Of a DNA stretch of 64,000 nucleotides, positions 1-64,000 are shown piece after piece (the first letter of the stretch is position 1; each line of letters opens with the position of its first letter). This DNA is from an uncultured Gammaproteobacteria bacterium (GTDB lineage Bacteria; Patescibacteriota; Microgenomatia; Levybacterales; UBA12049). Under the pieces are notes generated by a model that searched no databases, had not been told where the DNA came from, and was given only the letters and a program-made list of their open reading frames with translations. Location of the stretch: contig CAZFRF010000001.1 in NCBI GenBank assembly GCA_964521295.1, positions 206,146-270,145 on the forward strand, read 5' to 3'. The position numbers and the translations under genes were made by a program.

Positions 1-875
1 ACGCCAATGCCGCCTACTAAAAGAGAGATTGCCGCTATACCTCCTAAAGCAAGAGACAAGATATTAGTGATGTTGTTTACTAATTCAAGAGAAGATTCGG
101 CTGCCTGAAGCGTGAAGTCATCTTCTGTTAATCTTTTAAGTAGGGTTTTTTTAGATAAATTTAAGACAAATTTAACCTTATGATCATCAATTACAGAAAT
201 ATATGCCGAGTTAATGTTATTTATTCCAAATTGGTTTTGTGTTGCTTGAATTGGAACAACAATAACATTGTCCTGATCAAGACCAAAAACAGATCCTCTC
301 TTGGTTAAGACTCCTATGACTGTATAGACGTTATTGCCAATAAATATTTTTTTACCAATTGGATTTTCAGTTTTAAATAAATTGCTTACAACTGTTTGAC
401 CTAAGACTGCTACTCTTGCACCTGATTTTTCCTGACTTAAAGAGAAAAAAGTTCCCTTTTCAAGTTTTACATTTTTATCAGTTTTGGGATAAAAAGCAGT
501 GGTACCAAAAATGCTCGTTCCTTTACTCTCCTTGTTCTTGTATCTGGTATTTGCAGGCTGAGAGATAACTGGTGCAACGTTAGCTAGGCCTTTTAATTTA
601 ATTGCTAAATTATCTGCGTCTGAGATGAGTAATTTATTTGTAACTACCCCTCCAGGCGTTCTAGCTCCCCCAATTCTTCCTGGAATTAAATATATATTAT
701 TTGCTCCAAAACCATTGATTTGATCAGTAATGTATTTTTGCAAACCTGTACCAATAGAAACAAGTAGAATAATTGCAAATACGCCGATAATAATTCCTAG
801 AGTTGTTAAAAAACTTCTAAGTTTATTTGAAGAAATTGCATTAAAGGAAATTTTTAAAAGTTCAGAATATTGCAT
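1..875 (-). CDS. ABC transporter permease, MacB/FtsX family (partial, C-terminus outside window)
   Basis: Minus-strand ORF with ATG (cat) at 873-875 reads MQYSELLKISFNAISSNKLRSFLTTLGIIIGVFAIILLVSIG..., the typical N-terminal TM helix of MacB/FtsX permeases followed by a periplasmic domain. It lies immediately downstream of the ATPase gene. The ORF runs off the window start. Confidence 0.8.
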   Translation of the reverse strand, partial: MQYSELLKISFNAISSNKLRSFLTTLGIIIGVFAIILLVSIGTGLQKYITDQINGFGANNIYLIPGRIGGARTPGGVVTNKLLISDADNLAIKLKGLANVAPVISQPANTRYKNKESKGTSIFGTTAFYPKTDKNVKLEKGTFFSLSQEKSGARVAVLGQTVVSNLFKTENPIGKKIFIGNNVYTVIGVLTKRGSVFGLDQDNVIVVPIQATQNQFGINNINSAYISVIDDHKVKFVLNLSKKTLLKRLTEDDFTLQAAESSLELVNNITNILSLALGGIAAISLLVGGIG

Positions 876-876
876 A

Positions 877-1557
877 TTAATTTTTTATTAATCCATCTTC
901 CAAATGAATAATTTTCTTAGCTTTTTTAGCTACGTCAAATTCATGGGTGATTAAAACAATTGTTTTACCTTCTTCATTTAATTCCTTCAAAATTTTCATT
1001 ACTTCATTTCCCGAGTTAGTATCTAAATTACCCGTTGGCTCGTCAGCTAAGATAAGTTCTGGATTATTCATTAAGGCTCTGGCGATAGCTACTCTTTGTT
1101 GTTGTCCTCCAGAAAGTTGATTTGGCTTACTATTCATTTTGTCTCCCAAGCCAAGTCTAGTGAGAAGATTTTTGGCTCTTTGAGTTCTTTCTTCTTCATT
1201 TGCACCTGCATAAATGGCGGGTAAAATTACATTTTCAAGAGTTGTTGCTCTTGCGAGTAAATTAAAAGATTGAAAAACAAACCCTAATTCTTTATTGCGG
1301 GTTAGTGCTTGATTATCTTCACTCATGCGACTAACATCAGTGCCGTTCAGAATATATTCTCCCTTAGTGGGAATATCTAGGAGTCCAAGGATATTCATAA
1401 GAGTTGATTTGCCACTACCCGATCTTCCAGTAATAGCTACAAAATCACCTTTATTGATAGTAATGTTAATTCCTTTTAATACACTTGTTACTACTTCTTC
1501 AGTAACATAATCTTTATAAATATTAGACAGTTTAATTAATACGTCTGAAGATTTCAT
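877..1557 (-). CDS. ABC transporter ATP-binding protein (MacB/LolD-like)
   Basis: Walker A GRSGSGKST, ABC signature LSGGQQQRVAIARAL, Walker B ILADEPTGNLD and an H-loop. Confidence 0.92.
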   Translation of the reverse strand: MKSSDVLIKLSNIYKDYVTEEVVTSVLKGINITINKGDFVAITGRSGSGKSTLMNILGLLDIPTKGEYILNGTDVSRMSEDNQALTRNKELGFVFQSFNLLARATTLENVILPAIYAGANEEERTQRAKNLLTRLGLGDKMNSKPNQLSGGQQQRVAIARALMNNPELILADEPTGNLDTNSGNEVMKILKELNEEGKTIVLITHEFDVAKKAKKIIHLEDGLIKN

Positions 1558-1563
1558 TAATAA

Positions 1564-2610
1564 TTATTTAACCTGGGTTGGATCTAGGACAATTTCATCA
1601 TTTTCACTAAGACCAGTTTTAATTTCACTTTCCGTATCGCTTTGCAGACCAGGTGTAACATTGGTTTTAATATATTTACCATTCTTTTTTACGTAAACAG
1701 TTTTATCGTCTAAAAAGCTTGATAAAGGAATAACTAGAACGTTTTTAACTTCTTTTATTATTATTTCCGCATTTCCGCTCATTCCTACTCTATATTTAAA
1801 TTCAGAGTTATCTATATTTAAATCTGCTTTAACTGTATAAGCGTTTCCGCCTGTAGTAGTTGTATGCGTTACAAAATCTATAGAATTTACATGTAATTTA
1901 ATGTTTTCATCTGGATATGTATCTAAGTTAAGATCAACTATTTCTCCTTGAGAAATTTTGCCAATATCTGCTTCATCAACATCCATTGCGAAATTTAAGC
2001 TATTGGGATCAGTTACAGTAAATACTGTTGTAGAGTTTACATTTACTCCTGGAGTATCGGCATCGATTCTAGTCATTACTCCTGCTAAAGGTGAATAAAG
2101 ACATGAATTATTTAAATCATGTTGTACTTTTAAGATTTGATCATAGGCTTTGTTTTGGGCGGCATCAATAGCAGTTCTTTGAACTTTTTCAGCATTTGAT
2201 TCTGTATCATTATTGTGATCATCATAATATTGCTGTGATGCAGCTTTGGCCGCGGTAAAATCTTGCTGTGCTTGTCTATAGCTTGCCTGCAGTTTCTGCT
2301 CGTCAATACAAGCAATAACTTGGCCTTTTTTAACAATGTCGCCTAATTTTACGTAGATTGCCGATAGCGTCTCCAAGCTTTGAAAAGTTAAGTTCGCTTT
2401 ATTTTCTGCTTCAATTTTTCCCGTTATGGAGACTGTTTGCTGGAGATCTTTATAGGTTACTTTTTGAGTTTCAATCTCAACTTTATTTTTTGGCCATAAA
2501 ACAATCGTTATTAGAATGACAATAAAAAGACTAAATAAAGATATCTTTTTGTGATTTTTGATAGTAGTAAATATCTTTTTAATTAAACTTAAGCTAAGTA
2601 ATTTTGCCAT
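1564..2610 (-). CDS. Efflux transporter periplasmic adaptor subunit (HlyD/MacA family)
   Basis: N-terminal TM anchor, long coiled-coil/alpha-hairpin region and beta-barrel/lipoyl-like segments. Forms an operon with the ABC ATPase and permease genes. Confidence 0.75.
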   Translation of the reverse strand: MAKLLSLSLIKKIFTTIKNHKKISLFSLFIVILITIVLWPKNKVEIETQKVTYKDLQQTVSITGKIEAENKANLTFQSLETLSAIYVKLGDIVKKGQVIACIDEQKLQASYRQAQQDFTAAKAASQQYYDDHNNDTESNAEKVQRTAIDAAQNKAYDQILKVQHDLNNSCLYSPLAGVMTRIDADTPGVNVNSTTVFTVTDPNSLNFAMDVDEADIGKISQGEIVDLNLDTYPDENIKLHVNSIDFVTHTTTTGGNAYTVKADLNIDNSEFKYRVGMSGNAEIIIKEVKNVLVIPLSSFLDDKTVYVKKNGKYIKTNVTPGLQSDTESEIKTGLSENDEIVLDPTQVK

Positions 2611-2671
2611 GACAATAAGTACTGATAATCTTAGCTTAGCTTAAATGAGGTATTTAAATCAAGAGAAAAAA

Positions 2672-3169
2672 TTAATGATCTAACGCTAACTCTTTAGAGG
2701 ATAAAATGTGGTTTACAGCATCTTCGTGTACGTGTTCATGGGGAAAGATCCTTAATGCTCTTTTAGTTTTAGGATCTTCCGTAGAATGCATTCTTAAAGC
2801 AACTGCAAGTTCTAAGGCTAAATTATTTCTTCCTCGAACATCAGTTAATTTTTCGAATGAATTATCTCCGAGTAAATAAAAATCATGTTTACCATCAGTT
2901 TTGTGTTCTGCATCAACAACCATTACCACATCTCCACCGTTTTGAACATGAACATTTCTTACCTGGGTATGAATATCAATTGTTTCCATAGGGTCCCCGC
3001 CTCTAATTGTGGCCGTTACTTGATCTCCTAGATCAACCTGAATTTCTCTTGGATGTCTTTTGCCCACAAAAATCCCTCGCTTTTCTAGGTAAGCATTTCT
3101 TCTTGCTTCGGTTGCATGTCTTGGTCTTTGTCTTTCAATATTTCTCATACAGGATAATGATAATAACAC
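2672..3169 (-). CDS. Hypothetical protein (165 aa; true start possibly at the internal M of MRNIERQR)
   Basis: Long ORF with higher local GC. No motif I can assign confidently. Confidence 0.4.
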   Translation of the reverse strand: MLLSLSCMRNIERQRPRHATEARRNAYLEKRGIFVGKRHPREIQVDLGDQVTATIRGGDPMETIDIHTQVRNVHVQNGGDVVMVVDAEHKTDGKHDFYLLGDNSFEKLTDVRGRNNLALELAVALRMHSTEDPKTKRALRIFPHEHVHEDAVNHILSSKELALDH

Positions 3170-3255
3170 AAATGAGGCTATTATGCAATATTATAGGTTA
3201 CTTAGTTTACTAAAGAAGTTAAACTTCCGATTGATAAGTAGATAGAAAGTGTTGT

Positions 3256-3329
3256 GAGCCGCCTGAGGGTCGAACTCAGAACCTATTCCTTAAGAGGGAA
3301 TTGCTCTAGCCAGTTGAGCTAGCGGCCCT
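3256..3329 (-). tRNA. tRNA-Lys (anticodon CTT)
   Basis: Reverse complement reads GGGCCGC-T-AGCTCAACTGGCTAGAGC-A-ATTCC-CTCTTAA-GGAAT-...-CTGAGTTCGACCCTCAG-GCGGCTC-A. This is a cloverleaf with GTTCGA T-loop, anticodon loop CT-CTT-AA, and no encoded CCA. Coordinates +/-2 nt. Confidence 0.85.
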
Positions 3330-3386
3330 TTTGGTTTATATTGTTCGTTAAGTATACTATAATACTCGTAGATAGACAATTATCTC

Positions 3387-3461
3387 GCGCCTGTAGCTCA
3401 GTGGATTTAGAGCATCTCGCTTCGGACGAGAGGGTCGGGGGTTCAAGTCCCTCCAGGCGTA
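3387..3461 (+). tRNA. tRNA-Arg (anticodon TCG)
   Basis: GCGCCTG-TA-GCTCAGTGGATTTAGAGC-A-TCTCG-CTTCGGA-CGAGA-GGGTC-GGGGGTTCAAGTCCCTC-CAGGCGT-A. Anticodon loop CT-TCG-GA. Coordinates +/-2 nt. Confidence 0.85.
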
Positions 3462-3509
3462 CATTTTCCCACTTGAACAATGATAGTGTTATTACGATAT
3501 AATTATTAA

Positions 3510-4763
3510 ATGCTCGCAAAATTAAGACACCCTTTGGTAGTTATTCTGTTAACCGTATTTGTTGATCTTTTAGGTTTTGGTATTTTAATACCAGTTATTC
3601 CGCAGCTTTTAGCAAATCCTAATTCTCCATTTTTTCTTTTACCAGGGAATTTAAATATTTCCCAAGGCTATATTTTATTAGGATTTCTAACAGCAGTATT
3701 CCCTATTGGTCAATTTATAGCTACTCCAATTTTGGGAGAGTTATCTGATAAGTTTGGGAGAAGAAATATTTTAGCATTATCACTAGCTGGGACATGCTTG
3801 TCATATATAATATTTGCTTTAGGAATATTTACGAAAAATATTCCCTTGCTGTTTATATCAAGATTTTTCGATGGCTTAACTGGAGGTAATATTTCAGTTG
3901 CTCAGGCATCAATTGCCGATATAACAACCCCACAAAATAGGGCAAAAAACTTTGGTCTCATGGGAGCTGCATTTGGTATTGGTTTTATTATTGGTCCGTT
4001 TTTAGGTGGTAAATTATCTGATCCAACAGTTATGCCTTGGTTTAATGCTGTCACACCTTTTCTTTTTGCGGCAATCCTTAGCTTTATAAACATAATTTCA
4101 GTTCTACTCTTTTTCCCAGAGACGCTTAGGGAAAGAAGGCACGACTTAAAGATTAAATGGACCAGGTCTATTATGAACGTAGTTCATGCATATAATCTTG
4201 AAAAGTTAAGAGTTCTTTTCTTGACCAATTTTCTCTTTCAAGCTGGTTTTTCATTCTTTGTTACTTTCTTTAGTGTTTACCTAATCAATAAATTTGGTTT
4301 TACTCAGGGCAATATTGGAGATTTCTTTGCTTATATTGGTTTGTGGGTAGCGTTTACCCAGGTTGTTTTAACAAGAGCTATCGGTAAGCGTTTTACAGAT
4401 ATAACAATTTTAAGAGTGACTTTTTTAGGAAGTGCAATCATAACATTTATGTACCTTCTTCCTAATCAAGGTTGGCAATTTTTACTTATTATTCCTTTCT
4501 TTGCAGCATTTAACGGTTTAAATCAAGCGAATGCTTCGGCTTTGGTAAGTAAATCAGTAGATTGGTCTGTTCAGGGAGAAATCTTAGGCGTTAATGCAAG
4601 CGTTCAAGCGTTGGCTCAAGCAATTCCTCCAATATTATCAGGTTATATTGCAGCAAGTCTTTCTCCAGAGGCTCCAATCTTAGTATCTGGAGTGGTTATT
4701 TTGGCTGCCGCCTTGCTTTTCATATTCTTTTTTAAACCTCAAAAAACTGTCCCACAAGTATAG
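3510..4763 (+). CDS. MFS transporter
   Basis: About 12 predicted TM segments. MFS signature G-x-L-a-D-r-x-G-r-R appears as GELSDKFGRRNILALSL between TM2 and TM3. Confidence 0.85.
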   Translation: MLAKLRHPLVVILLTVFVDLLGFGILIPVIPQLLANPNSPFFLLPGNLNISQGYILLGFLTAVFPIGQFIATPILGELSDKFGRRNILALSLAGTCLSYIIFALGIFTKNIPLLFISRFFDGLTGGNISVAQASIADITTPQNRAKNFGLMGAAFGIGFIIGPFLGGKLSDPTVMPWFNAVTPFLFAAILSFINIISVLLFFPETLRERRHDLKIKWTRSIMNVVHAYNLEKLRVLFLTNFLFQAGFSFFVTFFSVYLINKFGFTQGNIGDFFAYIGLWVAFTQVVLTRAIGKRFTDITILRVTFLGSAIITFMYLLPNQGWQFLLIIPFFAAFNGLNQANASALVSKSVDWSVQGEILGVNASVQALAQAIPPILSGYIAASLSPEAPILVSGVVILAAALLFIFFFKPQKTVPQV

Positions 4764-4769
4764 TTAGAT

Positions 4770-5378
4770 TTATAGAAATCTGCTTAGGTTAAAACTCGTT
4801 CTGTGCAATTTAGATAATCCATATTTTTTAAGTGCCTCTTGGTGAAACTTAGTACCATAACCTTTATTTTCAAAAAAATTATATTCAGGAAAATCTAGAT
4901 GTAATTTCTCCATTAGTTTATCTCTATATACTTTAGCAACAATGGAAGCGGCTGCAATGGATACAGAAATGCTATCACCTTTGATAATTGCTTTTTGTAA
5001 ATTTAAATCTAAATCTTTAATTATAAAGCCGTCAATAAGTGCAAATTGAAATTTTTCTTTTAGTTTCTGTAAGGAATTATTTAGTGCGATTTGATTTGCC
5101 TTTCCAATACCTACTGCGTTAATGGTGTCAACCCCAACTTCTGCAATCGCAACGCAAATCGCTTTATCGAATATATACTTACTTAACTCTTCTCTTTGTT
5201 TTGGTGTTAGCTTTTTTGAATCATTTATTCCTTTTATTGCAAAATTTGAAGGTAAAATTACTGATGCGGCGACTATTGGTCCAGCAAATGCTCCCCTTCC
5301 AACCTCGTCAACTCCAGCTATATTGATAAATCCTTTGGACCAAAGTAATTGTTCTTCTTTAAAAGAGGGTTGAGTCAT
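4770..5378 (-). CDS. rnhB: Ribonuclease HII
   Basis: GVDEVGRGAFAGPIVAASVIL catalytic DEV motif plus DSKKLTPKQRE and downstream conserved blocks. The ORF extends to 5438 but the start is likely the internal Met (MTQPSF) at about 5378, leaving a 20-nt overlap with the upstream gene. Confidence 0.85.
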   Translation of the reverse strand: MTQPSFKEEQLLWSKGFINIAGVDEVGRGAFAGPIVAASVILPSNFAIKGINDSKKLTPKQREELSKYIFDKAICVAIAEVGVDTINAVGIGKANQIALNNSLQKLKEKFQFALIDGFIIKDLDLNLQKAIIKGDSISVSIAAASIVAKVYRDKLMEKLHLDFPEYNFFENKGYGTKFHQEALKKYGLSKLHRTSFNLSRFL

Positions 5379-6489
5379 TTTCGGCTTCAATAAGTTGTGG
5401 GGTTTCAACATCCGAGAGTTCTGGTAAGTTACTAACAATTGCTTTTAGTTCCCCATAGAAATTAGCTGTGTTCATGTCTAGCTTATCAACCTGTTTTTCT
5501 TGCTCTTTCCATCTTAGAGTTGCTGATCTTTTCTCTTTTTCCAAGGAATCTCTTAATGCGTTTACTGCATCGAAATGCGCTTGCATTCGATGTTTAAACG
5601 AATCAGAAATAATGTAATCCCTAATCGCACTCCATTCTTCTTCAGTGTGATTTGCCCCAGACTTAGCAGTGGCTATATTAGTAACTAAATACCTAACGAA
5701 TCTACAAATATTGATTGCATTTTCATAATTTGTAACCCAGATTCCATCTTTTCTGTCAAAGCTTGTAACCTCCTCTGGAAGTACTTGGGAAACAATAATG
5801 GCTTCTGATGCAGAAATTTTTGCTGAATCATCTTTTAGTTTTGAAAGCCATGAATTGCTCCACGCCTTAGTTCTTTTTGTTTCCCAGATAATTGAACCAA
5901 CAACTTTTCCATTGAATCTAATTTTTTGCCAAATGTCTGCACCTTCGACACCTTTAGGGATTGGTAAGAATTCATCATTAGGAAAAGTTTCTTTAAGTTT
6001 TGCTTCTAGGTTGAGCTCCAGTGCTTCTCCTTGAAGTTGCTGCGAGCCTTGTTCAAGCTTTCTTTTTAAGTCTTCAGCCTCTTTTTTAAAGGTTTCTGCA
6101 ATTTTTTGAACTTGTTCGAGTTGAATATCTTTTTGTCTTAACTTTAAGGCTTCTGCTTCTTGTGCTTCTTTTTGAGCGGATTTTTTGGCTTCCTCTTTAA
6201 TTTTTTCCTCTGCTTCTTCTCTTTCTTTTTCTTGTTTTTCAAGTAGATCTTTAAGCTGTTGCTCTGTCTTTTTGGCTTCTAGTAAATCTTTTTCTCTTTC
6301 TTTAGCTTCTTCTTCGAATTCTTTTCTGAGTAGCTTTTCTTTTTCTTCAGCTTCTTTAATCTTTTCTTTCTCAAATTGTGCTTGTAAAAGTTTTCTTTCT
6401 TCCTCTCTTACTTTTTGTGAGAGCTGATGAACAATCGCTTCTGAAATTTCTACGTCTTTTCCACAATGAGGGCAAATGATGTTATCCAT
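5359..6489 (-). CDS. DUF2130-family protein with N-terminal zinc ribbon and long E/K-rich coiled coil
   Basis: N-terminal ICPHCGKDVEIS zinc-ribbon-like segment, about 150 aa of EK-rich heptads, and a conserved C-terminal globular domain (GADIWQ...WETKRTKAWSNSWLSKLKDD...) that resembles DUF2130, which has a restriction-endonuclease-like fold. Assignment by recall, not search. Confidence 0.55.
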   Translation of the reverse strand: MDNIICPHCGKDVEISEAIVHQLSQKVREEERKLLQAQFEKEKIKEAEEKEKLLRKEFEEEAKEREKDLLEAKKTEQQLKDLLEKQEKEREEAEEKIKEEAKKSAQKEAQEAEALKLRQKDIQLEQVQKIAETFKKEAEDLKRKLEQGSQQLQGEALELNLEAKLKETFPNDEFLPIPKGVEGADIWQKIRFNGKVVGSIIWETKRTKAWSNSWLSKLKDDSAKISASEAIIVSQVLPEEVTSFDRKDGIWVTNYENAINICRFVRYLVTNIATAKSGANHTEEEWSAIRDYIISDSFKHRMQAHFDAVNALRDSLEKEKRSATLRWKEQEKQVDKLDMNTANFYGELKAIVSNLPELSDVETPQLIEAENDSTLF

Positions 6490-6567
6490 AAGTTTAAATA
6501 TAATACGCTCAAATTATACATATTTCAACAGTTTGAATATACTTTGCATTTTTGTTATTCTTTAATT

Positions 6568-6972
6568 GTGAAACCCTTTTTAAGGAATAGTCTTTTTAAT
6601 GCTTTCTCAATTTTTTTCTTAAGCCAGGTTCTTCCTGGAGTCAAAGTTAGCGATGGTCTTTTTACCTATCTCTTTGGCGGTCTAGCGCTGACACTGCTAT
6701 TTATCTTTTTAAGACCAGTACTAAAAATTTTAGCTTTACCTTTAAATTTAGTAACGCTTGGGGCATTTTCTTTTTTAACAAATGTAATTATTTTTTATTT
6801 ATTAACAGTGCTTGTTTTTGGAATTAGTATTACGTCATTTGACTTTCCTGGCGTCTCTTGGGCTGGGTTTATAATTCCTAAGATTCATTTTAATATTCTT
6901 TTTGCTTTTATAGCTGTGGCCTTCTTCCAATCTGTTTGCGTTTCTTTTTTAAACTGGTTAACTGAAAATTAA
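6568..6972 (+). CDS. DUF360/YvlD-like small integral membrane protein
   Basis: Three or four TM helices (LPGVKVSDGLFTYLFGGLALTLLFIFLRPVLKILALPLNLVTLGAFSFLTNVIIFYL...) matching the phage-holin-4/DUF360 pattern. The track ORF begins at 6466 but overlaps the upstream gene. The in-frame GTG at 6568 is a plausible start. Confidence 0.5.
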   Translation: MKPFLRNSLFNAFSIFFLSQVLPGVKVSDGLFTYLFGGLALTLLFIFLRPVLKILALPLNLVTLGAFSFLTNVIIFYLLTVLVFGISITSFDFPGVSWAGFIIPKIHFNILFAFIAVAFFQSVCVSFLNWLTEN

Positions 6973-7011
6973 GTTTGAAAAGATAGTCAATAAAAGATAT
7001 AATACATACTG

Positions 7012-7236
7012 ATGTTAGTCTTAATTATAAACATCCTAGATATTATTGCAGCTATAGCTTTAATTTGCTTAGTTCTTCTACAAATGCAAGGTAGTGGATT
7101 GTCAGGAGCTTTTGGAGGAGCAGGAGAGTTTTATAGAAGCAAAAGAAGTATAGAGAAATTGCTAATTTGGGCTACAATTGTTGTAACCATAATTTTTGGT
7201 ATTACATCTTTGCTTCTTTTAATTCCTCTAAAATAA
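7012..7236 (+). CDS. secG: Preprotein translocase subunit SecG
   Basis: 74 aa with two TM helices and the SecG signature LLQ-x-G-x-G-x-GL-x-AFGG (LLQMQGSGLSGAFGGAG). Confidence 0.7.
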   Translation: MLVLIINILDIIAAIALICLVLLQMQGSGLSGAFGGAGEFYRSKRSIEKLLIWATIVVTIIFGITSLLLLIPLK

Positions 7237-7242
7237 CAAATT

Positions 7243-8607
7243 ATGATTTTCTTAAAAAGAAGAAGATTAATTTTCTGGTTAATAAAAGCCTATATCAAAA
7301 GGTGGAGAAAAACTATTTTAATTTCCTTTGTTTTTGGGCTGATTGCTTTCTTCCTTCTTCGCTACGGAGTAAACTATTTCGTTCCCCTACTTCCTTTTGT
7401 TCATGAAGAAAAAATTGGAATTGAAGGCGCTTATACAATTGATACATTACCTTCGACAATTATTTCTAAAGTTTCTGTTGGTTTAACTAAATTTGACGCA
7501 AATTATAAACCAATTCCAGGTGTTGCTAAGAAATGGGAAATAAAAGATAACGGTAAGACATACATTTTTTATCTCAAAGATAATATTAATTTCAGCGACA
7601 AGACAAAACTTACTTCAGACTTAATAAAATACAATTTTATAGGTGTAAATACACAAACACCTAATGACTCAACAATTGTTTTTAGACTCAAAAATAGCTA
7701 CGCGCCATTTTTGGTTACCGTAACTAGACCAATTTTTAAATCAGGGTTTGTAGGAATTGGAGATTATAAAGTTCAATCGGTTAAGTTAAATGGAGATTTT
7801 GTACAATCAATTACTTTAAGATCTCTAAAACAACAAAAAACTGTTTTAATTTATCAATTTTATCCCACTCAAGAAGCTTTAAAGACAGCTTTTGTTTTAG
7901 GGGAAATTGATAAGGCAATCAATTTAACAGATGTTAAGTTTAAAGATACTTCTTTTGAAAAGTTTCAAGGAGTAAATGTTTCCAGAAGGCTTGATGATCA
8001 AAACTTAGTAACTCTTTTTTACAATACAATTGATAAAAATTTATCAGATAAAAGACTTAGAGAGGCAATTGCCTATGCTATTCCCGATAAGTTTATGCAA
8101 GGATACAGAAATCATGGTCCTTTTTCTCCAAAATCATGGGTAAATAGTCCAAATTTAGCAACGTATACTCAGGATTTTGAACACGCAAAGCTTTTACTGG
8201 ATAATTCCGATTCATTTAAAGCAAATAAAAATGGGATTGCGTTTGAATTAAAAACTTTTCCTAAGTATGAGAGCTTAGCTAAAATTATTCAAAATAATTT
8301 AAAGAAATTAAATATACATATCAAAATTACCGTTGTTGATTCTCTGCCTACACAGTTTCAAATGTTTTTAGGCGATTTTAGGGTTCCTAGAGATCCAGAT
8401 CAATACATACTTTGGCATTCTTCCCAGGAAGACAATATTACAAAATATAAGAATTTAAGGATTGATAAGCTTTTAGAAGACGGAAGAGAAGTTAATTCAA
8501 TAGAAGAAAGAAAGAAGTTGTATACAGATTTTCAGAAGTACTTACTTGATGATCCTCCCGCAACTTTTCTTTTATTCCCCTATCTCTTTGATGTTAGTAG
8601 AAAGTAG
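7243..8607 (+). CDS. ABC transporter substrate-binding protein, family 5 (oligopeptide/nickel type), apparently short at the C-terminus
   Basis: N-terminal TM anchor. SBP_bac_5-like blocks GLTKFDANYKPIPGVAKKWEIKDNGKTYIFYLKDNINFSD and downstream conserved segments. At 454 aa it is shorter than typical family-5 SBPs. Its 3' end overlaps uvrC tail-to-tail. Confidence 0.65.
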   Translation: MIFLKRRRLIFWLIKAYIKRWRKTILISFVFGLIAFFLLRYGVNYFVPLLPFVHEEKIGIEGAYTIDTLPSTIISKVSVGLTKFDANYKPIPGVAKKWEIKDNGKTYIFYLKDNINFSDKTKLTSDLIKYNFIGVNTQTPNDSTIVFRLKNSYAPFLVTVTRPIFKSGFVGIGDYKVQSVKLNGDFVQSITLRSLKQQKTVLIYQFYPTQEALKTAFVLGEIDKAINLTDVKFKDTSFEKFQGVNVSRRLDDQNLVTLFYNTIDKNLSDKRLREAIAYAIPDKFMQGYRNHGPFSPKSWVNSPNLATYTQDFEHAKLLLDNSDSFKANKNGIAFELKTFPKYESLAKIIQNNLKKLNIHIKITVVDSLPTQFQMFLGDFRVPRDPDQYILWHSSQEDNITKYKNLRIDKLLEDGREVNSIEERKKLYTDFQKYLLDDPPATFLLFPYLFDVSRK

Positions 8608-9862
8608 CTTTTGATCTAAGTTTTTTGTGATAAGTAATTGCGAATCTATGCGCCTCATCCCTTATTTTCATAATCATAAGTAGTGCTTTAGAATCTTTTG
8701 GTAGCTTTATTTCTTGTAAGTCACTTGTAATAATTGTCTCTTCTCTCTTAGCTAAGCCAATAACCGGAATATTAACTTGTAATTTATCGAGTATTTCTTT
8801 TGCGCTTGAGACTTGGCCTTTGCCACCATCGATTAAGAATAAATCAGGTAATTGCCAAGAATTATGAAGTCTTCGTTCAATAACTTCTTTAATCATTCCA
8901 AAATCATTAGGTAGATTATTAAAATCGCTTTTTATTTTGAATCGTCTATATTGAGATTTATCTATATTGCCGTTTGTCAGGACAACCATAGAGGCTGTTG
9001 GATTAGTTCCTTGAGTATTTGAAATGTCATAACATTCAATTCTGTCTAGTTTTTTTACCCCTACTCCATTGGTATTTAATATTTCAATTAAAGAATTTAG
9101 TTGGGAAAAAATTACATCATCTTTTAAGTTAGGATTTTCCTCATATTCAAATGGTTTATAAAAAGGACTAGTGATTAGTTTAATTGCGTCAATTTTAACT
9201 TGAAATTTTCTTGCTTCTTCAAAATCTTCATTTTTACTTAATCTTTCTCTTTCTTTTTCTAAATCTTTAATAACATTTTTTGATTTACCATTCATAAAAT
9301 CAATAATGTGTTTTATGGTTTTTGTGTAATTGATATCATTTGTTACTTCAGGACAAGGACAAAGCCCTAAATGATTATATAAGCAAATTCTATTTCCATG
9401 ATTTATAACTGATTTATAGGGAAAGATTTTACGAAGTAATTTTAAAACAGTTCTTAAAGACGTCGCACTGGTAAATGGGCCAAAATACAATGCCTTAGAA
9501 TCGTCCATTTTTCTAACTACTAAAACTGCTGGATATTTATCTTTATAATTTATTTTTAAATAGGGAAAAGATTTATCATCTTTTAGAAGAATGTTGTATT
9601 TGGGTTTATGTTTCTTAATTAATCTTTCTTCAAGTAAAAATGCTTCAATTTCTGAAGTTACACTGATAGTTTTTATTTGCTTAATCTGCTCTACGAGGGC
9701 TTTGGTTTTTTCGCCTAAATCTTTATTTAGAAAGTAACTAGAGACTCTCTTCTTGAGGTTTTTTGCTTTCCCACAATAAATTATTCTCCCTTCTTCGTTT
9801 AAAAAAAGGTAGATGCCTGTATCCTGCGATAATGATCGATAGTCCGAAGATTGTACTAACAA
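8594..9862 (-). CDS. uvrC: Excinuclease ABC subunit C (UvrC), short form lacking the C-terminal (HhH)2 domain
   Basis: GIY-YIG motif GIYLFLNEEGRIIYCGKAKNLKKRVSSYF, Cys-rich segment, and the RNase-H-like endonuclease block ending DEAHRFAITYHKKLRSK. The protein stops about 8 aa after the block, where other UvrCs carry about 100 aa of HhH. The TTG start at 9862 overlaps the upstream gene by 125 nt, so the start is uncertain. Confidence 0.8.
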   Translation of the reverse strand: MLVQSSDYRSLSQDTGIYLFLNEEGRIIYCGKAKNLKKRVSSYFLNKDLGEKTKALVEQIKQIKTISVTSEIEAFLLEERLIKKHKPKYNILLKDDKSFPYLKINYKDKYPAVLVVRKMDDSKALYFGPFTSATSLRTVLKLLRKIFPYKSVINHGNRICLYNHLGLCPCPEVTNDINYTKTIKHIIDFMNGKSKNVIKDLEKERERLSKNEDFEEARKFQVKIDAIKLITSPFYKPFEYEENPNLKDDVIFSQLNSLIEILNTNGVGVKKLDRIECYDISNTQGTNPTASMVVLTNGNIDKSQYRRFKIKSDFNNLPNDFGMIKEVIERRLHNSWQLPDLFLIDGGKGQVSSAKEILDKLQVNIPVIGLAKREETIITSDLQEIKLPKDSKALLMIMKIRDEAHRFAITYHKKLRSKATFY

Positions 9863-11621
9863 CTATAGTTCCTCCTATTAAAAATTGAATATTTAAGAAA
9901 AATGGAACAATCTGAATATTCTTATATATACTTTGATTGTTAACTGCAATTCTAATTGTATCTGATAATTTTGTCAAAAAATCTGTCTTGTTAAATTCAA
10001 TTGGTATTTCAATTGATCCATAAGGTGGGAGTTTTGTAATCTGAATTGCTTGATTGTTTGGAGTTAGATTATCAGCAAATACGGTTAATTCATTTGCAGT
10101 AAATGCTCTGCCACTTGTATTTTGAATTGTAACATTTCCCTTAATAGGTAATCCTGCTGTTTGAATGGTATTTAGATTAATTGTAGTTTTAACTTCTACA
10201 TTTTTAGGAGTAAATTCAGGGGTAATTTCAACATTTACATCTTTTGAATTTAAATCTTTTTCAAACTTATAGCCTCCTGCGGGTACAGGGTAATTACTTT
10301 TTGTCCCATTAATTGCAAATGTAAAATGATCAAAATCAAGTGTGTTAAAGTAATCAACGCCATTCGTTGTATTTCCCCAAGTAGGATCAATCATTACCCA
10401 GGTGTTTTTAGTTGAGTCATAATATTGAGGCCAGGCGTGTAGAATGTCTTTAACAAGAGACAATGGTCTTTGTCCAGAATTATCTGTGTAGGCATAGCCA
10501 CTAACTGCTCTAGCTGGAATACCCGCTGCTCTAGCAAGAGTTACAAATAGATCTGTAAATTCTAAGCAAACAGCTGAATTTGGATTTTCTAGTGTTTTAA
10601 TTGCACCAAGTCGTGGGCTATTTGATTCGATTCTTGAGAAATCATATTTCAAAGTATCAACAATATAGTTATAGATTGCTTCAGGAGTTTTTAAATTTTT
10701 AGCTAATTCTTTAATTTTTGGGTCATTAGTTTGCCAAAAATCTGCGCTTTTTAAATATTCAGCTTTTTGAGCTGGATCAAGAGCTTCAGTTTTGGGATGT
10801 AAATAGATTTTAGCTTGTCCTAATACTTTAATATTTACTTTTTTCGAAGGAGCAAGGGTATATTGAGCAAGCCAATTGCCATCTTTATCGCTGTATACAT
10901 TGTCGGGTTTAGGATAAATCTGATCAATAGAAATTTCTTGGTAGTTGGTATCTGGTGGCAGGGCGATTTCGGTTTTAACTTTAAACAAATTTGTATTTTG
11001 TAGATGATAGGTTAAATTAAAGCTATAAACTTGAAAATCTCCGAAAGCTAAAGAAATACCTGAATCTCCTAGCTCGTCTTTACTAAAGTTGATTTCGTTT
11101 TCGGTTGCATTTTCAAGCGCATTCGTTATTTGAGGTTTAATAAAAGTTGGCTTACCAAGTTTGGCTGGATATTTAACTTTGACATTGAAATGGGAAAAAT
11201 CATTGTCACTTGATATTCCTGGAATATTAACGTCCCAGACGTTGTGCAAATCAGATGCAATTTCTCTAGTTATAAAGCTAACATTAAAAGTTAGTTTCTT
11301 ATTTAATCCAACTACTCTACTGTTAAAGGGAATTGTTAATAAGCTACCCGTGTCTGTTTGTTTAACAGTAGCATTTATTTTTCCATCATTGTCCGTTGCT
11401 GTCAAATTACGAATGTCTTTAAATCCAACCTGAAGACTATATGAAGAGGCATAATAATTTTCGGTGGTATTGGTTAGGCTGACATTTAAATTAACTGTTG
11501 TGTCTGAAGAATTGCCAATATTATAAGTAACATTATAATCAGTTGAAAATTTATCAGCTGCAAATGATTTAGGGGTTAGGAAAACAAATAATAAGAAAAT
11601 AATTAAGAGTATTTTCTTCAT
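9738..11621 (-). CDS. Secreted/surface transglutaminase-like domain protein with C-terminal TM anchor
   Basis: Signal peptide MKKILLIIFLLFVFLTPKSFA. Transglutaminase-like Cys-protease core CLEFTDLFVTLARAAGIPARAVSGYAY with downstream His and Asp blocks. C-terminal TM helix plus basic tail. Confidence 0.7.
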   Translation of the reverse strand: MKKILLIIFLLFVFLTPKSFAADKFSTDYNVTYNIGNSSDTTVNLNVSLTNTTENYYASSYSLQVGFKDIRNLTATDNDGKINATVKQTDTGSLLTIPFNSRVVGLNKKLTFNVSFITREIASDLHNVWDVNIPGISSDNDFSHFNVKVKYPAKLGKPTFIKPQITNALENATENEINFSKDELGDSGISLAFGDFQVYSFNLTYHLQNTNLFKVKTEIALPPDTNYQEISIDQIYPKPDNVYSDKDGNWLAQYTLAPSKKVNIKVLGQAKIYLHPKTEALDPAQKAEYLKSADFWQTNDPKIKELAKNLKTPEAIYNYIVDTLKYDFSRIESNSPRLGAIKTLENPNSAVCLEFTDLFVTLARAAGIPARAVSGYAYTDNSGQRPLSLVKDILHAWPQYYDSTKNTWVMIDPTWGNTTNGVDYFNTLDFDHFTFAINGTKSNYPVPAGGYKFEKDLNSKDVNVEITPEFTPKNVEVKTTINLNTIQTAGLPIKGNVTIQNTSGRAFTANELTVFADNLTPNNQAIQITKLPPYGSIEIPIEFNKTDFLTKLSDTIRIAVNNQSIYKNIQIVPFFLNIQFLIGGTIVVSTIFGLSIIIAGYRHLPFFKRRRENNLLWESKKPQEESL

Positions 11622-11639
11622 TAATCCTATTATATACGA

Positions 11640-14525
11640 TTAACTGAGTCTTTTGCTTAAAAATTTACCAGTATATGATCTTGGGTTTGCGGCAATGTCT
11701 TTGGGAGAACCAATTGCTACAATTTCTCCACCCTTGGCTCCACCTTCTGGTCCTAGGTCAATAATATGATCAGCGTTTTTAATAACTTCTAAGTTGTGTT
11801 CAATAACTACAACTGTATTACCAAGGTCCACTAATTTTCGTAAAACATCGAGTAATTTCTCTAAATCAGCAAAGTGCAAACCAGTTGTTGGCTCGTCTAA
11901 GAGATAAAGCGCATTTTGACCCTTTTTAGAAAGTTCGGCTGCAAGTTTTACTCTTTGTGCTTCTCCACCGGAAAGAGTTGGAGCTGATTGTCCAAGTTTA
12001 ATGTATGATAATCCAACATCATTTAATGTTCTTAATTTATGTGCCAAAACAGGAACATTCATAAAAAAGTTTACAGCTTCCCCAACGCTCATAGCAAGTA
12101 CATCGGCAATGCTTTTACCGTTATATTTTATTTGCAATGCATCTTCGTTATATTGCAGTCCATTACACACTTCACAGGTTACATACACATCTGGTAAAAA
12201 TTGCATCTCAATTTTAATTTTACCTTCTCCTTCGCAGGCCTCACATCTACCACCTTTTACGTTAAATGAAAACCTACCAGGACCGTAGCCTTTAATTTTG
12301 GCTTCTTTGGTTTTAGCAAATAAATCTCTAATATAATTAAATGCTCCTATATAGGTTGCAGGATTACTTCTGGGTGTTCTTCCAATTGGAGATTGATCAA
12401 TCATGTAAATATTTTTGATATTTTCAAATCCAGACATAGTTTTATACTTTCCTGGTTTTTGTCTATGATATGGGTTATTTTTCTGCATTAAAGCGTGATA
12501 CAAAATATCATTTATAAGAGTTGATTTTCCACTTCCAGAAACCCCTGTAACTAAAACCAATTTGTGAAGTGGAATTTTAATTGTTACATTTTTTAAATTG
12601 TGTTCTGTTGCACCTTCAAGTACGAGATTGTCAACTGACTCATTTTCTTGCTTATCCTTATTAGATGCAGATTTGATTACTTTTTTGCCTGACAAATATT
12701 GTCCGGTTACTGAGTTTGGATCTTTTTTAAGTTCTGCTACTGTTCCATGGGCGATAATCTTACCACCGTTTTCGCCTGCTGCTGGACCAAAGTCAAAAAT
12801 ATAATCTGATTCTTCCATTGTTTCTTCGTCGTGTTCAACTACTAAAACAGTGTTGCCTAAATCTCTTAATTTTTTAAGAGTATCAATTAGTTTTTGATTA
12901 TCTCTTTGATGTAATCCAATTGATGGCTCATCTAAAACATATAAAACACCAGTTAAGCCACTACCAATTTGAGAAGCCAGTCTGATTCTCTGCGCTTCTC
13001 CTCCAGCTAAAGTTTGTGCGCTTCGAGAAAGTGTTAAGTAATCAAGTCCAACGTCGATTAAAAAAGAAAGTCTTTGTTTAATTTCTTTAAAAATAAGCTT
13101 AGAAATAAGTTGTTCTCTTTCACTTTGATTTTTAAAAGTTAAGTCGATAAAATCTAAAGCTTGCGAGATTGGTAGATCTGCAACTTCAACAATTGATTTA
13201 TTCTCAATAGTTACTGATAATGCTTCTTTTTTAAGTCTTGCTCCGTTGCACTCTGGGCAAAGTTCGTTACGCATAAATTTTTCAATTAAAGAGCGCATAA
13301 ACATAGAATCTGATTCTAGATGTCTTTTTCTTAAATCCGCTAGAATTCCTGAGAAACTTTCAGTAATTGTTGTTTGTCTTCCCCATCTATTTTCACCCTC
13401 TACTAAATATTGTTTGGTTCCAGTGCCATTTAACAAAAGTTCTTTGTCTTGGATTTTCATTTCTCCTAGCTTTTTATTTAAGGGAATATTATTTTCTTCA
13501 CAAAATGTTCTAAAGGTTCTGGAAAACCAAGTGTCATGAGAGAGTAAATTAAAATATGGGGTTATTCCTCCTTCTGCAATTGTTAAGTTGTCATTAAAAA
13601 TTAAGTCCTTATCGACATTTAGAATAGTTCCCAAGCCGTTACAGGTAGGGCATGCGCCATGAGGAGTATTGAATGAGAAAATTCTTGGTTCAACTTCAGC
13701 TATAAAGATATTGCAGATAGGACAGGCAAATTTCTCAGAAAAAAGTTGATCTTCCATTTTTTTAGGTTTGTCGGGAATTTCAAAACCTTCATCTTTTATC
13801 TCAGAAACAATTATTTCTCCATTTCCTAGCTTAAGTCCTTGTTCAACGTCAGTTGAAATTCTCGACTTATCTGTATCTTTAGTTAAAACAACTTGATCAA
13901 TTACAGCCTCAATTGTGTGCTTATTGGTTTTGATTAATACGAAGTCATCATCAGTATTAAAAATTTGTCCATCAACTCTAACCTTTTTGTAGCCGCGTTT
14001 TTTTAAGTCAACAAACAGCTCAACATATTCTCCTTTTCGATCTTTAACTATTGGTGCAAGTATTAAGAGTTTTAAATTTCTAGCATTTCGTTTATTTAAT
14101 AAATCAGTTACTGCGTTAGTTATTTGTTCTTTAGACATTCTAGTAATTTCCCTACCACAATTAGGACAATGTGGGTGGCCTACTCTGGCAAAAAGAAGTC
14201 TTAAATAATCATAAATTTCTGTTACAGTTCCAACTGTAGATCTAGGATTGTGGGATGTAGATTTTTGATCAATAGATATGGCTGGAGACAAGCCTTCAAT
14301 TAAATCCACATCTGGCTTTTTCATTACTCCTAAAAATTGCCTGGCATAGGAAGATAAACTTTCAACATATCTTCTTTGTCCTTCAGCATAGATTGTGTCA
14401 AAAGCAAGTGAAGATTTACCGCTTCCAGAAAGTCCTGTGAAAACAACAAGCTTTCCTTTTGGGATTTCTAAATCAATATTTTTGAGGTTATTTTCCCTTG
14501 CTCCTTTGACAATAATTTTATCCAT
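11640..14525 (-). CDS. uvrA: Excinuclease ABC subunit A
   Basis: 961 aa with two ABC ATPase modules (GLSGSGKSSLAFDT, GVSGSGKSTLIND), LSGGE signatures and zinc-finger cysteines in the UvrA arrangement. Confidence 0.97.
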   Translation of the reverse strand: MDKIIVKGARENNLKNIDLEIPKGKLVVFTGLSGSGKSSLAFDTIYAEGQRRYVESLSSYARQFLGVMKKPDVDLIEGLSPAISIDQKSTSHNPRSTVGTVTEIYDYLRLLFARVGHPHCPNCGREITRMSKEQITNAVTDLLNKRNARNLKLLILAPIVKDRKGEYVELFVDLKKRGYKKVRVDGQIFNTDDDFVLIKTNKHTIEAVIDQVVLTKDTDKSRISTDVEQGLKLGNGEIIVSEIKDEGFEIPDKPKKMEDQLFSEKFACPICNIFIAEVEPRIFSFNTPHGACPTCNGLGTILNVDKDLIFNDNLTIAEGGITPYFNLLSHDTWFSRTFRTFCEENNIPLNKKLGEMKIQDKELLLNGTGTKQYLVEGENRWGRQTTITESFSGILADLRKRHLESDSMFMRSLIEKFMRNELCPECNGARLKKEALSVTIENKSIVEVADLPISQALDFIDLTFKNQSEREQLISKLIFKEIKQRLSFLIDVGLDYLTLSRSAQTLAGGEAQRIRLASQIGSGLTGVLYVLDEPSIGLHQRDNQKLIDTLKKLRDLGNTVLVVEHDEETMEESDYIFDFGPAAGENGGKIIAHGTVAELKKDPNSVTGQYLSGKKVIKSASNKDKQENESVDNLVLEGATEHNLKNVTIKIPLHKLVLVTGVSGSGKSTLINDILYHALMQKNNPYHRQKPGKYKTMSGFENIKNIYMIDQSPIGRTPRSNPATYIGAFNYIRDLFAKTKEAKIKGYGPGRFSFNVKGGRCEACEGEGKIKIEMQFLPDVYVTCEVCNGLQYNEDALQIKYNGKSIADVLAMSVGEAVNFFMNVPVLAHKLRTLNDVGLSYIKLGQSAPTLSGGEAQRVKLAAELSKKGQNALYLLDEPTTGLHFADLEKLLDVLRKLVDLGNTVVVIEHNLEVIKNADHIIDLGPEGGAKGGEIVAIGSPKDIAANPRSYTGKFLSKRLS

Positions 14526-14587
14526 AGTCGAAGCTATATTATAGACTAAAAAATTAGATATGAAAAGAGTAGTAGTTGAGCTAAGGC

Positions 14588-16204
14588 TTATTTTGCGTAG
14601 GCTTGACTTAAAGCTCCAGCGGACTGAGTCACCTCAATAATATTATCAGCGTCTCTTGCATGGAGAACAGCAATTGATTCTGCTCTTTGAAAAACTAGTC
14701 CAATAGCGAGTTGTCCTCTAAGTCTTGATATCTCACTAGTCATTGATGGAACACTGGTTCCTAAGTCTCTTACACCGGTTTCACCTTCAACATATTTTGG
14801 CCTACCTACGGCATCAATAGAGTCTTTGAACCATTTAGCAGAAACTGAAGCTTCTCCTCCGTAAACCATATAATATTCGCCATTTAATTCAAAAACATAT
14901 TTTCCGCCTAAGCCTTCCCAACTTCTACCTAATTCTCCTGGCTTGGAGACAAACGATGCGCCCAGAGCAAAGGCAGTAATAATATTTGTACCTACTCCTC
15001 CACCTTCAACTCCAACAGGAATACCAATTTCACCACGTCTTAGATCATATAAAAGATTAGGAGTATTAACTGGAATATTGGCATTAACTGAGGTTGTGCA
15101 TTGACTTCCTCCTGCAACTCCAATGATTAATGCATCAGCTCCTGCTTGTTCAGATCTAAGTGCTGTTTTTGCATCCATGATTTGTCCACTAATAACTTTA
15201 ACGGTATCTTTGCCATTAAAAAGTCTCTTTATCTCTTTAGTCGTATGGACAATTTCCATTCCGCCTTCCGGGGAATAGACTCTAAACATTCTACAGCCAA
15301 CTTTATATAAAAGCTGAGCTCGTTTAATCGCTTTTGAATTGCTATTTACTCCATCAAAATCTGCTTCGACTGCAGCTCCAATATTATTTATCCAAGAGTT
15401 TCTAAGTGCAGAAAAGTATTGTTTTGTTAATTTGTCTTTATCTATTTTTTTGGAATTTAAACCTTGTAAGTCTGCAAATACTTTTAGATGCTCAAGCTTT
15501 GGTGTCATTTCTTTGGGAAGTTCTACTGTTTTTAAATAATTAATTATTTCTTTAATAAGTTCAGCTTGTTTTTCTGGATCTGACAAAAACTTGTCTCTAG
15601 ATACAAATGCCATACCATTAGACATGGCAATTGTGGCATAGCTTAAAAAGCTGCCGACATCTGGAACTGATCCTAGGGCAAAAGGAATTCTGGCTTGACC
15701 CATAATTACACTTTCGATTCCACTATCAATTCGTTTTCTACTTTGCCTACCATTAACTGGTTCTGGAGCTGTAATTTTTAGGTCGTCAAAGCTGGATACT
15801 TTACCATGGGCTTCTTGTCTATCCATAACTCTTGATCTTCCAGGAATGGGAGCTATAAAAGGATGATTTTTAGCAAGCTCTAATCTAAATAGAAATCTTT
15901 CGGGCATGTTCCAGCGAGTTAAATCATATGATCTTTGTTCTCTTATCTTTTGAACTTGGTTTTCAGGGATTTTAATCAGTTTTGCTCCTTTAGGAATGTA
16001 GGGTAAATCAAATGGACTTAGTCTAGGTAAATTGCCCATTAGGAAAGAATTTAAATTGAAATCCTCTTTAGTAATTTCTGGTTGTAGATCTTCTGGGATG
16101 TAGTTTTTAAGAAGCTCTAGGCTTTCTTCCACTTTTTTAGCTACAGGAGTTCTTGGGTGTTCTTCTGGAAAAGGAATAAAAGATGATAACTGTTTTCCTT
16201 TCAT
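14588..16204 (-). CDS. IMP dehydrogenase/GMP reductase-family protein with a 130-aa N-terminal extension and a non-CBS insert
   Basis: Catalytic TIM-barrel blocks: FDDLKITAPEP...IPFALGSVPDVGSFLSYATIAMS, active-site loop GVAGGSQCTTS (cf. GIGPGSICTTR), IPVGVEGGGVGTNIITAFALGAS (cf. ADGGIRYSGDIAKALAAGA), and SRLRGQLAIGLVFQRAESI (cf. GGLRSSMGYTGA). The CBS pair is replaced by an unrelated roughly 110-aa segment. Confidence 0.75.
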   Translation of the reverse strand: MKGKQLSSFIPFPEEHPRTPVAKKVEESLELLKNYIPEDLQPEITKEDFNLNSFLMGNLPRLSPFDLPYIPKGAKLIKIPENQVQKIREQRSYDLTRWNMPERFLFRLELAKNHPFIAPIPGRSRVMDRQEAHGKVSSFDDLKITAPEPVNGRQSRKRIDSGIESVIMGQARIPFALGSVPDVGSFLSYATIAMSNGMAFVSRDKFLSDPEKQAELIKEIINYLKTVELPKEMTPKLEHLKVFADLQGLNSKKIDKDKLTKQYFSALRNSWINNIGAAVEADFDGVNSNSKAIKRAQLLYKVGCRMFRVYSPEGGMEIVHTTKEIKRLFNGKDTVKVISGQIMDAKTALRSEQAGADALIIGVAGGSQCTTSVNANIPVNTPNLLYDLRRGEIGIPVGVEGGGVGTNIITAFALGASFVSKPGELGRSWEGLGGKYVFELNGEYYMVYGGEASVSAKWFKDSIDAVGRPKYVEGETGVRDLGTSVPSMTSEISRLRGQLAIGLVFQRAESIAVLHARDADNIIEVTQSAGALSQAYAK

Positions 16205-16299
16205 ATAAATCCAAAAGGTATTCTACACCATATTTTTGGGTAAATCTATAAGATTTTTAAATCTTGAAAACTTAGGCTAAAACACCTATATTCTTTGCA

Positions 16300-17241
16300 G
16301 TGAGAAGACGCAGAAAATCCAATTTTGGCAAACTAATTTTTTTTCTTTTTGTAGTAATATTATTACTTTTTGGATTATTTAAAATTAATGGTAATAATAA
16401 AATGCAATTGGCCAGTGGCGTTTCGTCTCCGTTAAGTAAAACTGCTGTTTTGGGTGAAAGTGTTAAAACAAATATTTTTGCAAATGACTTGGAAAATTAT
16501 CTTAAAAAAATTAAAAGTGTTGATTTAGATAATCAAGGAATTGTTGCAATCAATCTGAAAACCGGAGAGGAAGCAAAACTTAACTCGACAAAAGTATTTC
16601 CAGCAGCGAGTTTATATAAACTGTGGGTGATGGCAGTTGTTTATAAACAGATTGAGTCTGGAAACTTATCTTTAAAAACAAATCTTACCAAAACAGTTAG
16701 TGAGCTAAATGCTGAATTTAATTTAGATAAAGATACAGCTGAAAAATCTAGCGGAACAATCTCAGAAACAGTTGAAGAAGCATTAACTAAAATGATTACA
16801 GTATCTGATAACTACTCCGCCCTCTTATTAGTAGACTTGGTGGGAATAAATAGTATTAAAAAGTTTTTAATTGAAAATGGCCTAAATAATTCTCATGTTT
16901 CTCAAAATGGAAATCTTCCTGAGACTACTGCTTATGATACAGCTCTTTTTTTCTACAAACTTTACAATGGAGAGCTTGCCAACAGCGTTACAAGCGTCTC
17001 TATGATTACCTTGCTCAAGAAACAAGTACTTAATGAGAAAATCCCCAATTATTTGCCTAAAAGCCTTATAATAGCCCACAAGACAGGTGAAATTGATAAC
17101 TACAGTCATGACGCTGGCATTATCTATACGCCTGATACGAGATATATTTTAGTAGTTCTTGCTAAATCATCCTCAAGAGATGCTGCCAATGAAGATATTG
17201 CTGAAATTTCTAAAAGAGTCTATGAATATTTTGAAAGATAG
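16300..17241 (+). CDS. Class A beta-lactamase-like serine hydrolase (membrane-anchored)
   Basis: N-terminal TM anchor. SxxK motif ASLYK, SDN motif VSDNYSA and KTG motif AHKTGE at the expected spacing. Confidence 0.7.
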   Translation: MRRRRKSNFGKLIFFLFVVILLLFGLFKINGNNKMQLASGVSSPLSKTAVLGESVKTNIFANDLENYLKKIKSVDLDNQGIVAINLKTGEEAKLNSTKVFPAASLYKLWVMAVVYKQIESGNLSLKTNLTKTVSELNAEFNLDKDTAEKSSGTISETVEEALTKMITVSDNYSALLLVDLVGINSIKKFLIENGLNNSHVSQNGNLPETTAYDTALFFYKLYNGELANSVTSVSMITLLKKQVLNEKIPNYLPKSLIIAHKTGEIDNYSHDAGIIYTPDTRYILVVLAKSSSRDAANEDIAEISKRVYEYFER

Positions 17242-18655
17242 ATTATTAATTTTGGCTTCAGTAATTTCGTTTATTTTCTTTATTGCTTTTGCTTTAGATT
17301 TATCCCCAATATTAAGAGGACCAACGGATCCAATTTTTGAATCACATTGGCCATATTATTTTGTAAACACAGTCAGTAAAATCTGGTTTCCTTTATTTAC
17401 ATCAGTACTCATTCTAGTTTTTTATCTAATTTTTGAAACAAGAATAAATAAATTAAATTTAAAAAAAGAATTGTTATTTTTAGGAGCTATAATTATTCTT
17501 TTATTTGTCTTTCAGTTGTCTTTGGTTTATTTTAGCCGTTTTGGGATAGGAATTCTTTTTAGAAGAATTGCTGATCCAGGAATTAATGGATATTTTACTG
17601 CAGCGCTGCATATACAAGGAGTATCAGATTTCTTATTTCAGTATCCTCGTCTTTTAATAACATCACTTCCTCAGCACTCAAGAGGTGATCCGCCCGGACC
17701 AATTCTATTTTTTTATTTAATTATTAACTTTTTTAAAGCGTACCCATTTTTATATGAAGGAATAATTAATAATTTAAATAGTAGCGTTAATGATTCCAAA
17801 GCTTTATGGGTAAGTCTACAAGATTATCAAAAATTCTCAGCTTTATTTTTAGGTTTTTTCATGCATTTTATCTCTGCAGCTGTCTTAATTCCTTTTTACT
17901 TTCTTTTAAAAAACTTAACCACTAAAATAGTAGCCTTAAGAGGTGTTTTAATCTTTGGTTTAATGCCAAGTTTTACTTTTTTCCCACTGTTTTTTGATCC
18001 TTTTTATGTTTTATTTCCCATACTTACATTTTTATTTTTAGTCTTAGGGTTTAAAGGAGAAAATTATAAGTATTACTTCTTGGCAGGTCTAAGTTTATCT
18101 ATTGGTTTATTTTTTAATTTAGCCTTTTTACCCTTATTTTTATTTTTAGCAATACTTTTTGTATTTATTAAATTGAAAGAAAGAATAAAAATCTTACTTA
18201 GTTTTAGTTTCGGACTTATCGTTGTCCCCTTCTTACTGTTATTTGTTGGCTATAATTCTTTATATTCAGGGTTAGTTTTACTTCAATCACAAACTCCAAG
18301 ATCATATTTTGAATGGGTAATTTACAACCCTTATGATGTGTTTGTTTTTATGGGGATTCCTGTAACACTACTTTTTATATATGTTAGCTATAAAATATAT
18401 AAAACTGAGAAATTTATCTATCTAAAAAAAATCTTAATTGCATTTTGGATTATGTTTGTAGCTCTTGTTTTATCTGGGACTAGTCGAGGTGAAGTTGGTA
18501 GGATATGGATTTTTTTAATGCTTATTCCAGTTGGAATACTTTCTTATTTTTTAACAGAAAAACTGAATTATTCAAAAGCTAAAATCTCTTGGCTTTTAAT
18601 ACTACTAATTATCCAATGTCTAGTGTTAGAAGAATTTTGGGTCCCTATTTGGTAA
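17222..18655 (+). CDS. Polytopic integral membrane protein (function unknown, possibly GT-C-like)
   Basis: At least 12 hydrophobic helices. The track ORF starts at 17159 inside the upstream gene. The in-frame ATG at 17222 (MNILKDRLLILASV...) gives an overlap of about 20 nt and is the likelier start. Confidence 0.55.
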   Translation: MNILKDRLLILASVISFIFFIAFALDLSPILRGPTDPIFESHWPYYFVNTVSKIWFPLFTSVLILVFYLIFETRINKLNLKKELLFLGAIIILLFVFQLSLVYFSRFGIGILFRRIADPGINGYFTAALHIQGVSDFLFQYPRLLITSLPQHSRGDPPGPILFFYLIINFFKAYPFLYEGIINNLNSSVNDSKALWVSLQDYQKFSALFLGFFMHFISAAVLIPFYFLLKNLTTKIVALRGVLIFGLMPSFTFFPLFFDPFYVLFPILTFLFLVLGFKGENYKYYFLAGLSLSIGLFFNLAFLPLFLFLAILFVFIKLKERIKILLSFSFGLIVVPFLLLFVGYNSLYSGLVLLQSQTPRSYFEWVIYNPYDVFVFMGIPVTLLFIYVSYKIYKTEKFIYLKKILIAFWIMFVALVLSGTSRGEVGRIWIFLMLIPVGILSYFLTEKLNYSKAKISWLLILLIIQCLVLEEFWVPIW

Positions 18656-18694
18656 CTACTTGCAAATTAATTTTTAACTCTTTAATATAAATAC

Positions 18695-19114
18695 ATGGAA
18701 TTAAATTATTTAGGAATTATTGTAGCTACAGTTGCTCAATTTGTTTTTGGTTGGATTTGGTATGGACCAATTTTTGGGAAAATTTGGGGTCAAATTCATG
18801 GTTTCGATAAACTCTCTAAAGAAGTTCAACAGCAAATGATGAAGGAAATGGCTCCCTTTTATGGACTTCAGCTATTGGTAACAGTTATTACAACCACTGC
18901 CTTGTCAGTGATGCTTACAAGTCTTCCCAGTTGGAATACATATATTCTTGCTGGAGTCTTATGGTTAGGATTTGTATTACCAACTCAAGTAAGTGCAGTA
19001 GTTTTTGGTGGGACAGATAAAAAATGGATGTTTCCTAAAATTGCTATTCAATCAGGAGCAGCTTTAGCTTGTATAATGATCGCCTCTTTGGTTTTAAATC
19101 TCCTTAAATTCTAA
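18695..19114 (+). CDS. DUF1761-family membrane protein
   Basis: 139 aa. N-terminal IVATVAQFVFGWIWYGPIFGKIWGQ matches the DUF1761 pattern. Four TM helices. Confidence 0.5.
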   Translation: MELNYLGIIVATVAQFVFGWIWYGPIFGKIWGQIHGFDKLSKEVQQQMMKEMAPFYGLQLLVTVITTTALSVMLTSLPSWNTYILAGVLWLGFVLPTQVSAVVFGGTDKKWMFPKIAIQSGAALACIMIASLVLNLLKF

Positions 19115-19157
19115 TTTTTTTACTCTTTTTGTAGAAATAATGTAAAATACCAATATT

Positions 19158-19364
19158 GTGATAAGCAAGATTTATAATAATGTACAAAATTATCGTACAA
19201 AAAGTAAGATTACTCAGGAAGAGCTTGCAAAAGCAGTTGATGTAACAAGGCAAACAATTATAGCAATTGAAAAAGGAAACTATACCCCATCAGTATTGCT
19301 TGCTTTAAAAATTGCAAAATATTTCAACACAACAGTTGATAAATTGTTTACAATAGAAGGATAA
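19158..19364 (+). CDS. XRE-family HTH transcriptional regulator
   Basis: 68 aa. HTH_XRE core [47 protein letters not shown]. Confidence 0.8.
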
Positions 19365-19366
19365 AT

Positions 19367-19720
19367 ATGATAATCGAAACTATAAGTGCATTAGTAATAA
19401 TAGGAATTGCAATAATTTTTTTAAATCCTGGCCATTTAACAATGCCAGACACTATGGTATCAATGCTAATTATCGGAATAATAATTGCATTTTTAACATT
19501 TGCAGCCTTTCTTTTTCGCGAAAGATCATCGGATGAAAGAGAGTCAGTGCATATTCTTACTGCAGGTAGAATTTCGTATCTAGTAGGCGTTGGAACTTTA
19601 ATTACCGGTATTATTCTTCAAGCCTTAAAGCATGAAATTGATCCTTGGCTTGTAATAGTATTGTGTTCGATGATAGTTGCCAAATTAACTTCGAGAATTT
19701 ACTCCCAGATTAAAATGTAA
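19367..19720 (+). CDS. Small membrane protein partner of the XRE regulator (DUF2975-like arrangement)
   Basis: 117 aa with three or four TM helices. Starts 3 nt after the regulator stop, which is the typical two-gene module layout. Confidence 0.5.
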   Translation: MIIETISALVIIGIAIIFLNPGHLTMPDTMVSMLIIGIIIAFLTFAAFLFRERSSDERESVHILTAGRISYLVGVGTLITGIILQALKHEIDPWLVIVLCSMIVAKLTSRIYSQIKM

Positions 19721-19764
19721 AGTCTACTTGACATTTGTTTTTCAATCAATTACCCTATTTATAA

Positions 19765-20298
19765 GTGATGAAAAACTCAAAAATAATTATACCTTTCTTT
19801 CTAATATTAGTCGTGCTTGCTGTAGGTGCGTATATGCTTTTGCAAAACAATATTGTTTCAGAAAGTATGGTTAAATCAGACGAAATGTCTGCAGATAAAG
19901 ATTTAATGAGTAATTCTAAAAAAGATGAAGCAATGATGAAGGATGAGTCAGAAAAAATGGACAGCGCAATGCAAGAGTCGCGCTATGTTGAATATGATCA
20001 GGCAGCTTTAGCTAATAATGAAAATAAACGTAGAGTCCTTTTTTTCTATGCAAACTGGTGTCCAACTTGCCGCCCAGCAGATGCAAACTTTAAAACAAAT
20101 ATAGATAAAATCCCAGACGATGCAATCTTAATTCGTGTTAATTATAAAGATAGTGAGACAGATCAGCAGGAAAAAGACTTAGCTGAGCTGTATGGCATTA
20201 CCTATCAACATACTTTTGTTCAGATAGATGAACAGGGAAAAGAAATTGCAAAATGGAATGGTGGACAAATAGTTGAGTTCTTAGCGAATATAAAATAA
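19765..20298 (+). CDS. Secreted thioredoxin-like protein
   Basis: N-terminal signal/anchor. Thioredoxin active site FFYANWCPTCRP (CxxC). Confidence 0.75.
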   Translation: MMKNSKIIIPFFLILVVLAVGAYMLLQNNIVSESMVKSDEMSADKDLMSNSKKDEAMMKDESEKMDSAMQESRYVEYDQAALANNENKRRVLFFYANWCPTCRPADANFKTNIDKIPDDAILIRVNYKDSETDQQEKDLAELYGITYQHTFVQIDEQGKEIAKWNGGQIVEFLANIK

Positions 20299-20317
20299 TT
20301 TACATTAAGTTTTATTA

Positions 20318-22045
20318 ATGATATTTCTTTTATTTTTTTCATTTATCGCAGGAGTGGTTACGGTCTTATCCCCTTGTATTCTACCGATACTTCCCATAAT
20401 TTTAACTTCAAGTATTGGTGGGATAAATAAAGGGAAAGCAAGGCCATTAGGCGTCGTAAGTGGATTCGTATTAAGTTTTACCTTCTTTACTCTTTTTCTG
20501 TCTACAATTGTAAAATTAATTGGTATCCCTGCTGATTCATTGAGGCTTTTTTCAATAATAGTTATAGCTGGATTTGGTTTCTCTCTTCTTGTGCCAAAAT
20601 TCCAAGAAATTATAGAAAAAATGTTTTCAAAACTAGCTTCTTTTATGCCTGTTAGTCAAAATAGACAGGGTTTTAGCGGAGGTTTAATTATTGGTTTATC
20701 AGTTGGACTCTTGTGGACTCCTTGCGTAGGTCCAATTTTAGCTTCAGTAATTACTTTGGCGATAACAGGAAGCGTAACTTTTGAGTCATTCTTAATTACA
20801 CTTGCTTATTCTTTTGGTACTGCTATTCCGATGTTTTTAATAATTTTGGGTGGGCAAAACACTTTTAAACGAATCCCTTGGTTACTTAATAATTTAGTCC
20901 ATATCCAAAAAGTATTTGGAATTATTATGATTTTAACTTCGATTGCAATATTTTTTAATATTGATCGCAAATTTCAAACTTTCGTTTTAGATACTTTTCC
21001 TCAATATGGAACGGGTTTAACTAAATTTGAAGAAAATGATCTTGTAAAAAAATCTCTGGATTATAAAATCGTAAATGAAGTTAAAAAAGAAGATATGGGT
21101 AAGCCAATGTTTGACTTGCTTAATCCAAAAGACATACTTGCTCCAGACATAATTGCCGGTGGAGATTGGTTTAACAGTGAGCCACTAAGCTTAGCGAAAT
21201 TAAAAGGGAAAGTAGTCTTAATTGATTTTTGGACATATTCATGTATTAATTGTCAGAGAACATTACCCTATTTACGTACTTGGTATGACAAATATAAAGA
21301 TAAAGGTCTAGTAATAATAGGCGTACATTCCCCTGAATTTGAATTTGAAAAAAATAAAGATAATGTTTCTACTGCAATTAAAGATTTTGGCTTAACTTAT
21401 CCAATTGTTCAGGACAATGACTTTGCTACATGGAAAGCATACAGCAATAGATATTGGCCTGCAAAATATTTTATCGATAAAGAAGGATATGTTCGTTATG
21501 CCCATTTTGGAGAAGGTGCATACGATGAATCAGAGAAAGTTATACAAGAATTGTTAAAAGAAGCTGGCTCAACTGACTTAAGCGAGAAGATAAGTAACCC
21601 AGCCTATCAAGTACAGACAAATACTCCGGAGATATATTTAGGCTACAACCGTATAGATCATTTTGCTTCTTTGGAAGCAATTAAAAAAGATGAGCTAGGA
21701 CAATATTCTGCTCCCGAGGATTTGGGATATAACGAGATGGCTTACGAAGGACAATGGAACGTCATGAGTGAATACGCAAATCCTCAAAAAGGGGCCAAGC
21801 TTTATTTAAATTTTGATTCCAAAGAATTATTTTTGGTTATGCGCACCAAAGGCTTACCAGCAAAAGTTAGAATATATGTAGATAATAAGATGCAGTTTTT
21901 CGGCGATGACGTAGCTAATGGAATGATTACAATTAATGAGGATAAGCTATATAAATTGATTAAATTGCCAACTGCTGGACAACATAATCTCCGCTTAGAG
22001 TTTGATGACAGTAATGCTGAACTCTATGCATTTACCTCAGGGTAA
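20318..22045 (+). CDS. CcdA/DsbD-like transmembrane electron transporter fused to a thioredoxin-like (redoxin) domain
   Basis: N-terminal CcdA/DsbD_2 TM core with the two conserved Cys (VLSPCILPILP... and LLWTPCVGPILAS). The periplasmic domain has a CxxC redoxin motif, IDFWTYSCINCQRTLPYL...GVHSPEFEFEK, plus a roughly 180-aa C-terminal domain. Confidence 0.8.
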   Translation: MIFLLFFSFIAGVVTVLSPCILPILPIILTSSIGGINKGKARPLGVVSGFVLSFTFFTLFLSTIVKLIGIPADSLRLFSIIVIAGFGFSLLVPKFQEIIEKMFSKLASFMPVSQNRQGFSGGLIIGLSVGLLWTPCVGPILASVITLAITGSVTFESFLITLAYSFGTAIPMFLIILGGQNTFKRIPWLLNNLVHIQKVFGIIMILTSIAIFFNIDRKFQTFVLDTFPQYGTGLTKFEENDLVKKSLDYKIVNEVKKEDMGKPMFDLLNPKDILAPDIIAGGDWFNSEPLSLAKLKGKVVLIDFWTYSCINCQRTLPYLRTWYDKYKDKGLVIIGVHSPEFEFEKNKDNVSTAIKDFGLTYPIVQDNDFATWKAYSNRYWPAKYFIDKEGYVRYAHFGEGAYDESEKVIQELLKEAGSTDLSEKISNPAYQVQTNTPEIYLGYNRIDHFASLEAIKKDELGQYSAPEDLGYNEMAYEGQWNVMSEYANPQKGAKLYLNFDSKELFLVMRTKGLPAKVRIYVDNKMQFFGDDVANGMITINEDKLYKLIKLPTAGQHNLRLEFDDSNAELYAFTSG

Positions 22046-22051
22046 ATTAAT

Positions 22052-23383
22052 TTAAGACAATTTGAATTTAAATTTATTAAATAAATTATATTTTAAATTG
22101 ATAAACATTTTTAAATAAAAAACTAAAAATATAATAATCGTTGCTGCGCTCACGAAATAAGAAAAATTAACGCTTAATACAAGGTCTTCAAATTGTTGAA
22201 AAAGAAATAGTTCGTATTCTGAAATTACATAAAGGTTAATAAAGTGTAAAAAGCTTAAGAAAAGATACAAGGCCCAATATTTGTTCTTTAACGCTACCCA
22301 GGTAATCATTAATGGAAAAATTGGATACAAATATCTTTCGTGCATTTTAGGCAAAAATAAGAATCCTGCAAAAAGTACCATAAAAGATATAAAAAATAGC
22401 ATTTCAGTATTTGGTTTTTTTGACTTAATAATTTTTATTATTTGTAAAATCATAGGTATACAAATAACAGCAAACAAACCGTATGCCCACCAGAGAATAT
22501 TGATATTTAAGAAAGATTTAATAAATAACTGCGTAGTTGCTAGTCTTAAGGGGTTAAGTAGTAGCCACCAAAAATTATATGCATTTACCGTGATCGTTTG
22601 TTCTATGCCATTGGCTATATAGATAAAAGAATTAAATGCTGAGAAAGGATTTTGCCAGAAAGGAAAAGAAAGAGTCGTAAATAAAATTATATTTAAGACA
22701 AAAGGTTTAATAAATAACTTAGGTTTAATAAAGTTACCAAAAATCATAAAAAGAAGATAAAATGGCATAACAGGAAAAAGAGAAAATTTAGTAAATATTG
22801 ATAAGAATAAGAAGAATACAGTTAAAAAGCTGCGTTTTTTAATAAGAAAAACAATTGATAAGTAGAAAAATAAATTATTAATAGAATCCATTTGTCCCCA
22901 AACTGAACTGTTATAAATAATTGGAGGACCTAATAAATATAGAGCGCTTGCAAGTAAGGATTTTTTCTCGCCAATATAGCCTCGTAAAAATAAATATATA
23001 AATAGTCCTAAAATTAAATCAGCAATAATTGAAGGAAATCTTATAAAAAATACTAGTAAAATATCATTAATCCAATGTGCTTTTCCAGGATCTAAATGTA
23101 GAAAATGAACTAATGTCTTGGCGGTTAACAAAAAGACTTCATATGTTCCCCTTAATACATAAATAGTTCCTGGGGGTTGATCAACATCCCTCATTCCACC
23201 CGGAGATTTTACTGTATAAACCTTATCTATCCCGTAGGAATAACTTTTGTATACCCACTCTTTATAGATGTAAAAATCTACGTGTGGATATCGATGCATT
23301 ACTTGCGTGAAGAAAAAAAGTCTTAGTATAAAAGAAAAAAATATAAGCAGGATTATAAATTTGAAGCTCAACAATTTACTCAC
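22052..23383 (-). CDS. Polytopic membrane protein, putative GT-C-type glycosyltransferase (PMT/ArnT-like)
   Basis: About 12 TM helices with a first extracytoplasmic loop containing an acidic DVDQPPG motif, as in GT39/GT83-type enzymes. Weak assignment. Confidence 0.45.
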   Translation of the reverse strand: MSKLLSFKFIILLIFFSFILRLFFFTQVMHRYPHVDFYIYKEWVYKSYSYGIDKVYTVKSPGGMRDVDQPPGTIYVLRGTYEVFLLTAKTLVHFLHLDPGKAHWINDILLVFFIRFPSIIADLILGLFIYLFLRGYIGEKKSLLASALYLLGPPIIYNSSVWGQMDSINNLFFYLSIVFLIKKRSFLTVFFLFLSIFTKFSLFPVMPFYLLFMIFGNFIKPKLFIKPFVLNIILFTTLSFPFWQNPFSAFNSFIYIANGIEQTITVNAYNFWWLLLNPLRLATTQLFIKSFLNINILWWAYGLFAVICIPMILQIIKIIKSKKPNTEMLFFISFMVLFAGFLFLPKMHERYLYPIFPLMITWVALKNKYWALYLFLSFLHFINLYVISEYELFLFQQFEDLVLSVNFSYFVSAATIIIFLVFYLKMFINLKYNLFNKFKFKLS

Positions 23384-23444
23384 TAAATGTATTATTAAAG
23401 TAAATTAACTGAAATTACAAGAAATAAAAAGAGGAAATCTATAG

Positions 23445-23516
23445 TGAGCCGACCGAGATTCGAACTCGGGACCAAGAGCTTAAAAGGCTCCTGCTCTACC
23501 GCTGAGCTATCGGCCC
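23445..23516 (-). tRNA. tRNA-Lys (anticodon TTT)
   Basis: Reverse complement GGGCCGA-TA-GCTCAGCGGTAGAGC-A-GGAGC-CTTTTAA-GCTCT-TGGTC-CCGAGTTCGAATCTCGG-TCGGCTC-A. Anticodon loop CT-TTT-AA. Coordinates +/-2 nt. Confidence 0.85.
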
Positions 23517-23612
23517 ACGTAATTAGCATCATTAATTATACCAATAGCCTTGAGTATTGACAAGCAAATACTAAAAACTATATAACTTACATAAATTGAA
23601 AGGAGGTGAATT

Positions 23613-24272
23613 ATGACAGATATTGGCAGTACAATAGTTACTTCTTTTAACAATGCTTTCTACGCTACTGTAAACTTTATACCAAGATTTTTAACTGGTG
23701 CAATAATTTTAGTAATTGGTTTAATAGTTGGATCACTAGTAAAACAAGCAATTGTTACAGGGTCGAAAACCTTAAAAGTTGAAAGCTATTTAAAAAAATA
23801 TGGAGTTCCAGAATTACAAAGTGAATTTTCTTGGACAAATATCTTAGCTGAAATCGCTAGATGGTTTATTATCGTAGTGTTTTTAGTTCCTACAGCAGAT
23901 GTTTGGGGACTTCCACAAATAATTACAATTTTAAATCAAGTTTTGTTCTATATTCCTAATGTCTTTATAGCAGCTGTAATTGCTTTGGTTGGATTTGTTT
24001 TTGCCAGAATTGCACATGATGTAGTACTTGCATCAGTAAAAGGTGTTGATTCTCAAACAGCCAATACTTTAGCTCAAGTTGTTAGATGGGCAATTGCAAT
24101 TTTTGTAATTCTAGCTGTACTAAATCAATTAGGAGTTGCTTCTGATTTAATCAGAATACTCTTTACTGGTTTCGTAGCAATGATTGCTTTAGCTGGAGGA
24201 ATTGCATTTGGATTCGGTGGACAAGGAGTAGCAAAAGACATATTAGAAGGTATAAGGAAAAAATTGAAATAG
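23613..24272 (+). CDS. Membrane protein (internally duplicated, function unknown)
   Basis: 219 aa with two similar halves, each having TM helices. No catalytic motif recognised. Confidence 0.5.
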   Translation: MTDIGSTIVTSFNNAFYATVNFIPRFLTGAIILVIGLIVGSLVKQAIVTGSKTLKVESYLKKYGVPELQSEFSWTNILAEIARWFIIVVFLVPTADVWGLPQIITILNQVLFYIPNVFIAAVIALVGFVFARIAHDVVLASVKGVDSQTANTLAQVVRWAIAIFVILAVLNQLGVASDLIRILFTGFVAMIALAGGIAFGFGGQGVAKDILEGIRKKLK

Positions 24273-24304
24273 AATTTGCCTTTGTGCCTACTTTTACGGT
24301 ATAA

Positions 24305-25852
24305 TTATGTTATGCCGCCATCGTCTAGTGGCCTAGGACACCTGGTTTTCAGCCAGGGAATCAGGGGTTCGACTCCCCTTGGCGGTACTAAAGTTGTTTT
24401 TTCTACGTTGGCATTAGCGATTAGCTTGAAAGGAAGGCCTAACTCCTCGGTTCCAATATCATCATCTTTATAATAAATACCTTTTGGAAACAAAAGCTGT
24501 TGGAATCTTAACTTTTGATCAAAGGGTGCATCTAGCCATATTGTAGATACCTTCTTAAATAACTCTTCAGAAAGACTCATTAAATAGTCTATGTCTGCGT
24601 CAATGTTCTTAATTTCGTCTCTTTCCACTTCGTTGGTGACAATATTAGCTTTGACGATTTCCATTTGTTCTTTAAAATCATCATCTGAGATTATTCCTTT
24701 TAAATTCTTTTCAAGCAACATTTGCCTTCGAATGTTAAGATTATGTAGGCCTTTATCTATTCTTGCTTTATCTACAAGTACTGACTGTTGTTTCATTTTC
24801 CAAACATCTGTCAATATTTCCTTAAAAAGTTTAATAAATGCTTCATTAGGTTGTATTTGCTTTAATAAATAAATAAAAGATTCTTCTAGGCGTTCTTTTC
24901 TTACTCGTGTTTCTCCGCAAATGCAATGGTAATAAGCGTATTTGTTTGATCGTCCCGTAGACTTGCTTCCTGTTAAATTCTTACCACATGAAAGACACTT
25001 TGCAATTCCTCTTAATGGAAACTCAGGATTGTTAACTATCCTTGGAACTGCTGACACCGATCTTCCCTCACGTACCATCTGAGCCCTCTGAAATAAGTTA
25101 GGTGAGATTATTTTCTCATGTAAGCCTTCTTGCTCATCCCAGTCTTTTACCTTGATTATGCCCATATAAAGCTTGTTCTCTAAAATTTTGGTAACTGTTT
25201 GAGGAGACAATTTATTGTCTTTCTTGGTTCTTACGCCCCATTTATTAAATCTGTCAGTAATTTGTTTTATTGAATAGTTGCCCGAAGCATAAAGCTCAAA
25301 AGCTTGACGAACAAATGTAGCATTTTTTTCATCTATCACCATTCCAGTTGGAGTATTTCTATATCCTAATGGAGGAGCCCATGCCCATAGACCTTGTCTT
25401 ACGCGTTCCTTAAGACCTTCCCGCGTTCTGTCTGCTCGAACATCATTATCGAATTGAGCAACTGCAGCAAACATATTTTCTAAGAATTTTCCAGTCGAAC
25501 TTTCATCAATATTTTCATTCACTGATCTTAGAACAACACCGCATCTTGATAATGCAGCTCTAATGTAATGATGATCGTCCGCTTGCCTTGCAAACCTATC
25601 TATTTTGTGGACTAACACAGCATCTACTTTACCTTTGTTCTTTATGCAATATTCAAGCATTTTGCCAAGCTGAGTTCTATCAGCTGATCTAGCTGATTCT
25701 CCTTGTTCTTCAAATATTTGAAGAACATTCCAGCCCTGCTTTTCAGCATACTCGCTACATAGTTTTCTTTGAGAATCGAGACTATAACCCTGAAGCTGTT
25801 CTTTAGAGCTTACTCGGGTATAGACAACAACATTCATAATACTCTTACTCAT
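24305..25852 (-). CDS. Large serine recombinase (resolvase/invertase-type integrase)
   Basis: N-terminal resolvase domain VVVYTRVSSKEQ...GYSLDSQR with conserved Arg/Asp residues, recombinase domain, zinc ribbon CLSCGKNLTGS...YYHCICG and a coiled-coil tail. The last 28 or so codons are the antisense of tRNA-Glu, so the attachment site is embedded at the gene's 3' end. Confidence 0.85.
   Translation of the reverse strand: MSKSIMNVVVYTRVSSKEQLQGYSLDSQRKLCSEYAEKQGWNVLQIFEEQGESARSADRTQLGKMLEYCIKNKGKVDAVLVHKIDRFARQADDHHYIRAALSRCGVVLRSVNENIDESSTGKFLENMFAAVAQFDNDVRADRTREGLKERVRQGLWAWAPPLGYRNTPTGMVIDEKNATFVRQAFELYASGNYSIKQITDRFNKWGVRTKKDNKLSPQTVTKILENKLYMGIIKVKDWDEQEGLHEKIISPNLFQRAQMVREGRSVSAVPRIVNNPEFPLRGIAKCLSCGKNLTGSKSTGRSNKYAYYHCICGETRVRKERLEESFIYLLKQIQPNEAFIKLFKEILTDVWKMKQQSVLVDKARIDKGLHNLNIRRQMLLEKNLKGIISDDDFKEQMEIVKANIVTNEVERDEIKNIDADIDYLMSLSEELFKKVSTIWLDAPFDQKLRFQQLLFPKGIYYKDDDIGTEELGLPFKLIANANVEKTTLVPPRGVEPLIPWLKTRCPRPLDDGGIT
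24314..24387 (+). tRNA. tRNA-Glu (anticodon TTC); integration target
   Basis: GCCGCCA-TC-GTCTAGTGGCCTAGGAC-A-CCTGG-TTTTCAG-CCAGG-GAATC-AGGGGTTCGACTCCCCT-TGGCGGT-A. Anticodon loop TT-TTC-AG. Coordinates +/-2 nt. Confidence 0.85.
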
Positions 25853-26036
25853 AATTATGATTTCTTTTTGAGGCTAAATCAATACCTGTAGTTGTGTCTT
25901 TGGAACCAACGATATCTGAAATAACTCCAGCTAATTTAGTAAAGATATTTATCAATTCCTCAATTTCTCTATCGGTATACTTATCTGAAGATTTACCTAA
26001 TATTTTCCTTGCCTTCTTAACAGAAAATGGCTCCAT
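25845..26036 (-). CDS. Small hypothetical protein upstream of the recombinase (possible directionality factor or regulator)
   Basis: 63-aa ORF overlapping the recombinase start by 8 nt. No recognisable motif. Confidence 0.3.
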   Translation of the reverse strand: MEPFSVKKARKILGKSSDKYTDREIEELINIFTKLAGVISDIVGSKDTTTGIDLASKRNHNYE

Positions 26037-26121
26037 AATATTAGTATGTGGGAATATGTGGCCAAGTGTAAGATTAGGGCACTTTTTGTACTCAATTTAC
26101 AAGACAATTACGCTCAGAGGA

Positions 26122-26331
26122 TTAGATCAGATCTCTTGCTTTAGCTCCTAAAGCTTTTGCAATTTTGTTGAGAGAGTCTATACTTGGTCTACGCTGGCCC
26201 GTCTCTAATAAGCCAATGAAGGTTGTACTTAACCTTACTTTATCAGCTAATTCCTCTTGTGTTAATCCTACTTGCTTTCTCATTCTTTTTAAACGATTAG
26301 CAAAAGCTTTGTCCTTATTGGTTATTGCCAT
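26122..26331 (-). CDS. XRE-family (Cro/CI-type) HTH regulator
   Basis: 69 aa. LKRMRKQVGLTQEELADKVRLSTTFIGLLETGQRRPSIDSLNKIAKAL matches the HTH_XRE core. Divergent from two small cargo genes. Confidence 0.8.
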   Translation of the reverse strand: MAITNKDKAFANRLKRMRKQVGLTQEELADKVRLSTTFIGLLETGQRRPSIDSLNKIAKALGAKARDLI

Positions 26332-26424
26332 ATGCTAAGGCTAGCAAGAATTGGCAAATAAGTTTATTAACTACAAGTACAGATTTCATAGCTAAAACTA
26401 TTGACATTTTACTAACTGACAGTT

Positions 26425-26790
26425 ATGCTCATTCCGATGGAGAAAAATAAAAAAAATTGGTTATCCTCCTTGCTAATAGTAATTTTTGGGCCTTTTGGCA
26501 TGTTCTTTTGGGGTTTACGAGTAGGATTAGCTTCTCTAGTAGGAATTGCTGTCTTTATACTAATAACAACTATTTTAAGCTATGGAGTAGATATCAAATA
26601 TCAACTCCTCATAAGGATTGTTTACTTAATCATTCACGTTAAATTATTAAGAATGGATGATCAAGAGACCGAAAACCTAAGACATATAGGAGTCAAAGAG
26701 TTCTTATACCTGTCAAGCATGATTCTTTTAAACTTCCTTTTTTTTGGATTCCTGGGATTTATTGCTATTTCAATATTGAAGAGGTTCTAG
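26425..26790 (+). CDS. Small membrane protein (island cargo)
   Basis: 121 aa with three TM helices. No motif. Confidence 0.4.
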   Translation: MLIPMEKNKKNWLSSLLIVIFGPFGMFFWGLRVGLASLVGIAVFILITTILSYGVDIKYQLLIRIVYLIIHVKLLRMDDQETENLRHIGVKEFLYLSSMILLNFLFFGFLGFIAISILKRF

Positions 26791-27156
26791 ATGAAAAACA
26801 AAATTATAGCTATTTTTGTTTTGACGATTATTGTATTCGCAATAACAGTGTTTGACATTAATCATACAATATCCAAGTTTGAAGCTGAGCAGCTTGTGAA
26901 GTCCCAATCTGAAGTCGCAAAATTAACAGCAGATACTACAATAAACTGGCATGTTGATGCAATTAATAAAGAAGATTATTGGATAGTTCAGGTTTATCAA
27001 GTTGTTCAGTATAAAGATCATCCGGAAAACAATCATGAGTCTACATTTAATTGGTACAAAGTTGATAAAAAATCTGGTCAAATTACCTGCTCTATGTTCT
27101 TATATGATTCAAAAGGTGTATTAAATAAAAATGGGAAAGTAAATAATTGCTACTAG
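26791..27156 (+). CDS. Small secreted/anchored protein (island cargo)
   Basis: 121 aa with an N-terminal signal/anchor and a Cys pair. ATG overlaps the stop of the previous gene. Confidence 0.4.
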   Translation: MKNKIIAIFVLTIIVFAITVFDINHTISKFEAEQLVKSQSEVAKLTADTTINWHVDAINKEDYWIVQVYQVVQYKDHPENNHESTFNWYKVDKKSGQITCSMFLYDSKGVLNKNGKVNNCY

Positions 27157-27325
27157 ATGTCTTCTTTCTAACGACTAGCTTATCGGTTCAAGACACGATC
27201 AGTAATCTTGAAATGAGACGAAGTTCTGACTTTAAAGCTATTTAAATTTGTAAAAATCCCCTCAAACGTCTATAAACTATAAATCCTGCGGTACTAATCT
27301 TGACTACGAAGGTTTTTAAACTCTA

Positions 27326-27360
27326 GCTATGTAATACATTACATGTATTTAATTACACAG
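27326..27360. repeat. Third, more divergent copy of the TGTAAT/ATTACA palindromic motif (ctatGTAATACATTACATGtatttaattacacag)
   Basis: TGTAAT-AC-ATTACA at 27330-27343, followed by an inverted gtgtaatt half-site. Confidence 0.45.
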
Positions 27361-27475
27361 CTAATAATTTTGCAATTAAATAACTTTACTATCTTATAAT
27401 ATCATACTTTAGCTTCAATTGTAAGAAATCTGCGCCAGTAAATAGCTTCTTCTTTACTTTGTTCAAGATACTGCT

Positions 27476-27520
27476 GGGACTCCCAAGCGTTTTTAATGTG
27501 TAATCATTACATGTTTTGAT
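27476..27520. repeat. Imperfect direct repeat copy A (gggactcccaagcg...ttaatGTGTAATCATTACATGtttt) containing the palindrome TGTAAT-C-ATTACA
   Basis: Compared by eye with copy B at 30913-30960. Both share gactcc, tttta and GTGTAATC[A/G]TTACAT in the same order. The palindrome lies at 27499-27511. Confidence 0.6.
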
Positions 27521-27571
27521 GGTATATATTTATGTCAATACAATCATGAAATGGGATCTATCTGCGTAAGA

Positions 27572-28765
27572 CTAATTGAGTGGTGCGTCAGGCTTACTTA
27601 TGTTCTTAATTAATTCTACAAGCTTTGCTGCTTTATTATCAAAATATTCTTTATAGAATTGGCTTGAATTCATTTGAATAATTTCAATCTTCTCTGGACT
27701 TATTTGCTTAACGTTATAGATTTTGCTACTTATATCTGACTCTTGTATTCTTTTTATTTTATCAGCAATTTTCTTTGATATTTCTTTAGGATTTTTTTCA
27801 CCCTTAAATGGAGAAACAATTATTAGTTTTTTTTCAGGATATTTATTTACAGATTCAATAATTAAATTATTGATATATGTGTCAAAAAAGCTATATCCGA
27901 TTATAATAAAGAAATCTCTTTCATCAAGAATTTCTTTGAATCGAAAGGTCAAGCTAAGAAAAGGGTCGACAGATAACATTTTCGCCTCTTGTCCAAATAT
28001 TAGAAGTGGAATAAATGAGGTGAGGGGTAATTTATCTTCTTTTCTAACTTGTCCCTTCATTATTTCATCGTCAACACCTGCTATAGATTTTGTCCAGTTT
28101 AAAGAACCGTGTATTTTGTAGTAATTCATCCTATATTTTTCAACCTGATCTTGGCTATCAAACGCATTTTGCCAATCTCCTGATTGAAAACCATCGTTCA
28201 ATACAGTTTCAGCTGATGTGTTAAAGAATTTTTCAAAAACAAGATCATAGTTTATTGTAAAAAAATCCAGAACAAATGGTTTATCGCTAGTATCAGTAAG
28301 AAATTGTTTAACTGGAGTAAGTAACGTCTGTGATTTGGGAGCATCAAAAGATAACCAATTTGGTAGATATGTATATTCAATCTTAGAAAGCAAAGTCTTA
28401 AAAACATCTTGTTCCCTATACTCAAATTTTAATATCTTTTCACTCCAATTGCCTACCATCGGATGAGGAATTATATAGTCACGATTGACAATTTTTCTTA
28501 AAAGAAATACAAATTCTTCGATATTTGGAATATAATCCGTTTGCTTTGAAGCAATATTTTTCCAACTTTTTTGGTATTCAAGACAAGAAATAATAAATCT
28601 AAAAATTTCAACTTCATCCTTATTTCCTTCATGCTCTATTATTCGACCAAGGTCATCAATCATCATTTTTGAAGTTTTACAACCAGCCTCAACCGTAGCG
28701 CCCGCTCCTGTAAAAAAAACTACCTTTTTTGATAATTCTTCAAGTGTCATGCTTAAATAAACCAA
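27572..28765 (-). CDS. Sir2-family (DHS-like NAD-binding) effector protein, pAgo-associated
   Basis: N-terminal VVFFTGAGATVEAG (cf. Sir2 GAGIS-x-SGIP NAD-binding loop). TINYDLVFE (cf. TQNIDxL). YYKIHGSLNW (cf. the catalytic-His motif LHGSxxW of Sir2 NADase domains in ThsA/DSR/SPARSA). The start overlaps the pAgo stop by 13 nt. About 150 aa of C-terminal extension of unknown fold. Confidence 0.7.
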   Translation of the reverse strand: MVYLSMTLEELSKKVVFFTGAGATVEAGCKTSKMMIDDLGRIIEHEGNKDEVEIFRFIISCLEYQKSWKNIASKQTDYIPNIEEFVFLLRKIVNRDYIIPHPMVGNWSEKILKFEYREQDVFKTLLSKIEYTYLPNWLSFDAPKSQTLLTPVKQFLTDTSDKPFVLDFFTINYDLVFEKFFNTSAETVLNDGFQSGDWQNAFDSQDQVEKYRMNYYKIHGSLNWTKSIAGVDDEIMKGQVRKEDKLPLTSFIPLLIFGQEAKMLSVDPFLSLTFRFKEILDERDFFIIIGYSFFDTYINNLIIESVNKYPEKKLIIVSPFKGEKNPKEISKKIADKIKRIQESDISSKIYNVKQISPEKIEIIQMNSSQFYKEYFDNKAAKLVELIKNISKPDAPLN

Positions 28766-30807
28766 AGTGTCTTTTTGGCAATCTTCGAGTTTGGTAATCC
28801 ATTTGAGAAGTAATAAGCCTTTTCGGACAACTCTTTGGCATATTCAATTGTGACTGGGACAGCTTTCTGTTTAATGGATCTCCAATACAACCTTGAAAAT
28901 TCATATACTTGGTCTAATAGGTCTATAACTTCATTTTTGTCCCTAATGTCTACGCCGTTATGAGCAGTTATAGTGATTTTTACTGGGTATTTATCATCAC
29001 CTTTATAAGTTGAGATATCGTCACTGTGTCTTTCATTATTGAATAAAATAAATACACTTTTTTTAAGTTCGACAACGGTTCCGCTAACTGGGATTTTACC
29101 AGGATAACTTTTATCAAAGCATATGTAATCTTTTGCTCTAGTATCATTTATATTAAGGACAGTATATGGAATATTTAAGTTGAGATTTTTAAATACTTCC
29201 GCTAAAGTTGCTGACTCTTTGTTTCCCCACTCTTTAAAATAATGAATTATTAATTTTTGAGGCTCTCCGTTTTCTACTATGTGATTATTAATGGCGTCTT
29301 CAAGGCTTTTTTTTAAATTTTCTTGTGTATACTCAAAGCAACTTAAATCCTTAAAAACTCCACTATTATTAAAACATACAGTATTCCCAATGTACCTAGT
29401 TCCACCAGGAGATTTAATAATTTTTTCTCCAAAACCAACCAACAAACAGTTACCTAAGTCTCTCTTTAATTTCCAAGGTATTCCTCCAACTTTAGCTAAA
29501 ATTGCAATCGCCATATTAGGAAGATAAAAATGTATAGCTTGTGATTTAAGCTTTATAGATTCAATAACCTGAGAAGTAATGTTTAAATTTAAAAGCGATT
29601 CTTTTATTTTAAAATAAATTAATTTTTCATCCTCATTTGCTGTTTCTTCGCTAAAAGGGGATATATACAATGCAACATACTTTCTTTGCGAATCAAGTGT
29701 TAAACTTTTTAAGCGTTCTTCTATCTGTTCTAGGGCAGTGTTTGAGCTTTCGAAACTAATAGAATTCTCTATATCCAAGTCGAATGGGATTTTTGAAAAA
29801 CTTTCCAATCCAGGAAAATGTCTATAACCATATTTGAAATATTTATATAGACTATTAGCTATATCTTTATCCGTTTTTGAATAAATAAATATAAACTTAA
29901 CTTTATCTACATCTTCGGGTACAAAATACGGTCCGTAATTTGAGAAACCACGATATGGGTCATACTCAGTTTTTCCTTCCCCGAATTCTAGCAAATTTTT
30001 TTCTCTAGGAATTTCGATTATTTCGCTTTCTTTAAGCTCTCTTAGTCCAGATGCTAGAACCTGAACTCCCCGTGCTATATCTTTTCCTTTTAAGTGTGAT
30101 TCATAAAAAGTTGTTATTAAGCTGTAATGATTTATAAAAGAAAAGTCTTTTGACGATGCAAATGATAATCTAAGATTAGAATCAATTTCTCTATTGAGTA
30201 ATGGCTTGCCGGTTTTGATTATCTCCTCGTCTAAAAATTTTGTTCTGAAAATCTCCTTGTCTAGTAAAACTTTCTTAACAGTTTGATGTTCTAAATTTAG
30301 TTCTGAGATAGATTGTTTATGTATTTTGGAATTTTGACTTCCTAATCCAATCGTTAAGTAGTATTTGTCAAACTGTTTATCAATTTTTAAATTCCATACG
30401 TTATACTCATAATAATCGTCTGTTGTTGCTGGCTGCTTTTTTTCCCAAATCTCCAGATCATCAATGAAATTGGATGCTGTAATAAATTCTTTATGCTGGA
30501 AATAGGATTTAAATTTTGAGGAGAGATACAATGGAATAAAAAATGGTTCTTTTTCAAGATTAAATGTAAATTGCTTCAATTCATTGTCTGCCTCCTCTTT
30601 TTCAAATTTTATACTTACGTGACTATTCTGATGAGCAATCGAGTTTAAATAAGATGCAAAATCGGTACTAGTGTTATTTAGGTTTCGTAGGAGATAATCT
30701 ATGGTAAAAACACGTGAGAATTTGTAGTCTTTTCCCGGCTTAAAGAATATATCTATCGAATCTTTTGGATACGTTATTAATACTTGATTAATTAGTAATT
30801 GCGACAT
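28753..30807 (-). CDS. Prokaryotic Argonaute (pAgo) with catalytically inactive PIWI domain
   Basis: C-terminal PIWI block AIAILAKVGGIPWKLKRDLGNCLLVGFGEK contains the hallmark KxGGxPW/NW motif. The position of the first catalytic Asp (GxDVxH) is occupied by GFGEK, and no RDG motif follows (LIIHYFKEWG). The MID-like region is YVALYISPFSEE...KLIYFKIKES. The roughly 370-aa N-terminal region fits either N/L1/PAZ*-L2 or a fused APAZ. Confidence 0.72.
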   Translation of the reverse strand: MSQLLINQVLITYPKDSIDIFFKPGKDYKFSRVFTIDYLLRNLNNTSTDFASYLNSIAHQNSHVSIKFEKEEADNELKQFTFNLEKEPFFIPLYLSSKFKSYFQHKEFITASNFIDDLEIWEKKQPATTDDYYEYNVWNLKIDKQFDKYYLTIGLGSQNSKIHKQSISELNLEHQTVKKVLLDKEIFRTKFLDEEIIKTGKPLLNREIDSNLRLSFASSKDFSFINHYSLITTFYESHLKGKDIARGVQVLASGLRELKESEIIEIPREKNLLEFGEGKTEYDPYRGFSNYGPYFVPEDVDKVKFIFIYSKTDKDIANSLYKYFKYGYRHFPGLESFSKIPFDLDIENSISFESSNTALEQIEERLKSLTLDSQRKYVALYISPFSEETANEDEKLIYFKIKESLLNLNITSQVIESIKLKSQAIHFYLPNMAIAILAKVGGIPWKLKRDLGNCLLVGFGEKIIKSPGGTRYIGNTVCFNNSGVFKDLSCFEYTQENLKKSLEDAINNHIVENGEPQKLIIHYFKEWGNKESATLAEVFKNLNLNIPYTVLNINDTRAKDYICFDKSYPGKIPVSGTVVELKKSVFILFNNERHSDDISTYKGDDKYPVKITITAHNGVDIRDKNEVIDLLDQVYEFSRLYWRSIKQKAVPVTIEYAKELSEKAYYFSNGLPNSKIAKKTLWFI

Positions 30808-30912
30808 ATAAGTAAATTGTAAATATATTTTACTACATTTCTATACGCCTTACATTATACTCTGTTAACATCTAAACACTGGTATTGATTTAATCCGATT
30901 TAAGTAACATTG

Positions 30913-30960
30913 AGACTCCTTGGGGTCTTTTAGCTCATGGTGTGTAATCGTTACATATTT
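30913..30960. repeat. Imperfect direct repeat copy B (gagactccttggggtcttttagctcatgGTGTAATCGTTACATattt) containing the palindrome TGTAA-TCG-TTACA
   Basis: See copy A. Copies A and B bracket the pAgo-Sir2 operon (27572-30807). The gactccttgggg segment resembles the tRNA-Glu 3' end gactccccttggcgg. Confidence 0.6.
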
Positions 30961-31119
30961 AAGAAAGAAAAAAAGAAGCAAAAAAAGAAAGAATATTTTT
31001 AAATTTTATTAAACTAAAGGACTAATAGACAAAGGCTGGTGTGAGGCTAGGTCTAATGATTGTCTGCCATTGCTCAAGGCTGCTGCGTATTTGGTTCCAA
31101 TTCTCTATAATTTGGGGTA

Positions 31120-32451
31120 CTAAATAACTTCTAATCCTTTGCTTTCGTTATGAACATGTTTAACCATTTTTTCTTGATAGACACGCACTCCTTCTTTTTG
31201 TGGCACGCTATATGAACCATATAAAATATTTCCTTTATATATGCTTGTAATACCTTGATAGATTAAGCTAAGTAATCTATTTTCACCAGTAATTTTATAA
31301 TTCGCTCTAACTATATCTGGAAGTTCTTCTAAAACTCTTCCAAGATTAAGTCCTTCAACTGCTCTTTTAACTCCTAACCAAAATGCATCAGCTAAGAATT
31401 CAAAATCAACTCTTGGTCCATCATAAGTCATAGTATCTGCCATTGCTCTTATTGTTGAATCAATGTTTCCCACTTGAGTAGCGATGTGGTGTGGATAGTC
31501 AAACCATGTGTATGGATGATCAAGATACATGCTTTTTCCGACAGCCTCTAAATCAAGTTCTTCACCCATAGTGGAGACATTACGTGCTAAATTTTGCCAA
31601 GCAGGTCCACCAGAACACATTTGAAAACCTTCAGTAATTAAGGGAAGCTCTTGACCAACTACTTTTTGCGAAACAAATCTTAAATAAGAACTTAAATCTG
31701 GCTTAGAGACTCCTTCGGCTTTTGCAAATTGATCAAGAACAAATTCTCTGTAGGGTGGAATTACTAAACGCTGTCTTCTTTCGTACATAGTTACTGAATC
31801 TAGTAATCTAAAGTTACTTTTTGATGCTCTAACTAGAATTACTGGTTTTCCTCTAAAGAACCCGCTTGATCTTAAAACACTTGGAGGAAGATAATCGCCA
31901 TTTAGATCAGGTAGTTGGGTAATTTCATAAATTCCTAAGATTTTTTCAGTATCCAATCCTCTTTCTGTAAAATGATCAACTCCAACTGATTCTTGCATAG
32001 CATCTCTTGCTTCTAGCTCTCCATAGCCATCGTAAAATGGGTATCTTGCCATTGGTTCTCGCATATCCATATAGCCTCTATATGCGACCGAACCATTTCT
32101 AGCAATTGTTGTAGCGCCAACCCCTTTAAAATTAACGACATATTCCTTGCCATCAATTTCTACAGTTTCATCAGCTTCTAATACTCTTCCGCATTCATAT
32201 GGACTTGACATGATTTTAGTTAAAGCCTGTAAGTCAGTAGAAAAACCAGCATACATATCCGGAGTAACAACGACTCTAAGTCCGCCTTCAACTACTGCTC
32301 TAATCTGAGGGTTGTTGGTGACTAGCGGAGACTCATATAGTGCGCTAGTCATAGCCGGCAATGTATATTCAATATTCGCATGGATTCTGTTATTGCCGTA
32401 AACAGCTAGCACTCTTGGATTAGTTGATATTCTTTCTTTACTTCTATTCAT
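31120..32451 (-). CDS. Uncharacterised 443-aa protein, paralog 1 of a tandem pair
   Basis: Long ORF. About 45-50% identical by eye to the adjacent 443-aa ORF, with shared blocks NIEYTLPA, SSP(Y/F)ECGRVLEAD, V(N)xKGVGAT, LVRASKS(N/H)FRLLDSVTMYER, PLIT(E/Q)G, W(Q/K)NLARNVS and GEELDLEAV. Higher GC than surroundings. No family recognised. Confidence 0.6.
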   Translation of the reverse strand: MNRSKERISTNPRVLAVYGNNRIHANIEYTLPAMTSALYESPLVTNNPQIRAVVEGGLRVVVTPDMYAGFSTDLQALTKIMSSPYECGRVLEADETVEIDGKEYVVNFKGVGATTIARNGSVAYRGYMDMREPMARYPFYDGYGELEARDAMQESVGVDHFTERGLDTEKILGIYEITQLPDLNGDYLPPSVLRSSGFFRGKPVILVRASKSNFRLLDSVTMYERRQRLVIPPYREFVLDQFAKAEGVSKPDLSSYLRFVSQKVVGQELPLITEGFQMCSGGPAWQNLARNVSTMGEELDLEAVGKSMYLDHPYTWFDYPHHIATQVGNIDSTIRAMADTMTYDGPRVDFEFLADAFWLGVKRAVEGLNLGRVLEELPDIVRANYKITGENRLLSLIYQGITSIYKGNILYGSYSVPQKEGVRVYQEKMVKHVHNESKGLEVI

Positions 32452-32452
32452 G

Positions 32453-33784
32453 CTATTTAAATAAAGCCTTTTTCTCTTTGGCTATCTGATCAACCATTGT
32501 TTTTCTATATATCCAACCGCCTTCTGGTGGTGGAGTTCTATATGTATCTGTAAATACCATATGAATATATGCATACTCAATGGCATCAAAAATTCCTTTA
32601 AAAAGTGAATCAGGACCTGTAAAATTGAATTGTCTACGTACATTTTGGGTCATTGTTCGTAAAACAGCATGTAAATCCAAATTAGCAAGACTACCTCTAA
32701 GTCCTTCCCAAACCATGAGCGCTAAGCTATCAAAATCTACTTTAGGGCCACCATCAGTAATTGTGTCTGCAAAGCCCCTAAGCGCCTTATCTATATTCAT
32801 TACATGGTTTGTGACATGATCTTTATAATCGAAAGGAACAGATTGTGATAAATAATCTTTATGTGGCTCTACTGCTTCTAAATCAAGTTCTTCACCTAAA
32901 ACTGAAACATTTCTGGCCAAATTTTTCCATTTTGTCTTTCCTGCAGACATTTCATATCCTTGAGTAATTAATGGCACTTCTTGCCTGAACAATTTTTGAG
33001 TCAAATATCTCAAATATGTATCCATATCTCCAGGTTGTCCTTCAGCCTTATGAAATTGTTCTAAGATTAGCTCTCTTAAACCAGGAATATAAAATTGCAT
33101 TTGTCTTTCATACATAGTTACTGAATCAAGTAGCCTAAAATGACTCTTTGACGCTCTTACTAAAAGAGTAGGTTCTGTAGAAAGTCTATTTTCTTGTTTT
33201 AATACTGCTGGAGAAGTATATTCACCATCTACTCCTGGCATTCTCAGGATTCTATAGATTCCCAAAACTTTTTCTGTATCAATACCTTGCGCTCTTAAGT
33301 CAATTGCATTATCTCGTTCAGACTGTGCATAACGAGCATCTAGTTCGCCAAAACCATGATAAAAAGGATAGACTGCTAAACGATTAAGTACAGCAGTATT
33401 ATTTTCAAAAGCTATTTCACCGTTTCTAAAGACTGACGTTGCGCCAACCCCTTTAATATTTACTGTATACTCGACTCCGTCAATCATGACTGTTGGATCT
33501 GCCTCTAAAACTCTTCCGCATTCAAAAGGACTAGACATAACTGTAACGTCTGCCCTAGCTGCTGGAAGTAATCTAAAATATGTTTGAGGTAAGATTATTA
33601 CTCTTAAATTATCATGGACAACCCTTCTTACATTCGGATCATCAGTTACAGTAAAGGATTCATATTGAGTAACTGTGGTTGCGGGTAATGTATATTCAAT
33701 ATTTGGCACCGTTGATGGACCATATACTCTTGCGATACGGGGATTAGTTGTAATTAATGGTAAAAACTCTTTTGGTTGAGCCAT
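32453..33784 (-). CDS. Uncharacterised 443-aa protein, paralog 2 of a tandem pair
   Basis: See paralog 1. The stop of paralog 2 is 1 nt from the start of paralog 1. Confidence 0.6.
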   Translation of the reverse strand: MAQPKEFLPLITTNPRIARVYGPSTVPNIEYTLPATTVTQYESFTVTDDPNVRRVVHDNLRVIILPQTYFRLLPAARADVTVMSSPFECGRVLEADPTVMIDGVEYTVNIKGVGATSVFRNGEIAFENNTAVLNRLAVYPFYHGFGELDARYAQSERDNAIDLRAQGIDTEKVLGIYRILRMPGVDGEYTSPAVLKQENRLSTEPTLLVRASKSHFRLLDSVTMYERQMQFYIPGLRELILEQFHKAEGQPGDMDTYLRYLTQKLFRQEVPLITQGYEMSAGKTKWKNLARNVSVLGEELDLEAVEPHKDYLSQSVPFDYKDHVTNHVMNIDKALRGFADTITDGGPKVDFDSLALMVWEGLRGSLANLDLHAVLRTMTQNVRRQFNFTGPDSLFKGIFDAIEYAYIHMVFTDTYRTPPPEGGWIYRKTMVDQIAKEKKALFK

Positions 33785-33841
33785 AAGTTCGATATTATAG
33801 GATAATTTAAGCGCATGAGCAAGTTATGCTATCATTAATTT

Positions 33842-34579
33842 ATGAGCGAAGCTAGAAATGATGTTCAACTTATTCAAAGAGCCATTCGTACAGCCCATGA
33901 AATAAAGCGTGCAAAGCAGGGGTATGAACCTGATCATATGTGGGGACAAAATGGTAATGGCTACAAAATTTATGAACACTCATTTAAACCTGTTTTGCAA
34001 GGTGAAACATTACCAAGTCTTATTGCCGGAAACCCTAATCCTGTTGTAGTAGATTTAATGGGGCCTAGTACAATGCTATACACCCTATTCAAGACTTTAC
34101 CACCTGAAGTACATCCAACTGGTTTTTCGCTTGCATTAACAGATTTAAGAAGAAATCCAAAATCCATCGACAAAGATACTGAACTAAATATTACCCATGT
34201 CGTAGGAGATATTCATGCTAAGGATACATGGCAAGCTTTGACACATGCAATGGAACAAAAACTTGGCGATAAAAAAGCAGATTTAGTTGTTTCAAGGGCT
34301 TTGGGTGGACTTTCGCAAATTGCAGTAGATGATGATATGCATGCAATAATAATGGATAAAATCTGGAAAATTACAGCTGATGGAGGTGTAATTATCTTAC
34401 AATTGCCACATACGTACTCTCCTCACACTAAATTTGAAGATAAAGCATTACGATTATTAGCTGATTTACGTGAACAAGGTGCAGAAACTAGATTTGATAA
34501 TCAAGGATCTTTTCCCTTGGTTTATGTTAGAAAACCACTAAATTCTTCTAATAATTTAAATTTTCCCTCCGGTAGTTAA
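33842..34579 (+). CDS. Hypothetical 245-aa protein (possibly Rossmann-like/methyltransferase-like)
   Basis: Divergent from the paralog pair. VVVDLMGPST ... LALTDL ... ADLVVSRALGGL is reminiscent of class I SAM-MTase motifs I, post-I and II, but the match is weak. Confidence 0.4.
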   Translation: MSEARNDVQLIQRAIRTAHEIKRAKQGYEPDHMWGQNGNGYKIYEHSFKPVLQGETLPSLIAGNPNPVVVDLMGPSTMLYTLFKTLPPEVHPTGFSLALTDLRRNPKSIDKDTELNITHVVGDIHAKDTWQALTHAMEQKLGDKKADLVVSRALGGLSQIAVDDDMHAIIMDKIWKITADGGVIILQLPHTYSPHTKFEDKALRLLADLREQGAETRFDNQGSFPLVYVRKPLNSSNNLNFPSGS

Positions 34580-35538
34580 GCGGCCAATTCTTTAAGTGTT
34601 TCTTTAAAAGTACTCAATAGTTTATCGTCATAAATTGAAACAAAAATTATTTCTTTTTTAGCTTTTTTAAATATTTTCTGAATATTTTCCATTTGTTTTT
34701 TATCTAAATTATCAGCTTTTGTAATCGCAATTAATTCATTTTTAGATAATAAATCTGGATTATAATCTTCTAATTCTTTTCTAATAACTTCATAATCGGA
34801 AATAAAATTAGCTGATGCTGAATCTATACAATGAACAATTATTTTAGTTCTCTCAATGTGTTTTAGAAATTTAATGCCTAAGCCTTTACCAGTTGACGCG
34901 CCTTCAATAAGACCAGGGATATCAGCCAGGATTAAGTTGTCCATTGCACCCAGGTTGGGCTCTAAAGTTGTAAATGGGTAATTGCCAATCTTGGGATGCG
35001 CATTAGTTAAAACTTCAAGTAAACTACTCTTGCCTGCATTAGGAAAACCAATCAAACCAATATCGGCAATAAGTTTAAGTTCTAGTTTTAATTCTTTTTC
35101 TTCTCCTGGTTCACCTAGTTCTCTATATTTAGGAGCTTGATTGGTTGCAGATTTAAATTCATTATTGCCTCTTCCACCTTTTCCGCCTGTAGCAACTAAC
35201 ATTGGAGTATCAGTGTCTCTAATTTCAAATTTAATACCCGTAGATAAATCTGTGACCACTGTACCAATCGGTAAATATATTGTCGTATGCTTACCATTTC
35301 TTCCGAAAAGAATTTGTTTTCCTCCTTTTACTCCATCCTCTCCAACAACTTGTTTAGTGTAGGTAAATGTTTGCAAAGCTGAGATATCATTTACGCCTTG
35401 AAAATATACATTTCCACCATTACCACCATTACCGCCATCGGGACCACCACGAGCAGTTTGAGCGTTTCTTTTAAAGGAAGCAGAACCATTACCGCCAGTT
35501 CCAGCTTTAACTTTTATAATAACTTCATCTATTAACAT
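34576..35538 (-). CDS. obg: GTPase Obg (short form without C-terminal extension)
   Basis: N-terminal Obg fold with Gly-rich repeats KAGTGGNGSASF...GGPDGGNGGNGGNVYF. G domain motifs GFPNAGKSS, DIPGLIEGA and TKAD. Confidence 0.9.
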   Translation of the reverse strand: MLIDEVIIKVKAGTGGNGSASFKRNAQTARGGPDGGNGGNGGNVYFQGVNDISALQTFTYTKQVVGEDGVKGGKQILFGRNGKHTTIYLPIGTVVTDLSTGIKFEIRDTDTPMLVATGGKGGRGNNEFKSATNQAPKYRELGEPGEEKELKLELKLIADIGLIGFPNAGKSSLLEVLTNAHPKIGNYPFTTLEPNLGAMDNLILADIPGLIEGASTGKGLGIKFLKHIERTKIIVHCIDSASANFISDYEVIRKELEDYNPDLLSKNELIAITKADNLDKKQMENIQKIFKKAKKEIIFVSIYDDKLLSTFKETLKELAA

Positions 35539-35574
35539 GGTCTTATTTTACCATTTTATGCTAAAATTAGCTTT

Positions 35575-36423
35575 ATGAAACTTATTACAACGTCTGGCTG
35601 GCAAGATTACGAACTTTTAGACAGTGGCAATCAAAAACGTTTAGAAAAATTTGGGAAATATATTATTGTTAAGCCTGACCCACAAGCAATCTGGAAACCT
35701 ATGCTTTCTGAAGATATGTGGCAAAAAGCAGATGCAACTTATTCTGATGAGAAAAAAGAATGGTTACCAAATAAACTACCTAATAAATGGGAGCTTTCAT
35801 ATAAAAAGCTTAAATTTTTTGCAAAACTAACTAGCTTTAAGCATACAGGTATTTTTCCTGAACAAATTCTTAACTGGGAATTTATTGAGAAAAAATTACA
35901 AAATGTAGATCATCAGCCAAATGTATTAAATTTATTTGGTTACACGGGAATTGCAAGTTTAGTGTGCGTAGCAAATGGTGCAAAAGTAACTCATGTAGAT
36001 GGTTCAAAACCCTCCATTGGCTGGGCAAGAGAAAATCAAGCTTTAAGTGGATTGTCAGATAAGCCTATTCGTTGGATATTAGACGACGCAATTGAATTTA
36101 CAGCTAGAGAAGCAAGGCGAGGAAATAAATATGATGCAATCATTATGGATCCCCCAATCTTTGGTCATGGACCAAATGGAGAAACCTGGGATTTTAATAA
36201 AAGTTTCCCAGAGCTTTTGGTTAATTGTAAACAAATTTTAGTAGATAATCCCTTATTTGTCATTGTTAATGCTTATGCAATCTCAGCCTCAAGTTTAATG
36301 CTTAAAAACATGCTAGAAGATTATCTTTTATTAGATGATTCCAAAATTGAATATGGAGAATTAGCAATTCAACAAAAAAATAGCACTCGCTCACTTTCTA
36401 CTGGTATTTTTAGCCGCGCTTAA
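35575..36423 (+). CDS. Class I SAM-dependent RNA methyltransferase (RlmI/RlmK-like catalytic domain)
   Basis: VLNLFGYTGIASLVCVANGAKVTHVDGSK (motif I), DAIEF..., AIIMDPPIFGHGPNGE (DPP motif IV). Confidence 0.7.
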   Translation: MKLITTSGWQDYELLDSGNQKRLEKFGKYIIVKPDPQAIWKPMLSEDMWQKADATYSDEKKEWLPNKLPNKWELSYKKLKFFAKLTSFKHTGIFPEQILNWEFIEKKLQNVDHQPNVLNLFGYTGIASLVCVANGAKVTHVDGSKPSIGWARENQALSGLSDKPIRWILDDAIEFTAREARRGNKYDAIIMDPPIFGHGPNGETWDFNKSFPELLVNCKQILVDNPLFVIVNAYAISASSLMLKNMLEDYLLLDDSKIEYGELAIQQKNSTRSLSTGIFSRA

Positions 36424-36446
36424 TTTGGTGTAAAATAGTAAAACAC

Positions 36447-37592
36447 ATGAAAAAAATTATTTTCCTAGTCATCATTTCAATTCTATTTTTCTTAGTGTTT
36501 CCTTTAAAAACAAACGCTATATATGATCCCACAGCTTCAGCAAACAACAAATTTGGCATTCATATTCTTTTCCCTGAGGAAATTGATCAAGCAGCAAATT
36601 TAATTAATTCAAGCGGTGGAGACTGGGGATATGTAACTGTACCAATTAGAGATTCAGATAGGGATTTAATTAAGTGGCAAAAATTTATGGATGATTGTAG
36701 AAAATTTCATGTCATTCCCCTTTTAAGAATAGCAACCGATGGAGATTATTTTGTCAAAGGTTCTTGGACCATACCTAGTAATCTATATGTTATAGATTTT
36801 GCTAATTTTTTGGATTCTTTAAATTGGCCTACTAAAAATAGATATGTAATCATTTTTAATGAAACTAATAGAGGTGACGAATGGGGTGGGTCTCCTGATG
36901 CTGCAGCTTATGCCAAAATTTTAGATTTTTCAATTGATGCCTTCAAGAAAAGAAGTGATAAATTCTTCATCATTATGGGTGGACTTGATAATGCTTCAAT
37001 TAATATCCCTGGAACATCAGTTTATCAACTTACCTATCTTCAACAAATGGAAGATGCAGTTCCAGGTCTATTTAAAAAATTAGATGGATTATCTATTCAT
37101 GCGTATCCAAATCCAGCTTTTTCTACAGCCCCAAACTATACAGGAACTAACGGTATTTCTTCATTTAAATTTGAACAAAATTTAGTAAAAGAGTTTAGTG
37201 GAAAAACCTTGCCAGTATTTATTACAGAGACTGGTTGGACATCAACCAAAATCGATATTCCTACACAAATTGAATATTATAAAGAAGCTTTTAAGAATGT
37301 TTGGAATGATAAAACAATTATTGCAGTTACACCTTTTTTACTCCATGCAGAAACTGATCCTTTTAGACAGTTTTCTTTCATTTTAGATAATCACCAAACT
37401 GACTTATATAAAGGTTATCAAGGCATCCCCAAAACCAAAGGTTCACCGCAAATTGAACCTGAAACGATTCAAACTACTGCTAAAAGTGTGGTATTAAGAA
37501 CGAGATATTTTACCTCTGAATTTAGCAAAAATATTGCTAATATGTTTAACCCTCAAGCCAGAAGCTTCATGCGCTGGCTATTTAACTTTTAG
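36447..37592 (+). CDS. Secreted glycoside hydrolase, clan GH-A (GH5-like TIM barrel)
   Basis: Signal peptide. Acid/base NE motif IIFNETNRGDEW. Nucleophile motif PVFITETGWTS. A His in DGLSIHAYP between the two. Confidence 0.6.
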   Translation: MKKIIFLVIISILFFLVFPLKTNAIYDPTASANNKFGIHILFPEEIDQAANLINSSGGDWGYVTVPIRDSDRDLIKWQKFMDDCRKFHVIPLLRIATDGDYFVKGSWTIPSNLYVIDFANFLDSLNWPTKNRYVIIFNETNRGDEWGGSPDAAAYAKILDFSIDAFKKRSDKFFIIMGGLDNASINIPGTSVYQLTYLQQMEDAVPGLFKKLDGLSIHAYPNPAFSTAPNYTGTNGISSFKFEQNLVKEFSGKTLPVFITETGWTSTKIDIPTQIEYYKEAFKNVWNDKTIIAVTPFLLHAETDPFRQFSFILDNHQTDLYKGYQGIPKTKGSPQIEPETIQTTAKSVVLRTRYFTSEFSKNIANMFNPQARSFMRWLFNF

Positions 37593-37617
37593 GCTTGTGG
37601 TATAATTTTTTGATCTT

Positions 37618-38139
37618 ATGAATAGTGATCTAACAGATGAAATTTTCCAAAGTTTTACTCATGGAAATTTAAACATCAAAGAAATAATTCAAAAAATAAA
37701 AAGCTTTTTAGAAGAAGATCCTAATGCTGAATACAGCCTAGTAATAGGAACAGATTCACATGAAAAAAATGTTAGTCAACGTCAAATTGGCAGCACTATT
37801 AACTTAGTTACAGCAATACTGATTCACCGAAAAGGCTTTGGAGGAAAGTACTTTTGGCGAAGACAAGAGCAAAAAAACATACACTCTTTAAGAGAAAAAA
37901 TCTATGCTGAAACTATGGTTTCTCTAAGTTTTGCCTCAATTTTTGTACCTTTATTTAAAACAACTTTAAACGGTAAAGCTCCAAATTATAATCTTGAAAT
38001 CCATGTCGACGTTGGTGAACATGGAGAAACTAGGAATATGATTAAAGAAGTTGTTGGCATGGTTACAGGTAATGGTTATGTTGCCAAAACCAAACCCAAT
38101 GCCTATGCCGCCAGTTACGTAGCTGATAAGCACACATAA
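37618..38139 (+). CDS. DUF458/YkuK-like RNase H-fold protein
   Basis: LVIGTDSH...NLVTAILIHRKGFGGKYFWRR matches the YkuK family pattern. Assignment by recall. Confidence 0.45.
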   Translation: MNSDLTDEIFQSFTHGNLNIKEIIQKIKSFLEEDPNAEYSLVIGTDSHEKNVSQRQIGSTINLVTAILIHRKGFGGKYFWRRQEQKNIHSLREKIYAETMVSLSFASIFVPLFKTTLNGKAPNYNLEIHVDVGEHGETRNMIKEVVGMVTGNGYVAKTKPNAYAASYVADKHT

Positions 38140-38570
38140 TGATTAGACTAATTACCAGAAAAAAAGTAGTAAGAAGAATAAAAAAAGCCCAAAAGCTAGA
38201 ATGGGAAGATGCATCTGATGTTGAAGCAAAAATTCAGGAAGTATTACAAAGAGTTCCTATGCCGCATATTCTTCCCCAAAATATTCACGGATATAGAACG
38301 AGTGGTTCTAAATCTAGAGCTTATGCCAGAATTTGGGCAATGCCAAAAATCTTTCAAAGAGCATTAAAACTTGAACCACATTATGTAATTGAAGTTTTAT
38401 CTAAGTATTATGATAATTTGCCAGAAGACGAAAAAGCTAAAGTAATCATTCATGAACTTTTGCATATACCCAACAACTTTTCGGGAGCACTAGTTCCCCA
38501 CCAAACAAAATCTAGAAATTTACACCGGCTTGCGGATAAATTATTTGAAGTATATAAACATAATCAATGA
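38139..38570 (+). CDS. Small putative zinc metallopeptidase-like protein (HExxH)
   Basis: 143 aa. IIHELLHIPNNF contains HELLH. 1-nt overlap with the upstream gene and 4-nt overlap with the downstream gene. Confidence 0.4.
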   Translation: MIRLITRKKVVRRIKKAQKLEWEDASDVEAKIQEVLQRVPMPHILPQNIHGYRTSGSKSRAYARIWAMPKIFQRALKLEPHYVIEVLSKYYDNLPEDEKAKVIIHELLHIPNNFSGALVPHQTKSRNLHRLADKLFEVYKHNQ

Positions 38571-39250
38571 TAGTAATAATTCACGGAACAGACATAGCTA
38601 AGTCCAGGAATTTCTATATTGAAACCCGTCAAAAAATTGCAAATCCAGTAATTTTTGAAGGTAAAAATTTAGATTACAATACATTTTTTCAAACTTTTGA
38701 AGGAGATTCCTTGTTCACCTCTGATAAAGATGTATTTGTCGAAAATTTGTTTACAAATAAAAAAAGCAATTCTACTGATTTAAAGCAAATCGTTGAGTAT
38801 ATAAATAAAAATCCCAATTTAAACCTTGTTTTTTGGGAAGATAAAGAATTAACTAAGGCGCAAGTTGCACAAATAAAAAAAGCCCAGGTTAATCTTTTTA
38901 ATTATCCGCAAATTTTATTTACATTTTTAGATAGTATTTATCCCAAAAATTCCAAGACTCTCAGTCTTTTTAAAGAACTTGAAAGACAAATGGAAACAGA
39001 ACTTATCTTTTATATGATTATTCGACAATTTAGGCTTATGTTAGGTGTTGAATTAGATTCCCAAATCGATGAAACAAGAAGAATGGCTCCTTGGCAAGAA
39101 TCCAAAATAAAATCTCAAGGATCACGTTTTAATAAAAAGGATTTAATAAATTTATATAAAAAATTAATGGATATTGATTATGAAACTAAATTTGGCTTAA
39201 GCTCTAGCTCGCTTTCTAAAAGGATTGACTTTTTCCTTATGGATTTATAA
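38567..39250 (+). CDS. Possible DNA polymerase III delta subunit (HolA-like, short)
   Basis: N-terminal MIVIIHGTD...IFEGKNLDY and C-terminal LYKKLMDIDYETKFGLSSSSLSKRIDFFL resemble the delta N- and C-terminal helices. Weak. Confidence 0.35.
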   Translation: MIVIIHGTDIAKSRNFYIETRQKIANPVIFEGKNLDYNTFFQTFEGDSLFTSDKDVFVENLFTNKKSNSTDLKQIVEYINKNPNLNLVFWEDKELTKAQVAQIKKAQVNLFNYPQILFTFLDSIYPKNSKTLSLFKELERQMETELIFYMIIRQFRLMLGVELDSQIDETRRMAPWQESKIKSQGSRFNKKDLINLYKKLMDIDYETKFGLSSSSLSKRIDFFLMDL

Positions 39251-39253
39251 TAT

Positions 39254-40639
39254 ATGGTAATGATAATAGAACCTTCTATTTTCAAATCTTACGACATTCG
39301 CGCAATTTACCCCACAGAGCTGGATGAAGAAGGAACAAAAAAAATAGTTCAATCTATTTTTAAAGTAATTTCCCAAAAATCTGGTAAAGATAAGCTTAAA
39401 TTAGTCTTGTCTAGAGACATGAGGGTTTCTTCTCCAAGTCTTTCCGAGGCAGCTCAACAAGCCTTGATTGATTGCGGTGTTGAGGTTTTAGATATTGGAA
39501 TTGCTTCTACTCCATCTATGTATTTTGCAGTTTATGAATTAAAAGCTGATGGAGGTATTCAAATTAGCGCTTCCCACAATCCAAAAGACTATAACGGTTT
39601 AAAAATTGTTATGAATTCAGACAATGGTCTTATTAAGATTGGCAAAACCACTGGTATGGAAGACGTTAAGACTCTAAGTCTTGATGGACAACCTTTAGTT
39701 AAGACTGAACCAGGAAGTGTAACTGAAGTTTCTGACATTGTTTCTAAAGAAGTTGAAAACTCATTAAAAATTGCAGGCAATCCTGAAGTTAAGGAATATA
39801 AAATAGTTGCTGATGCTGCAAATTCCATGGGAGCAGTTTATTTAAATGAACTTTTCAAAGTTATCCCAGGAAACTTAATCCGCATGAATTTTGAATTAGA
39901 TGGAACTTTCCCAGCTCACCAAGCTGATCCACTTGATTTTAAAAACCTTGAAGACTTACAAGCAAAACTTTTGGAAGAAAAAGCTGATATTGGTTTTGCT
40001 CCAGATGGAGATGGAGATAGATTTTTCTTTGTTGATGAGAAAGGTCAAATCGTTCCCCCATCGATCATTACTTCTTTAGTAGCCAGAGAGCTTTTGAAAA
40101 CAAACCCAGGCGCAACAATTCTTTTCGACGTTAGATACGTCTTAAACCCAATTAAAATTATTGAAGAAAATGGTGGAAAGTATGACATTACTAAAGTCGG
40201 ACATGCTTTTATTACCGAAAAAATGCATGAAACAGGTGCAATTTTCGCAGGTGAATCTTCGAGTCATTTCTTTTATAAATTAGCAGGAAATGGCGAAGCT
40301 CCCATGCCAGTTATCTTAACTGTCTTAGGTGTTATGACCAGAGAGAATAAAAAATTGTCTGAAATAGTTGAGGAACTTAGGAGAAGTTTTGAATCCGGTG
40401 AATTTAATTTTAAAGTCTCAAACTCTAAAGAAATTTTAGAAAAATTAAAAGAAAAATATGCAGATGGTGATTTAAATGATATGGATGGAATTGCAATCAC
40501 CTATCCTGATTTTAGATTTAGCGTTAGAACCTCAAATACAGAACCATTACTTAGATTAAATGTTGAATCTTTAGACAAAGACAAAACACAGGCTAAATTT
40601 GCTGAACTTAAAGACTTTATTAACTCACTAGCTAAATGA
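39254..40639 (+). CDS. Phosphoglucomutase/phosphomannomutase (alpha-D-phosphohexomutase)
   Basis: Active-site Ser loop ISASHNPKDYNGLK. Metal-binding FAPDGDGDRFFFVD. Sugar-binding GESSSHFFY. Four-domain length. Confidence 0.87.
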   Translation: MVMIIEPSIFKSYDIRAIYPTELDEEGTKKIVQSIFKVISQKSGKDKLKLVLSRDMRVSSPSLSEAAQQALIDCGVEVLDIGIASTPSMYFAVYELKADGGIQISASHNPKDYNGLKIVMNSDNGLIKIGKTTGMEDVKTLSLDGQPLVKTEPGSVTEVSDIVSKEVENSLKIAGNPEVKEYKIVADAANSMGAVYLNELFKVIPGNLIRMNFELDGTFPAHQADPLDFKNLEDLQAKLLEEKADIGFAPDGDGDRFFFVDEKGQIVPPSIITSLVARELLKTNPGATILFDVRYVLNPIKIIEENGGKYDITKVGHAFITEKMHETGAIFAGESSSHFFYKLAGNGEAPMPVILTVLGVMTRENKKLSEIVEELRRSFESGEFNFKVSNSKEILEKLKEKYADGDLNDMDGIAITYPDFRFSVRTSNTEPLLRLNVESLDKDKTQAKFAELKDFINSLAK

Positions 40640-41679
40640 TTGACTTAAATAACCCATTATCTTTTAAAAATTTAGATCCTAAGGATGTTTATGGATCAAC
40701 TGGGCTTTTGGCTGATCAGTGTGAACAAATTTGGGAAGATGCTAAATTATTAACTTTCCCTGATAACTATACTGGTTTTGACAATATAATATTATGCGGA
40801 ATGGGTGGATCTGCCTACAGCAGCTATATAATCCAATCATTATTTAAAGACAAATTAACTGTTCCCTTAATTTATAACAATGACTATGACTTACCTGCAT
40901 TTGCAGATGAAAAAACTTTAATAATTCTTTCAAGTTATTCTGGAACCACTGAAGAATCTCTTGCATGCGCCAATGAGGCAATTGCTAAAAACTTAAAAGT
41001 AACTGCTATAACCAACGGTGGACCACTTTCACAAACACTTAAAACTAATAATATGCCAGCATTAATTTTTGATCCTAAAAATAATCCTTCGGGTCAACCT
41101 AGACTTGGGACTGGTTACATGATTTTAGGCACAATTATTTTACTTACTAAACTTGGAATTTTAAATGTAACTGAAGACGAAGTTAAAGCAGCCATTTCAG
41201 AACTCAGAGCAAATCAAGAAAATATAAAAAAAGCCGCAATTGACCTTGCTCCCCAACTTAAAGATTTCTTCCCTTTAATTATGTGTAGCGGATTCTTACA
41301 TGGCAATGCGCACGTTTTAAGAAATCAATTTAACGAAACATCTAAATCTTTTGCTGCATTTGAAGACATTCCTGAATTAAATCATCATTTAATGGAAGGT
41401 TTTAAATATCCTGGAGGGTTAAAAATGAAAACATTATTTTTAGATTCAGATTTGTATGACCCAAAACATTTAAAAAGAATTCAGCTAACTGAAGATGTTG
41501 TTACTAAAAACAATATTCAAAGTGTCCATTTTAAGGCTTTAGGATCAACTAAATTGTCGCAAATGTTTGCTGTTTTAGCTTTTGGTGGATTTGTAACTTT
41601 TTACTTAGGAATTTTATATGGTGAAGATCCAAGCTTAATCCCCTGGGTTGACTACTTTAAGGAACAGCTTAAGAAATAA
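40636..41679 (+). CDS. Bifunctional phosphoglucose/phosphomannose isomerase (SIS-domain PGI/PMI)
   Basis: SIS motif ILCGMGGSAYSS. Second SIS half ILSSYSGTTEES. Length of about 347 aa typical of the archaeal-type PGI/PMI. Confidence 0.75.
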   Translation: MIDLNNPLSFKNLDPKDVYGSTGLLADQCEQIWEDAKLLTFPDNYTGFDNIILCGMGGSAYSSYIIQSLFKDKLTVPLIYNNDYDLPAFADEKTLIILSSYSGTTEESLACANEAIAKNLKVTAITNGGPLSQTLKTNNMPALIFDPKNNPSGQPRLGTGYMILGTIILLTKLGILNVTEDEVKAAISELRANQENIKKAAIDLAPQLKDFFPLIMCSGFLHGNAHVLRNQFNETSKSFAAFEDIPELNHHLMEGFKYPGGLKMKTLFLDSDLYDPKHLKRIQLTEDVVTKNNIQSVHFKALGSTKLSQMFAVLAFGGFVTFYLGILYGEDPSLIPWVDYFKEQLKK

Positions 41680-41720
41680 CTCACTTGTAAAAAAGTGGTA
41701 TTATATACATAATTAATTAT

Positions 41721-43979
41721 ATGGCTGCCCGATCCCATTTTATAGCCTGGTTTAGAGAAGTTAACAAGCACGATGTTCCCCTAGTCGGTGGAAAAGGAGC
41801 AAATTTAGGAGAAATCTACAATGCTGGTATTCCAGTCCCCAACGGATTTGTTGTTACAGCTAATGCCTATTATCATTTTATTCGAGAGAATTCTTTAGCA
41901 ACTAAAATTCAACATTTAATTTCAACCGCTGATTTTAATAATCCCAAGTCTTTAGACCAAGTTTCAAAACATATTAAAAAACTAATTTTGGAAGGGAAAA
42001 TTTCTGATGAATTGACCCATGAATTAGCTGGTGCATATGGAAAACTCGGTACATTACTAAATGAAGCATTGGTTGCAGTTAGATCTTCAGCAACCGCAGA
42101 AGACCTTGCAAACGCCTCATTTGCTGGACAACAAGAAACATTTCTAAACGTTAAGGGTGATGCAGTGCTTTTGGAAAAAATTAAAGAAGGCTGGGCATCA
42201 CTTTTTAATGCGAGAGCTATATTTTATCGACACCAACAAAAATTCGATCATGTAAAAACAGGAATTGCTCTGGTTGTACAGAAAATGGTTGAATCTGATA
42301 AATCTGGAATCATGTTTACAATTGACCCTGTAAATAATGATAAAGAAACAGTAGTCATTGAGGCTATTTTCGGTTTGGGAGAATTAATCGTTCAAGGAGA
42401 AGTAAATCCTGACCACTATGAAGTCAGAAAAAATGATTTAACAATTTTAAAAAAAGAAGCTAATTATCAAGCGTATTCGATGGTTAAGAAAGGAATAAAT
42501 AATAAGAATATTAAACTTGATAAGAATAAAGGATCAAAACTTAAACTCTCTGATAAGGAAATTAAAGAGTTAGCGACTTTGGGTAAAAAATTGGAAAAAC
42601 ATTATTACTTTCCTCAAGATATTGAATGGGCAGTTGAAAAAAATAAAGTCTATATTGTGCAAACCAGAGCTGTAACCACTACTAACACCCAAGCTAAAAA
42701 GACTACAGTAGATACCCAAAGCTTAGAACTTCTTCTAAAAGGTGATCCGGCAAGTCCAGGTATCGGCAATGGACCGGTAAGAATTATTAAATCTGCTAAA
42801 GAAATTGACAAAATTCTTCCCGGAGACGTTTTAGTAGCGCCACAGACTAATCCTGATTATGTTTCTGCAATGAAAAAAGCCAGCGCAATTGTAACTGATA
42901 GTGGTGGTAGAACTTCCCACGCTGCAATTGTCTCAAGAGAGCTGGGTATTCCTGCAGTAGTTGGTACAGAGCACGCTACGACTAAATTAACTAACAATGA
43001 GGTTATTTCAGTTGATGGAAGTAAAGGTGAAATATATAAAGGAGGGATAATTAAAGACATTTCTCCTAAGGTTTTAGAATTTGAAAATATAAAAACGGCG
43101 ACAAAAGTTTACGTAAATTTAGCTGAACCTGAAGCTGCTGATCGTGTAGGAAAATTAAACGTTGATGGAATCGGACTTTTAAGAGCTGAATTTATTATGG
43201 CCAATATTGGAGTTCATCCTAAAAAAATGATTCACGATGGCAAACGCCAAGAATATATTAATAAATTAGCTGAAAATCTTGCTAAATTCTGTACAGCATT
43301 TAATGGAAAACCAGTTGTCTACAGAGCGTCTGATTTTAAAACTAACGAATACAGAAACCTAATTGGTGGCAAAGACTATGAACCACTTGAATCAAATCCT
43401 ATGCTCGGCTACAGGGGCGCATTTAGGTATATGCATGATCCCGAAGTTTTTAAACTTGAACTTGAAGCGATTAAAAAAGTCAGAAACGAAATGGGGCTTA
43501 AAAATCTGTGGATAATGGTTCCCTTTGTTCGTACAGTTGAAGAGCTTGAAAAAGTCAAAAGCATAATTACGAATGCCGGACTTATCAGATCTGAAACCTT
43601 TAAAATTTGGATGATGGTTGAAATCCCTACGAATGTAATTTTACTTGATAAATTTATAAAAGTGGGAATTGATGGCGTGTCTATTGGCTCAAATGACTTA
43701 ACGATGCTTATGATGGGAACTGACAGAGATAATCATGAAGTAGCAAGTGAATTTAATGAAATGTATCCATCGATGATGTGGGCTTTTGAACACGTTGTTA
43801 AAACAGCTCATAAATATGGGATTACTTCTTCTTTGTGTGGTCAAGCTGCCTCAACATACACCGAACTTATTAAAAACATGGTCTTCTGGGGCGTAACTAG
43901 CCTATCTGTTTCTCCAGACGCGGTAGACAATACCAGACGCCACATTTTACAATTTGAAAAGGAGCTTTTGAGAAAATAA
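41721..43979 (+). CDS. ppsA: Phosphoenolpyruvate synthase (pyruvate, water dikinase)
   Basis: N-terminal ATP-grasp PPDK_N (VGGKGANLGE). Mobile His domain GGRTSHAAIVSRELGIPAVVG. C-terminal PEP-utilising TIM barrel with catalytic Cys (SLCGQA). Confidence 0.92.
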   Translation: MAARSHFIAWFREVNKHDVPLVGGKGANLGEIYNAGIPVPNGFVVTANAYYHFIRENSLATKIQHLISTADFNNPKSLDQVSKHIKKLILEGKISDELTHELAGAYGKLGTLLNEALVAVRSSATAEDLANASFAGQQETFLNVKGDAVLLEKIKEGWASLFNARAIFYRHQQKFDHVKTGIALVVQKMVESDKSGIMFTIDPVNNDKETVVIEAIFGLGELIVQGEVNPDHYEVRKNDLTILKKEANYQAYSMVKKGINNKNIKLDKNKGSKLKLSDKEIKELATLGKKLEKHYYFPQDIEWAVEKNKVYIVQTRAVTTTNTQAKKTTVDTQSLELLLKGDPASPGIGNGPVRIIKSAKEIDKILPGDVLVAPQTNPDYVSAMKKASAIVTDSGGRTSHAAIVSRELGIPAVVGTEHATTKLTNNEVISVDGSKGEIYKGGIIKDISPKVLEFENIKTATKVYVNLAEPEAADRVGKLNVDGIGLLRAEFIMANIGVHPKKMIHDGKRQEYINKLAENLAKFCTAFNGKPVVYRASDFKTNEYRNLIGGKDYEPLESNPMLGYRGAFRYMHDPEVFKLELEAIKKVRNEMGLKNLWIMVPFVRTVEELEKVKSIITNAGLIRSETFKIWMMVEIPTNVILLDKFIKVGIDGVSIGSNDLTMLMMGTDRDNHEVASEFNEMYPSMMWAFEHVVKTAHKYGITSSLCGQAASTYTELIKNMVFWGVTSLSVSPDAVDNTRRHILQFEKELLRK

Positions 43980-43980
43980 T

Positions 43981-45243
43981 ATGGCTAGAATTAAACAAAT
44001 CCTTGCACGAGAAATACTAAATGCAAAAGGTGAGCCAACCATTGAAACAACTGTTATTCTAAGTGATGGCGCTACTGGCATCGCTTCTTGTCCAAGTGGT
44101 ACGTCTGTAGGCAAGTATGAAGCACTAGAGCTTAAAGACAATGACCCTAAACGATATCAGGGCTTAGGAGTTTTGAATGCAATTGAAAATATCAACAAAC
44201 TCTTATCCCCTCTTTTAGTTGGCATGGAAGCTTCAAATCAACAAATAATTGATAAGAAAATAATTGAGCTCGATGGCACATTAAATAAGTCAAAGCTAGG
44301 ATCTAATGCCACACTTTCTCTTTCAATGGCAATCGCTAAAGCTAGTGCCAGATCTGCAGTTCTTCCGCTTTTTCTTTATCTTCGTGAATACGTCAAAAAG
44401 GATGAAGTTAATGCTCACCGAATTCCTACACCTTGCTTTAACATCCTTAATGGTGGAAAGCATGGTGGAGGCAATGTTGATTTTCAGGAATTCTTAGTTA
44501 TACCTGCATCATCAAAATCATATAGCGATGCACTGCTTTATGGAAATAATACTTATTTTTCCTTGAAAAAAGTATTAGAACAAAATAATTTATCAAGTCT
44601 TATTGGGATCGAAGGCGGATTTTCTCCTAAGCTTGGTAACAATATTGACGCTTTAACCTTAATCAAACAAGCTATTGAAGCAGCAAATTTAAGAATTGGC
44701 TTTGATATGTTTATTGGTTTAGATGCAGCGGCAAATAATATCTACGATGACGGAAAATATCAAATTAAAGACAAATCAACCAGCCTAACAGCCAAAGATT
44801 TGATTGACATTTATAGTAATATTAATGATCAATTTCATCTTCTTTATCTTGAAGATGGATTAGAGGAAGATGACTGGCCTGGATGGCAAGAGCTTTATGC
44901 AAGAATGTCAACCCAAACTATGATTGTAGGAGATGATTTAACAGCAACTAATCCATTTAGGCTTTCAGAAGCAATGCAAAAAAGAGCGGTGAGCGCAATT
45001 ATCATTAAACCAAATCAAATTGGAACTGTAATCGAAGCCCTTGCTGTATCAGAAATGGCTAAAGAAGCTGGGCTTAAAATAATCGTATCTCATAGAAGCG
45101 GTGAGACAAATGATGATTTTATAGCTGATTTTGCAGTTGCAGTTAGCGCAGACTATGTTAAATTTGGAGCGCCTGTTAGAGGTGAGAGAGTCGCTAAATA
45201 TAATAGATTACTTGCCATTGAAAGCCAGTTAAAATCACTTTAA
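43981..45243 (+). CDS. eno: Enolase
   Basis: N-terminal IKQILAREILNAKGEPTIE. Signature IIKPNQIGTV and SHRSGETNDDFIADFAVAV. Confidence 0.96.
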   Translation: MARIKQILAREILNAKGEPTIETTVILSDGATGIASCPSGTSVGKYEALELKDNDPKRYQGLGVLNAIENINKLLSPLLVGMEASNQQIIDKKIIELDGTLNKSKLGSNATLSLSMAIAKASARSAVLPLFLYLREYVKKDEVNAHRIPTPCFNILNGGKHGGGNVDFQEFLVIPASSKSYSDALLYGNNTYFSLKKVLEQNNLSSLIGIEGGFSPKLGNNIDALTLIKQAIEAANLRIGFDMFIGLDAAANNIYDDGKYQIKDKSTSLTAKDLIDIYSNINDQFHLLYLEDGLEEDDWPGWQELYARMSTQTMIVGDDLTATNPFRLSEAMQKRAVSAIIIKPNQIGTVIEALAVSEMAKEAGLKIIVSHRSGETNDDFIADFAVAVSADYVKFGAPVRGERVAKYNRLLAIESQLKSL

Positions 45244-45933
45244 ATTAAAAAGTAGTGTTATTTCCCCTTTTAATTTTTTAGTTTCGATTCGAGTAATTAA
45301 TTCACTAATTTTAGATTTGGTAACTTCTTCATGAATCTTAGTTAATTCTCGAGCTAAAATTATTTCAATATCACCAAAAATACTTTGAATATCCTTAAGA
45401 GAGGTTAAAATTTTATAAGGAGATTCAAATATTATTACTGTTGTAGACACTAGTTTTTGACTTTCAAATAAATTTTTTAAAAATGTTATTCTATGTCCTG
45501 GTTTTTGGGGTAAAAATCCTACAAATATAAATTTATCTGTAGGAAGTCCTGAGGAGACTAAGGCAGAAATTACTGATGAAGGCCCTGGAATAGATACCAC
45601 TTTTACACCTTCTTTTAAAGCTTCCCTAATAAGCTTAAATCCTGGATCAGATACTGTTGGTGTGCCAGCATCTGAAATTAAAGCAACGGATTTATCGTTC
45701 TTCAAAAGATTTAAAACCTTATCTATTTTAAACATTTCATTTTGTTCAAAATAAGAAAACAGTTTATCGATTATTGATTTAGGATCATTTTCGAAATAGT
45801 GCCTAATTAAAGTCGCTGCAACACGAGTATCCTCACAAGCAATAAAATCCGCATCTCTTAAGGTATTAAGAGCTCGCAAAGTTATATCTTCTAAATTGCC
45901 GATAGGCGTTGCGACTACATATAATATTCCCAT
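45235..45933 (-). CDS. rsmI: 16S rRNA (cytidine1402-2'-O)-methyltransferase RsmI
   Basis: LYVVATPIGNLEDITLRALNTLRDADFIACEDTR tetrapyrrole-methylase fold N-terminus characteristic of RsmI. Confidence 0.9.
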   Translation of the reverse strand: MGILYVVATPIGNLEDITLRALNTLRDADFIACEDTRVAATLIRHYFENDPKSIIDKLFSYFEQNEMFKIDKVLNLLKNDKSVALISDAGTPTVSDPGFKLIREALKEGVKVVSIPGPSSVISALVSSGLPTDKFIFVGFLPQKPGHRITFLKNLFESQKLVSTTVIIFESPYKILTSLKDIQSIFGDIEIILARELTKIHEEVTKSKISELITRIETKKLKGEITLLFNLK

Positions 45934-45982
45934 ATTGATGTAGATTATACCAAAGTGCTATTTTTTCTGTTATAATTTTCTA

Positions 45983-46684
45983 ATGGAATTATTGCAAGTA
46001 CTTATTCACTTTGACAGTGCTCTTCAATCAATCATTGCTCTTTTTGGCCCAACTACTTACATCATCTTATTTTTAATTGTTTTTGCTGAAACAGGTTTAG
46101 TAGTTACACCCTTTTTACCTGGAGATTCATTAATTTTTGCAGTTGGAGCGTTAGCTGGAAGAGAATATCTCAATATATTCATCTCCTATGGAGTATTACT
46201 CGCAGCAGCAATATTAGGCGATACAGTTAATTATTGGATTGGCTATCACCTAGGTGGAAAAGTATTTGCAAAGAAAAACTCCCGAATTTTTAAACCTGAA
46301 TACTTAGAGAAAACTAGTGAATTTTACGCAAAACATGGTGGTAAAACCATAATCCTTGCTAGATTTGTTCCAGTTGTTAGAACCTTTGCCCCTTTTGTTG
46401 CGGGAGTAGGCAAAATGCACTATAGAACCTTTATTTCCTACAATATTATCGGTGGTTTTGTATGGGTAACCGCTCTACTGTTTGCAGGTTACTTCTTTGG
46501 TCAAATGGAATTTGTAAAAAAGAATTTTGAATATGTAGTCATTGGCATAGTCGCAATATCTGTTTTACCTATGATCTACGAGTTTGCCAAGCATAAACTA
46601 TCTAAAGAAGAGAAAAAAGTTAAAGATGAAACCTCATATGATGAAATTCAAAAAATGTTTAAAAAAGAACATCTTAACGATTAA
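45983..46684 (+). CDS. DedA-family membrane protein
   Basis: VTPFLPGDSLIFAVGALAG and ARFVPVVRTFAPFVAGVGKM DedA/SNARE-associated motifs. Confidence 0.8.
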   Translation: MELLQVLIHFDSALQSIIALFGPTTYIILFLIVFAETGLVVTPFLPGDSLIFAVGALAGREYLNIFISYGVLLAAAILGDTVNYWIGYHLGGKVFAKKNSRIFKPEYLEKTSEFYAKHGGKTIILARFVPVVRTFAPFVAGVGKMHYRTFISYNIIGGFVWVTALLFAGYFFGQMEFVKKNFEYVVIGIVAISVLPMIYEFAKHKLSKEEKKVKDETSYDEIQKMFKKEHLND

Positions 46685-46696
46685 TGCTTCGGGGAA

Positions 46697-47323
46697 TTAA
46701 AATTTTCTAACTAAACCTACCACCTTACCCTGAATAGTTAACTTTGTAGGATAAATAGGAGACATTTCTGAATTTGCAGGTTTTAAAACTACTCTACCAT
46801 TCTCTTTATAGAACTTTTTAAGAGTTGCCAAATTATCGTCAACCATTGCGACAACAATTTCTCCATTTGTTGCTTCAGAAACTTTTTCAATTACAACAAA
46901 ATCTCCATCTAATATTCCATCTTCTATCATTGACCTTCCTTTGACCTGTAAGACATACGCAGTATTCTTTCCCGACAAAAGACTAGCAGAAACATAAAAA
47001 GTTGCATTGGGATCAGTATGCGGCTCCAGCGGTTGTCCTGCAGCGATAAATCCCATAAGTGGTAATTCAATTGCTGGCTTACTTCCCAAAAGCGACATCT
47101 GTACCTTATCGTCTACAATTTTTAAGACCCGAGTATTACCATCTACTTTTTGCACATAACCTTTTTCAACTAACGATCTAATAAGAGTGTGTACTGTAGA
47201 ATTTGATCTGTGTCCTGTACCTTGAGCAATTTCTGTTAAAGTTGGGGAATAGCCGTATTGACGCTGAAACTGAGCTAAAAATTCTAAAACTTCTCTTTCT
47301 TTTTTATATAGAACTCCGGGCAT
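46697..47323 (-). CDS. lexA: LexA repressor
   Basis: Winged HTH N-terminus (LTEIAQGTGHRSNSTVHTLIRSLVEKGYV). Cleavage site LAAGQP (Ala-Gly). S24 peptidase VKGRSMIEDGILDGDFVVIEK with downstream Lys. Confidence 0.9.
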   Translation of the reverse strand: MPGVLYKKEREVLEFLAQFQRQYGYSPTLTEIAQGTGHRSNSTVHTLIRSLVEKGYVQKVDGNTRVLKIVDDKVQMSLLGSKPAIELPLMGFIAAGQPLEPHTDPNATFYVSASLLSGKNTAYVLQVKGRSMIEDGILDGDFVVIEKVSEATNGEIVVAMVDDNLATLKKFYKENGRVVLKPANSEMSPIYPTKLTIQGKVVGLVRKF

Positions 47324-47340
47324 ATGTATATTTTATACGA
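47324..47340. promoter_or_regulatory. Candidate LexA operator (palindrome aTGTATAtttTATACga) abutting the lexA start codon
   Basis: Inverted repeat GTATA-N3-TATAC, reminiscent of CTGT-N8-ACAG-type SOS boxes (TGTAT...ATACg). Position is appropriate for autoregulation and for the divergent gene. The spacing differs from the E. coli consensus. Confidence 0.3.
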
Positions 47341-47438
47341 AAAATAATGAAACATTGTCAAGAACTCAAAGCAACACAAACTAGATCAATATTTTTATAA
47401 ATTTGCATTTTTAAATTTATACTATATAATTCAATACT

Positions 47439-47879
47439 ATGAGATCAAATGAGAGATTTACTCAACTTGCTGGTAGAATCACTTTATTCGTAGCAGCCGC
47501 AGGAGTTGGTAGCGTTATAAACGAAGTTACGCCTAGAGACAATCAGGTCAATGACATTCAGCTAGTTGAATGTCAATCAGGCGGTGGTCTACAAAGAAAT
47601 ACCTTAAGAATTGACACCTTAAACAACAGAGCACAACCTATTCATGTTGGTGGTCAAATTTCTTTTTATGGAACACATAGAGGGTCACTAGATATCTTAC
47701 CTGATCAAAAGGGTGGATTATCACTTGAAATTCCAGAATCTCAATCTATAGAAAGGATCAAAGAAGTAAATAAAGAAACGATCGTATTTCATTCAAGAGG
47801 CGTTGCTTACGAAATTACATCAGTCCCAACTAACTCATTTAGCACATCTTTACAAATTACTGCTTCCTGCGAAAATTAA
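47439..47879 (+). CDS. Hypothetical 146-aa protein with N-terminal hydrophobic segment, divergent from lexA
   Basis: Single TM/signal (ITLFVAAAGVGSVI) then a soluble domain. Occupies the lexA-divergent position where SOS-induced small membrane proteins (YneA/ChiZ-type) are found in other bacteria. No LysM seen. Confidence 0.45.
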   Translation: MRSNERFTQLAGRITLFVAAAGVGSVINEVTPRDNQVNDIQLVECQSGGGLQRNTLRIDTLNNRAQPIHVGGQISFYGTHRGSLDILPDQKGGLSLEIPESQSIERIKEVNKETIVFHSRGVAYEITSVPTNSFSTSLQITASCEN

Positions 47880-47908
47880 TTTTCCCTTTTTTGTGGTAAA
47901 ATCTCTTC

Positions 47909-49897
47909 ATGCAATTTAAATTAAAATCAGATTTTAAGCCTACTGGTGATCAACCTCAAGCTATTGAAAAGCTAACCAAAGGTTTTGCAGAAAATAAACA
48001 TCATCAAGTGCTCCTTGGTGTTACAGGTAGTGGAAAAACCTTCACAATGGCAAATATGATCCAAAAAATTCAAAAGCCTACTCTAATTATTTCTCACAAT
48101 AAAACGTTAGCAGGACAACTTTACCAAGAATTCAGAGATTTTTTTCCAGATAATGCTGTTTCATATTTTGTTTCCTACTATGATTTCTATCAACCAGAAG
48201 CATATATTCCCTCTTCAGATACATATATAGAGAAAGAAGTAGAAATTAATGAAGAAATAGATAAATTAAGACTGGCAGCAACAACCAATCTTTTAACTAG
48301 AAAAGACGTTATCGTCGTTGCTTCAGTATCATGTATCTATAACCTTGGCTCCCCTATTGAATACGGAAAGTTCATCTTAGAACTTAAACCAGGCGTAAGA
48401 CTTGAGCAAAGAGACATTTTAGTTAGACTTGCTGATTTACAGTACGAAAGGAATGATTACTCTTTCCAAAGAGGAAGTTTTAGAGTCAGAGGAGAAGATA
48501 TTGATCTTTTCCCTTCATATAGTGATTTAGGCCTTAGAATTAGCACTTTAAATGGCAAAATAAAGCACATTATTGAATTTGACCCCTTAACTGGTGACAA
48601 CCTAAGAATCTTAGATGGAACAGTTATTTATCCAGCTAAACATTACATGACAGATCCAACAACTTACCCAAGTGTTTTCCCGCAAATCAAAAAGGATTTA
48701 GATGAGCAAGTAGCCAAATTTAAAAAAGAAGGCAAATTAATCGAAGCGCAAAGAATTGCTCAAAGAACCAATTTTGATCTAGATATGATTAGAGAGATTG
48801 GTTACGTTAATGGAATAGAAAACTATTCGAGATACTTTGATGGCAGGAACCCTGGAGATGCTCCCTACTCTCTACTTGAATATTTTAGAGCTTGCGATTC
48901 TGATTACTTAACCATTATTGATGAGTCACATATTACTCTTCCGCAGATTAGAGGAATGTACAACGGAGATAGAGCTCGAAAAGAAAACTTAATTAATTAC
49001 GGCTTTAGACTTCCTTCAGCTCTAGATAATAGACCTTTAAAATATGAAGAATTTGCAACTAGAGTTAAAAATTTAGTTTATGTTTCTGCAACACCAAATG
49101 ATTACGAACTATCTTTAGCTAAGGAATATGACGCCATTGCGGAACAGCTAATTAGACCAACTGGACTTGTTGACCCTGAAGTTACAGTTAAGCCTAGCAA
49201 GGGACAAATTGAAGATTTAATCACTGAAATTGAAAAAACTGTAAAAAATAAACAAAGAGTTTTAGTAACCACTTTAACCAAGAGAATGGCAGAAGAACTA
49301 TCAAGTTATTTAATGGAAAGAAATATTAAGGTTTCATATCTTCATTCAGACATTGAAACCTTAAAGCGCCAAGACGTATTGGATAAATTAAGAGAGGGAG
49401 AATATGACGTACTAATTGGCATTAATTTACTTAGAGAAGGCTTAGACTTACCTGAAGTATCTTTAGTTGCAATCATTGATGCTGATAAGGAAGGTTTTTT
49501 AAGAAGTAGAAGTGCTCTAATTCAAACAATGGGAAGAGCCGCAAGAAATGTTGATTCAAGAGTAATTATGTATGCAGATAAAATTACTGGATCAATGCAG
49601 GCAGCAATTGATGAAGTTGAGAGAAGAAGAAAAATTCAAATGGAATATAATAAAAAACATAACATCACTCCAACTACAATTTCAAAATCAATTAGAGCTA
49701 GGCTTGTTGAAGAACAAATAGAAGAAGAAAAACAAGCAAATTATCTTTTATCACTTCAATCCAAAGAGGTTTTACTTCCTGACGAAAAAGAAAAACTAAT
49801 TAAAAAATTAACTGCGCAAATGCGCGAGGCTGCAAAAGAACTAGATTTTGAAACTGCAACCCTTCTTAGAGATCAAATCCGCCAACTTAAAAAATAA
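47909..49897 (+). CDS. uvrB: Excinuclease ABC subunit B
   Basis: Helicase motifs GVTGSGKT, DESH and QTMGRAARN. UvrB beta-hairpin region. C-terminal UVR domain (ATLLRDQIRQLKK). Confidence 0.97.
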   Translation: MQFKLKSDFKPTGDQPQAIEKLTKGFAENKHHQVLLGVTGSGKTFTMANMIQKIQKPTLIISHNKTLAGQLYQEFRDFFPDNAVSYFVSYYDFYQPEAYIPSSDTYIEKEVEINEEIDKLRLAATTNLLTRKDVIVVASVSCIYNLGSPIEYGKFILELKPGVRLEQRDILVRLADLQYERNDYSFQRGSFRVRGEDIDLFPSYSDLGLRISTLNGKIKHIIEFDPLTGDNLRILDGTVIYPAKHYMTDPTTYPSVFPQIKKDLDEQVAKFKKEGKLIEAQRIAQRTNFDLDMIREIGYVNGIENYSRYFDGRNPGDAPYSLLEYFRACDSDYLTIIDESHITLPQIRGMYNGDRARKENLINYGFRLPSALDNRPLKYEEFATRVKNLVYVSATPNDYELSLAKEYDAIAEQLIRPTGLVDPEVTVKPSKGQIEDLITEIEKTVKNKQRVLVTTLTKRMAEELSSYLMERNIKVSYLHSDIETLKRQDVLDKLREGEYDVLIGINLLREGLDLPEVSLVAIIDADKEGFLRSRSALIQTMGRAARNVDSRVIMYADKITGSMQAAIDEVERRRKIQMEYNKKHNITPTTISKSIRARLVEEQIEEEKQANYLLSLQSKEVLLPDEKEKLIKKLTAQMREAAKELDFETATLLRDQIRQLKK

Positions 49898-49943
49898 TAT
49901 TGACAAACTATCTTCTACACAGTACTATCCATTAAATATTGAT

Positions 49944-50516
49944 ATGGCAAAACAACCTGAAATACCAACAGTTGCAGTTAATTTTGATGAACTATCTCTT
50001 GTAAGAAGAGCTAAAAAAGAAAGAAAAAAAGCAGTCAAACGCTTAGAAGATTTAGATAGGAAAAGACGTGAATTAGTACCGCTTACAGGTAGATTAGACA
50101 AAGCAGTTGTTGAGTTAATACAAGCATCTGTAAATACAGATTCAGATGACCCAAGATATTTTCCTGTAAGAGATCATCAATATAGATATGCTTTTGACTT
50201 ACCTGGCGAACAAGAACCTTTCCATGTATCTATAACTGCCTCTATACTCGATCAAGGAAAAAGATATATAGATCCAGCCACCTCTGATGCCTGGAGGTAT
50301 ACAATATCTGGACCATATACAAGAGGCCATGGTTCACCTCTGCATGATCTTAAAAAAGATGGTAATAATAATTACGCTGTTTTAGGATTTGGAAAAGACG
50401 GAAAACAAGTCTCTACATTACCTAAACCCAAAACAATTACTAATTACGCAAACTTAATTACTGGCTTAACACAAGGCATACAAGCAGGTGCAGTAAGAAT
50501 AACTTCTCGTGGTTAG
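49944..50516 (+). CDS. Hypothetical protein (about 190 aa from internal Met MAKQPEIP)
   Basis: The track ORF starts at 49848 inside uvrB. The Met at about 49944 avoids the overlap. Basic coiled segment then a Gly/aromatic-rich domain. No motif recognised. Confidence 0.4.
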   Translation: MAKQPEIPTVAVNFDELSLVRRAKKERKKAVKRLEDLDRKRRELVPLTGRLDKAVVELIQASVNTDSDDPRYFPVRDHQYRYAFDLPGEQEPFHVSITASILDQGKRYIDPATSDAWRYTISGPYTRGHGSPLHDLKKDGNNNYAVLGFGKDGKQVSTLPKPKTITNYANLITGLTQGIQAGAVRITSRG

Positions 50517-50769
50517 ATTGACTCCGCAACGCAAATTAATTATAATACCAATCTTAATATGAAAAGAATTGAAGCGTTAAATGCCAGATGGAAAGGTTAT
50601 AAAGAAAAAAGAGCAAGGAAAAGTTTTATTCCCGTTGAAACACCTAAGAGATCTGAAATGTGGGGAACAGTTTTTGACGCGCATCATCCTCAAGAGCCAT
50701 TGGGTAAAATCGTAACAGAAAGCTAATTATCTTCTAAATATAAATTTTTTCTGAAGGAATTAGGGGAAA

Positions 50770-51063
50770 TTAATTTAACTTTTTATTTCTTAAATAATAA
50801 AGCTTTGCTCTTCTAACGTTTGATTTAATATGTCCCTTAACAACTGTTTTCTCAATATTAGGAGACATAACTGGGAAAATTCTTTCTACTCCCACTTCTC
50901 CAACCATTTTTCTAACTGTAAAAGTTTTGTTGTCGCCTCTACCCTTAATTTTTAAAACAACGCCTTCAAAAACCTGAATTCTGGTTTTTTCACCTTCAGT
51001 TACTTTTTGAAAAACTCTTACTACGTCGCCTGGAACAAAATCAATTTTTGCAATCATAGGCAT
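50770..51063 (-). CDS. rplS: 50S ribosomal protein L19
   Basis: [16 protein letters not shown]...[14 protein letters not shown]...FTVRK and the C-terminal RRAKLYYLR signature. Confidence 0.9.
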
Positions 51064-51101
51064 TATTATACCTCAAATTAGTTTTAAGCTCAAGAATTAG
51101 T

Positions 51102-52766
51102 TTAAGCTAAAGATTCAACGAATTCTAGAAAGATTGGATGAGGTTTCAAGGGTCTACTTTTATATTCAGGGTGTCCCTGAGTACCAATATAAAAAGGGTG
51201 ATTTTTTTTAGGAAGTTCGATTATTTCAACTAGATCTTCCTTCTTAGATCTTGCACTAATTATTAATCCATTTTTTTCAAAATCATTAGTAAATTGATTA
51301 TTGAATTCGTATCTATGCCTGTGTCTTTCACTTGTTAAATTTGCAGATTTTTGTTTAAACCCAGAATATTTATTGTATATATCCCACGCTCTAGTTTTCT
51401 TTTTAACTACCGCTTCCCAACCTCCCAGACGCATTGTTCCGCCAAACTGCTTGCTTGCTACTAAATCTCTTTGATTAGCAATAAAATGAATAACCGGATG
51501 TTTTGTTTTTTTATTTTCTTCAGTATTTGCATCTTTAAAGCCTAAAACGTCTCTGGCAAACGCAATTACAGCAAGCTGCATTCCGTAGCAAAGTCCAAGA
51601 TAGGGAATTTTATTAATTCTGGCAAAGCTAGCTGCTTTTATCATACCCTCTGCTCCCCTTTCACCCCAACCAATAGGCACAATTATCCCTCTTAAGTCTT
51701 CAATTTCTCCAAAAACCTTTGCTGCACCTTCTTTTTCAACTTTTTCCGCATCTACCCAGACTGTTTCTACTTTCATATTTTTCTTCCAGCCAGCATGATC
51801 TAGAGCGTCAAACAAAGCTGCATAAGAATCTTTAAGTTGATATTCTCCTGTTCCAAAATATTTACCAACAATCGCAACCTTAGCAGTTTTTTTCTGAGAC
51901 TTTGTACTTTCTACAAACGCTTTCCAAGCAGTTAAATTAGGCTCTTTAATTTTTAAACCTAACTTTTGCAAAATCCTTTTATGCATATTTTGCTTATATA
52001 AAACAAAGGGTATTTCATAAACACTGTCTAAATCTGGAGAGGAAATAACATCTTCTTTATGAATATTACAAAAAAGTGCGAGCCTATCTTTACGTCTTTG
52101 ATCCAAATATCTTTCTCCCCTTGTTACCAAGAAATCAGGCTGAATTCCCATGGTATTTAAAGTTCTAACAGAAAGTTGTGTAGGTTTTGTTTTAGGTTCT
52201 CCTAGGTGTCCAGGAGTAGGCACATAACTAACATGGATATGAATAACGTCTTTTGGTCTTTTAAGAGTGAGCATACGTGAAGCTTCATAAAAAAGTGCAT
52301 TTTGATACTCCCCTGCAGTTCCACCTAATTCAACAATAATAATATCAGGATTATCTTTGTCTTCAAGAATTTTAATTCTTCGCATTATCTCATCAGTTAT
52401 ATTAGGAATTGCTTCAACATCCTCACCGTTATATTCAAATCTTCTTTCTCTATCAATTACTGTTTTATAGATTTTACCCATGGTTACAAAATTATCTTTA
52501 CCCATATCCATATCCAGATATTTTTCGTAAGTTCCTAAATCCATATCTCCCTCTGTTCCATCTTCACACAGGAATGGATCGCCATGTTCTATAGGGTTAA
52601 TAGTACCAGCATCTACATTCAAATAATTCTCGAATTTAATTGGAGAAATCTTGAAACCTGCTGATTTTAAAATTAAGGCGATTGAGGCGGCGGTAGTACC
52701 TTTTCCGATTCCGGAAATTACTCCACCCGAAACAAAGATGTATTTTGTAGACTTTTTACTGGGCAC
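51102..52766 (-). CDS. pyrG: CTP synthase
   Basis: N-terminal synthetase FVSGGVISGIGKG. C-terminal class I glutamine amidotransferase GLCYGMQ (Cys), H-x-E. Confidence 0.97.
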   Translation of the reverse strand: MPSKKSTKYIFVSGGVISGIGKGTTAASIALILKSAGFKISPIKFENYLNVDAGTINPIEHGDPFLCEDGTEGDMDLGTYEKYLDMDMGKDNFVTMGKIYKTVIDRERRFEYNGEDVEAIPNITDEIMRRIKILEDKDNPDIIIVELGGTAGEYQNALFYEASRMLTLKRPKDVIHIHVSYVPTPGHLGEPKTKPTQLSVRTLNTMGIQPDFLVTRGERYLDQRRKDRLALFCNIHKEDVISSPDLDSVYEIPFVLYKQNMHKRILQKLGLKIKEPNLTAWKAFVESTKSQKKTAKVAIVGKYFGTGEYQLKDSYAALFDALDHAGWKKNMKVETVWVDAEKVEKEGAAKVFGEIEDLRGIIVPIGWGERGAEGMIKAASFARINKIPYLGLCYGMQLAVIAFARDVLGFKDANTEENKKTKHPVIHFIANQRDLVASKQFGGTMRLGGWEAVVKKKTRAWDIYNKYSGFKQKSANLTSERHRHRYEFNNQFTNDFEKNGLIISARSKKEDLVEIIELPKKNHPFYIGTQGHPEYKSRPLKPHPIFLEFVESLA

Positions 52767-52803
52767 GATTTACTATATCAAATGAAATTTTTGTAGTCAA
52801 TTA

Positions 52804-53250
52804 CTATTTTTGATATTTCTTAAAATACTGAGGATATTTTTTCATTGTAAATTGTACTCCAGAATGTAAGGGATGCGGTAAGGCTGGTAATTTAAATATT
52901 GCCATCTCATCAAATTTATCAGTTTCAGTAATTTTAGCTTTGTTTATATCAACTTTTACAAAAAATGGGATTATTAACCAATGGGATTTTTTACCATCAA
53001 TAGTTCTAATAATTGAGTGTGCTGGCAATTGTTCTTGAATCTGACCAATTACCCCATACTCTTCTTTCACTTCCCTTAAAACGGCTTTTTCAACATCTTC
53101 CCCAAAATCTACTTTTCCGCTACCAAAATCCCATTTACCAACTTCATCACGAGCTTTAGATCCTCTTTTATGCAACAGGAAATTTCCCTTACCATCGTTG
53201 CAGTAAAAAGGTGTTGCTACGGCAATATAATCAAAGCCAGGTTTTAACAT
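52804..53250 (-). CDS. NUDIX hydrolase
   Basis: Nudix box GGKVDFGEDVEKAVLREVKEEYGV (Gx5Ex7REVxEExGU). Confidence 0.8.
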   Translation of the reverse strand: MLKPGFDYIAVATPFYCNDGKGNFLLHKRGSKARDEVGKWDFGSGKVDFGEDVEKAVLREVKEEYGVIGQIQEQLPAHSIIRTIDGKKSHWLIIPFFVKVDINKAKITETDKFDEMAIFKLPALPHPLHSGVQFTMKKYPQYFKKYQK

Positions 53251-53254
53251 TACT

Positions 53255-53328
53255 TGGAGCGGGATACGAGAATCGAACTCGCGTCTCTTCCTTGGGAAGG
53301 AAATATTCTACCACTGAACCAATCCCGC
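53255..53328 (-). tRNA. tRNA-Gly (anticodon CCC), CCA encoded
   Basis: Reverse complement GCGGGAT-TG-GTTCAGTGGTAGAAT-A-TTTCC-TTCCCAA-GGAAG-AGACG-CGAGTTCGATTCTCG-TATCCCGC-T-CCA. Coordinates +/-2 nt. Confidence 0.85.
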
Positions 53329-53382
53329 ATAGGAAGATTATAACTCATGTTAAGTAAGTTTGTAATTTCTCGTTATCGCAGG

Positions 53383-54018
53383 TTATCTAGGTAGCATTAT
53401 TGTATTATCTGCGTGAATTAAGTTTGGATCTGTTAATTTATTAATTCTTGCAATTTCTACCCATTTATAACCATCTCCGTATGCTCTAACAGCTATATGC
53501 CATAAATCATCGCCTCTTTGGATTTTATATGATCTTCCAGCGATTCTACTTGTTGTATCACCCGCAACATTTTTAACTGTTGGGGTAGGGGTAACTTGAT
53601 TTGCTTCAGCTGTTCTTTGCTTTACGTTAGGCAACATAAGTTTGGTTCCAGCAAATAATACACTTGGATTTTCTAATTTATTTGTATTTGCGATATCGAT
53701 CCAGTTGTATCCTGAACCATAAACACTTTGTGCAATATGCCATAAATCATCACCAGGTTTTACAGTATATGTTTTAAACTTAACTGAATTTAGTGCATCT
53801 TGCTCTACAGATGTTGCTGTTGAACTAGTATCTTGCAGCATTTTATTTCTTTCTTTTAAGAAAGAGAAAATGAGAATTACAGAGATTACTACAACAACTG
53901 CTCCTAAGAATAAACTTGTATAAGATTCTCCCCATTTAATTTGGGAAAGAAATCCTGGATTTTTCTTAATTTCCTTGACAGCAGTTTTTGTAACTGTTTT
54001 CTTTTTTGTTTTTGCCAT
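53383..54018 (-). CDS. LysM-domain protein (two LysM repeats, N-terminal anchor)
   Basis: Two repeats of YTVKPGDDLWHIAQSVYGSGYNWIDIANTNKL...LFAGTKLMLP / YKIQRGDDLWHIAVRAYGDGYKWVEIARINKL...IMLP. Confidence 0.85.
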   Translation of the reverse strand: MAKTKKKTVTKTAVKEIKKNPGFLSQIKWGESYTSLFLGAVVVVISVILIFSFLKERNKMLQDTSSTATSVEQDALNSVKFKTYTVKPGDDLWHIAQSVYGSGYNWIDIANTNKLENPSVLFAGTKLMLPNVKQRTAEANQVTPTPTVKNVAGDTTSRIAGRSYKIQRGDDLWHIAVRAYGDGYKWVEIARINKLTDPNLIHADNTIMLPR

Positions 54019-54063
54019 TTTGCCTCCTTTCTGAGCAGAAGAAATTATGTAGTTTGGGACAAG

Positions 54064-54138
54064 CGGGATGGACGGGACTCGAACCCGCGACCTCCTCCGT
54101 GACAGGGAGGCGCTCTAACCAAACTGAGCTACCACCCC
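54064..54138 (-). tRNA. tRNA-Asp (anticodon GTC)
   Basis: Reverse complement GGGGTGG-TA-GCTCAGTTGGTTAGAGC-G-CCTCC-CTGTCAC-GGAGG-AGGTC-GCGGGTTCGAGTCCCGT-CCATCCC-G. Coordinates +/-2 nt. Confidence 0.85.
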
Positions 54139-54163
54139 AAACTGTTCGTATCTTAACAAAAAT

Positions 54164-55969
54164 TTGAATTATCTTCAAGGCTCTGGTATGATTTTTCCAA
54201 TGAGCAACCAAGAAATTGCTAAGCTTCTGGAAAACGTTGCTACAGCCTACATTATTAAAGACGAAAAGAAATTTAAATTTCAACTTCTTGCTTATCAAAA
54301 AGCAGCGGAAACTGTCAGAAATTTAAACAGAGAACTCGTTGATTACTACAAAGATAACGAACTAGAATCTCTTCCCGGAATTGGACCAACTCTAAGAGGA
54401 CATTTAATTGATCTGTTTAAAAATGGTGAAGTTAAACATTTTGATTGGGTATTAGATGGAATACCTAAATCTGTTTTTGTCTTAACCGATATTCCAACCT
54501 TTGGTCCTAAAAAAGCCTATCGCTTGGTTTCCCAATTTAATTTAACTGATCCCAAAACTGTCATTGAAGATTTGAAAAAAATTGCTGAAAAAGGAGAAAT
54601 CGCCAAACTCGAAGGATTCGGAGATAAGTCACAAGCCGACGTAATAAGAGCAATTAATGAATTTAAAGAAGGAAAAGGCAAAACGACCAGAATGATTCTC
54701 CCTTATGCATATGAAGTTGCTCAGAAATTAATTGAGTATATGCAAAAAAATCCTGACGTTGACAGAATCGAGGCCTTAGGTAGTTTTAGGAGGAGACAAT
54801 CTACAGTAGGAGATTTGGATTTTGCCGTTGCCACAGCAAAACCTAAAGAAGTAATTGAATATTTTGTAAATTACCCATCTAAGGAAAGAATTATCGAAAA
54901 AGGCGATGTCTCAGCTTCAATTTTAGTAGCCGGAGGAAGGCAAGTTGATTTACTCATTCAACCCAAGGGAGCATTTGGATCTTTACTTCAGCATTTCACA
55001 GGCAGTAAAAATCATAATGTCGCGTTAAGAGAATATGCTCTAAAAAAGAATTTATCTCTTTCAGAATATGGAATAAAAAATTTAAAATCAAAAGACAAAG
55101 AAATACAGCAATATGCTGATGAAGAAAAGTTTTACAACGCAATTGGACTTTCGTTTATCCCACCAGAAATTAGAGAAAATACAGGAGAAATAGAATTAGC
55201 TGAAAAAAATAAATTACCTAAGCTCATTGAGCTAACTGATATTAAAGGAGACTTTCATATTCACTCAAGTTTTCCCATTGAACCAAGTCATGATTTAGGA
55301 CAAAACACAATGGAAGAGATGTTGACAGTTGCAAATGATCTAGGCTATGAATATTTAGGATTTTCTGAACATAACCCAAGTACCTCCAAACATACAAATG
55401 AACAAATTTATTACCTGATTAAAAGACGCAATGATTTAATTGATAAACTTAATTCAAGTAAAAAATATATTCGAATATTTAAATTGCTCGAAACTGATAT
55501 CTTGCCTTCAGGCGAGCTTGCAGTAGATGATAAGGCGCTTGAACTACTAGACGCATCAATTGTTTCCATTCATAGTGTTTTTAAAATGGACAAAGACAAG
55601 ATGACAGATAGAGTCATAAAAGGTCTTTCTCACCCAAAAGCCAAAATTCTTGCCCATCCTACCGGTAGACTCTTAAATGATAGATTTGGTTATGAGTTAG
55701 ATTTTAAGCGGATTTTTAAATTCTGTAAAGAAAATAATAAAGCCCTAGAAATTAATAGCTGGCCCCAAAGATTAGATCTTCCCGATTCACTAGTAAAAGA
55801 AGCAATTGAAAACGGAGTGAAACTGGTAATAGACAGCGATAGTCATGCTGCAAGTCAAATGAATCAACAAAAATATGGTGTCTTTGTTGCTCGAAGAGGA
55901 TGGGCAAAAAAAAGTGACATAATTAACTCATTCAGTTATAATGAAATTACTGACTGGTTCAGTAAATAA
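54164..55969 (+). CDS. DNA polymerase X family protein with C-terminal PHP phosphoesterase domain (PolX)
   Basis: HhH motifs (LPGIGPTLRGHL, LEGFGDKSQADV). Pol beta nucleotidyltransferase motif GSFRRRQSTVGDLDFAV. PHP domain GDFHIHSSF... with downstream His/Asp clusters. Confidence 0.85.
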   Translation: MNYLQGSGMIFPMSNQEIAKLLENVATAYIIKDEKKFKFQLLAYQKAAETVRNLNRELVDYYKDNELESLPGIGPTLRGHLIDLFKNGEVKHFDWVLDGIPKSVFVLTDIPTFGPKKAYRLVSQFNLTDPKTVIEDLKKIAEKGEIAKLEGFGDKSQADVIRAINEFKEGKGKTTRMILPYAYEVAQKLIEYMQKNPDVDRIEALGSFRRRQSTVGDLDFAVATAKPKEVIEYFVNYPSKERIIEKGDVSASILVAGGRQVDLLIQPKGAFGSLLQHFTGSKNHNVALREYALKKNLSLSEYGIKNLKSKDKEIQQYADEEKFYNAIGLSFIPPEIRENTGEIELAEKNKLPKLIELTDIKGDFHIHSSFPIEPSHDLGQNTMEEMLTVANDLGYEYLGFSEHNPSTSKHTNEQIYYLIKRRNDLIDKLNSSKKYIRIFKLLETDILPSGELAVDDKALELLDASIVSIHSVFKMDKDKMTDRVIKGLSHPKAKILAHPTGRLLNDRFGYELDFKRIFKFCKENNKALEINSWPQRLDLPDSLVKEAIENGVKLVIDSDSHAASQMNQQKYGVFVARRGWAKKSDIINSFSYNEITDWFSK

Positions 55970-55984
55970 AGGAGGTGACCACAT

Positions 55985-56533
55985 ATGAACTTAGTAATAA
56001 TCGGAATAATAATTTTAGCGATACTTGCATTCGTTTGGTTTCTTTACAACAGCATAATTGTTGCTAAATTAAGAATCTCTGAAGCTCTTTCGCAAATCGA
56101 TGTTCAGCTAAAAAGAAGGACAGATTTAATCCCAAACTTAGTTGAGACCGTAAAAGGTTATGCAAAACATGAAAAAGAATTATTTGAGAAAGTTACAGAA
56201 GAAAGATCAAAATTAATAACTGCTTCATCAACAGGTGAAAAAGCAAAAGTTAATAACGAACTTTCCCAAACTCTTAAATCAATTTTTGCTATTGCTGAAA
56301 GCTATCCTGACTTAAAAGCAAGCCAAAACTTTTCAGAACTTCAAGCAGAAGTTTCAGATACGGAAAACAAAATAGCTTATGCGCGACAATTCTATAATTC
56401 TGTTGTATTAGACTACAACACTAAATTAAAGCTATTTCCAAACGTTTTAATAGCTGGACTTCTTAATTTTAAAGAAGCAGAATTTTTTGCTGCAACCGAA
56501 GAAGAAAAGAAAGGTGTAAAAATTAGTTTTTAA
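55985..56533 (+). CDS. lemA: LemA family protein
   Basis: N-terminal TM then LemA conserved blocks (ESYPDLKASQNF, LQAEVSDTENKIAYARQFYNSVVLDYNTKLKLFPNVLIAG). Confidence 0.85.
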   Translation: MNLVIIGIIILAILAFVWFLYNSIIVAKLRISEALSQIDVQLKRRTDLIPNLVETVKGYAKHEKELFEKVTEERSKLITASSTGEKAKVNNELSQTLKSIFAIAESYPDLKASQNFSELQAEVSDTENKIAYARQFYNSVVLDYNTKLKLFPNVLIAGLLNFKEAEFFAATEEEKKGVKISF

Positions 56534-56536
56534 TCC

Positions 56537-57439
56537 ATGAATATTTATTCTGCAATAACTGCAAATAAAAATAAAACGTGGTTAATAATGTTACTTTTTG
56601 TGCTTATTATCACCACTATTGTTTATGTATTTAGTAAGGCAATGGGCTATGGAATTGGTTTTGCTGGCATTGCTCTAGTCTTTGCTGGAATTACCAGTAT
56701 TGGCAGCTACTATTACTCAGATAAACTTGTGTTGGCAACAAGTGGCGCAAAAGAAATTGTTAAAAGCGATAGTCCTGAATTATTTAGAATAGTTGAAAAT
56801 CTAGCAATTGGCGGTGGTCTACCTATGCCAAAGGTATACATTATTCACGACGCTGCTCCCAATGCCTTTGCCACTGGCAGAGATCCTAAGCATGCAGTGG
56901 TCTGTGTTACGACAGGTCTTTTAGAATTAATGAACAAAGCTGAACTTGAGGGTGTAATTGCCCATGAACTTTCTCATGTCAAAAACTATGACATAAGACT
57001 TATGGGTATTGTGGCAATTTTAGTTGGTTTTATAGCAATAGCTTCAAACATGTTCACTAATCATCTGTGGTTCGGTGGAATGGGAAGAGATAGTGACGAC
57101 AACAATAACAGATCTACTCCAATCTTTTTAATCATAGGTATTGCTTTGGCAATACTTTCCCCTATTGCTGCGACGATAATTCAACTAGCAATCTCAAGAA
57201 AAAGAGAATTCTTAGCCGACGCATCCGGAGCTTTGCTTACCAGATATCCAGAAGGCCTTGCTTCAGCTTTAGAAAAGCTAGATCAGTATCCAAGATCTTT
57301 AAAATCAGCAAATAATGCCACAGCTCATCTTTTTATTGTTAATCCTTTTAAAGGAAAAACTGCCAAACAATGGTTTACCTCACTGTTTGACACCCACCCA
57401 TCTATTGAAGAACGCGTAAAAGTATTGCGTTCTATGTAG
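56537..57439 (+). CDS. htpX: Zinc metalloprotease HtpX (peptidase M48)
   Basis: Four TM helices. HEXXH as IAHELSHVKNYD. Downstream Glu (EFLADASGA). C-terminal FDTHPSIEERV. Confidence 0.9.
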   Translation: MNIYSAITANKNKTWLIMLLFVLIITTIVYVFSKAMGYGIGFAGIALVFAGITSIGSYYYSDKLVLATSGAKEIVKSDSPELFRIVENLAIGGGLPMPKVYIIHDAAPNAFATGRDPKHAVVCVTTGLLELMNKAELEGVIAHELSHVKNYDIRLMGIVAILVGFIAIASNMFTNHLWFGGMGRDSDDNNNRSTPIFLIIGIALAILSPIAATIIQLAISRKREFLADASGALLTRYPEGLASALEKLDQYPRSLKSANNATAHLFIVNPFKGKTAKQWFTSLFDTHPSIEERVKVLRSM

Positions 57440-57440
57440 C

Positions 57441-58721
57441 ATGAATTTATTAATTGTTTTATTTGGCAAACTTTTTCTTAAAGCAATTAAATTTCTCAAT
57501 CTTGGTAATGGCTCCACTTGGCCAGGACATATTGCCCTAGCAATTAATAAAAATTTTGTTAACAGTTTTCTTAAAAAATCCAAAATAAAAGTTATTTTAA
57601 TTGCAGGAACCAATGGCAAGACAACAACCGGTAAACTTATTGCTCATCTTTTAACTGCAGCCGGCAAGACAACAATTGAAAATGATTCAGGCGCCAATCT
57701 TTTAAATGGTCTAGCTTCAACTCTAATAAAGGGTGGAGATCTGTCAGGCAAAATTCATAAAGATTATTTAATTTTTGAAGCGGATGAAAACGCTCTTTCG
57801 CAAGTCTTAAAACAACTAGATCCTAATTACTTAATTTGCCTTAATCTTTTCAGAGATCAGCTAGATAGATACGGCGAAATTGACTCTATTGCCAAAAAAT
57901 GGAAAGAAGCATTTACCAATTTAGACAAAACCACGACTCTGGTATTGAATGCTGATGATCCACAAATTGCCTATCTTGGAAATAAACTTGATTGCAAAAT
58001 CCTGTATTTTGGGTTGTCAGAAAAAACCTCGCAAACCAAAACAACTCACGGTGCTGATTCGATTTTTTGCCCTAAATGTGAACAGAAATTAACATATAGC
58101 TCCGTCTTTTTTTCTCATTTAGGCATTTGGGAATGCAATAACTGCAAACTCAAAAGACCAAAAATTCACACCCAAGACTTAAAAGCCTATCCTCTGCTTG
58201 GCACATACAATAAATACAATACCCTTGCAGCCTATCTGATCGCAGCAGCAGAAAATTTAAAAGTTACAACTATCATACAAGCCCTCACTACATTTAAACC
58301 TGCTTTTGGCAGACAAGAAAAATTATCCTTTATGGGAAAAGACGTTCAAATCTTTCTCTCTAAAAACCCAACTAGCTTTAATGAATCATTGGATACCATA
58401 AAAAATATTAATGGCAAAAATCTACTACTACTGTTAAATGATCAAATTCCAGATGGATTAGACATCTCCTGGATTTGGGATATTAATTTTGAAACTAACC
58501 TAGCAAAAGATCTTAATATTTGCGTCTCTGGAGATAGAGCATGGGAAATGGGACTAAGACTAAAACACGCAAACATCTTCACGCATATTGAAGAAAATTA
58601 TGAGAAAGCTTTAACAGCAATGACAGAAAATTTAAATTCCAACGAAACACTCTTTATTCTCGCTAACTATTCTGCAATGCTAAATATTAGAAAAACAATC
58701 ACAGGCAAAAAAATATTATGA
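57441..58721 (+). CDS. murT: Lipid II isoglutaminyl synthase subunit MurT (Mur-ligase family)
   Basis: Mur ligase P-loop IAGTNGKTTTGKL. Cys4 ribbon CPKCEQKL...WECNNC characteristic of MurT. C-terminal DUF1727-like region. Followed by gatD. Confidence 0.8.
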   Translation: MNLLIVLFGKLFLKAIKFLNLGNGSTWPGHIALAINKNFVNSFLKKSKIKVILIAGTNGKTTTGKLIAHLLTAAGKTTIENDSGANLLNGLASTLIKGGDLSGKIHKDYLIFEADENALSQVLKQLDPNYLICLNLFRDQLDRYGEIDSIAKKWKEAFTNLDKTTTLVLNADDPQIAYLGNKLDCKILYFGLSEKTSQTKTTHGADSIFCPKCEQKLTYSSVFFSHLGIWECNNCKLKRPKIHTQDLKAYPLLGTYNKYNTLAAYLIAAAENLKVTTIIQALTTFKPAFGRQEKLSFMGKDVQIFLSKNPTSFNESLDTIKNINGKNLLLLLNDQIPDGLDISWIWDINFETNLAKDLNICVSGDRAWEMGLRLKHANIFTHIEENYEKALTAMTENLNSNETLFILANYSAMLNIRKTITGKKIL

Positions 58722-59467
58722 AAAAAAGCTTAACAATTGGATGGTTATATCCAACCCTAATGAACATTTACGGAGATCGAGGCAATATTACAACTCTAGC
58801 AAATAGATGTAAATGGCAAGACATAGACGTAGAAATTAAGTATCTCGATCCTGGTTTTAGCAAAAATGATTTAGATAGTTGTGATTTTCTAGTTATGGGA
58901 GGTGCTCAAGATAGTCAGCAAACAATCGTAAATAAGGATTTAATAACTAAAAAGGATTTACTAAAGACAAAAATTGAATCAGGCACTCCTGGCTTATATG
59001 TTTGCGGCGGATTTCAATTTTTAGGCAAATATTATAAAGAAGCTGATGGCACCAAAATTGATGGTTTGGGTATTTTTGATTTATATACAGAAAACCCAGG
59101 CCAACAAACTCAAAGACTCATTGGCAATATGGCTTTTAAGTTCTCTGAACTTGATTATGTTTTAATTGGTTTTGAAAACCATGGTGGCAGAACTCATTTA
59201 GGCAAAGACATTGAACCTTTTGGAACGATTATCGCTGGTTTTGGTAACAACGGAGAGGATCAAACTGAAGGAGCTAGGTATAAAAATAGTTTTGGCACAT
59301 ATGCTCATGGACCTTTACTCCCTAAAAACCCTAAATTTGCAGATTATTTAATCAAACTTGCCTTGGAGCAAAAATATAGAACACAAATTGAATTACAAGA
59401 ATTAGATGATAACATTGAAAATAAGGCAAGAATGGCAATTGCCAATAAGCTCAACATTGCCATATAA
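58718..59467 (+). CDS. gatD: Lipid II isoglutaminyl synthase glutaminase subunit GatD (CobQ/CobB-type GATase)
   Basis: N-terminal LYPTLMNIYGDRGNI signature of GatD. Nucleophile loop YVCGGFQFLG. His in FGTYAHGPL. 4-nt overlap with murT. Confidence 0.8.
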   Translation: MKKSLTIGWLYPTLMNIYGDRGNITTLANRCKWQDIDVEIKYLDPGFSKNDLDSCDFLVMGGAQDSQQTIVNKDLITKKDLLKTKIESGTPGLYVCGGFQFLGKYYKEADGTKIDGLGIFDLYTENPGQQTQRLIGNMAFKFSELDYVLIGFENHGGRTHLGKDIEPFGTIIAGFGNNGEDQTEGARYKNSFGTYAHGPLLPKNPKFADYLIKLALEQKYRTQIELQELDDNIENKARMAIANKLNIAI

Positions 59468-59474
59468 TAGCTTC

Positions 59475-59759
59475 ATGAAAGTAAACATTAAAACAGTTGC
59501 AAAACTTGCAAATCTACACCTAACTTCAGAGGAGGAAGAAAAATTTGCAAAACAATTAGAAGAAACCGCTACTTATGTTGAAGAACTAGAAGAAGTTGAC
59601 ACTAAAGACGTTGAAGCAACAAGTCAGGTTACGGGTTTGGAGAATGTATTAAGGGAAGATATTGCAAAACCCTCATTGTCTCAAGAGGATGCACTTAAAA
59701 ACGCCAAGGAAACACATAATGGTTTTTTCAAAGTGAAAGGAATTTTGCAAAATGAATAA
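59475..59759 (+). CDS. gatC: Asp/Glu-tRNA amidotransferase subunit C
   Basis: MKVNIKTVAKLANLHLTSEEEEKFAKQLEETATYVEELEEVDTKDVEATSQVTGLENVLRED is the classic GatC pattern. The track ORF starts at 59406, but the Met at 59475 is the likely start. Confidence 0.85.
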   Translation: MKVNIKTVAKLANLHLTSEEEEKFAKQLEETATYVEELEEVDTKDVEATSQVTGLENVLREDIAKPSLSQEDALKNAKETHNGFFKVKGILQNE

Positions 59760-60393
59760 ATTAACAACCATCTATGTAGTTAGGCATGGACAATCTCAAT
59801 TTAATATTGGCGAATCAGATAAGCCAAATACTCCCCTAACTGCCTTAGGCAGAGAACAGGCGGAAAAATTAGCCGAAGAATTAAAAGACATTCAATTTGA
59901 CGCAATTTTCTCGTCTACTCTTTTACGCACAAAAGAGACAGCGGAAATTTTAAAACTTGAAAGAAAATTAGCAATTGAAACTAAAGAGGCAATAGTTGAA
60001 AGAAGCTCATACCATTACACAGAAAGAATTGGTAGAGATGAAAAAGAAGTTTTAGATGAAATTAAAAGAGATTTAGCTAAATTAGATGAATTACAAAAAA
60101 TGGAATATAAACACAGTCCAATAATGGAAAGCGCTAAGGAAGCTGCTGTAAGAACCATTAATTTTTTAAGAGAAGTTGCAATTGCCTACCCAGGAAAAAA
60201 TGTCTTAGTTGTTGTTCATGGAAACATAATGCGAAATGTCTTAACTGACCTTGGTGTAGCTAAATATGATCAATTACCACCTGGATCAATTCCAAATACA
60301 GGGTATTTTGTACTTGAAAGCGATGGCGTAGATTTTTTTGTTAAAGAGCTACACAATGTTAATATTCAAGAAGGAAAGGAAAGAGGTTGGTAA
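59752..60393 (+). CDS. Histidine phosphatase family protein (phosphoglycerate-mutase-like)
   Basis: RHG motif IYVVRHGQSQFN. Downstream conserved His in VVVHGNIMR. Confidence 0.75.
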   Translation: MNKLTTIYVVRHGQSQFNIGESDKPNTPLTALGREQAEKLAEELKDIQFDAIFSSTLLRTKETAEILKLERKLAIETKEAIVERSSYHYTERIGRDEKEVLDEIKRDLAKLDELQKMEYKHSPIMESAKEAAVRTINFLREVAIAYPGKNVLVVVHGNIMRNVLTDLGVAKYDQLPPGSIPNTGYFVLESDGVDFFVKELHNVNIQEGKERGW

Positions 60394-61811
60394 TGTTACA
60401 TACGCTAACTATTCAGCAAGCAAAAAAAGGGCTTTTAAATAAAGACTTTAGTTCCGTTGATTTAACCCAAGCCTGTCTTGAGCAAATTAAAAAAACAGAA
60501 CCAATGCTTAACGCTTTCGTGACCATAACCGAAGAAGAAGCTTTGAAAAATGCACAGACAGCAGATGATTTAATTGCTGCCGGACAAGATTTACCGCTGT
60601 TAGGTATTCCACTTGCTGTTAAAGACAATTTTTCTACACTAGGTATTAAAACAACAGCTTCAGCAAAAATTCTAGATCATTATCTTCCACCCTTTGATTC
60701 AACTGTTATTCAAAAATTAAAAGCTGCAGGAATGGTACTTTTAGGAAAAACAAACATGGACGCATGGGCTCATGGATCATCAACTGAAACTTCAGATTAT
60801 GGAGCAACTAAGAACCCCTGGAATACTAATCACCTACCAGGAGGCTCTTCAGGAGGCTCTGCAGCCTCTGTTGCAGCTGATCAATGTATTGCCGCAATTG
60901 GATCGGAAACTGCTGGATCAATACGACAACCAGCTAGTTGGTGTGGAGTAGTTGGCCTAAAACCCACTTACGGCAGAGTAAGTAGATATGGTGTTGTAGC
61001 AATGGGCTCAAGCTTGGATTCCCCTGGTCCAATTACTAAAACCGTGGAAGACAGTGCATTAATCCTTGAAGTATTAGCGGGAATCGATCCAAATGACGCA
61101 ACAACTTCCCCAAAACCAGTTTTGGACTACACCAAACTTTTAGAGAAAGACATTAAAAATTTAAGAATTGGGATTTCAAATGAATACTTTATTAAAGGTC
61201 TAGATCCAGAAGTTGAAGCTGGTGTCAAAACTGCGCTTAAAAAACTAGAAGAAATGGGTGCAAAAATTGAAATTGTAAAACTTTTTGACCCTAAATATGC
61301 AATTGATGTCTACACAATTTTGCAAAGATCAGAAGTTTCTTCCAACTTAGCAAGATACGATGGAATTAGGTATGGAGAAAATAGAGATATTTTTGGACAA
61401 GAAGCCAAAAGAAGAATTATGTTTGGTACATATGCCCTCTCCAGTGGATACTATGATCAATATTACACTAAAGCTCAAAAAGTCAGAACTGTAATCGTAA
61501 ATGATTTTAATAAAGCATTTGAAAAAGTTGATGTCATTATTGCGCCTACTTCTCCATCTCTGGCTTTACCAATAGGATCTAGTAAAGATGCTGCAATGTT
61601 TGGAGAAATAGCTGATATCCTCGTGGAGCCATCTTCAATTGCTGGTCTCTCTGGAATTAATATTCCTGTTGGCTTTGCTAAGAATGGATTACCAATTGGC
61701 ATGCAAATAATTGGCCCCCAGTTTCAAGAGGAAGTTGTCTTAGCAGTAGCTAGTGAATATGAAAAACATACTCAGAATGAAGAATGGAGAAAGCTTAAGC
61801 CAAATCTATGA
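60387..61811 (+). CDS. gatA: Glu-tRNA(Gln)/Asp-tRNA(Asn) amidotransferase subunit A
   Basis: Amidase signature GGSSGGSAASVAA...GSETAGSIRQPAS with Ser-cisSer-Lys triad residues. Confidence 0.95.
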   Translation: MVMLHTLTIQQAKKGLLNKDFSSVDLTQACLEQIKKTEPMLNAFVTITEEEALKNAQTADDLIAAGQDLPLLGIPLAVKDNFSTLGIKTTASAKILDHYLPPFDSTVIQKLKAAGMVLLGKTNMDAWAHGSSTETSDYGATKNPWNTNHLPGGSSGGSAASVAADQCIAAIGSETAGSIRQPASWCGVVGLKPTYGRVSRYGVVAMGSSLDSPGPITKTVEDSALILEVLAGIDPNDATTSPKPVLDYTKLLEKDIKNLRIGISNEYFIKGLDPEVEAGVKTALKKLEEMGAKIEIVKLFDPKYAIDVYTILQRSEVSSNLARYDGIRYGENRDIFGQEAKRRIMFGTYALSSGYYDQYYTKAQKVRTVIVNDFNKAFEKVDVIIAPTSPSLALPIGSSKDAAMFGEIADILVEPSSIAGLSGINIPVGFAKNGLPIGMQIIGPQFQEEVVLAVASEYEKHTQNEEWRKLKPNL

Positions 61812-63121
61812 ACTATAAAACAATAATTGGACTTGAAGTTCATGTAGAACTTAAAACTAACAGTAAAATGTTTTGCTCATGTAGCGCAGATTATTTTGGT
61901 CAAAAACCAAATTCACAAACATGTCCTGTTTGCCTTGGTTTGCCTGGAGCATTGCCTATTCCAAATAAAAGAGCGATTGAAGGGTGCTTAATGATCGGTA
62001 TGGCTTTAAATTGCCAAACTCCCCTTGTCTCTAAATTTGATCGCAAAAACTATTTCTATCCCGATCTTTCCAAAGGCTACCAAATTTCTCAGTTTGATAA
62101 ACCATTTGCCGAAAATGGATACATCACGCTGCAAAGCGGTAAGAAAATTGGAATTAGACGTGTTCATATGGAAGAGGACACAGGCAAACTTATTCACGAA
62201 ACTATTGATGCTGAAAAAGTAAGTCTTATTGATTTTAACCGAAGCGGAGTTCCACTTGTTGAAATAGTTACCGAACCAGATTTTGAAACCGCTGAAGAAG
62301 TAAAAGAATACCTACAGAAACTCCAACAAATCGTCAGATACTTAGACGTCTCTAACGCAGATATGGAAAAAGGCAATATGCGCTTAGAACCAAATATATC
62401 TTTACAAAAAGAAGGAGAAAAAGAATTACCAAAGTATAAAGTTGAAGTAAAAAATATTAATTCTTTTAGCTTTGTTAGTAAAGCAATTGAATATGAAATA
62501 AAAAGACAAAAAGAAATCTTAGAAACCGGTAAGCTTCCTGCTCAAGAAACTCGAGGTTTTGTTGAAAAATCTTCATCAACTGTTTCTCAAAGATCTAAAG
62601 AAGACGCAATGGATTACCGATACTTCCCAGAGCCTGACATTCCTCCAATAAGGTGGACCCAAGAATATCTTGATTTATTAAAAACAAAACTTCCTGAGCT
62701 TCCAGATGACAAAATAACTAGATTTATCAAAGACTTTAATTTATCAGCCTATGATGCAGAAATTTTAACCAGGGAAATTGAACTAGCAGACTTCTTTACC
62801 GAAGCCGTAAAAGTAGCTGAAGACAAACTGACTCCCAAACAAATTGCTAATTATATGATTAATAAAAAAATAACTGGCAAAGATATAGTCCCCGCCCAAC
62901 TTATTCAAGAGATATTAGAAAATACTAAAACCGAAGAGATTGATACCAAAGAGCTTAAAAAAATTATCCAAGAGGTTTTAGCAAAACATCCCCAAATAAG
63001 AAGTGAATATGCTGCAGGTAAAGAAAATATCTTACAGTTTGCAGTAGGCCAAGTTATGTATATCTTAAAAAGAAAAATAGATATAAGATTATTATTAGAT
63101 CTAATTAAACAAGAATTATGA
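61808..63121 (+). CDS. gatB: Asp/Glu-tRNA amidotransferase subunit B (short form without full YqeY tail)
   Basis: N-terminal IGLEVHVELKTNSKMFCSC, DRKNYFYPDL and MEEDTGKL signature blocks. Confidence 0.95.
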   Translation: MNYKTIIGLEVHVELKTNSKMFCSCSADYFGQKPNSQTCPVCLGLPGALPIPNKRAIEGCLMIGMALNCQTPLVSKFDRKNYFYPDLSKGYQISQFDKPFAENGYITLQSGKKIGIRRVHMEEDTGKLIHETIDAEKVSLIDFNRSGVPLVEIVTEPDFETAEEVKEYLQKLQQIVRYLDVSNADMEKGNMRLEPNISLQKEGEKELPKYKVEVKNINSFSFVSKAIEYEIKRQKEILETGKLPAQETRGFVEKSSSTVSQRSKEDAMDYRYFPEPDIPPIRWTQEYLDLLKTKLPELPDDKITRFIKDFNLSAYDAEILTREIELADFFTEAVKVAEDKLTPKQIANYMINKKITGKDIVPAQLIQEILENTKTEEIDTKELKKIIQEVLAKHPQIRSEYAAGKENILQFAVGQVMYILKRKIDIRLLLDLIKQEL

Positions 63122-63891
63122 GTGATAAAGCGTTAGAAGGACTGCCTTCTTCTAGCTCTGTCCCTAAGGAGCTAAAACCCAGTTTTAAAACTGTCAGAAA
63201 AGTACATACCCAGTCTTTGCAGATTGCCAAAGATGCTTATCCCGAACATACAGGAATCTTTAGTAAATTTAGAAACCGCGGAATTACAGAAAAAAGAAGA
63301 AAACTAGCCCGAGAAATCACACTTCCTAATATTGTTACTGAGCTTAGACATCAAAAGAGAGAAGAAGACCTCGTCAGAGAAGGAGAAATTGACCCTTTAA
63401 CTCAAATTTACAATCGTAAAGGCTTTCTAAAAAGAGCAACCGAAGAACAAGCAAGACTTCATCGTGCTCAAGTAGAAAATCCCAACCAAGAAACTGTCGT
63501 TTTTTTCTTTGATGGAGATAATTTTAAACAAATTAATGATACCCAAGGGCACGATGCTGGAGATAAGGTTTTACAACAAATGGCACAAGTACTTAAAGAC
63601 TCCATTAGAGAAACAGATATTGTAGGTAGGCTGGGAGGAGATGAATTTGCAATCGTCATGCCAGGAATTTCACTTCAGGATTCAGTCGCCTACTGGACAA
63701 GATTAAATGCTCTACTTAAAGACAGAGGCATAAAAATGTCAGCAGGAGCTACGGTTTTACATACTAATGATTTATCGCTTAGTCTAAGAGAGGCAGACAC
63801 CGCTTTATATGATTCAAAGGACGCAAAAAAAGCCTCCGGAAATAACGAATTTAGTATATACTATGGTCAACCTTTAAGGGATAAAAAATAA
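63118..63891 (+). CDS. GGDEF-domain diguanylate cyclase-like protein
   Basis: DPLTQIYNRKGF, FFFDGDNFKQINDTQGHDAGDKVL and active-site GRLGGDEFAIV. About 100-aa N-terminal region without a recognisable sensor domain. Confidence 0.85.
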   Translation: MSDKALEGLPSSSSVPKELKPSFKTVRKVHTQSLQIAKDAYPEHTGIFSKFRNRGITEKRRKLAREITLPNIVTELRHQKREEDLVREGEIDPLTQIYNRKGFLKRATEEQARLHRAQVENPNQETVVFFFDGDNFKQINDTQGHDAGDKVLQQMAQVLKDSIRETDIVGRLGGDEFAIVMPGISLQDSVAYWTRLNALLKDRGIKMSAGATVLHTNDLSLSLREADTALYDSKDAKKASGNNEFSIYYGQPLRDKK

Positions 63892-63892
63892 T

Positions 63893-64000
63893 ATGGCAGA
63901 CTTTGTACACCTTCACAATCACAGTGAATTTTCTCTACTTGATGGACTCTCAAAAGCAAAAAATATGGTTGCAAGAGTCAAAGAACTTGGCATGAAAGCA
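63893..64000 (+). CDS. dnaE: DNA polymerase III alpha subunit (N-terminal PHP domain; partial, continues beyond window)
   Basis: MADFVHLHNHSEFSLLDGLSKAKNMVARVKELGMK is the canonical DnaE PHP N-terminus. Confidence 0.8.
   Translation, partial: MADFVHLHNHSEFSLLDGLSKAKNMVARVKELGMKA

Follow-up and report, generated by a model that had tools for sequence, protein, structure and literature searches.

What do two adjacent genes of equal length encode when they match no known family in direct sequence searches, and does the island beside them have anything to do with their function? The genes lie in a 64,000-nucleotide stretch of DNA (the window) from a Levybacterium (CPR), where, together with a third gene, they form a module (A-B-C) between an inserted island and obg, the position given in the original prediction. 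The features of the locus are as follows.

31120-32451, minus strand: paralogue A, an ORF of 443 aa; second gene of the pair, of the same family as B
32453-33784, minus strand: paralogue B, an ORF of 443 aa; first gene of the tandem pair, a putative divergent SelO/YdiU-like kinase-fold protein
33785-33841, no strand: the 57-bp spacer that separates the divergently transcribed genes B and C, read from sequence
33842-34579, plus strand: gene C, an ORF of 245 aa; transcribed away from B and toward obg
34576-35538, minus strand: obg, the 3' end of which is overlapped over 4 nt by gene C
Within B, predicted active site: R91, K111 (KGVGATxxxR), R210/R217 (RASKSHFRL), N292, E298 and D301 (ARNVSVLGEELDLE)

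The ORF coordinates and a BLASTP comparison confirm the predicted arrangement of two homologous 443-aa ORFs, 1 nt apart, beside a divergent 245-aa gene. The start codon of A lies 1 nt past the stop codon of B (junction sequence TAGCATG), and the two proteins are 46% identical over 433 aa (E = 2e-135) in an alignment that includes all of the shared motifs listed earlier. A second genome retains the tandem of A and B, and a third retains B, which is far from chance. The members of the pair are equal in length in two genomes (443/443 and 444/444), and the orthologue of A in the relative L001 is 66% identical. Another 443-aa ORF in the window (22052-23383, minus strand) was considered as a third paralogue and ruled out by an hhalign probability of 0.1%. 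In the intergenic region, TATAAT ends 11 nt before the ATG of B and TATCAT ends 8 nt before that of C; to judge from the sequence, these TATAAT-like hexamers are possible back-to-back promoters. Scans for consensus promoters and terminators did not exceed the shuffled expectation, and the promoter scan of the B-C region itself was not above chance. The dN/dS values of A and B are 0.18 and 0.24, as compared with 0.02-0.08 for five neighbors, and their protein-level change is ~3-4 times faster. Values that are well below 1 yet above those of the neighbors indicate that both genes are functional and faster-evolving under purifying selection. Between orthologues, the catalytic loop is 74-91% identical and the C-terminal domain only 43-54%.

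Direct sequence searches agree with the original prediction that the pair cannot be placed in any family. Neither A nor B has a match in Pfam, NCBIfam, PADLOC or PDB sequences, and the Pfam SelO family (PF02696) is unmatched even at E ≤ 1. Structure and profile methods, however, do give a placement. In a Foldseek search of the PDB with the AlphaFold (AF2) model of B (pLDDT 78.8, pTM 0.82), the nine best matches are all SelO/YdiU structures (6iii, 6k20, 6lna, 6eac, 9jym and others) with E values of 5e-8 to 1e-6 and a probability of 1.0, although the superposition is loose overall, with a TM of ~0.47 and an rmsd of ~14 Å. The second tier consists of NIS synthetases and protein kinases at E ≥ 2e-3. 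Aligned by hhalign to E. coli SelO, the 32-member A/B family gives a probability of 89% and an E value of 2.4e-6. PF02696 is also the sole Pfam family matched by more than one member (9/32, all below threshold, best E 1.2e-4). One member taken alone (P0031) reaches 21.1 bits, on a scale where the gathering cut-off is 22.8 bits and E. coli SelO scores 513 bits. These sub-threshold matches are co-linear with the catalytic core. Searched against PDB sequences, the family profile recovers SelO at just E ~0.7-1.1. A match to the "conserved metalloprotein" 3d19 (E 0.002) covers the C-terminal helices only and was taken as spurious. No hydrophobic segment is present in A or B. Taken together, the model and the profile comparisons point to A and B as very distant relatives of SelO/YdiU that would share its kinase fold. 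SelO/YdiU is a kinase-fold enzyme that attaches AMP or UMP to proteins, and the coronavirus NiRAN domain has the same fold.

The residues R91, K111, G187, R210, R217, N292, E298 and D301 are invariant across the family. In the hhalign alignment, R91, K111, R210, R217, N292 and D301 pair with R87, K107, R170, R177, N247 and D256 of YdiU, the residues that orient the β- and γ-phosphates and the metals in that enzyme (10.1101/692707). The spacings between these ligands are identical in YdiU and the A/B family: 20 and 7 residues among those aligned with the phosphate-gripping residues (R91, K111, R210 and R217) and 9 residues between N292 and D301, which align with the metal ligands. The motif KGxGxTxxxR is common to the family and SelO. 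A and B, as well as their orthologues, keep all of the invariant phosphate- and metal-binding residues. The position of the proposed general base is different. At the position of YdiU D246, the mutation of which abolishes self-AMPylation and which has been proposed as the general base (10.1101/692707), the family has R291, with arginine in ≥90% of members and serine or cysteine in the rest; the chemistry may thus not be NMPylation of Ser, Thr or Tyr. E298 is an additional invariant glutamate. The C-terminal Cys/Sec-Ser-Ser tail of SelO, the regulatory and NADase role of which is described in PMC13391479 and 10.1101/692707, is not present in A or B, which end in ESKGLEVI and KEKKALFK and contain two cysteines and one cysteine in total, respectively. 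SelO also hydrolyses NAD+ to NMN and AMP, and this NADase activity depends on the cysteine tail (PMC13391479).

From the resemblance in fold, the signal of homology and the way in which these residues are conserved and spaced, we infer that A and B are probably catalytically competent, cytoplasmic and very divergent SelO/YdiU-like kinase-fold nucleotidyltransferases of a rare, unannotated family. In the proposed mechanism, the NTP bound by each protein (ATP or UTP) would take the "flipped" orientation known from SelO, with the β- and γ-phosphates held by R91, K111, R210 and R217 and Mg2+ or Mn2+ held by N292 and D301. The α-phosphate would thus face the acceptor, such that NMP would be transferred and pyrophosphate released. 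Substrate choice probably lies with the C-terminal helical domain, which diverges fast, and the targets of A and B therefore probably differ.

The family is very rare. We found 9 proteins in a word-indexed protein search of 5.8 billion, and a search of 1.84 billion representatives gave 150 clusters altogether, ~40 of them at E < 1e-30. A third word-indexed search, with the 32-member alignment, recovered no further members. Scanned for motifs, GTDB species genomes gave no relatives and JGI metagenomes gave one partial locus; viral contigs and viral structure predictions yielded none. Wherever the host of a family member could be placed, it is CPR-like. The distant homologues are single-copy genes that lack C and sit among ordinary housekeeping neighbors. 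At individual loci, MsrA lies 18 bp downstream of the family member (L004), MsrB lies two genes away (L097), TspO lies downstream (L091) and two co-oriented NUDIX genes immediately precede it (L095). One member adjoins a radical-SAM/PqqD peptide cluster that has an ABC exporter, and one distant member adjoins an AAA_15/SMC_N ATPase. The MsrA, MsrB, TspO and NUDIX neighbors hint at a regulatory role, linked to stress, redox or nucleotides, that would resemble that of SelO. These hints from gene context are few, were spotted post hoc and lack conservation in the family as a whole.

The arginine at the general-base position raises a different reading, which we regard as possible but doubtful: that A and B keep a SelO-like fold and site but do not NMPylate protein hydroxyls. 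They would instead transfer AMP to an anionic group, for instance a carboxylate or phosphate that belongs to a peptide, a small molecule or the 5' end of an RNA, or simply hydrolyse a dinucleotide such as NAD+. The change from D246 to R291 in almost all members and the newly invariant E298 would fit such a change of chemistry, as would the NIS synthetases in the next structural tier, which are carboxylate activators that use ATP, although their matches are far weaker than those of SelO (E 2e-3 as compared with 5e-8). Precedent can be found in the distant SelO subfamily MchC/MceJ, which works in microcin maturation (PMC3281104), and in the cleavage of NAD+ by SelO itself (PMC13391479), but similarity to MchC is absent (hhalign 0.3%) and the cysteine tail required for the NADase activity is missing. 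The members beside the radical-SAM/PqqD cluster and after the two NUDIX genes point the same way, but every such hint is a single case.

We consider it improbable that one or both paralogues are a pseudoenzyme or scaffold, for instance in an obligate heterodimer with a single active subunit. The 1-nt gap and the matched lengths of the pair in two genomes would suit obligate partners, and the non-acidic residue at the general-base position would suit a dead site. The retention of all invariant phosphate- and metal-binding residues in both proteins and their orthologues, the single copies in most of the family and the purifying selection on A and B alike argue against this reading. As for the heteromeric enzyme suggested earlier, the two copies are translationally juxtaposed and complete in their catalytic residues, but the distant homologues are single genes without C.

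The genomic setting bears on how these putative nucleotidyltransferases came to lie beside the island. An imperfect direct repeat is indeed present at ~30914-30960, where a tRNA-end-like repeat had been described as abutting the module, but its other copy lies at ~27470-27516, which means that the pair flanks the SIR2-pAgo genes and not A-B-C. A sequence search of the A-proximal island border found no tRNA-Glu 3'-end repeats. The module occupies the interval from tRNA-Glu to obg, which is variable, and is conserved there in three close genomes; in 80 other Levybacteria-group species representatives, it is not found in that neighborhood. The interval downstream of tRNA-Glu is just 0.55-0.9 kb in some relatives and holds other serine-recombinase islands in others. 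In L001, the same A-B-C module occurs without an adjoining pAgo, SIR2 or recombinase gene, indicating that the adjacency in the window is due to a later, independent insertion; pAgo and SIR2 are missing from L001 and from all of the 80-plus related loci compared. The pAgo-SIR2 island is separate from, and later than, the module, and its adjacency to A and B is coincidental.

The suggestion that the module is older island cargo or laterally acquired draws support from this comparative synteny but none from base composition. The 3.46-kb A-B-C block has a GC content of 36.2%, as compared with a window mean of 33.4%, which puts it in the 99th percentile of same-size windows; the rise that had been reported is real but small (z = 1.8). 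The GC3 of the module is 0.20-0.21 and that of its neighbors is 0.18-0.22. The excess therefore lies in codon positions 1 and 2, that is, in amino-acid composition, and a foreign origin read from GC is rejected. With the same degree of confidence as the SelO-like enzyme reading, to which it is joined, we take A-B-C to be lineage-specific accessory cargo of the variable tRNA-Glu-obg interval in one Levybacteria genus, outside the pAgo-SIR2 island.

Gene C is a probable class I SAM-methyltransferase fold, to judge from a low-confidence AF2 model (pLDDT 57, pTM 0.61) for which the top 50 Foldseek matches, at E 2.5e-5 to 6e-4 and TM ~0.4, all belong to the class I methyltransferases. The idea of a Rossmann- or SAM-binding-like partner thus has some support at the level of the fold but not at that of the sequence: motif I is degenerate, with VVDLMGPS(T) where the GxGxG SAM-binding loop is expected, and C has no Pfam or NCBIfam match, methyltransferase models included. 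Against PADLOC, it shows a weak match to mad2 (E 3e-4). Four homologues of C were found, none of them near distant A/B-family members, and C is linked to A and B by co-location in three close genomes alone. That A-B-C is an anti-phage defense or toxin module, in which the SelO-like pair modifies host or phage targets with C as a methyltransferase partner and which is tied to the pAgo-SIR2 island, is very unlikely, for although the module lies in an integration hotspot next to the pAgo-SIR2 pair, is patchy and lineage-restricted, changes in amino-acid sequence 3-4 times faster than its neighbors, includes C with its weak mad2 match and has a distant relative beside an AAA_15/SMC_N ATPase, PADLOC matches neither A nor B, no viral homologues were found, distant members are single genes in housekeeping surroundings, dN/dS is well under 1 and the L001 module stands without pAgo, SIR2 or recombinase.

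Among known systems, the NIS synthetases (IucA/IucC: SbnC, AlcC, DesD) and the classical protein kinases have a kinase-like ATP-binding core in common with A and B, but they match at E 2e-3 or worse and TM ≤ 0.36 with no sequence-level signal. MchC/MceJ resembles A and B in being a SelO-related, kinase-like protein that is missed by the SelO Pfam model, and it provides evidence that SelO-like folds are used in peptide modification (PMC3281104). MchC (CFT073) shows no similarity to the A/B family, however, and was ruled out as a closer relative at the 0.3% hhalign probability given above; unlike the MchC/MceJ setting, the A-B-C locus has no HlyC-type acyltransferase (MchD/MceI), microcin or exporter genes.

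SelO/YdiU (PF02696; 6eac, 6k20, 6lna and 6iii) is the best structural match of A and B. The two families agree in the order and spacing of GR, KGxGxTxxxR, RxxxxxxR and N-x8-D, in size (443 as compared with 478 aa) and in the helical C-terminal domain, and some A/B-family members lie near oxidative-stress genes, as has been reported for SelO neighborhoods (PMC3281104). They differ in that A and B fall under the Pfam threshold with no match, and in that the HGV...TDN catalytic loop of SelO (HGVMNTDN in YdiU) is replaced by W-x-[ND]-L-A-R-N, with arginine at the D246 position. The A/B family also has the new invariant E298 and lacks the Cys/Sec-Ser-Ser tail, is very rare and CPR-like where the host can be placed, and is tandem-duplicated here.

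A clear homologue of the A/B family is an unannotated sister family of ~340-400 aa (alignment A5, e.g., P0062-P0144), which aligns with the A/B-family alignment (A2) at an hhalign probability of 99.7% (E 2.9e-25, 319 columns). Like A and B, it has no Pfam match, and it shares the K, R-x6-R and N-x8-D residues with them. The sister family is shorter, with most of the C-terminal helical domain missing, and keeps a SelO-like "HGYLxxHN" loop, in which a histidine, not an arginine, precedes the metal-binding asparagine. We put forward, as a tentative and rather doubtful proposal, that the A/B family and this ~360-aa sister family form a previously unrecognized SelO-like branch. In the A/B family, where arginine stands in for the catalytic Asp, the flipped-ATP site would then act not on a protein hydroxyl but on an anionic group, with adenylylation of a carboxylate or phosphate in a peptide, a metabolite or RNA. 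In this genus, the fast-diverging paralogues, possibly with the co-located, methyltransferase-like C, would constitute a lineage-specific CPR modification system. For two "hypothetical proteins", the SelO-like placement yields a specific biochemical hypothesis in which individual residues are named, and such a branch would give otherwise dark-matter genes of genome-reduced CPR bacteria a testable function. Few kinase-fold "pseudokinases" have been shown to catalyse reactions other than those of a kinase; SelO, with AMPylation, UMPylation and NAD+ hydrolysis, is one of them. A branch that keeps its flipped-nucleotide site but has an altered proposed base, arginine here and histidine in the sister family, would show to what extent such a site can be retuned.

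The three open reading frames of the original prediction lie exactly where it placed them, and the homology it proposed for the tandem genes A and B is borne out by 46% identity across 433 residues (E 2e-135), with each of the listed motifs present in both proteins.

31120-32451, minus strand: A, 443 aa, its ATG 1 nt past the B stop (TAG-C-ATG)
32453-33784, minus strand: B, 443 aa
33842-34579, plus strand: C, 245 aa, divergent from B over a 57-bp spacer
34576-35538, minus strand: obg, its 3' end overlapping the C stop by 4 nt

The A-B-C block is GC-rich, as had been noted, at 36.2% against a window mean of 33.4%; this is an excess of only 2.8 points, although it falls in the 99th percentile of same-size windows. 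As GC3 here (0.20-0.21) matches that of obg and the other neighbors (0.18-0.22), the excess reflects amino-acid composition rather than a foreign codon signature. In the B-C spacer (33785-33841), a TATAAT ends 11 nt before the B ATG and a TATCAT ends 8 nt before the C ATG, with no obvious Shine-Dalgarno sequence before either start, which suggests back-to-back promoters with very short or absent leaders.

Consistent with the claim that A and B fit no family, direct searches of Pfam, NCBIfam, PADLOC, and PDB sequences returned zero matches for either, but structure and profile methods point to SelO/YdiU, the kinase-fold AMPylases/UMPylases. Among 5.8 billion proteins, a word-indexed search recovered only nine family members, two of them A and B and two others forming another tandem pair. 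When the family profile was run exhaustively with HMMER against 1.84 billion cluster representatives, it matched 150 clusters at E < 1e-3, 41 of them below 1e-30. One partial family locus was present in JGI metagenome contigs, and no relatives were found in viral contigs or in a motif scan of GTDB species genomes. We modeled B with AlphaFold2 from the family alignment, obtaining a usable structure (pLDDT 78.8, pTM 0.82) whose best nine Foldseek matches in the PDB are all SelO/YdiU (6iii, 6k20, 6lna, 6eac, 9jym, and others; E 5e-8 to 1e-6, probability 1.0); the next tier, NIS synthetases and protein kinases, begins at E ≥ 2e-3. Two independent sequence-level results agree with this structural match. 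Hhalign of a 32-member family alignment against Escherichia coli SelO gives a probability of 89% (E 2.4e-6), and, with the Pfam threshold relaxed, 9 of the 32 members match PF02696 (SelO; best E 1.2e-4) in stretches co-linear with the SelO catalytic core. PF02696 is the sole Pfam family matched by more than one member, and one protein, P0031, scores 21.1 bits against a cut-off of 22.8.

Eight residues are invariant across the A/B family: R91, K111, G187, R210, R217, N292, E298, and D301. Hhalign aligns six of these with residues of E. coli YdiU. ECGR91 corresponds to GDGR87, and K111 corresponds to K107 within the same KGxGxTxxxR motif, with an R-to-K spacing of 20 in both proteins; R210 and R217 correspond to R170 and R177 (spacing 7 in both), and N292 and D301 to N247 and D256 (spacing 9 in both). 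In YdiU structures, R87, K107, R170, and R177 orient the β and γ phosphates of the flipped nucleotide, whereas the metals are bound by N247 and D256, and the D256A mutant lacks activity (10.1101/692707). We regard this predicted residue match as the decisive detail for the SelO relationship; as aligned, A and B resemble SelO at both the nucleotide and metal sites. The proposed general base of YdiU, D246, whose mutation abolishes self-AMPylation (10.1101/692707), is instead aligned with R291, an arginine in at least 90% of family members, and the invariant E298 has no SelO counterpart, YdiU having L253 there. The main rival, a rather unlikely reading that would accommodate these substitutions, is that the SelO-like site is used for different chemistry, with an anionic acceptor or dinucleotide hydrolysis. 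The proposal that A and B form a pseudoenzyme/heterodimer accords with their tandem arrangement but is poorly supported and quite improbable, all six YdiU-aligned residues being kept in A, B, and the orthologues of both.

Between the window and the related locus L001, A and B share only 66% and 58% identity, compared with 87-88% for obg, MT282, and C, 91% for p381, and 97% for RNH173. Their dN/dS values of 0.18 (A) and 0.24 (B), against 0.02-0.08 for neighbors (dS near saturation), are elevated but low, indicating faster change still under purifying selection. A and B have diverged above all in their C-terminal helical domain (residues 306-443; 43-54% identity between orthologues, 32% between paralogues), while the catalytic loop is 74-91% identical, a pattern that fits kept catalysis with shifting substrate specificity. 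Neither protein has a hydrophobic segment. From the sequences and the model, A and B are probably both active in the cytoplasm as NMP transferases of a SelO-like kind, their substrate domains drifting apart.

The weakest HMMER matches make up a larger family of ~340-400-aa proteins without a Pfam match (P0056-P0156). An alignment of 14 of these shows clear homology to the A/B family (hhalign 99.7%, E 2.9e-25) and a weak relationship to SelO; it retains the K, R-x6-R, and N-x8-D elements and has a SelO-like HGYLxxHN loop (longer form HGYLxxHNITLDGxIVDLD). Because a histidine precedes the metal-binding asparagine in this loop, the general-base position is Asp in SelO, His in this sister family, and Arg in the A/B family. 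The sister family seems to be a second SelO-like family, likewise undescribed.

For gene C, the word-indexed search recovered just four homologues, and locus L046 has a further, 30%-identical relative. Its AlphaFold2 model is weak (pLDDT 57, pTM 0.61); the best Foldseek matches of this weak model are all class I SAM methyltransferases (E about 1e-5 to 1e-4, TM about 0.4), and the sequence at motif I, VVDLMGPS, is degenerate. C occurs alongside A/B only in the three close genomes. Homologs do not always occur as pairs: distant members are single-copy without C nearby, and pairing and partner are thus genus-specific rather than a family signature. No conserved partner gene was found among the neighborhoods of distant members, which include MsrA 18 bp downstream (L004), MsrB two genes away (L097), TspO downstream (L091), two NUDIX genes immediately upstream in the same orientation (L095), and a radical-SAM/PqqD/ABC-exporter cluster and an AAA_15 ATPase (L093/L094). 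Several of these relate to stress or nucleotides, a post-hoc hint; SelO neighborhoods and substrates have been tied to oxidative stress (PMC3281104).

By its neighboring housekeeping genes, the window belongs to Candidatus Levybacteria (CPR/Patescibacteria). Two other close genomes share the arrangement: C, B, and A also adjoin obg in L001, as do B and C in L087/L088. In the 80 other Levybacteria-group loci, no A/B homologue lies within 10 kb. More distant Levybacteria show the order tRNA-Lys, MS channel, tRNA-Glu, variable interval, obg, MT282, p381, the interval spanning 0.55 kb (L013), 0.9 kb (L012), 2.7 kb (L009), 7.2 kb (L007), and 10.2 kb (window). Relative to L001, the window carries a ~6.7-kb insertion (about 24392-31100) on the 3' side of tRNA-Glu (24314-24388):

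24305-25852, minus strand: large serine recombinase, its ORF overlapping tRNA-Glu
26425-27156: two 121-aa ORFs
27572-28765, minus strand: SIR2 gene (PADLOC Aga_SIR2, E 1e-63)
28753-30807, minus strand: pAgo gene (PADLOC pAgo, E 4e-160)

The SIR2 and pAgo genes, a defence pair, overlap by 13 nt. An imperfect ~45-nt direct repeat (27470-27516 and 30914-30960) flanks exactly this pair; its core, TGTGTAATCrTTACATrTTT, is 90% identical, the preceding GACTCC..G.GT resembles the tRNA-Glu 3' end, and it could be a cassette boundary or recombination site. In L007 (Levybacteria MAG JBBRCK010000002.1, 835-8138), the same tRNA-Glu has a large serine-recombinase island unlike that of the window, with genes for a sortase, an rve transposase, and an ice-binding-like/fn3 surface protein, so the tRNA-Glu 3' end seems to have served repeatedly as an attachment site among these bacteria. 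Of the suggestion that A-B-C is older island cargo or laterally acquired, we retain lineage-specific cargo in an integration hotspot; its GC3 is not foreign, and A-B-C is older than, and independent of, the pAgo-SIR2 island. A defence or toxin role for A-B-C, which its position beside that island might recall, is poorly supported and the least probable reading of all.

Elsewhere in the region, 36447-37592 (plus strand) encodes a 381-aa protein that has no Pfam match and bears a hydrophobic segment at its N terminus. At least 200 Levybacteria/Microgenomates genomes conserve this widespread, CPR-specific protein, with an RNaseH_like gene in fixed synteny; in some of them, about 10 of 80 retrieved loci, it also adjoins obg and a Methyltrans_SAM gene. 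The glucose-6-phosphate isomerase (PGI; 40672-41676) is only 41% identical to that of L001 (1677-2708), the genes around it being 88-97% identical, which suggests a swap for another PGI allele or type; L002 has a cupin-type GPI in the same position.

A and B also differ from SelO in lacking its C-terminal Cys/Sec-Ser-Ser tail, which is needed for NAD+ hydrolysis and self-regulation (PMC13391479; 10.1101/692707). MchC/MceJ, which act in microcin maturation, form the other divergent branch of SelO that is known (PMC3281104), and hhalign found no similarity between the A/B family and MchC (0.3%). Because the site is SelO-like but two defining SelO features and the Pfam threshold fail, we file these proteins as a SelO-like variant rather than as SelO members. 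This gives dark-matter genes a clean, testable annotation, and the A/B family represents an informative active-site variant of SelO rather than a new kind of system.
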